Source: a virus
Taxonomy: Duplodnaviria; Heunggongvirae; Uroviricota; Caudoviricetes
IMG/VR virus record: IMGVR_UViG_2706794690_000005
Length of the DNA stretch: 22,999 bases
Reading direction: 5' to 3' (one strand)
Shown here: piece after piece, positions 1-22,999 of the stretch
Position numbering within the stretch: the stretch's first letter is position 1
Layout: each line of letters opens with the position of its first letter
Notes under the pieces: generated by a model
The model's input: only the letters and a program-made list of their open reading frames with translations
Databases searched by the model: none
Told to the model about the DNA's origin: nothing
Made by a program: the position numbers and the translations under genes

Positions 1-102
1 TTTCATAAGGAACAGTGAAGTAAGATCTAAGAGGAGTTAAATTTTATACAGTATAATCATAATATTGCAGCAAGGTGGTTATAATTGAAAGAATATTTAG
101 AT

Positions 103-1560
103 ATGAATACATCTCATGTAAGAGTTGTTACTCATATGTGTGGGTTCCTGGTTTGGCTCTATAGTCTTTCAATGTTGCCACCAATGGTTGTAGCATTGTT
201 TTATAAAGAAAAAAGCCTGTTCGTTTTCTTTATAACTTTCGTTATATTTTTTTGCATTGGTGGCGGAGCGTGGTATACAACTAAGAAATCTGGCATTCAA
301 TTACGTACCCGTGATGGGTTTATTATAATTGTAATGTTTTGGATTTTGTTTTCTGTTATTAGTGCATTCCCTTTATGGATTGACTCAGAACTTAATTTAA
401 CGTTCATTGATGCTCTGTTTGAAGGGGTTTCTGGAATAACAACAACAGGAGCAACTGTAATTGATGATGTTAGTTCATTACCTCGGGCATATTTGTACTA
501 TCGGTCACAGTTAAATTTTATAGGTGGTTTAGGAGTTATTGTTCTGGCGGTTGCAGTATTGCCATTATTGGGTATTGGTGGTGCAAAGCTTTATCAGTCA
601 GAAATGCCGGGGCCATTTAAGGATGACAAACTCACTCCCCGCCTGGCCGATACGTCACGGACACTGTGGATAACTTATTCTTTATTAGGTATTGCTTGTA
701 TTGTCTGTTATAGACTTGCAGGAATGCCTTTGTTTGATGCTATTTGTCACGGGATTTCCACAGTTTCGCTTGGTGGTTTCTCAACTCATAGCGAGAGTAT
801 CGGATATTTTAATAACTATTTGGTTGAGCTGGTGGCTGGTTCTTTTTCCCTGCTATCGGCTTTCAACTTCACTCTTTGGTATATTGTTATTAGCAGAAAA
901 ACGATAAAACCTTTAATCAGAGATATTGAACTTCGTTTCTTTCTGTTAATAGCCTTAGGGGTGATCATTGTTACCTCTTTCCAGGTCTGGCATATAGGTA
1001 TGTATGACTTGCATGGAAGTTTTATTCATTCGTTTTTTCTTGCCAGCTCCATGCTCACTGATAATGGTTTAGCTACGCAGGATTATGCAAACTGGCCCAC
1101 GCACACGATAGTGTTTTTGCTGTTGTCAAGTTTCTTTGGGGGATGTATAGGTTCAACCTGTGGTGGAATTAAGTCACTTCGATTTCTTATACTTTTCAAA
1201 CAAAGCAAACACGAGATAAATCAGCTTTCTCATCCCAGAGCGTTGTTGAGTGTAAATGTAGGAGGGAAGATAGTTACAGATCGTGTAATGAGGTCTGTAT
1301 GGAGTTTCTTTTTTCTTTATACTCTCTTCACGGTGTTTTTTATACTGGTGTTAAATGGTATGGGATATGATTTTCTTACATCATTTGCAACAGTGGCTGC
1401 ATGTATTAATAATATGGGATTAGGTTTTGGGGCTACTGCATCGTCATTCGGAGTGCTTAATGACATTGCAAAATATTTAATGTGCATAGCTATGATTCTT
1501 GGTCGCCTTGAAATTTATCCTGTTATTATATTGTTTTCAGGTTTTTTTTGGCGCTCCTAA
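103..1560 (+). CDS. trkG: Trk-family potassium uptake membrane protein (TrkG-like), prophage cargo gene
   Basis: 485-codon ORF from ATG 103 (ORF track begins at an upstream TTG at 85); very hydrophobic multi-pass membrane protein with repeated glycine-rich pore-like segments (GITTTGATV, GGLGVIV, LGGFSTH, IGSTCGGI) typical of TrkH/TrkG; markedly AT-rich compared with the rest of the window; matches my recollection of E. coli TrkG, which is carried by the Rac prophage. Confidence 0.8.
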   Translation: MNTSHVRVVTHMCGFLVWLYSLSMLPPMVVALFYKEKSLFVFFITFVIFFCIGGGAWYTTKKSGIQLRTRDGFIIIVMFWILFSVISAFPLWIDSELNLTFIDALFEGVSGITTTGATVIDDVSSLPRAYLYYRSQLNFIGGLGVIVLAVAVLPLLGIGGAKLYQSEMPGPFKDDKLTPRLADTSRTLWITYSLLGIACIVCYRLAGMPLFDAICHGISTVSLGGFSTHSESIGYFNNYLVELVAGSFSLLSAFNFTLWYIVISRKTIKPLIRDIELRFFLLIALGVIIVTSFQVWHIGMYDLHGSFIHSFFLASSMLTDNGLATQDYANWPTHTIVFLLLSSFFGGCIGSTCGGIKSLRFLILFKQSKHEINQLSHPRALLSVNVGGKIVTDRVMRSVWSFFFLYTLFTVFFILVLNGMGYDFLTSFATVAACINNMGLGFGATASSFGVLNDIAKYLMCIAMILGRLEIYPVIILFSGFFWRS

Positions 1561-1697
1561 TATATGGCTGATTTATAATTGTGAGTTTAATATTATGTTG
1601 ACTCACTCATTGATCCAATACCTAACTTTACCAGCAACACCTCCGCCCCCAGTAGCACTGGCTGCTGGGGTGCGTTTTATTCATAAAGCAAGGCTGT

Positions 1698-2486
1698 ATG
1701 AGCGAGAAATTAAAGATAGTCTATCGCCCATTACAAGAATTGTCACCGTATGCGCACAACGCCAGGACGCACAGTACTGAGCAGGTGGCACAACTGGTAG
1801 AAAGTATTAAGCAATTCGGCTGGACTAATCCGGTGCTGATTGACGAAAAGGGCGAAATTATTGCGGGTCACGGTCGTGTTATGGCGGCTGAAATGCTCAA
1901 AATGGATTCTGTTCCGGTCATTGTTCTGTCTGGCCTGACGGATGAGCAGAAAAAGGCGTACCGCCTGGCAGATAATCGCCTGCCGATGAATGCTGGCTGG
2001 GATGAAGATCTGTTGCGGATGGAGCTGTCGGACCTAATCAATGCTGATTTTGATGTCTCCCTGACAGGCTTCATCCCGGCAGAAATTGATGAACTGTTGA
2101 CGGATGTTTTGCCCGGTACAGGAAATGAGGAGGAGCCGTATACGACGAAAATTGATACGCCTGTTTATGAGCCGTCAGGCGGTAAACCGGATATCAGTGA
2201 ACTGTACGACGATACGAAAACTCAGGAGCTGATCAGCCGGATACGTTCGGCGTCCCTTGATCCTGATATTGAGAAATTCCTCCTGTGTGCAGCAGAACGT
2301 CACACGGTGTTTAATTTCAGCAGAATTGCGGACTATTACGCTCATGCCCCCGCTGAAATTCAGTGCCTTTTCGAGGAGTCGGCGCTGGTGATCATTGATT
2401 ATCAGCAGGCTATTGAAAATGGATTTGTCCGAATGACGCAGCGCATGGTGGAGATCATGCATGGCGGGGAGGAGGAATATGCGTGA
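1698..2486 (+). CDS. ParB-like nuclease domain protein (ParB/Srx N-terminal domain, uncharacterised C-terminal region)
   Basis: 262-aa ORF; N-terminal ~90 aa has the ParB N-terminal domain pattern (VYRPLQELSPYAHNARTHS...IIAGHGRVMAAEMLKMDSVPVIVL); stop overlaps the start of the next gene (ATGCGTGA); sits where YnaK-like genes lie in Rac-type prophages. Confidence 0.65.
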   Translation: MSEKLKIVYRPLQELSPYAHNARTHSTEQVAQLVESIKQFGWTNPVLIDEKGEIIAGHGRVMAAEMLKMDSVPVIVLSGLTDEQKKAYRLADNRLPMNAGWDEDLLRMELSDLINADFDVSLTGFIPAEIDELLTDVLPGTGNEEEPYTTKIDTPVYEPSGGKPDISELYDDTKTQELISRIRSASLDPDIEKFLLCAAERHTVFNFSRIADYYAHAPAEIQCLFEESALVIIDYQQAIENGFVRMTQRMVEIMHGGEEEYA

Positions 2487-3411
2487 TGATTTTTGCGCCT
2501 TTATTCTGACTCACGGGCGACCGGACAAAGTTCTGACTTACCGGACGTTGCGTCGTGCTGGCTATACCGGGAAAATTTTTATCGTTGTTGATGATGAAGA
2601 TAAGACACGGCATCAGTACATGGCTGAATTTGGTGAACAGGTGCTGGTATTTTCCAAAGCCGATATTGCTAGTCGTTTTGACGAAGCCGATAATTTTAGT
2701 GACCGCCGCTCAATTTTTTACGCCCGTAATGCCTGTTTCGACCAGGCAAAACTGGTCGGGTGTAAATACTTCATTCAGCTCGATGATGATTATCACGAGT
2801 TCCAGTTTCGGGTGGATCGCAACTATGACCAGGCCTATTTCCCGATAAGGAAACTGGATGAGATCCTTTCTGAAATGCTTGCGTACTACGAATCAATACC
2901 TGCTCTTTCCATCGCTATGTCGCAGGGCGGGGATTTTCTTGGTGACAATGGCGGCCATGCTTCGTGGGTGAAACGCAAGGCAATGAACAGCTTTATCTGT
3001 TCGGTTGATCGACCGTTCTCATTCATGGGGCGCATTAACGAGGATGTGAATACGTACACGAATCTCGGTCGCTGTGGTGAATTGTTTATGACGATCGGTG
3101 CTGTCCAGTTAGGGCAGAAACAGACGCAGAAAAACAGCGGCGGAATGACCGAGCTGTATCTGGATTCCGGAACCTACGTTAAAAGTTTTTACTCCGTCAT
3201 GTATGCGCCGTCGTGCGTAAAAATCTCACTTATGGGTGCCAGTCATAAACGCATTCACCATCAGGTCACCTGGAACAACGCTGCAGTAAAAATCCTTCAC
3301 GAAAAATACAGGAAGAAGACACCCTGCATATCAATGGGGGTGACAAATGATTCCGTATTCGAAAGTCGAGTCTCTGGCAGCGTGCCGGATGACTGCACAA
3401 CAAATCGCTGA
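2479..3411 (+). CDS. hypothetical protein, possible GT-A-like nucleotide-sugar transferase fold (DxD-type motif); function unknown
   Basis: ORF track 2461-3411; preferred start ATG 2479 preceded by GGAGGAGG and overlapping the upstream stop (translational coupling); N-terminal FILTHGRPDK and later hydrophobic stretch followed by DDD (YFIQLDDDY, about 2776-2793) resemble GT-A glycosyltransferase signatures; this is pattern recognition only. Confidence 0.45.
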   Translation: MRDDFCAFILTHGRPDKVLTYRTLRRAGYTGKIFIVVDDEDKTRHQYMAEFGEQVLVFSKADIASRFDEADNFSDRRSIFYARNACFDQAKLVGCKYFIQLDDDYHEFQFRVDRNYDQAYFPIRKLDEILSEMLAYYESIPALSIAMSQGGDFLGDNGGHASWVKRKAMNSFICSVDRPFSFMGRINEDVNTYTNLGRCGELFMTIGAVQLGQKQTQKNSGGMTELYLDSGTYVKSFYSVMYAPSCVKISLMGASHKRIHHQVTWNNAAVKILHEKYRKKTPCISMGVTNDSVFESRVSGSVPDDCTTNR

Positions 3412-3598
3412 CGTTCTGGATGTTGATCTGAACCGACTGAAAGAAAATCGGGAAGCAATGACAGATTTTTATGCGGCCATCCGTAAGGGCAGAGCGAAAG
3501 GTGAAGCCGAGTTACGAGCGGCATTGTTTAAGCTTGCCAGAAAAGGGGATGCCTTTGCTCTGCGCGAACTACTCAGGGTGGATAAAAATCAGGACTAA
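3347..3598 (+). CDS. small helix-turn-helix protein upstream of terminase (hypothetical)
   Basis: 83-aa ORF; alternative start ATG 3389; overlaps the 3' end of the preceding ORF by 23-65 nt; basic C-terminus; directly precedes the terminase small subunit gene. Confidence 0.4.
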   Translation: MIPYSKVESLAACRMTAQQIADVLDVDLNRLKENREAMTDFYAAIRKGRAKGEAELRAALFKLARKGDAFALRELLRVDKNQD

Positions 3599-3601
3599 CT
3601 G

Positions 3602-4696
3602 ATGAGCAGACCGGACTGGGGGGCGTTGCAGCAGGAGTATATTGCTGAATACACCCGCTCCGGTATATCTCCGGTGGCATGGTGTGAAGCAAGGGGACTG
3701 AATTACGCAACAGCCCGTCGTTACATCAAAAAAACTCCGAAAAATGCGCAGACAGAAATGTGCAAAACTGCGCAAAAAAGTGCGCAGAAAAAATCTGCGC
3801 AGACTGCACAAAAGCGGAACGAAAAATCTCAGGAAAAAAAGCCAGTATTCGATGCGGGCCTGAATGAGGGCGACGCGGAGGAATTTTCGTTCTGTCCCGA
3901 TGAATTCGGCATTTCTGACCAGCAGGCTAAGTTTGCGATGCTTGTTGCTCAGGGTAAAAAGCCGACAGAGGCGTACCGACTAGCCGGTTATGAGGGGCAA
4001 GGTGCGACAGCTAACAGCAACGCCAGTCGTATGCTTAGAAATGCCAGGGTTTTTCGCGCTATCAGCTACTTCCGCAATCAGTACCAGAAACGCTATACCG
4101 CAGACCTGGATTTACTAGTGAGTCAGTTGATGGCTATTGTCCTGGCCGACCCCAATCAGCTTGCACAATTTCGCCGTGTTAACTGCCGTTATTGCTGGGG
4201 CGAGAATCATCTCTACCAGTGGCGCGATATAGCAGAATTCGACAAGGCAGCGGCGCAGGCTTCCAGAGATGGCAAACCCGAACCGGAATATGGAGGCCTC
4301 GGCTTTGTTGATAACGCCATACCCAATCCGGACTGCCCGAAGTGCTGCGGTGAGGGAACGGGACAGCTTTATATGGCTGATACCACTCTGCTTGATGGGG
4401 ATGCGCGGCAATTATATGCAGGGGCAAAATTCGGAAAATTCGGCGTTGAGATCCTGCTGGAGGATAAGGCTGCCGCCCGGCGTGAATTGTTGCGTTTGTT
4501 TTCTGCTGGCGGGGCTTTATGTGCAGATAAGCGGCTACGGGAACTGGAAATTGAACGGCGCAGAATGGAAAACCAGAAGCTGCGCAAAGAGATCGAAACG
4601 GTGGAAGATAATGAACATCCCCAGCCTGTGGCGATCAATATTAATGTGGTTGATGCCAGAGTAAGGAGTGATGAAGATGATCTCTCCGACGCTTAA
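3602..4696 (+). CDS. terminase small subunit
   Basis: 364-aa ORF; N-terminal HTH-like region; central segment (KPTEAYRLAGYEGQGATANSNASRMLRNARVFRAISYF) resembles the terminase small subunit (Terminase_2-type) signature; immediately upstream of and overlapping the large terminase gene. Confidence 0.6.
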   Translation: MSRPDWGALQQEYIAEYTRSGISPVAWCEARGLNYATARRYIKKTPKNAQTEMCKTAQKSAQKKSAQTAQKRNEKSQEKKPVFDAGLNEGDAEEFSFCPDEFGISDQQAKFAMLVAQGKKPTEAYRLAGYEGQGATANSNASRMLRNARVFRAISYFRNQYQKRYTADLDLLVSQLMAIVLADPNQLAQFRRVNCRYCWGENHLYQWRDIAEFDKAAAQASRDGKPEPEYGGLGFVDNAIPNPDCPKCCGEGTGQLYMADTTLLDGDARQLYAGAKFGKFGVEILLEDKAAARRELLRLFSAGGALCADKRLRELEIERRRMENQKLRKEIETVEDNEHPQPVAININVVDARVRSDEDDLSDA

Positions 4697-5978
4697 TGTG
4701 CCTCAGGCGCGATTTCTTTCAATGCCCCATAAATTTAAAGCCTATATTGCTGGTTTTGGCTCGGGCAAAACATGGGTTGGGTGTGGCGGCATATGCAAGG
4801 GGATTTGGGAGCATCCAGGTATAAATCAGGGATATTTTGCGCCAACGTATCCCCAAATTCGCGATATTTTTTACCCTACAGTGGAAGAAGTTGCTGCTGA
4901 CTGGGGATTGAACGTAAAAATTAATGAGGGAAATAAAGAGGTTCACTTTTATTACGGACGCCAGTATCGGGGAACCACTATCTGCAGATCGATGGAGAAG
5001 CCACAAACGATCGTCGGTTTCAAAATTGGTAATGCGTTGGTGGATGAACTGGACATTTTGCCGAAGGAAAAAGCCAGAACGGCGTGGCGCAAGATAATTG
5101 CACGTATGCGTTATAAGATTGATGGACTTCGCAACGGTATTGACGTTACAACCACGCCGGAAGGATTCAAATTTGTCTACGAGCAGTTTGTTAAAGCCGT
5201 GCGTGAAAAAACAGAGCTGGCCTCACTGTATGGTCTGGTGCAGGCATCTACTTTCGATAATGAAAAGAACCTGCCAGCAGATTACATTCCTTCGCTTCTT
5301 GAATCATACCCTCCAGAGCTGATTAAAGCCTATCTTCGAGGACAGTTTACTAACCTGACAAGTGGTACTGTTTACCATCAGTTTGACCGGAAACTGAATA
5401 ATTGCGAAGAAGTGGAGCAGCCAGGGGAGCCGATTTATATTGGGATGGATTTTAACGTTGGAAAGATGGCGGGAATCGTCCATGTGCTGCGTTTGGGGCT
5501 TCCATGTGCGGTAACTGAAATCATCAATGCCTACGATACGCCGGATATGATCCGCATCATTAAAGAACGCTTCTGGCTGTATGATGGGAATGATTACCGG
5601 AAAGTGAGGGAAATTTATATTTATCCAGATGCTTCCGGGGATTCCAGAAAATCAAGTAACGCAAGTACGACGGATATAGCCCAGCTTAAGCAGGCTGGTT
5701 TTAACGTTGTGGTGAACAGCTCGAACCCGCCAGTAAAAGATCGCGTTAACTCAATGAATGCAATGTTCTGCAATGCCAATGGTGAGCGTCGCTATAAAGT
5801 TAATGTGAAGCGTTGCCCGTTATATGCCGAATCTCTGGAGCAACAGGTCTGGGATGAGAAGGGGGAGCCTGATAAAAAATCTGGCAATGATCACCCGAAT
5901 GATGCCGGAGGTTATTTCATCGTTAAGCAATTCCCTATTGTCAAACCGACCGGAAGAGTCACATCACTTCGGATTTAA
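4668..5978 (+). CDS. terminase large subunit (ATPase/nuclease)
   Basis: 436-aa ORF; Walker A-like motif GFGSGKT near the N-terminus (about 4749-4772); size and position (after small terminase, before portal) typical; start may be one of ATG 4668/4671/4677. Confidence 0.75.
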   Translation: MMKMISPTLNVPQARFLSMPHKFKAYIAGFGSGKTWVGCGGICKGIWEHPGINQGYFAPTYPQIRDIFYPTVEEVAADWGLNVKINEGNKEVHFYYGRQYRGTTICRSMEKPQTIVGFKIGNALVDELDILPKEKARTAWRKIIARMRYKIDGLRNGIDVTTTPEGFKFVYEQFVKAVREKTELASLYGLVQASTFDNEKNLPADYIPSLLESYPPELIKAYLRGQFTNLTSGTVYHQFDRKLNNCEEVEQPGEPIYIGMDFNVGKMAGIVHVLRLGLPCAVTEIINAYDTPDMIRIIKERFWLYDGNDYRKVREIYIYPDASGDSRKSSNASTTDIAQLKQAGFNVVVNSSNPPVKDRVNSMNAMFCNANGERRYKVNVKRCPLYAESLEQQVWDEKGEPDKKSGNDHPNDAGGYFIVKQFPIVKPTGRVTSLRI

Positions 5979-5980
5979 TT

Positions 5981-7387
5981 ATGGCTGATATATCAACACC
6001 CAACCTCGACTATAACGATATGCTGGAGGCGTGGGATATTAACGACGCACTGATGGGCGGTACGCTTGAAATGCGCAGGCAGGGGGAAAATTATCTCCCA
6101 AAATGGCCTAACGAAGATGAAGACGCTTATAAAAAACGCCTGTCTGTGGCTACGCTACTTCCTGTGTATGAAGAAAGCATCAAGCAAAATATTGGGCGCA
6201 TATTTGCAGAGCCGACAGTATTGAGTGAGGAAACGCCGGCAAAAATCAGGGAATATGCAGAAAATATCGACATGGAGGGGAGCCGACTGGATGTGTGGGC
6301 GCAGCAATTTTTCAGCCTCGCATTTCAGTATGGTGTGGCACATGCGCTGGTGGACTATCCACGAACGGATATGAAAGAGATTCGGACAAAAGCCGATGAA
6401 AACGCGACCGGTGGTCGTCCGTACGTTACGATGCTGAATCCACGCCAGGTTATTGGATGGAAATCGAAAGTTGAAAAAGGGAAAGTTGTTCTCACTGATT
6501 TGCGTATAAAAGAGGTCATCATTATTGATGGTGATGATTTCGGGCAGAAGAAGGTGGAGCAGATCCGCCATATTATGCCCCGTCGAGTTGAAATTTATCG
6601 ACGTAGCGAAGGCACTAATGGCGAATCTGTCTGGACGCTTCATGAGTCATGGAATACCAGCCGTGATGATATTCCTCTGGTAACACTGTACACGAAGAAA
6701 ACAGGATTTATGCGTGGTACACCGCCATTGCTTAATCTTGGCTTGCTGAATATCAAGCACTGGCAAAGCCAGAGCGAGCAGGACAATATTCTTCATGTTG
6801 CCCGCGTTCCATTGCTGGTGGCCTACGGGCTGGACAGGAATGAAGAACTGACGGTTGGTGCATCCACCGCTACGATTTTTGAGGACAGAACAAAAAATGG
6901 CCTCGAATATGTTGAACATAGTGGCGCAGCGATAGAATCTGGCGAAACATCACTTGAGAAGCTGGAAAATCAGATGCGTCATGCCGGCGCTAAACTTCTG
7001 CGTGCTGAAAATACATCCACCAAATCTGTTGATCAGACTAATGAAGAGCGAATGCAGGAAAACTCGCCGCTTTATACAATGGCGAACTCCCTCGAAGATG
7101 CCCTCGATAATATTCTCCAGATAATGGCGGAATGGATCGGAGAGAGTTGCGGTGGCAATGTGGATGTGCGCACTGAACTGGATGTATCTGCCCAGGTGTT
7201 TGACTCATCCTCCGCGCTGGCTGTTCAGTCATTGCGTCAGGGCGGTGATATACGTCAGATTGATGCGGTTCGGGTGTTGCAGGCGTTGAAATTTATCGAT
7301 CAGGATTCCCGTCCAGAGGAAGTGATCGATGAATTAAAAAATCAGAGTGTAATGCTGATGGAAATCAATGATGCAAACCGTGAATGA
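5981..7387 (+). CDS. portal protein
   Basis: 468-aa ORF starting 2 nt after the terminase large subunit stop; acidic C-terminus; canonical position between terminase and head morphogenesis genes. Confidence 0.65.
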   Translation: MADISTPNLDYNDMLEAWDINDALMGGTLEMRRQGENYLPKWPNEDEDAYKKRLSVATLLPVYEESIKQNIGRIFAEPTVLSEETPAKIREYAENIDMEGSRLDVWAQQFFSLAFQYGVAHALVDYPRTDMKEIRTKADENATGGRPYVTMLNPRQVIGWKSKVEKGKVVLTDLRIKEVIIIDGDDFGQKKVEQIRHIMPRRVEIYRRSEGTNGESVWTLHESWNTSRDDIPLVTLYTKKTGFMRGTPPLLNLGLLNIKHWQSQSEQDNILHVARVPLLVAYGLDRNEELTVGASTATIFEDRTKNGLEYVEHSGAAIESGETSLEKLENQMRHAGAKLLRAENTSTKSVDQTNEERMQENSPLYTMANSLEDALDNILQIMAEWIGESCGGNVDVRTELDVSAQVFDSSSALAVQSLRQGGDIRQIDAVRVLQALKFIDQDSRPEEVIDELKNQSVMLMEINDANRE

Positions 7388-8483
7388 ACGGCTGCGTGAT
7401 GAATCAATTGCTCATGCAGTCTGGATATCCCGCTATAGCACTGGCGTGGCTGCCAGAATGGTGAAAATACTGAATGACAGCGATGCGGAACTTACTGCTC
7501 GCCTGCTGATAGCACTGGACAGCCTCGATCCAGGTAGTTTTACCGTTAAGCGCCTGGAGTCACTTCTGGCGAGCGTCAGAGAGGTTAACCGCACTGCTAT
7601 TAACAGCATGTTTACCAGTCTCTCCGGAGAGCTGAACGAGCTGGCAATTTATGAGGCTGGTTATCAGTTAAGTCTGTTTGATTCTATGCTACCTGATTTT
7701 GTTGCTGATGTTCACCCTCTGGTTGGTATCTCTCCTGATGCACTTTATGCCGCTGCAATGGCGCGACCATTCCAGGGACGACTGCTCAGTGAGTGGGCCT
7801 CAGATCTTGAGGCGGATCGGCTCAGACGCATAACAAATACAGTGCGTCAGGGTTTTTTGCTGGGGGATACCAATGAGCAGATCGCAAGAAAAATTCGGGG
7901 ACATGTCAGTAAGGGATTTCAGGATGGTGCATTGCAGATGAGCCGGGCTAATGCGGCCAGCATTGCAAAAACAGCGGTTGGACATCTTGCTGCTACTGCC
8001 CGTGAGAGTTTTGCCAGCGCGAATAATGATTTGATTAAGGGTAAGCAATGGTTATCAACGCTTGATAATCGTACTACGCCACAATGTCGAATCAGGGATC
8101 GCCTCAAATATACGCTGAATAATAAACCTGTAGGTCACAGCGTGCCTTATTTGCAGGGGCCGGGAAAAATTCATTTCTGCTGCCGCTCAACGGAAACGTT
8201 CATTCTGAAATCAGCGAAGGAACTGGGTATTGATGTTCGCGATATTTCCCCGGCTGAGCGGGCCAGCATGGATGGCGTGGTGGCCGGAGATACAACCTAC
8301 AGGGAATGGTTTTTGCGTCAGCCTTACACCAGACAAAAACAGATTGTGGGGGAAAGCCGAGCAAAGCTGATTCGGGATGGTGGTATGTCGCCAGATGAAT
8401 TTTACACCGATAAAGGCGAATGGCTGACGCTGAAGCAGCTCCGTGAGCGTGATGCACAGGTATTCAGAAAAGCAGGGATTTAA
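7368..8483 (+). CDS. head morphogenesis / minor capsid protein (phage Mu F-like family)
   Basis: 371-aa ORF overlapping the portal gene 3' end by 20 nt; central region resembles Mu gpF / SPP1 gp7-type minor head proteins; position after portal. Confidence 0.6.
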   Translation: MMQTVNERLRDESIAHAVWISRYSTGVAARMVKILNDSDAELTARLLIALDSLDPGSFTVKRLESLLASVREVNRTAINSMFTSLSGELNELAIYEAGYQLSLFDSMLPDFVADVHPLVGISPDALYAAAMARPFQGRLLSEWASDLEADRLRRITNTVRQGFLLGDTNEQIARKIRGHVSKGFQDGALQMSRANAASIAKTAVGHLAATARESFASANNDLIKGKQWLSTLDNRTTPQCRIRDRLKYTLNNKPVGHSVPYLQGPGKIHFCCRSTETFILKSAKELGIDVRDISPAERASMDGVVAGDTTYREWFLRQPYTRQKQIVGESRAKLIRDGGMSPDEFYTDKGEWLTLKQLRERDAQVFRKAGI

Positions 8484-8502
8484 ATAAATCATTTATTACA
8501 AC

Positions 8503-8530
8503 AGGCTACCTTCGGGTGGCCTTTTTTATT
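8503..8530 (+). terminator. putative rho-independent terminator (UUCG-loop hairpin plus T-run)
   Basis: AGGCTACC-TTCG-GGTGGCCT stem-loop (one G-U pair) followed by TTTTTTATT, about 20 nt after the stop at 8483. Confidence 0.5.
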
Positions 8531-8587
8531 GCTGCGATCCGGATGGTGAGCAGCGTAACTGTCGGAAGACTTAAACCAGGTACTAAT

Positions 8588-9352
8588 ATGAAACTGAAAA
8601 CGGTCGAGATTAACGGAAAACAATACGCAGAAATTGATACTGCTGGCCTGCCAGTTTATGTGCACGACGATGGTAAAGAAATTGGCTTCGATGCACCGCT
8701 GGCGACAAAAAAAATTACAGAGCTTAATGGCGAGGCAAAAAATCATCGCCTGGCTAAAGAAGCTGCAGAGGAAAAACTGGCTAAGTTTGCCGCTATCGAA
8801 GACCCGAAGAAGGCGATCGAGGCACTGGAAATGCTGTCAAAAATCGACCAGAAAAAGCTGCTCGATGCGGGACAGGTTGACCAGGTTAAGGCAGAAATTA
8901 CGAAAAATTTTCAGCAGCAATTAGATGAAGAAAAGCAACGCTCTCAGATGCTGGAGAAGCAGCTTTACGATTCTATGATTGGCGGTAGTTTTGCGGGTTC
9001 AAAATATATTGCCGATAAAATTGCGATTCCGGCAGATTTATTACAAGCCCGCTTCGGGCAGGCATTCAAAGTGGAAGAAGGGAGGATCGTTGCTTATGAC
9101 GCTTCCGGCAACAAAATTTATTCCCGCGCGAAGCCTGGCGAACTGGCGCAGTTTGATGAGGCGCTGGAGTTCCTTGTCGAAAATTACCCTCAGAAAGACT
9201 ACATCCTGAAAGCCAGTGGCAACAATGGCGGCGGCTCCCGTCCGACACAGCATGATATTGGTCAGAAAACGATGAAACGCTCTGCTTTTGATGCACTGGA
9301 TGTTGCAGGTAAGCAAAACGCATTGAAAGACGGTATCACAATCGTTGATTAA
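8588..9352 (+). CDS. putative scaffolding protein
   Basis: ORF track 8516-9352; ATG 8588 preferred because upstream candidate starts lie inside or just after the terminator hairpin; charged, Ala/Lys/Glu-rich, predicted helical/coiled-coil; immediately upstream of the major capsid gene. Confidence 0.45.
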   Translation: MKLKTVEINGKQYAEIDTAGLPVYVHDDGKEIGFDAPLATKKITELNGEAKNHRLAKEAAEEKLAKFAAIEDPKKAIEALEMLSKIDQKKLLDAGQVDQVKAEITKNFQQQLDEEKQRSQMLEKQLYDSMIGGSFAGSKYIADKIAIPADLLQARFGQAFKVEEGRIVAYDASGNKIYSRAKPGELAQFDEALEFLVENYPQKDYILKASGNNGGGSRPTQHDIGQKTMKRSAFDALDVAGKQNALKDGITIVD

Positions 9353-9450
9353 CACATTTGTCAGCTTCCGGATGGGAGCTGGTGTCAGGGCTGGATAGCT
9401 CATTACTCCATCTATTCACAATTACGCAAATTTTTAAGGAATATTTAATT

Positions 9451-10590
9451 ATGGCTGGAAATACCCTGACCGGGTTGATCCCGACTATTTATACCGCCCT
9501 GGATGTTGTATCCCGTGAGCAGGTAGGTTTTATCCCTGCGGTAGCAAAAAACGCAAAAGCTGACGCCGCAGCAAAAGATCAGACGGTAACCGCGCCAGTT
9601 GCGCCTGAGGCGAAAACCGAAGATATCGTACCGGGGCCGTCAGCTCCGAATACCGGTGATCAAAATATTGGCACTGTTGATGTAAAAATTACTAAATCCA
9701 AAATGGCACCGGTTAAATGGAATGGTGAAGAACAACTGGCTCTTGGCCCTTCAGGGACTTACAACACCATTCTGGCTGATCAGTTCAAGCAGGCTTTTCG
9801 CGCCCTTGCAAACGAGGTTGAGGCTGATCTTGGTGCGTTGTATTTCGGTGCTTCCCGCGCCGTGGGAACCGCAGGGACAACGCCGTTTGGTGTTAAAGAT
9901 GATCTTTCTGATGCTGCTCTGGCTCGTCAGGTTCTGGAGGATAACGGCGCACCGACAACCGATCTGCAGATGGTGCTTGGCTCCACTGCCATTGCTAATT
10001 TGCGCGGAAAACAGTCTGTATTGTTTAAAGTGAATGAATCCGGCACTGAACAGCTACTGCGTGAGGGCGTGTTGGGGCGTCTGGAGGGATTCAATATTCA
10101 CAGTTCGGCAGGTGTGAAACGAGCGCCAAAGGTTGCTGCAACTGGTTATCTCGTGAATGGAGAGAAAAAAGAAGGCGATGTTCTTATTTCCATTGATACT
10201 GGTTCGGGGAGTATTTCTGCAGGTCAGATTGTTACGTTCGCTGGTGATCCGAATCAGTATGTTGTGGCAGCAGCGACCAGCAATCTGATTACTCTTGCAG
10301 CGCCCGGACTGCGTCAGGATCTGGCCGATGATACTGCCATCACAGTTGTTGGGGCCTTTACTGCAAATATGGCGTTTGATCGCAACGCGTTTCTGCTGGC
10401 ATCCCGTACTCCGGCAATGCCGGAAGGTGGCGATAATGCTGATGATGTAATGAATGTTACGGACCCGATTTCAGGGATTACGTTCCAGATTGCACTGTAT
10501 CGTCAGTATCGCCAGGTGCGCTATGAAGTTGGACTGGCATGGGGTGTTTCATCAGTGAAGCCGGCACATGGTTGTCTGATTCTTGGTTAA
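9451..10590 (+). CDS. major capsid protein
   Basis: ORF track 9358-10590; ATG 9451 preceded by AAGGAA Shine-Dalgarno; about 379 aa; follows the scaffold-like gene and is followed by a strong terminator; position and size typical of a major head protein. Confidence 0.6.
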   Translation: MAGNTLTGLIPTIYTALDVVSREQVGFIPAVAKNAKADAAAKDQTVTAPVAPEAKTEDIVPGPSAPNTGDQNIGTVDVKITKSKMAPVKWNGEEQLALGPSGTYNTILADQFKQAFRALANEVEADLGALYFGASRAVGTAGTTPFGVKDDLSDAALARQVLEDNGAPTTDLQMVLGSTAIANLRGKQSVLFKVNESGTEQLLREGVLGRLEGFNIHSSAGVKRAPKVAATGYLVNGEKKEGDVLISIDTGSGSISAGQIVTFAGDPNQYVVAAATSNLITLAAPGLRQDLADDTAITVVGAFTANMAFDRNAFLLASRTPAMPEGGDNADDVMNVTDPISGITFQIALYRQYRQVRYEVGLAWGVSSVKPAHGCLILG

Positions 10591-10598
10591 ACATTCAA

Positions 10599-10621
10599 AC
10601 GGGGCTTCGGCCCCATTTTTA
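10599..10621 (+). terminator. putative rho-independent terminator
   Basis: GGGGC-TTCG-GCCCC perfect hairpin followed by ATTTTTA, 10 nt after the capsid gene stop. Confidence 0.55.
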
Positions 10622-10632
10622 ATGGGGGGCAT

Positions 10633-10809
10633 ATGGCCGGATTAACTAAAGAGCAAAGAGCACAGCGTGAAGCCGCACAAAAAACGCAAATTGAGTTAGT
10701 GGTTATGGTGACCGATTATCAGATGTTTCCCGGCGCACCAACTATCGCTAATGTTCATCCTGATGAAGTTGACAACTGGAAGGCTATGGGCTGGAAAACT
10801 CAGGAGTAA
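10633..10809 (+). CDS. small hypothetical protein (58 aa), below the ORF-track length cutoff
   Basis: ATG 10633 to TAA 10809, hand-translated as MAGLTKEQRAQREAAQKTQIELVVMVTDYQMFPGAPTIANVHPDEVDNWKAMGWKTQE; fills the gap between the capsid terminator and the next gene; its last codons CAGGAG form the Shine-Dalgarno of the gene starting at 10813. Confidence 0.35.
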   Translation: MAGLTKEQRAQREAAQKTQIELVVMVTDYQMFPGAPTIANVHPDEVDNWKAMGWKTQE

Positions 10810-10812
10810 CAC

Positions 10813-11208
10813 ATGATCACTTACGTGACCTGTGATGACGTTGATAATGCGTTTGGGAACGCCTGGACGAGTGAGAACGCTAAAAATAAAGCTGTTTTAA
10901 TGGCTAATGCCTGGCTTAATGGCTTCAACCTGAAAATTAACCCATCCCGTATTCCGGAAGAGGTAAAACTTGCGGGAGCATATGCAGCCAGAATTGCCTC
11001 ATTCGGTAAGTTGTTTCAGCAGAAAAATGATTCTGGCGTTGTTATCAGTAAAGCCGTGTCGGCTGACGGGGTCAGTGTATCGAAATCATTTTCTGAGTTG
11101 CCAGCAAACAGCACTGCATTGCTTGAACCCGATTTACAGCTTGCGATAGCACTGCTGAAACCGTACGGACTTAGTCGCTCACAAGTCAGGGTTGTGAGGG
11201 GGGGATAA
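10813..11208 (+). CDS. head-tail connector / head completion protein (hypothetical)
   Basis: 131-aa ORF; first of four tightly coupled small genes between capsid and major tail genes; stop overlaps next start (TAATG). Confidence 0.4.
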   Translation: MITYVTCDDVDNAFGNAWTSENAKNKAVLMANAWLNGFNLKINPSRIPEEVKLAGAYAARIASFGKLFQQKNDSGVVISKAVSADGVSVSKSFSELPANSTALLEPDLQLAIALLKPYGLSRSQVRVVRGG

Positions 11209-11591
11209 TGGGGCTTCGTGAAGAGATTCAGTCAGAGGTTGCCGCTGCTTTTGATGAGGATTTAGCGGACGCCGTGAGTGATTTTTCTGGTTCTTACGTT
11301 ACGCACCGGCACTGGGATCCTGTGACGGAAACTGGCGGCGAATCAACCGCAATCTATACCGGGCGAGGCGTGTTGACACGTTATAAGCTGGGCAGAATTG
11401 ATGGGATTAATATTTTGCATGGTGACCTTAAATTAACCGCTCTGGTATGCGAGGTTACGGATAAACCAGCTGTCGACCATATTATTGAGATTTATGATCC
11501 TGTATCAAGGCAGTTACAACGATACGAGGTAATTACAGCAAGTGTAGATCCTTCCGCATCAGTTTACTCTATCCAGTTAAGGAGAGCGTAA
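11208..11591 (+). CDS. head-tail adaptor / head closure protein (hypothetical)
   Basis: 127-aa ORF; start overlaps upstream stop; position in head-tail joining block. Confidence 0.4.
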   Translation: MGLREEIQSEVAAAFDEDLADAVSDFSGSYVTHRHWDPVTETGGESTAIYTGRGVLTRYKLGRIDGINILHGDLKLTALVCEVTDKPAVDHIIEIYDPVSRQLQRYEVITASVDPSASVYSIQLRRA

Positions 11592-11972
11592 ATGGCAAAG
11601 GCATGGGATATAGAACCGTCAATATTTGCCGGGATGATTGAGGAAGATGTAGGGCTGAAGATTCGCTACATCGCTATGCAGATTCTTACTGCTATTGATA
11701 TTGCTGCTCCGGTTGATACCGGACGTTTCAGAAATAACAACCTGGTGTCGTTACAGCATCCCGATTTTGGTATATCTGATAACGTGGATCCGAACGGTAC
11801 GATTGCTGTTCAGCGTGGGATCGGGGTTATTTCGAAAGCTGCAAATTACGGGGTTATTTATATCCAGAATAACCTTCCTTATGCAGAGGCTCTTGAAAAC
11901 GGTCATTCACAACAAGCGCCAACTGGCGTGTATGCCAACGCTTTTCATGGTGTTTTACAGGCTTACAAATGA
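11592..11972 (+). CDS. head-tail joining / tail attachment protein (hypothetical)
   Basis: 126-aa ORF starting the nucleotide after the upstream stop; position in head-tail joining block. Confidence 0.4.
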   Translation: MAKAWDIEPSIFAGMIEEDVGLKIRYIAMQILTAIDIAAPVDTGRFRNNNLVSLQHPDFGISDNVDPNGTIAVQRGIGVISKAANYGVIYIQNNLPYAEALENGHSQQAPTGVYANAFHGVLQAYK

Positions 11973-12361
11973 AGTTTACTGAAATCAGAAATACGGTTAT
12001 TTCCAGAATGACGGCACAGACGATTATTGATGGAAAAGACGTATTGTATCCGAACGGGCCAACGTTCGATCCTTCCGGTAAGTTAATCTGGGCGCGGTTA
12101 AGTAATATTCCCGGGCAGGCTGGAGTTAATGAAATTGGCGCGGGGCCGGTTGTTTATCGCACGGGGATAATCATTATTCAGTTATTTGTCCCCGCAGGTT
12201 CTGGTTCAAAACTCATTACTGAGACAGCCGATAAATTGCGGGAACTGTTTGAGTTTCAGGATGACGATCGTCTCAGTTACCAGGCTGTTTCCTCAATAGC
12301 CGTTGGCGAAAAGAATGGCTGGTTCCAGCTTAATCTTCAAATTCCATATCGCGCGCTCTAG
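11969..12361 (+). CDS. tail completion / tail terminator-like protein (hypothetical)
   Basis: 130-aa ORF with ATGA start/stop overlap; immediately upstream of the major tail protein gene. Confidence 0.4.
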   Translation: MKFTEIRNTVISRMTAQTIIDGKDVLYPNGPTFDPSGKLIWARLSNIPGQAGVNEIGAGPVVYRTGIIIIQLFVPAGSGSKLITETADKLRELFEFQDDDRLSYQAVSSIAVGEKNGWFQLNLQIPYRAL

Positions 12362-12387
12362 CGCAATTAATGACATAGGAGGCTCCT

Positions 12388-13350
12388 GTGAGTTCAGGTG
12401 CAAAGGTTATCTCGGCATTTATCCGGGAGACGGTTGCAGGCACTACGCCAGCAAGTGGTGACTGGAGTTTATTAAAACGCACAAGCTGGGGAGTAAAACC
12501 CACCCAGAATAAAGGCGAAAATAATGAGATTGGTGGCTCCCGGATGGCTCAGGGGGCGACGCCTGGCACTGTGGATGTCGGCGGTGATGTTGGTACCAAA
12601 TTTCGCTGGGGTCAACATGATGATTTTCTTGCATCCTGTTTCGGCGCGGAATGGTCAGGCGATTCTCTGACAATGGGGAATGAGCGAATAACATTTTCTC
12701 TGGCGACCTATGCGTCCGATGTCGGAATTGCCTCTGTCGTCAGAGGAGCGCAGGTTGGCTCATGGAAAATGCAGATCCCTAACGACGGCGATATTACAGC
12801 GACCGTAACCTTTGCCGGACTGGACTGGGAATCAAAGGCCGATGATACGAATTTTATCAAAGGCGAACCTGTGGATAGTGCAGGAAAGCTACGTTATTCG
12901 TTTAAGGAGGTTTCAGCAGTAAGCCTGAATGGTGTTGCCGGAGGTAACGGTTTTTGTATCGACAGTTTTGATATTCAGTTCGATAACAAACTCCAGACAC
13001 AGCGTTGTATCGGGACTGGCTCGCCTTATGCAGGAGCAAATATTCCGACTACTTTTACACCGTCCGGTACGGTGACGCTTTCATGGTCTAAAGCCGCGTG
13101 GGAAATCTGGAGTAAAACACTGACTGGAGAAACAGTTCCGTTCAGCTTCACGCTTTCGAATGGAGAGGGGGCATACACTTTCAGTTTCCCGAAGGTTCAG
13201 GTGTCAGGTGAATGGCCTGATGGGGGTAATAGCGACATTATCCAGGTTCAATTGAGCATTACCGCAGCAGATGAAGCACCTACGATAACCAGAAAAAAAA
13301 ATTCCCCGGCTGCCGTGATCGCAAAAGCCAGTGCTGAGGCGATTAGTTGA
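12388..13350 (+). CDS. major tail (tube) protein
   Basis: 320-aa ORF with GTG start preceded by AGGAGG; Gly/Ser/Thr-rich, beta-rich composition; located directly upstream of the chaperone pair and tape measure gene. Confidence 0.55.
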   Translation: MSSGAKVISAFIRETVAGTTPASGDWSLLKRTSWGVKPTQNKGENNEIGGSRMAQGATPGTVDVGGDVGTKFRWGQHDDFLASCFGAEWSGDSLTMGNERITFSLATYASDVGIASVVRGAQVGSWKMQIPNDGDITATVTFAGLDWESKADDTNFIKGEPVDSAGKLRYSFKEVSAVSLNGVAGGNGFCIDSFDIQFDNKLQTQRCIGTGSPYAGANIPTTFTPSGTVTLSWSKAAWEIWSKTLTGETVPFSFTLSNGEGAYTFSFPKVQVSGEWPDGGNSDIIQVQLSITAADEAPTITRKKNSPAAVIAKASAEAIS

Positions 13351-13398
13351 TTTTCCGTTATTCCTCCTGTGGTACTGCCCTACAGGGGGACGCATTGA

Positions 13399-13860
13399 AT
13401 GAGGTTATGGATGTTTATTCTTAATCAGAAAATTATCATTGGTGGAGAACGCTGGTTTACGCCAATGAAGGACTTAAAACCTGTAGACGGGTTAAAACTG
13501 TTGGTGGCAAGCAGCGATAACGATCAGTATCGCTCCCGTAATGCATTAATCCGTCGCCACATTGAGAAAATGGATGCCAGTTTGCACGTCGGAACGAAGG
13601 AGTTTGATATTTCAAAGGTTTCCGAGGTGGATTCTGTTGATGATTTACTCATTGATAATGCCGCTCGTTATCTGCTGAAAGACTGGAAAGGGGTTGGTGA
13701 ACTGGTTAATGGTGTTGAGGTTGCACTGGAATATACGGCAGAACGAGGGATCGCGCTGCTTAAGCAGAATCCAGAGTTGTACTGGCAGATCCTTGCAGAA
13801 GCAGCCAGCATCGCCCAGGGTAAAGAGCAGCAGAAGCAGGATACGATAAAAAAGCCATAG
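13399..13860 (+). CDS. tail assembly chaperone (lambda gpG-like)
   Basis: 153-aa ORF between major tail and tape measure genes; ends ...TIKKP with a slippery A_AAA_AAG heptamer four codons before its stop. Confidence 0.55.
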   Translation: MRLWMFILNQKIIIGGERWFTPMKDLKPVDGLKLLVASSDNDQYRSRNALIRRHIEKMDASLHVGTKEFDISKVSEVDSVDDLLIDNAARYLLKDWKGVGELVNGVEVALEYTAERGIALLKQNPELYWQILAEAASIAQGKEQQKQDTIKKP

Positions 13861-14168
13861 CTGCCCAGCGGTGGTTATCGGAGTTCGGGGGAGAAAGGGG
13901 GGAAAAGGCAAGATGGAAGCGAGAAAAACTCAGGTTGCCACCGATACCGGAACCAGAAATAGACCCGGTGCTTAAGGAGTTGTTGTACGCCTATTCGGTA
14001 ATATCCCGTGCCCGACGTTATGCTGGAATGGCTGGGGTGCCTTTGCCTTTATCTCTGACAGAGATAAATGAATATTTAGCCACTCATCCGGTATTGATTG
14101 AGCGCGATGAATTTGAAGCAGTGATCTTTGCACTGGATGACCAGTATTTTCAGGAGCAGTGTGTGTAG
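13399..14168 (+). CDS. predicted frameshift fusion tail assembly chaperone (lambda gpGT-like), made by -1 slip at 13848-13854
   Basis: downstream ORF 13935-14168 is in the -1 frame relative to 13399-13860 and that frame is open from the slippery site; mirrors the conserved G/GT arrangement upstream of tape measure genes in long-tailed phages. Confidence 0.45.
13848..13854 (+). promoter_or_regulatory. putative -1 programmed ribosomal frameshift site (A_AAA_AAG slippery heptamer)
   Basis: ATA AAA AAG in the zero frame at 13846-13854; the -1 frame is open without stops from the heptamer to the stop at 14168 (checked codon by codon). Confidence 0.55.
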
Positions 14169-14288
14169 TTGTTAATTACGTACACTCTGTTACAGAGATG
14201 TGATGGTGTCTTTAATTAAATCGATGATGCTCCTGGAGAAAAGCATTGCGTGGCCTCGTAATCGCTATATCTACTATTATGTCGCCTG

Positions 14289-14314
14289 AAACCCACTTCG
14301 CGGTGGGTTTTTTG
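14289..14314 (+). terminator. terminator-like hairpin (possible attenuator) just upstream of the tape measure gene
   Basis: AAACCCAC-TTCGCG-GTGGGTTT hairpin followed by a T-run, ending about 20 nt before the tape measure ATG (14334) and its GGAG Shine-Dalgarno (14321-14324). Confidence 0.35.
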
Positions 14315-14333
14315 TTGTCAGGAGTTTTAATAA

Positions 14334-17300
14334 ATGGCAGAGCAAACCTCGCGTCTCGCAATAATTATTGATAGCACTGGAGCGAAAAATAATGCTGACA
14401 ATCTGACCTCCTCATTAGTCAAAATGACGCAGGCTGGGGAAACTGCTGCAAATAGCGCAGGGAAAGTGACTAAGGCAACAGAAGATGAGAAGAACGCGCT
14501 CGCAAAATTAAAAGCAGCTATTGATCCAGTTGGTGCCGCAATTGATACTGTCGGTCGACGCTATTCTGAATTAAAGAAATTTTTCGATAAAGGGCTTATT
14601 GATAAAGAAGAATATGAATTTCTTGTCCGTAAACTTAATGAAACCACAGAGGAATTGAGCGGGGTTGCGCAAGCGCAGAGAGAAGCCGAGAAGGCCGGAA
14701 AACTTGCTGCCGCCCAGCAGGAAGCGCAGGCTCAGGCCTTTCAAAGAATGCTGGACAAGATCGACCCTCTGGCTGCGGCGCTAAGAAATCTTGAACAACA
14801 GCATGATGAACTTAATGCTGCGTTTGCATCCGGGAAAATAAATGGTTCTCAGTTTGAGAATTATAGCCGAAAAATACAGGAAACACGGCGAGAGCTTACC
14901 GGAGAGGCTCAGGCAGAGCGAGAAGCAGCAAAAGCGCATGATGAACAGGTTGTTGCTTTGCAACGTCTGATTGCTCAACTTGATCCTGTCGGAACTGCTT
15001 TTAATCGTCTGGTAGAACAACAGAAACAGCTCAATGAAGCAAAAGCTAAGGGGATGCTTTCTCCTGAAATGTATGAGGAGCTTTCTGGAAAACTTCGTGC
15101 TATGCGGAGTGAGCTTGAGGTTACTCAATCACAATTAAGCAAAACCGGAATGTCGGCAAAACAAACGGCTTTTGCTATGCGCATGTTGCCTGTACAAATG
15201 ACGGATATTGTTGTTGGGTTGTCCACTGGTCAGTCGCCATTTATGGTGTTAATGCAGCAGGGCGGCCAGCTAAAAGATATGTTCGGTGGGATTGGCCCGG
15301 CGATCAAAGGTGTAGGTTCTTATGTGCTGGGATTAATTAATCCTTTTACCCTGGCCGCAGCAGCCGTTGGGGTCTTAGGACTGGCTTACTATAAAGGCTC
15401 TCAGGAGCAGGACGAATTTAATAAATCTCTTATTCTTACCGGAAATCAGTTGGGGACAACCAGCGGGCAATTGGGCGATATAGCTCAACGTGCCGGGAAT
15501 GCGGCTGATTCGACAACTGGTGCTGCGGCGGCAGTATTAAATCAGCTTGTGCGTTCGGGAAAGGTAGCGAGCAGTTCGCTGGAGCAAGTGACGACAGCGA
15601 TAGTAAAAACGAGCGAAGTAACAGGAATATCAACCGAACAACTGGTTAATGACTTCAATGAAATTGCAAAGGATCCTGTCAGTGCCATATCAAAACTTAA
15701 TGATCAGTACCATTTTCTGACACTTGCGACTTATAACCAGATTAAGGCGCTACAGGATGAAGGGAACCAGCAGGAGGCCGCCCGCATTGCGACAGAAGAA
15801 TACTCATCCTCAATGATCCAGCGCACCAACCAGATTAAAGAAAATCTTGGTTATCTTGAGACTGCATGGAAAGCTGTCGCAGACTCCGCAAAATGGGCAT
15901 GGGATTCCATGCTGGATATTGGCCGTGAGGCCTCCCTTGATCAAAAAATCTCAGATGTTCTCCGTCAAATTGATGAAATAGAAAAAAATACCCGACCCGG
16001 AGTTTTCGGGTTAGGTGGCATTGGAGATGGCGGAGCTCAAAATAAAAGGCTGGCACGATTAAAGCAGCAATTGGGCGTACTTCAAGCAGAAAAAATTGCT
16101 CAGGACGTACTAAATTCATCAATAAACGATTACAACAAGCGACAACAGGAAGGAATTGAACTCAGACAGAGAGCAGATGCCTTTTCAAAACAATATCAGA
16201 CCCGGGAGCAGCAGAGAGCTAGTGAACTTGCAAAACTGGAAAAGCTAAAGAATCAGTATTCAAAGGAAGAATATAATAATCTTATCGCTCAAATAAATGA
16301 GCGTTATAAAGATCCAAAGCAACCAAAGGCGAAAGGTTATTCTGATGATGCAGCCCAACGAATGATTGATCATCTGAATCAACAGAATGCGTTACTAAGT
16401 TCACAAGCTGAGTTGACCGTTAAATTAAGTTCCTCTGAACAGGAACTGGTTAAGTGGCGTCAGCGGATTGCCGACCTAGAGTCACGACCATCATCGAAAT
16501 TAACCCAGGATCAGAAATCGCTTCTCTTACACCGGGAAGAAATAACCACGTTGATGGAGAAAAATGTTGCGATTGAAAAAAATAACAGGCTAATCAAGGA
16601 ATCCGCCGAAATAACAGCATGGCGTGATTCATTGCAGGCTTCGATTGATAATCGTCAGCAGGGGTATGATATTCAGATTGCTGGTTATGGGGTTGGCGAT
16701 AAAAATCAGCAACGCCAGCAGGAATTACTGCGGATTGAACATGGATATAACAATCAGCGTCTGCAACTTGAACGTGACTATGCAGATAAATCCCGTGGAA
16801 TGTCAGATCATGTTTTTCAAGAGAAAATGCAGGCTCTGAATGATGCTCTGGAACGGGAAAAAGAAATTGTCAGACAGAAAAACGAGCAGCTCGATATTCA
16901 GGCAGGAGACTGGGTTAGTGGTGCCTCCCAGGGATTCAATAACTGGCTGGATGACACTAAGGATATCAGTGAGCAGATAAAATCAACCACGACTCAGATG
17001 TTTGATGGGATGACCGATGCGCTGGGTGATTTTGTCACGACAGGCAAGGCAAATTTTCGTTCTTTCGCTACTTCCGTGATTTCGGATCTTAGTCGAATAG
17101 CATTAAAGGCTTCAATTACTGGGATTTTCGACAGCATTAGTAACAGTTCTTCTGGGGGGATTTTAGGAACTATCGGGAGTGCTATTAGTAAATTTATTCC
17201 GAATGCAAAGGGCGGTGTTTATGAGTCTCCGTCATTGAGCACGTATTCGAACGGTATTTATGATTCCCCGCAATTTTTTGCTTTTGCAAAAGGGGCTGGT

Positions 17301-17567
17301 GTTTTTGGTGAGGCTGGACCGGAAGCCATTATGCCATTAACACGAACTTCCGATGGTTCTCTTGGTGTCAGAGCTATTAATAGTAAAAGTGGTAATGGAG
17401 GCGGAGATATTACCTATGCCCCTGTATACCAAATCACTATTCAAAATGACGGCCAGAATGGAGAGATTGGCCCTCAGGCAATAAAAGCACTTATGGGGAT
17501 GGTTGATCAGCGGGTGCAGGGCAATCTGTTAAATATGCGACGTGATGGGGGAATGTTAAGTGGCTAA
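14334..17567 (+). CDS. tail tape measure protein
   Basis: 1077-aa ORF; long Ala/Gln/Glu-rich helical N-terminal part with three tandem ~70-aa repeats; hydrophobic segment near the middle ([33 protein letters not shown]); C-terminus resembles the lambda gpH C-terminal fragment at 18775-19086; canonical position. Confidence 0.8.
14500..15150 (+). repeat. three imperfect tandem repeats (~220-240 nt each) inside the tape measure gene
   Basis: protein-level repeats sharing a recurring IDP/LDP-started unit with a conserved spacing of Leu, Gly, Tyr-Glu and an AQAxREAxKA tail: [22 protein letters not shown].../[22 protein letters not shown].../[22 protein letters not shown]... Confidence 0.6.
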
Positions 17568-17898
17568 TACGGAAGAATTTCACTGGTTACCAGAGGATGG
17601 AATGAAAACAGAAAATAAACCATCGATAAAAACTGTAAGATTTGGTGATGGTTATGAGCAACGAAGTCCAAATGGACTTAATCATTCTCTGCGCGTTTTC
17701 ACCTGTGATTTCAAAGTTGAGGCGAATGAACGTGATTCATTTGAAAAATTTTTAGCCCGGCATGAAGGCTATAAATCTTTTTTTTGGCGCCCGCCGGGTA
17801 TTAACAGAAAAATCAGAGTGGTGTGTCGAACGTGGTCAGCGACAGAACATATCACCTATACCGATTTTTCGTGTCAGTTTGACGAAGTGGTGATCTGA
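17560..17898 (+). CDS. minor tail protein, lambda gpM-like (divergent copy)
   Basis: 112-aa ORF with GTG start overlapping the tape measure stop; shares the motif VRFGDGY.QR.P.GLN and similar length with the second gpM-like ORF at 19083-19412 but is otherwise divergent. Confidence 0.6.
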
Positions 17899-18516
17899 TG
17901 CAGGACATACAACAGGAAACGCTGAATGAATGCATTCGTGCGGAGCAGTCGGCCAGCGTGGTGCTCTGGGAAATCGACCTGACCGAGGTAGGCGGGGATC
18001 GCTACTTTTTCTGCAATGAGCAGAACGAGAAAGGAGAGTCTGTCACCTGGCAGAGTCGGCAGTATCAGGCCTATCCCATTCAGGGGAGTGGATTTGAGAT
18101 GAACGGCAAAGGTGCCAGTGCAAGGCCAACGCTGAAAGTCTCTAATCTGCACGGCATGGTCACCGGGATGGCGGAAGACCTGCAGAGTCTGGTCGGCGGA
18201 ACGGTGGTCAGGCGTAAGGTTTACGCCCGTTTTCTGGATGCGGTGAACTTCGTCAACGGAAACAGTGACGCCGATCCGGAGCAGGAGGTGATCAGCCGCT
18301 GGCGTATTGAGCAGTGCAGCGAACTGAGCGCGGTCAGTGCCTCCTTTGTACTGTCCACGCCGACGGAAACGGACGGCGCTGTTTTTCCGGGGCGCATCAT
18401 GCTTGCTAATACCTGCACCTGGACCTATCGCGGTGATGAGTGCGGTTATCACGGTCCGGCTGTCGCGGATGAATATGACCAGCCGACGTCCGATATCACG
18501 AAGGATAAATGCAGCA
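17898..18516 (+). CDS. L: minor tail protein L (lambda gpL-like), 3' end truncated by N gap
   Basis: ATGA overlap with upstream gene; 206 codons nearly collinear with the complete L copy at 19412-20110 (by eye roughly 85% nucleotide identity in the first ~250 nt, higher afterwards); reading frame runs straight into the N run at 18517. Confidence 0.7.
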
Positions 18517-18773
18517 NNNNNNNNNNNNNNNNNNNNNNNNNNNNNNNNNNNNNNNNNNNNNNNNNNNNNNNNNNNNNNNNNNNNNNNNNNNNNNNNNNNN
18601 NNNNNNNNNNNNNNNNNNNNNNNNNNNNNNNNNNNNNNNNNNNNNNNNNNNNNNNNNNNNNNNNNNNNNNNNNNNNNNNNNNNNNNNNNNNNNNNNNNNN
18701 NNNNNNNNNNNNNNNNNNNNNNNNNNNNNNNNNNNNNNNNNNNNNNNNNNNNNNNNNNNNNNNNNNNNNNNNN
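18517..18773. other. assembly gap (257 N)
   Basis: uninterrupted run of n characters; flanked upstream by a truncated L gene and downstream by the 3' end of a tape-measure (H) gene. Confidence 0.95.
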
Positions 18774-18774
18774 T

Positions 18775-19086
18775 GTTCACCGTGGTGAATTTGTCTTCAC
18801 GAAGGAGGCAACCAGCCGGATTGGCGTGGGGAATCTCTACCGGCTGATGCGCGGCTATGCGGAAGGTGGTTATGTGGGCGGTGCCGGAAGTCCGGCGCAG
18901 ATGCGGCGGGCTGAAGGCATTAATTTTAATCAGAACAATCACGTGGTGATTCAGAACGACGGTACGAATGGTCTGCCAGGTCCACAGATGATGAAGGCCG
19001 TGTATGACATGGCCCGCAAGGGTGCCCGTGATGAAATTCAGACACAGATGCGTGATGGTGGCCTGTTCTCCGGAGGTGGACGATGA
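18775..19086 (+). CDS. H: tail tape measure protein H, C-terminal fragment (5' end lost in gap)
   Basis: frame open from the gap edge; translation VHRGEFVFTKEATSRIGVGNLYRLMRGYAEGGYVG...DGTNG...KAVYDMARKGARDEIQTQMRDGGLFSGGGR matches my recollection of the lambda gpH C-terminus; stop overlaps the M start. Confidence 0.7.
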   Translation, partial: VHRGEFVFTKEATSRIGVGNLYRLMRGYAEGGYVGGAGSPAQMRRAEGINFNQNNHVVIQNDGTNGLPGPQMMKAVYDMARKGARDEIQTQMRDGGLFSGGGR

Positions 19087-19412
19087 AAACCTTCCGCTGG
19101 AAAGTGAAACCCGGTATGGATGTGGCTTCGGCCCCTTCTGTAAGAAAGGTGCGCTTTGGTGATGGCTATTCCCAGCGAGCGCCTGCCGGGCTGAATGCCA
19201 ACCTGAAAACGTACAGCGTGACGCTTTCTGTCCCCCGTGAGGAGGCCATGGTACTGGAGTCGTTTCTGGAAGAGCACGGGGGCTGGAAAGCCTTTCTGTG
19301 GACGCCGCCTTATGAGTGGCGGCAGATAAAGGTGACCTGCGCAAAATGGTCGTCGCGGGTCAGTATGCTGCGTGTTGAGTTCAGCGCAGAGTTTGAACAG
19401 GTGGTGAACTGA
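19083..19412 (+). CDS. M: minor tail protein M (lambda gpM-like)
   Basis: 109-aa ORF (MKTFRWKVKPGMDVASAPSVRKVRFGDGYSQRAPAGLNANLKTYSVTLS...), same length as lambda gpM; ATGA overlaps with both neighbours. Confidence 0.8.
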   Translation: MKTFRWKVKPGMDVASAPSVRKVRFGDGYSQRAPAGLNANLKTYSVTLSVPREEAMVLESFLEEHGGWKAFLWTPPYEWRQIKVTCAKWSSRVSMLRVEFSAEFEQVVN

Positions 19413-20110
19413 TGCAGGATATCCAACAGGAAACACTGAATGAATGCACCCGTGCGGAGCAGTCGGCCAGCGTGGTGCTCTGGGAAATCGATCTGACAGA
19501 GGTCGGTGGAGAACGTTATTTTTTCTGTAATGAGCAGAACGAAAAAGGTGAGCCGGTCACCTGGCAGGGGCGACAGTATCAGCCGTATCCCATTCAGGGG
19601 AGTGGTTTTGAACTGAATGGCAAAGGCACCAGTACGCGCCCCACGCTGATGGTTTCTAACCTGTACGGTATGGTCACCGGGATGGTGGAAGATCTGCAGA
19701 GTCTGGTCGGCGGAACGGTGGTCAGGCGTAAGGTTTACGCCCGTTTTCTGGATGCGGTGAATTTCGTCAACGGAAACAGTGATGCCGATCCGGAGCAGGA
19801 GGTGATCAGCCGCTGGCGCGTCGAGCAGTGCAGCGAACTGAGCGCGGTCAGTGCCTCCTTTGTGTTGTCCACGCCGACGGAAACGGATGGTGCTGTTTTT
19901 CCGGGGCGCATCATGCTGGCCAACACCTGCACCTGGACCTATCGCGGCGATGAGTGCGGTTATCACGGTCCGGCGGTCGCGGATGAATATGACCAGCCAA
20001 CGTCCGACATCACGAAGGATAAATGCAGCAAATGCCTGAGTGGCTGTAAGTTTCGCAATAACGTCGGCAACTTTGGCGGCTTCCTTTCCATTAACAAACT
20101 TTCGCAGTAA
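19412..20110 (+). CDS. L: minor tail protein L (lambda gpL-like), complete copy
   Basis: 232-aa ORF, same length as lambda gpL; C-terminal Cys-rich segment (DKCSKCLSGCKFRNN); followed 5 nt later by the K gene. Confidence 0.85.
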   Translation: MQDIQQETLNECTRAEQSASVVLWEIDLTEVGGERYFFCNEQNEKGEPVTWQGRQYQPYPIQGSGFELNGKGTSTRPTLMVSNLYGMVTGMVEDLQSLVGGTVVRRKVYARFLDAVNFVNGNSDADPEQEVISRWRVEQCSELSAVSASFVLSTPTETDGAVFPGRIMLANTCTWTYRGDECGYHGPAVADEYDQPTSDITKDKCSKCLSGCKFRNNVGNFGGFLSINKLSQ

Positions 20111-20115
20111 ATCCC

Positions 20116-20479
20116 ATGACAGAGACAGAATCAGCGATTCTGGCGCACGCCCGGCGATGTGCTCCAGCGGAGTCGTGCGGCTTCGTGGTAAGAACGCCGG
20201 AGGGGGAAAGATATTTCCCCTGCGTGAATATCTCCGGTGAGCCGGAGGCGTATTTCCGTATGTCGCCGGAAGACTGGCTGCAGGCAGAGATGCAGGGTGA
20301 GATTGTGGCACTGGTCCACAGCCACCCCGGTGGTCTGCCCTGGCTGAGTGAGGCCGACCGGCGGCTGCAGGTGCAGAGTGATTTGTCGTGGTGGCTGGTC
20401 TGCCGCGGGGCGATTCACAAGTTCCGCTGTGTGCCACATCTTACCGGGCGGCGCTTTGAGCACGGGGTGACGGACTGTT
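20116..20479 (+). CDS. K: tail assembly protein K (lambda gpK-like), 5' part, truncated by N gap
   Basis: ATG 20116; contains a JAMM/MPN-like metalloprotease motif HSHPGG...SEAD (about 20320-20350); frame runs into the N run at 20480. Confidence 0.7.
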
Positions 20480-21095
20480 NNNNNNNNNNNNNNNNNNNNN
20501 NNNNNNNNNNNNNNNNNNNNNNNNNNNNNNNNNNNNNNNNNNNNNNNNNNNNNNNNNNNNNNNNNNNNNNNNNNNNNNNNNNNNNNNNNNNNNNNNNNNN
20601 NNNNNNNNNNNNNNNNNNNNNNNNNNNNNNNNNNNNNNNNNNNNNNNNNNNNNNNNNNNNNNNNNNNNNNNNNNNNNNNNNNNNNNNNNNNNNNNNNNNN
20701 NNNNNNNNNNNNNNNNNNNNNNNNNNNNNNNNNNNNNNNGACAGAATCAGCGATTCTGGCGCACGCCCGGCGATGTGCGCCAGCGGAGTCGTGCGGCTTC
20801 GTGGTGAGAACACCGGAGGGGGAAAGATATTTTCCCTGCGTGAATATTTCCGGTGAGCCGGAGGAGTATTTCCGGATGGCTCCGGAGGACTGGCTGCAGG
20901 CAGAGATGCAGGGTGAGATTGTGGCGCTGGTCCACAGCCACCCCGGTGGTCTGCCCTGGCTGAGTGAGGCCGACCGGCGGCTGCAGGTGCAGAGTGATTT
21001 GTCGTGGTGGCTGGTCTGCCGCGGGGCGATTCACAAGTTCCGCTGTGTGCCGCATCTCACCGGGCGGCGCTTTGAGCACGGGGTGACGGACTGTT
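20125..21095 (+). repeat. direct repeat of the K-gene 5' region (about 355 nt per copy: 20125-20479 and 20741-21095) separated by the N gap
   Basis: the sequence after the gap restarts at K codon 4 and is collinear with 20125-20479 with scattered substitutions (for example EPEAYFRMSPEDW versus EPEEYFRMAPEDW). Confidence 0.8.
20480..20739. other. assembly gap (260 N)
   Basis: uninterrupted run of n characters; both flanks carry paralogous copies of the 5' part of the K gene. Confidence 0.95.
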
Positions 21096-21475
21096 ACACG
21101 CTGTTCCGGGACGCTTACCATCTGGCGGGGATTGAGATGCCGGATTTTCATCGTGAGGATGACTGGTGGCGTCACGGTCAGAATCTCTATCTGGATAATC
21201 TGGAGGCCACAGGGCTGTATCAGGTGCCGTTGTCAGCGGCGCAGCCGGGCGATGTGCTGCTGTGCTGTTTTGGTTCATCGGTGCCGAATCATGCCGCCAT
21301 TTACTGTGGTGACGGCGAGCTGCTGCACCATATTCCTGAACAACTGAGCAAACGAGAGAGGTACACCGACAAATGGCAGCGACGCACACACTCCCTCTGG
21401 CGTCACCGGGCATGGCACGCATCTGCCTTTACGGGGATTTGCAGCGATTTGGCCGCCGCATCGACCTTCGTGTGA
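20741..21475 (+). CDS. K: tail assembly protein K (lambda gpK-like; JAB/MPN plus NlpC/P60-like domains), start codon lies in the gap
   Basis: frame open from the gap edge to the stop at 21475; HSHPGG JAMM-like motif followed by a C-terminal region with a candidate NlpC/P60-type catalytic Cys (GVTDCYTLFRDAYH); ORF track shows only the internal GTG 20801. Confidence 0.75.
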   Translation, partial: TESAILAHARRCAPAESCGFVVRTPEGERYFPCVNISGEPEEYFRMAPEDWLQAEMQGEIVALVHSHPGGLPWLSEADRRLQVQSDLSWWLVCRGAIHKFRCVPHLTGRRFEHGVTDCYTLFRDAYHLAGIEMPDFHREDDWWRHGQNLYLDNLEATGLYQVPLSAAQPGDVLLCCFGSSVPNHAAIYCGDGELLHHIPEQLSKRERYTDKWQRRTHSLWRHRAWHASAFTGICSDLAAASTFV

Positions 21476-22020
21476 AAACGGGGGCCGAAGCCATCCGGGC
21501 ACTGGCCACACAGCTCCCGGCATTTCGTCAGAAACTGAGCGACGGCTGGTATCAGGTGCGCATTGCCGGGCGTGATGCAGGCGAAAATGAATTATCTGCC
21601 CGTCTTAATGAACCGCTGGCAAATGGTGCCGTGATCCACATCGTTCCGCGTCTGGCGGGTGCCAAAAGTGGCGGTGTGTTTCAGGCGGTGCTGGGTGCGG
21701 CGCTGATTGCGGTGGCATGGTGGAACCCTGTGGGCTGGCTGGGGGCCGCGGCTGTATCGGGTATGTATGCAGCAGGGGCCAGTATGATCCTGGGTGGTGT
21801 GGCGCAGATGCTGGCACCGAAAGCCAGGACGCCCACGGCAGCCAGTACAGATAACGGCAAACAGAACACGTATTTCTCGTCACTGGATAACATGGTTGCC
21901 CAGGGTAATGTTCTGCCTGTTCTGTACGGGGAAATGCGCGTGGGGTCACGTGTGGTTTCTCAGGAGATCAGCACGGCAGACGAAGGGGATGGTGGTCAGG
22001 TTGTGGTGATTGGTCGCTGA
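21373..22020 (+). CDS. I: tail assembly protein I (lambda gpI-like)
   Basis: 215-aa ORF overlapping the K 3' end; begins MAATHTLPLASPGMARICLYGDLQRFGRRIDLRV and ends EMRVGSRVVSQEISTADEGDGGQVVVIGR, as I recall for lambda gpI; Gly/Ala-rich hydrophobic middle. Confidence 0.8.
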   Translation: MAATHTLPLASPGMARICLYGDLQRFGRRIDLRVKTGAEAIRALATQLPAFRQKLSDGWYQVRIAGRDAGENELSARLNEPLANGAVIHIVPRLAGAKSGGVFQAVLGAALIAVAWWNPVGWLGAAAVSGMYAAGASMILGGVAQMLAPKARTPTAASTDNGKQNTYFSSLDNMVAQGNVLPVLYGEMRVGSRVVSQEISTADEGDGGQVVVIGR

Positions 22021-22039
22021 TGCAAAATGTTTTATGAGA

Positions 22040-22060
22040 AACCGCCTGCGGGCGGTTTTG
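22040..22060 (+). terminator. hairpin with short T-run in the I-J intergenic region (possible weak terminator/attenuator)
   Basis: AACCGCC-TGCG-GGCGGTT stem-loop followed by TTG, between the I stop (22020) and J start (22081). Confidence 0.3.
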
Positions 22061-22080
22061 TCGTTTATGGAGCGTGAGGA

Positions 22081-22999
22081 ATGGGTAAAGGCAGCAGTAA
22101 GGGGCATACCCCGCGCGAAGCGAAGGACAACCTGAAGTCCACGCAGCTGCTGAGTGTGATCGATGCCATCAGCGAAGGGCCGGTTGAAGGTCCGGTGGAT
22201 GGATTAAAAAGCGTGCTGCTGAACAGTACGCCGGTGCTGGACAGTGAGGGGAATACCAACATCTCCGGCGTCACGGTGGTGTTCCGGGCAGGTGAGCAGG
22301 AGCAGACACCGCCGGAGGGGTTTGAATCCTCCGGCTCCGAGACGGTGCTGGGTACGGAAGTGAAATATGACACGCCGATCACCCGCACCATCACGTCGGC
22401 AAACATCGACCGTCTGCGCTTTACCTTCGGTGTGCAGGCACTGGTGGAAACCACCTCAAAAGGGGATCGGAATCCGTCGGAGGTCCGCCTGCTGGTTCAG
22501 ATACAGCGTAATGGTGGCTGGGTGACGGAAAAAGACATCACCATTAAGGGCAAAACCACCTCGCAGTATCTGGTCTCGGTGGTGGTGGATAACCTGCCTC
22601 CGCGCCCGTTCAGTATCCGGATGCGCAGGATGACACCGGACAGCACCACAGACCAGCTGCAGAACAAAACGCTCTGGTCGTCATACACCGAAATCATCGA
22701 TGTGAAACAGTGCTACCCGAACACTGCACTGGTCGGCGTACAGGTGGACTCGGAGCAGTTCGGCAGCCAGCAGGTGAGTCGTAATTATCATCTTCGCGGG
22801 CGCATTCTGCAGGTGCCGTCGAACTATAACCCGCAGACGCGACAATACAGCGGTATCTGGGACGGAACGTTAAAACCAGCATACAGCAACAACATGGCCT
22901 GGTGTCTGTGGGATATGCTGACCCACCCGCGCTACGGCATGGGGAAACGTCTTGGTGCGGCGGATGTGGACAAATGGGCGCTGTATGTCATCGGCCAGT
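22081..22999 (+). CDS. J: tail tip / host specificity protein J (lambda gpJ-like), N-terminal part; continues beyond window
   Basis: ATG 22081 after GAGG; translation MGKGSSKGHTPREAKDNLKSTQLLSVIDAISEGPVEGPVDGLKSVLLNSTPVLD... matches my recollection of the lambda J N-terminus almost residue for residue; open to the window end. Confidence 0.85.
   Translation, partial: MGKGSSKGHTPREAKDNLKSTQLLSVIDAISEGPVEGPVDGLKSVLLNSTPVLDSEGNTNISGVTVVFRAGEQEQTPPEGFESSGSETVLGTEVKYDTPITRTITSANIDRLRFTFGVQALVETTSKGDRNPSEVRLLVQIQRNGGWVTEKDITIKGKTTSQYLVSVVVDNLPPRPFSIRMRRMTPDSTTDQLQNKTLWSSYTEIIDVKQCYPNTALVGVQVDSEQFGSQQVSRNYHLRGRILQVPSNYNPQTRQYSGIWDGTLKPAYSNNMAWCLWDMLTHPRYGMGKRLGAADVDKWALYVIGQ

Follow-up and report, generated by a model that had tools for sequence, protein, structure and literature searches.

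The window analysed here is a 22,999-nucleotide stretch of DNA from a member of the Caudoviricetes (IMG/VR record IMGVR_UViG_2706794690_000005), a Rac-like prophage, and all positions are counted from its first letter. It carries two intact ORFs (1698-2486, and from an ATG at 2479 to 3411) between trkG and the terminase genes, arranged as follows.

1647..1670, + strand: terminator-like hairpin between trkG and ynaK, G+C-rich and followed by a T-run
1698..2486, + strand: gene 1, full-length ynaK, 262 amino acids, with a ParB/Srx N-domain, disordered linker and C-terminal module
1698..2102, + strand: ParB/Srx (ParB-CTPase fold) N-domain of YnaK, residues 1-135
2133..2441, + strand: C-terminal module of YnaK, residues 146-248, lacking both a Pfam family and a solved structural relative
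2468..2486, + strand: translational-coupling junction comprising a Shine-Dalgarno sequence, the gene 2 ATG and the gene 1 TGA
2479..3411, + strand: gene 2, a TAGT-family GT-A glycosyltransferase of 310 amino acids
3347..3598, + strand: orf83, 83 amino acids, overlapping the 3′ end of gene 2, with a partial terminase small-subunit PHROG match
3602-4696, after orf83: terS (phrog_51, 7.1e-75)
4668-5978, after terS: terL

Within ATGCGTGA the start of gene 2 (ATG at 2479-2481) overlaps the end of gene 1 (TGA at 2484-2486), and a Shine-Dalgarno sequence, GGAGGAGG, lies at 2468-2475, as an earlier interpretation made from the DNA letters (the sequence-only reading) had described. A further in-frame ATG at 2461 is unused by homologues, every one of which begins MR(D/N)DF. 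Nearly all of approximately 130 related loci show this gene order and a start/stop overlap, and in most of them the overlap is 8 or 11 nt. This recurrence, together with the Pfam and PHROG scores given below, indicates that the arrangement did not arise by chance.

The proposal that gene 1 encodes a ParB/Srx-type protein was borne out by both its profile score (Pfam PF02195 ParB_N, 29.3 bits against a cut-off of 26.3) and the ParB-CTPase fold of its N-domain; the protein also matches PHROG 620 (1.7e-90) and is named 'ynaK: ParB/Srx family N-terminal domain-containing protein' by PGAP. YnaK retains the nucleotide-contacting residues N21/R23 (1758-1766), S36, R60 within the predicted GHGR segment, whose codons lie at 1866-1877, and D92/N93 (1971-1976). 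Across 63 homologues the conservation of R23, R60 and N93 is complete or at least 90 %, and they align with the QPR, GERR and EN motifs of Spo0J. These residues supply the Box I Arg, the Box II GxxR Arg and the Box III Asn of a predicted nucleotide-binding domain. The arginine-rich CTP/NTP-binding motif, whose retention the sequence-only reading had proposed to test, is kept in part: the three residues above are present, but GERR is replaced by GHGR, with Gly for the first Arg and, unlike canonical GERR-box ParB proteins, His at the position of the catalytic Glu. A partition ParB was rejected as the identity of YnaK given a TIGR00180 score of 38.1 (below the cut-off of 58.45), the GHGR sequence, the lack of a helix-turn-helix (HTH) and neighbouring terminase genes instead of parA. 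YnaK differs from Spo0J/ParB (TIGR00180) and from PadC in being acidic and in having no HTH and no ParA or parS context. Phage records nonetheless carry gene 1 as 'partitioning protein' or 'chromosome partitioning protein', and gene 2 under the name of a T-even enzyme.

In the AF2 model of YnaK a disordered linker joins the nucleotide-binding-type N-domain to a helical C-terminal module, and no HTH or other recognisable DNA-binding domain is seen. The module, which the sequence-only reading had rightly called an uncharacterised extension, is made up of a YTxKIxxPxYEP segment (2139-2174), a small helical domain (AAxRHxVFNF, IAxYYAHA) and a strand-like SALVIID. It is better conserved than the ParB domain, which is missing altogether from the partner protein of Vibrio phage pv27.

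Gene 2 is a clear member of the TET-associated glycosyltransferase family (Pfam PF20691 TAGT, 118.9 bits against a cut-off of 27.5, E 3.7e-34, residues 8-222; PHROG 842, 7.5e-104), and every listed homologue carries PF20691. Its PGAP name is 'GREB1-related protein'. The GT-A fold and the R...DDD...ED pattern, present as R14, DDD 102-104 (2782-2790, within YFIQLDDDY) and NEDV 187-190 (3037-3048), confirm the suggestion of a GT-A transferase with a DxD-type site. R14, D102-D104 and E188/D189 are invariant, and motifs of this type are those reported for DNA-glycosylating phage GT-A enzymes and the base-J glucosyltransferase (PMC13216743; bioRxiv 10.1101/2023.12.21.572611). Residues ~289-310 form an enterobacterial C-terminal extension, and the AF2 model as a whole is moderately confident (pLDDT 68.6).

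Family, fold and motif are shared with other TAGT/PF20691 enzymes, including those of T2 and T6. The label of phrog_842, beta-glucosyl-HMC-alpha-glucosyltransferase of T2/T6, was rejected as an annotation transfer: a tblastn search of 50,697 phage records with the gene 2 TAGT brought up neither T2 nor T6, and the Rac-like prophage, unlike T2/T6, contains no 5hmC/5hmU pathway and no alpha-GT or beta-GT. The sole T4-like matches were Aeromonas phage 65 (E 6e-5) and its close relatives, at ~22 % identity, and phage 65 has no protein with the C-terminal module beside its TAGT.

Among 5,426 complete E. coli genomes, at least 867 carry the region at 95-100 % identity. In K-12 Rac an 11.6-kb deletion joins window position 1951 directly to 13509, leaving only a stump of YnaK and removing gene 2 outright. 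The statement in the sequence-only reading that K-12 retains a short remnant and a pseudogene of the pair holds for YnaK but not for gene 2, to which the K-12 pseudogene ydaY does not correspond. The intact gene 1 is labelled a truncated pseudogene in at least one RefSeq record (H1/L001).

Beyond E. coli, we identified the pair across several bacterial phyla, in the archaeal halovirus HHTV-2 and in the lytic Lactobacillus phage c5. In every locus with available upstream sequence, down to 27 % TAGT identity, the C-terminal module is encoded directly upstream of the TAGT; this clade never occurs without its unannotated partner module of ~100 residues, a constant companion that is new here. Pairwise distances of the TAGT correlate with those of the C-terminal domain at r = 0.63 versus 0.33 for the N-domain, and among 46 pairs the partner is acidic (median pI ~4.6) and the TAGT basic (median pI ~8.9). 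In one locus, P0081, a frameshift has naturally fused the C-terminal module and the TAGT. Six other apparent fusions (P0004, P0008, P0021, P0040, P0123 and P0124) were discarded as chimeras that deletions had formed with terS, portal or tail genes; they are uninformative, being products of prophage decay. The constant upstream module, the gene overlap, the stronger correlation of the C-terminal domain and the complementary charges all argue for two subunits of one enzyme. AF2 confidence is low at the most conserved segments of both proteins (YnaK 137-165 and 238-262, TAGT 184-200 and 218-242), which would fit folding upon binding, shallow alignments being another possible cause.

The pair usually lies directly before the terminase genes, with terS/terL of at least five terminase families. 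In phage c5 the two genes are the first to follow cos. In the enterobacteria orf83 (phrog_309, 8.3e-23), which 57 of 61 close loci contain, and the 5′ part of terS accompany the pair, also in loci with a different terL. This near-constant place upstream of unrelated terminases, the nearby cos of c5, the company of orf83 and terS, and the availability of a DNA-end hydroxyl in any genome would suit a packaging accessory that marks or processes DNA for terminase (at the ends, pac/cos, or a terminal hydroxyl or phosphate) or regulates the terminase itself, rather than protecting the genome by modification along its whole length. We consider such a role improbable, since the pair is missing from most phages that have these terminase types, the clade being present in only 40 of the 50,697 phage records, and since the pair lies among replication genes in pv27 and ~3 kb upstream of terL in HHTV-2. 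The same rarity led us to reject a core packaging component.

Upstream of ynaK, the hairpin at 1647-1670 has a 10-bp stem with 7 GC pairs and the tail TGCGTTTTAT, and a search of 1560-1698 found no sigma-70-like promoter. The hairpin implies that the pair would be transcribed only by read-through, as part of a Q-antiterminated late transcript. The terS/terL-proximal position, the lack of a promoter of its own and the upstream hairpin were all counted in favour of late expression before packaging. They sit poorly with a role in defence, which the sequence-only reading had raised, or superinfection exclusion in the lysogen, or in action on nucleotides or other small molecules. The pair also occurs without trkG, which is missing from 19 of 58 close loci, and it is found in the obligately lytic c5 and pv27 and always in a late or packaging context. 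PADLOC-DB gave no match for gene 2 and matched gene 1 to MTase_II only through residues 10-144, the ParB module. On these grounds together we consider a defence or small-molecule function very unlikely.

The ParB module provides a link to DNA modification. The N-domain of YnaK is 40-53 % identical to ParB modules that 433 phage records show fused to DNA methyltransferases, and thus, as judged from sequence, the domain attached to the partner module is the module that phages fuse to these enzymes. The fusions (phrog_498; PF02195 + PF01555; PMC12704722) differ in carrying a SAM-using catalytic domain in covalent linkage; here a separate glycosyltransferase would be recruited through the C-terminal module. 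We infer that the ParB module serves a DNA-modifying enzyme in both settings. ParB-methyltransferase fusions are usually positioned before terminase, and we know of no packaging role for them, so that the shared N-domain is a further point against the packaging accessory.

A precedent for such an arrangement comes from phage thymine dioxygenases of the 5mYOX type, which depend on a cognate ParB (O'Toole et al., PNAS 2026, PMC13229309). In that work ParB-like proteins without an HTH, consisting of a nucleotide-binding domain, linker and C-terminal domain, activate the DNA-modifying enzyme on dsDNA; both ends of the ParB are needed and the enzyme-ParB pairing is cognate-specific (PMC13229309). 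YnaK resembles these proteins in architecture, adjoining its enzyme, having no recognisable DNA-binding domain and combining an N-domain, linker and C-terminal domain, and the co-divergence of its C-terminal module with the TAGT parallels their cognate pairing. The enzyme itself differs, gene 2 being a GT-A glycosyltransferase and not an Fe(II)/2OG dioxygenase. The methyltransferase fusions and the 5mYOX precedent (PMC13229309) were both counted in favour of a link to DNA.

The viral TAGT enzymes characterised so far work on phage DNA. Most GT-A/TAGT genes of phages, in ~65 % of mined GT contigs, sit at a distance from any hydroxymethylase or TET and lack an assigned function; a 'solitary TAGT' class, of undefined function, accounts for 288 of 753 GT-encoding phage genomes (PMC13216743; bioRxiv 10.1101/2023.12.21.572611). 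Gene 2 falls in this class, but its clade differs from the TAGTs described there in having an obligate partner. Neither the pairing nor the shared ParB module appears in the papers on TAGT or ParB systems that we examined, and the literature searched yielded no DNA-modification data for HHTV-2, the ParB-glycosyltransferase pair or any phage with the pair.

Neither the entire Rac-like prophage nor, within 8-10 kb of the pair, any of the other Pfam-annotated neighbourhoods contains a DNA methyltransferase, a hydroxymethylase or a TET/JBP dioxygenase, and the pair loci examined do not show the nearby TET/JBP or other 5-hydroxymethyl-pyrimidine source with which TAGTs are associated. In the 100 of 191 kb of pv27 that were covered, a thymidylate synthase gene lies beside DHFR, together with a PurZ-like gene and no annotated hydroxymethylase. 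The known acceptors of the family are therefore lacking in the prophage and these neighbourhoods, and since no 5hmC/5hmU source is present the acceptor must be one that is universally available. It is possible, though doubtful, that the pair adds sugar without prior hydroxymethylation, either to canonical DNA (an exocyclic amine, the phosphate backbone or a terminal hydroxyl) or to an invariant tyrosine of the partner. To our knowledge no glycosyltransferase acts on canonical DNA.

The missing acceptors, together with a strongly acidic partner that has no recognisable DNA-binding domain, weaken a DNA target, as does the eukaryotic family member GREB1, which glycosylates a protein. The pair could instead glycosylate protein: the partner itself, at an invariant Tyr or Thr (Y148, T149 or Y157) of the disordered YTxKIxxPxYEP segment, much as glycogenin glycosylates its own tyrosine, or a packaging or virion protein. 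We regard this as unlikely. All characterised viral TAGT members act on DNA and the N-domain of the partner is the module fused to DNA methyltransferases; the terminase, portal and capsid families beside the pair vary from locus to locus, so that no common virion substrate is evident; and gene 2 matches glycogenin no more strongly than it does many other GT-A enzymes.

The reading we favour, to which we would give somewhat less than an even chance, is that the pair constitutes a glycosyltransferase of two subunits, expressed late and directed at phage DNA ahead of packaging. For DNA glycosylation we counted membership of the TAGT family and the activity of its characterised members on phage DNA; the folds, motifs, obligate co-occurrence, coupling and late terminase-proximal position established here frame the proposed sequence of events, as does the finding of no hydroxymethyl-pyrimidine-generating enzyme. 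The Q-dependent late transcript would supply YnaK and the TAGT late in lytic growth, just ahead of terminase. The acidic partner may grip the basic enzyme through its C-terminal module (YTxKIxxPxYEP, helical domain and SALVIID), and in most partners the ParB/Srx domain would load or retain the complex on double-stranded DNA. The GT-A enzyme, with a metal bound at DDD, would then transfer sugar from a nucleotide-sugar, and the modified phage DNA might be shielded from host nucleases before or during packaging.

The pair represents an intact 'solitary TAGT' example in a tractable host, E. coli. If its target is DNA, it would provide a route to glycosylated DNA that does not pass through hydroxymethyl-pyrimidines, a chemistry that about one in six E. 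coli genomes would then encode, would bring a second enzyme class under ParB-activated DNA modification and might yield a new enzymatic tool for DNA labelling. If the target is a protein, the pair would be a new phage post-translational system, and with the partner tyrosine as acceptor a glycogenin-like, self-primed glyco-ParB. With either canonical DNA or the partner tyrosine as acceptor, two-component phage glycosyltransferases of this kind would form a new class.

The window corresponds to a Rac-like lambdoid prophage of E. coli. Positions 1560-3600 are 100% identical to several complete genomes, and 80% or more of this interval is present at 95% identity or better in at least 867 of 5,426 complete E. 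coli genomes. On an identical chromosome the gene order runs from intR to a Q-like DUF1133 gene, the lysis genes, trkG, ynaK, a 'GREB1-related protein', a small ORF, terS, terL, portal, and head and tail genes. The sequence-only reading had described a two-gene cassette with a coupled overlap, a GHGR segment, a Shine-Dalgarno sequence and a DDD motif, all of which were confirmed at the sequence level with both ORFs intact, and its fold-level assignment of a ParB/Srx protein and a GT-A-type transferase is supported.

1698-2486, gene 1 (ynaK), 262 aa, intact ORF
1866-1877, GHGR codons of gene 1
2468-2475, GGAGGAGG ahead of the gene 2 start
2479-3411, gene 2 (TAGT, TET-associated glycosyltransferase), 310 aa, intact ORF; its ATG lies within ATGCGTGA and overlaps the gene 1 stop
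2782-2790, DDD of YFIQLDDDY in gene 2

All gene 2 homologues begin with MR(D/N)DF, which places the start at 2479 and not at the upstream ATG at 2461.

The Rac prophage of K-12 matches the window at 20-1951 (99.5%) and then at 13509-15268 (99.9%), giving deletion breakpoints at 1951/1952 and 13508/13509 and a loss of 11.6 kb. Lost with it were the part of YnaK after about residue 85, gene 2, the terminase, the portal and head genes and some of the tail genes. K-12 ynaK is thus a short remnant of about 85 residues; the pseudogene ydaY is read from the tail region and is no counterpart of gene 2, which was deleted outright. PGAP calls ynaK a pseudogene 'missing C-terminus' on a chromosome identical to the window (L001 20139-20396, window 1698-1955), covering the first 86 codons only of an intact 262-codon ORF; we suspect a reference protein matching only the N-terminal part, and the call leaves the conserved C-terminal module (window 2133-2441) unannotated. 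Many ORFs in public assemblies are chimeras that join YnaK or TAGT in frame to terS, portal or tail genes (database proteins P0008, P0034-P0037 and P0123), which indicates recurrent internal deletions in decaying Rac-like prophages.

Relatives of gene 2 were collected at about 130 loci from IMG/VR, one genome per species and metagenomes, the one-genome-per-species set contributing 45 loci from Pseudomonadota, Bacteroidota, Bacillota, Chlorobiota, Acidobacteriota, Saccharibacteria and others. At all loci whose upstream sequence is available, phmmer recognises the YnaK C-terminal module (1e-15 to 1e-63) in the product of the ORF immediately 5′ of TAGT, and the partner stop and TAGT start overlap by 8 or 11 nt in most loci. 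Three loci look like exceptions but can be explained: in L122 TAGT is duplicated in tandem and the partner precedes the first copy, L126 has a frameshift, and the L125 contig starts inside TAGT. The same pair is found in the cultured viruses Lactobacillus phage phi jlb1, halovirus HHTV-2, lytic Lactobacillus phage c5, in which cos is followed directly by the two genes, and a Porphyromonas phage. The Porphyromonas phage TAGT is only 27% identical, yet the module profile still recognises its partner (7.5e-15). In the 191-kb Vibrio phage pv27 the gene upstream of TAGT encodes the linker motif and C-terminal domain alone (140 aa, 5.7e-31), without a ParB domain. By contrast, Aeromonas phage 65, a T4-like phage whose TAGT is distant, has no C-terminal-module partner.

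Among 61 non-redundant partners the module (YTxKIxxPxYEP...ELYD...FLxxAAxRHTVFNFxKIADYYAHA...SALVIID...AIExGF) is far more conserved than the ParB domain. Pairwise comparison of 28 diverse pairs gives average identities of 52% (TAGT), 48% (module) and 34% (N-domain), and distances correlate with those of TAGT at r = 0.63 for the module and 0.33 for the N-domain. An exhaustive phmmer search with the module returned 1,184 cluster representatives, in the best 150 of which it is always C-terminal, in proteins of about 130-430 aa, with no TAGT fusions. Median pI is 4.5-4.7 for the partner, which is uniformly acidic, and 8.9 for the basic TAGT. Both AlphaFold2 models have their lowest confidence in the segments that are most conserved, which we read as segments that may fold on binding, a shallow TAGT alignment being the alternative cause. 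A frameshift joins the module to TAGT in database protein P0081, which could act as a single-chain proxy for complex modelling. Locus L122 (Hyphomonadaceae MAG, 2587-6137) has one ParB plus C-terminal-module gene followed by two tandem TAGT paralogues (3587-4441 and 5268-6137), reminiscent of sequential glycosyltransferases making di-saccharides on phage DNA.

YnaK scores just above the Pfam ParB_N cut-off (29.3 against 26.3 bits) and matches PHROG 620 over its full length (1.7e-90). In its AlphaFold2 model, from an alignment of 63 sequences, residues 1-135 form a ParB/Srx N-domain predicted with confidence (pLDDT about 90), 137-165 a disordered linker and 166-235 a small helical C-terminal domain, also confident (pLDDT 87-96), before a low-confidence tail. 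Aligned with Spo0J, YnaK retains the arginine and asparagine positions of the nucleotide-binding motif (Box I R23, R60 as last Arg of GERR, Box III N93), nearly invariant in the family, but the catalytic Glu of GERR is His and its first Arg is Gly, so that YnaK is a plausible NTP binder but no canonical CTP-hydrolysing partition ParB. A canonical partition ParB was rejected on this replacement, a score below the TIGR00180 cut-off and a model without an HTH domain.

In 433 phage records, many of them annotated as DNA methyltransferases, an N-terminal module shows 40-53% identity to YnaK residues 1-140, and this region alone matches PHROG 498 (DNA methyltransferase, 6.1e-51) and PADLOC MTase_II (1.5e-38). 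A 2025 survey, which mentions neither glycosyltransferases nor YnaK, reports that prophage ParB-CTPase folds often occur as fusions with DNA methyltransferases and are able to bind various NTPs (PMC12704722). A 2026 study shows that phage thymine dioxygenases need cognate ParB-like proteins on dsDNA (PMC13229309); these lack a DNA-binding domain and share with YnaK an architecture of nucleotide-binding domain, linker and C-terminal domain. In DNA, (glucosyl-)hydroxymethylcytosine is the base that receives a sugar from characterised TAGT members; TAGTs of the 'solitary' kind are explicitly called undefined (PMC13216743; bioRxiv 10.1101/2023.12.21.572611).

Other modification-related genes accompany the pair in some phages. 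Two Glycos_transf_2 genes just 3′ of the capsid gene (L003 15837-16894, L004 8659-9716) possibly serve a separate virion- or DNA-glycosylation function. In pv27 (L147 30930-32042, L146 24857-26251) the partner and TAGT lie among replication genes; a PurZ-like gene ('2-aminooxy adenylosuccinate synthetase') and an HD phosphohydrolase suggest a 2-aminoadenine-containing genome, and thymidylate synthase adjoins DHFR. Bacteroides prophages (L136-L138, 1013-6146) carry the pair 4-9 kb 3′ of a SNF2-N6_N4 methyltransferase fusion and a PAPS-reductase-like gene, candidates for other DNA-modification functions; this version is very common, its partner occurring in 2,707 blocks of the contig collection.

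A strong terminator-like hairpin (1647-1670) follows trkG, and no promoter-like site was found between trkG and ynaK, so the pair would be expected to be expressed from the antiterminated late transcript. The hairpin is also consistent with the trkG moron being an autonomous insert in the late operon. The pair proved independent of trkG, which is absent from 19 of 58 close enterobacterial loci and present in none of 69 more distant ones. In eight or so Pfam-annotated or curated neighbourhoods, HHTV-2 and pv27 excepted, it lies directly 5′ of the small and large terminase genes, which belong to at least five families (Terminase_2; Terminase_4 with TerL; GpA; GP3_package with Terminase_6N/3; DUF5681 with Terminase_3). 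This position would suit a packaging-linked role at DNA ends or pac/cos, which we consider improbable. This TAGT clade occurs in only 40 of 50,697 phage records, and a core packaging gene was rejected for that reason. An 83-aa ORF (orf83, 3347-3598) shares 65 nt with the 3′ end of gene 2. Its similarity to a terminase small-subunit family is confined to an internal segment (phrog_309, positions 145-218 of 319), and the 364-aa terS comes next, giving two successive terS-like genes. Of 61 close loci with the pair, 57 also have orf83, even where terL differs. The C-terminal extension of about 22 residues in E. coli TAGT (residues about 289-310, 3343-3408), absent from homologues in other genera and modelled with very low confidence, is overlapped by orf83 and may be a by-product of that frame.

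The most likely reading, held tentatively, is that the pair forms a late-expressed, two-subunit, DNA-directed glycosyltransferase, in which the C-terminal module would bind or complete the TAGT enzyme as a subunit and the ParB domain, where present, would load it onto DNA in a nucleotide-gated manner. Its weak point is the acceptor. There is no hydroxymethyl-pyrimidine source in E. coli or the other hosts, and no TET_JBP or thymidylate-synthase-like gene was found within 8-10 kb in neighbourhoods with precomputed Pfam annotation or in the whole Rac-like prophage. The acceptor would therefore be canonical DNA, to our knowledge unprecedented, or a target other than DNA. Glycosylation of protein, or self-glycosylation on the invariant tyrosines of the disordered YnaK motif, would need no modified base and is unlikely given the DNA substrates of characterised TAGTs; defence or small-molecule chemistry is highly improbable. 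A ParB-TAGT linkage may already have been noted by Iyer et al. 2013, which limits the claim of novelty. The two proteins fall in the TAGT and ParB/Srx families, and the pair is similar to ParB-dependent DNA-modifying enzymes, but differs from these systems in having no known acceptor pathway and in its obligate, previously undescribed partner module.

Follow-up and report, generated by a model that had tools for sequence, protein, structure and literature searches.

How two different phage tail modules come to stand side by side in a single prophage sequence is the question raised by an E. coli draft record, CWUJ01000064.1 (WGS draft, assembly GCA_001248745.1), whose entire length of 22,999 nt is the window analyzed here. 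Upstream of a run of N, the order of tail genes is tape-measure gene H, a gpM-like gene, and L; downstream, the sequence resumes in the 3' end of a different H gene, followed by a second M and a second L. A preliminary description of the locus offered two readings of this order, either that a contig from a paralogous lambda-like prophage was scaffolded in or that the genome carries a true tandem partial duplication of the H-M-L block, and held that the sequence cannot distinguish them. This judgment proved too pessimistic, as comparisons with other genomes favor scaffolding. We put the probability at about 0.93 that the juxtaposition reflects an assembly or scaffolding artifact and not a duplication.

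Contigs and tail genes of the window

Two runs of N, at positions 18517 to 18773 (257 N) and 20480 to 20739 (260 N), divide the window into three contigs. The left contig (1 to 18516) begins at trkG, also carries ynaK-like and ydaY genes, continues through head and tail genes, and ends within L. The middle contig (18774 to 20479; 1,706 nt) holds the 3' end of a second H, complete M and L genes, and the 5' end of a K gene; we designate the genes of this contig H', M', L', and K'. The right contig (20740 to 22999) contains K, I, and the 5' part of J. A Pfam profile search backed every tail gene assignment in the window, and all of these genes lie on the plus strand. Rfam and tRNA scans found no RNA genes in the window.

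Two observations concern the left contig upstream of its H gene. The G+C content of trkG (85 to 1560; window 1 to 1560) is 0.33 to 0.41, versus ∼0.45 to 0.60 in the remaining prophage, in keeping with trkG being foreign cargo of Rac-type prophages. The tail tube gene (12388 to 13350) is intact in the window (320 amino acids [aa]) and in strain NCTC10444, and is annotated as frameshifted in strain E7 (L001, 13890 to 14851); apart from this annotated frameshift, E7 is 99.8% identical to the window.

The tail genes upstream of the first gap are as the preliminary description had them. H (14334 to 17567) encodes a 1077-aa protein with matches to TMP_2, TMP_4, and Tape_meas_lam_C, and its counterparts in E7 and NCTC10444 are annotated as phage tail tape measure protein. 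It is followed by M (17560 to 17898), encoding a gpM-like minor tail protein of 112 aa (Phage_min_tail, 1.2e-31), and by the gene for minor tail protein L (17898 to 18516), which differs from L of the NCTC10444 Rac-site prophage by 1 mismatch. L had been described as cut off mid-gene. It is indeed cut by the contig end, and the cut lies at nt 619 of 699, i.e., after 206 of 232 codons or ∼89% of the way through the gene; the match to Phage_tail_L accordingly covers profile positions 1 to 179 of 206.

Past the first gap (18517 to 18773), the sequence does not go on with the remainder of L. It resumes with the last 313 nt of H' (18774 to 19086), in which a single stray base just after the N run precedes 103 codons and a stop codon, as had been reported (∼103 codons). 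This fragment matches the common lambda-type allele (H protein of 853 aa) at 100% identity, and it appears to come from the tape-measure gene of another prophage. M' (19083 to 19412) encodes a lambda-type protein of 109 aa (Phage_min_tail, 7e-40), and L' (19412 to 20110) is a complete, mosaic allele encoding 232 aa (Phage_tail_L). The middle contig ends with nt 1 to 364 of K' (20116 to 20479), corresponding to the JAB/MPN domain part (Prok-JAB). The second M and the second complete L of the preliminary description were thus both recovered.

After the second gap (20480 to 20739), the right contig starts with nt 9 to 744 of K (20740 to 21475), which carries both JAB and NlpC/P60 domains (Prok-JAB, NLPC_P60). 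This K is 99.0% identical to K of strain NCTC9082, where it lies directly downstream of L, and it is assigned to the Rac-site prophage. The gene for tail assembly protein I follows (21373 to 22020; Lambda_tail_I). Its start codon is uncertain: the longest open reading frame begins at 21373, the gene caller placed the start at 21412, and analogy with the 549-nt annotation in NCTC10444 and NCTC9082 would place it at ∼21472. The 5' part of the gene for tip attachment protein J (22081 to 22999; FNIII-A_GpJ) runs off the end of the record.

Two diverged modules and two non-colinear joins

That two different tail modules are juxtaposed was borne out by comparing their genes. The C termini of H and H' share 38% identity over 52 aa, and the M and M' proteins share 41% identity with no alignment at the DNA level. 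L and L' are 90.6% identical in DNA, with 194 of 206 residues in common, and the last 22 nt of L in the left contig are identical to L'. The G+C content climbs from ∼0.44 to 0.45 over the 3' end of H and M (17500 to 18000) to 0.57 from L on (18000 to 18500), and this rise coincides with the start of ∼90% or higher identity between Rac-type and lambda-type modules. The coinciding shifts in G+C content and identity probably mark the M/L boundary of the Rac-type module as a mosaic joint.

The alignment of the right contig with reference K genes begins at K nt 9. K' and this K therefore overlap by 356 nt, over which they differ by 13 mismatches; the same first 356 nt of the right-contig K differ from K of the E7 Rac-site prophage by 1 mismatch. 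Since the right contig goes back to K nt 9 after the middle contig has reached K' nt 364, the second N run is also non-colinear, a point missed in the preliminary description. With both N runs non-colinear, the middle contig is an island, and both gaps are probably false joins. A tandem duplication was a poor fit to these data because the M and M' proteins share only 41% identity and the H and H' C termini 38%, and because two separate, non-colinear novel junctions would be needed, each of them within an N run.

The flanking contigs are neighbors in related genomes

We compared the contigs with complete E. coli genomes, the closest of which are relatives belonging to other strains. The left contig aligned end to end with NCTC10444 (99.96% identity, 7 mismatches in 18,516 nt) and with E7 (99.76%), and an end-to-end alignment was also obtained with NCTC9082. 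The distance from the end of the left contig to the start of the right contig is exactly 93 nt in each of the three. The right contig is directly contiguous in NCTC9082, to which it is 99.0% identical; this is the upper limit of its identity to the closest complete genomes. The 93-nt bridge consists of L nt 620 to 699, a 5-nt spacer, and K nt 1 to 8, and it is identical in E7, NCTC10444, and NCTC9082. In a repaired version of the record, the sequence bridging positions 18516 and 20740 would be AATGCCTGAGCGGTTGTAAGTTCCGCAATAACGTCGGCAACTTTGGCGGCTTCCTTTCCATTAACAAACTTTCGCAGTAAATCCCATGACACA. The annotated locus in each of these genomes contains a single copy of H, M, L, K, I, and J.

To look for the scaffolded arrangement, we built a query with the 3' end of the Rac-type H plus M as one half and the 3' end of the lambda-type H' plus M' as the other, segments that do not cross-hybridize. 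None of the 5,426 complete E. coli genomes contained this arrangement at ≥80% query coverage. Each half of the query was present in thousands of these genomes, never in one place. As a positive control, we used the end of the left contig joined through the 93-nt bridge to K of the right contig. Colinear matches to the repaired order, H 3' end-M-L-(93 nt)-K, came from 707 complete E. coli genomes, and the best was a single BLAST piece at 99.6%.

In the matching genomes, the locus is the Rac-site prophage (trkG, ydaY, stfR/tfaR), adjoining sitABCD-ompN. The prophage of the window resembles the E. coli Rac-site family in that its counterparts in E7 and NCTC10444 carry Rac gene names and adjoin sitABCD-uspF-ompN. 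It differs from the defective Rac prophage of K-12 in retaining a full set of head and tail genes.

Both modules of the window resemble the tail-tip operon of phage lambda in their gene order, H-M-L-K-I-J, as seen in the resident module after its repair and in the home module of the middle block. They also share with it the Pfam families TMP, Phage_min_tail, Phage_tail_L, JAB plus NlpC/P60, Lambda_tail_I, and GpJ. In contrast to phage lambda, the resident module has a longer H protein (1077 versus 853 aa) and an M protein that is only 41% identical to the lambda-type M', and the head module that precedes it is P22-like or of another non-lambda type.

Origin and composition of the middle contig

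The middle block has a normal home in other prophages. In complete genomes, it matches best (97.8% identity) to classical lambda-type prophages whose H is 853 aa long, such as the one in E371, and it is 95 to 96% identical to sequenced lambda-like phages such as mEp332, in which the corresponding genes carry the names H, M, L, and K. Its identity to intact lambda-type tail modules of other genomes and IMG/VR contigs reaches 98.9%, and no match above this value was found. In E7, the best match lies ∼630 kb from the Rac-site prophage. In gap-free IMG/VR contigs (e.g., L008 and L011), the block is colinear within a lambda-type module. Among the matches listed for M', all six places showed an intact V-G-T-H(853 aa)-M-L-K-I-J module. 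We also considered the Qin-site prophage of NCTC10444 as the source of the middle contig and rejected it, as the identity was only 88.9%.

The middle contig equals the common lambda-type allele but for 19 differences, and all of these are clustered: two at 19425 to 19426, fifteen within 19686 to 19909, and two at 20386 and 20406. The bases at 19425 to 19426 and at 20386 and 20406 are those of the Rac type. The 224-nt patch in L' at 19686 to 19909 agrees fully (100%) with a third L allele that 39 complete-genome records contain, among them plasmids of 47 to 68 kb. A simple chimera of the Rac-type and the common lambda-type sequence was rejected, since 7 bases of this patch are private with respect to both and match the third allele.

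It is conceivable, at somewhat less than even odds, that the middle contig, besides being misplaced, represents a chimeric path or a collapsed consensus through at least three paralogous L/K copies, which would be compatible with a scaffolding artifact. The clustering of the differences and the three origins of the bases favor this idea, as does the finding that the exact L' protein occurred in no other contig of the indexed collection besides this record, while the exact protein of the adjoining M' was listed in 7,799 index blocks. Against it, natural gene conversion among lambdoid phages also yields patchworks of such a scale. To judge from its sequence, the middle block would have arisen either as a natural mosaic or as a chimeric path in the assembly, and the main conclusion would be unaffected either way.

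Why the assembly may have broken at L and K

The left contig ends, the right contig starts, and the middle contig ends within blocks of perfect identity between paralogues, of 22, 39, and 37 nt, respectively. Short identity blocks at contig ends are typical of assembly-graph branch points, which these may well represent. In NCTC10444, the Rac-site and Qin-site prophages have ∼5.1 kb in common, from L nt 314 through J, with 1 mismatch. Upstream of L nt 314, the same two regions (L002, 29898 to 35345, and L003, 11289 to 16736) diverge strongly, which places a sharp mosaic boundary inside L. Repeats exceeding the fragment size break assemblies (PMC5320598). By analogy, a repeat like the 5.1-kb L-K-I-J stretch of NCTC10444 is of the kind that would break short-read assemblies exactly at L/K.

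Backward jumps within H-M-L-K were also found at N joins in 3 other draft IMG/VR scaffolds (L006, L009, and L012). These jumps occur at single-N joins, at ∼5497 in L006, at ∼8215 in L009, and at 8199, 9658, and 11532 in L012. In another contig (L010, 13426 to 13446), K restarts without any N, at an 11-nt microhomology, GGCGATGTGCT. Such E. coli draft entries in IMG/VR may therefore hold false tail gene duplications.

SSPACE and GapFiller are greedy and able to make false joins (PMC5320598). That a Velvet/SSPACE-type pipeline lay behind the present assembly is only a guess; a literature search found no papers mentioning CWUJ01 or GCA_001248745.

A proposed history of the scaffold

We propose that, in this short-read draft assembly, the left contig (1 to 18516) and the right contig (20740 to 22999) are two pieces of one Rac-site lambdoid prophage, whose true locus would be an ordinary, single H-M-L-K-I-J operon. 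The assembly would have broken in the ∼93-nt stretch where L and K are nearly identical to their paralogues in the genome's other lambdoid prophages. The source of the middle contig would be a separate prophage, of lambda type and with an H of 853 aa, and the scaffolder would have slotted this contig between two true neighbors, the N runs being its gap estimates. It may have been misled by read pairs or alignments in common L/K sequence that linked the contig to both neighbors, or by reference-guided ordering.

This account is favored because both joins are non-colinear, because the neighbors lie 93 nt apart in relatives, because the deposited order is absent from complete genomes, and because the middle block has its normal home in other prophages. 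Among the two options of the preliminary description, the scaffolding of a paralogous contig is thus the one strongly supported, by the spacing of the flanks, the second coverage of K, the count of 0 of 5,426 genomes versus 707, and the location of M' elsewhere. Three traits expected of such an artifact were found: the flanks are non-colinear, removal of the block restores a known colinear sequence, and the contigs end in blocks of identity between paralogues.

The locus thereby resembles repeat-induced mis-scaffolding of lambdoid prophage paralogues in short-read E. coli drafts, with which it shares breaks at identity blocks, a short paralogous contig set between true neighbors, and N runs as gap estimates. 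There is no difference of substance in the window apart from the positive gap sizes of 257 and 260. They are not what would be expected had the scaffolder recognized the overlaps, and they count against the artifact account.

Alternative explanations

The deposited order could instead be genuine if 1.7 to 2.2 kb of lambda-type sequence, H'(3')-M'-L'-K'(5'), had been inserted between L and K of the Rac-site prophage through recombination with a coresident prophage. The order as deposited speaks for such an insertion. Lambdoid prophages recombine often, the 90 to 96% identity of L and K between the modules would provide homology for an exchange, and L' is itself mosaic. Moreover, the closest complete genomes come from other strains (≤99.0% identity for the right contig and ≤98.9% for the middle one), which leaves room for a strain-specific rearrangement. 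However, homologous exchange in L/K swaps alleles and would not make the joins of L (nt 1 to 619) to H' and of K' (nt 364) to K (nt 9). It would take two illegitimate junctions, each located precisely within an N run. The juxtaposition was found in none of the 5,426 complete genomes, against 707 with the simple order, and 93 nt separate the flanks in relatives with up to 99.96% identity over 18.5 kb. The resulting operon would hold a truncated L, a fragment of H, and two truncated copies of K. We consider a real insertion very improbable on these grounds. Even if real, the deposited order would be an insertion of foreign, diverged genes (41% aa identity between M and M') and not a duplication; the tail operon would then contain two diverged M/L pairs along with broken L and K copies, a snapshot of illegitimate recombination between prophages.

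We also considered whether the N runs mask real, colinear sequence of equal length, as one collection contains N-masked stretches. After 257 colinear nucleotides, the sequence would resume at approximately K nt 172, yet it resumes in the H' 3' end, and the sequence beyond the second run begins again at K nt 9. In addition, the NCBI record itself carries the same coordinates and length. In-place masking was rejected, as the flanks are non-colinear for any filling of 257 or 260 nt, and we assign this reading a negligible chance, well below that of a real insertion. A scaffolding artifact remains by far the most probable source of the juxtaposition.

Implications

The preliminary description rightly warned that synteny is unsafe across 17.9 to 20.5 kb. 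The range to which the warning applies should reach ∼21.5 kb, past the second gap. Gene counts, prophage boundaries, and synteny over ∼17.9 to 21.5 kb of the record are best regarded as artifacts, and the gene content there should be disregarded. Likewise, pseudogene calls in this region (the truncated L, the H fragment, and the two K fragments) should not be taken to mean that the tail operon was duplicated, has decayed, or is mosaic. The locus presents no novel feature, and its significance is one of data hygiene only. In draft E. coli assemblies, and in IMG/VR entries that stem from them, mis-scaffolding recurs in the H-M-L-K region of lambdoid prophages, and errors arising there can contaminate analyses of pangenomes and of phage mosaicism.
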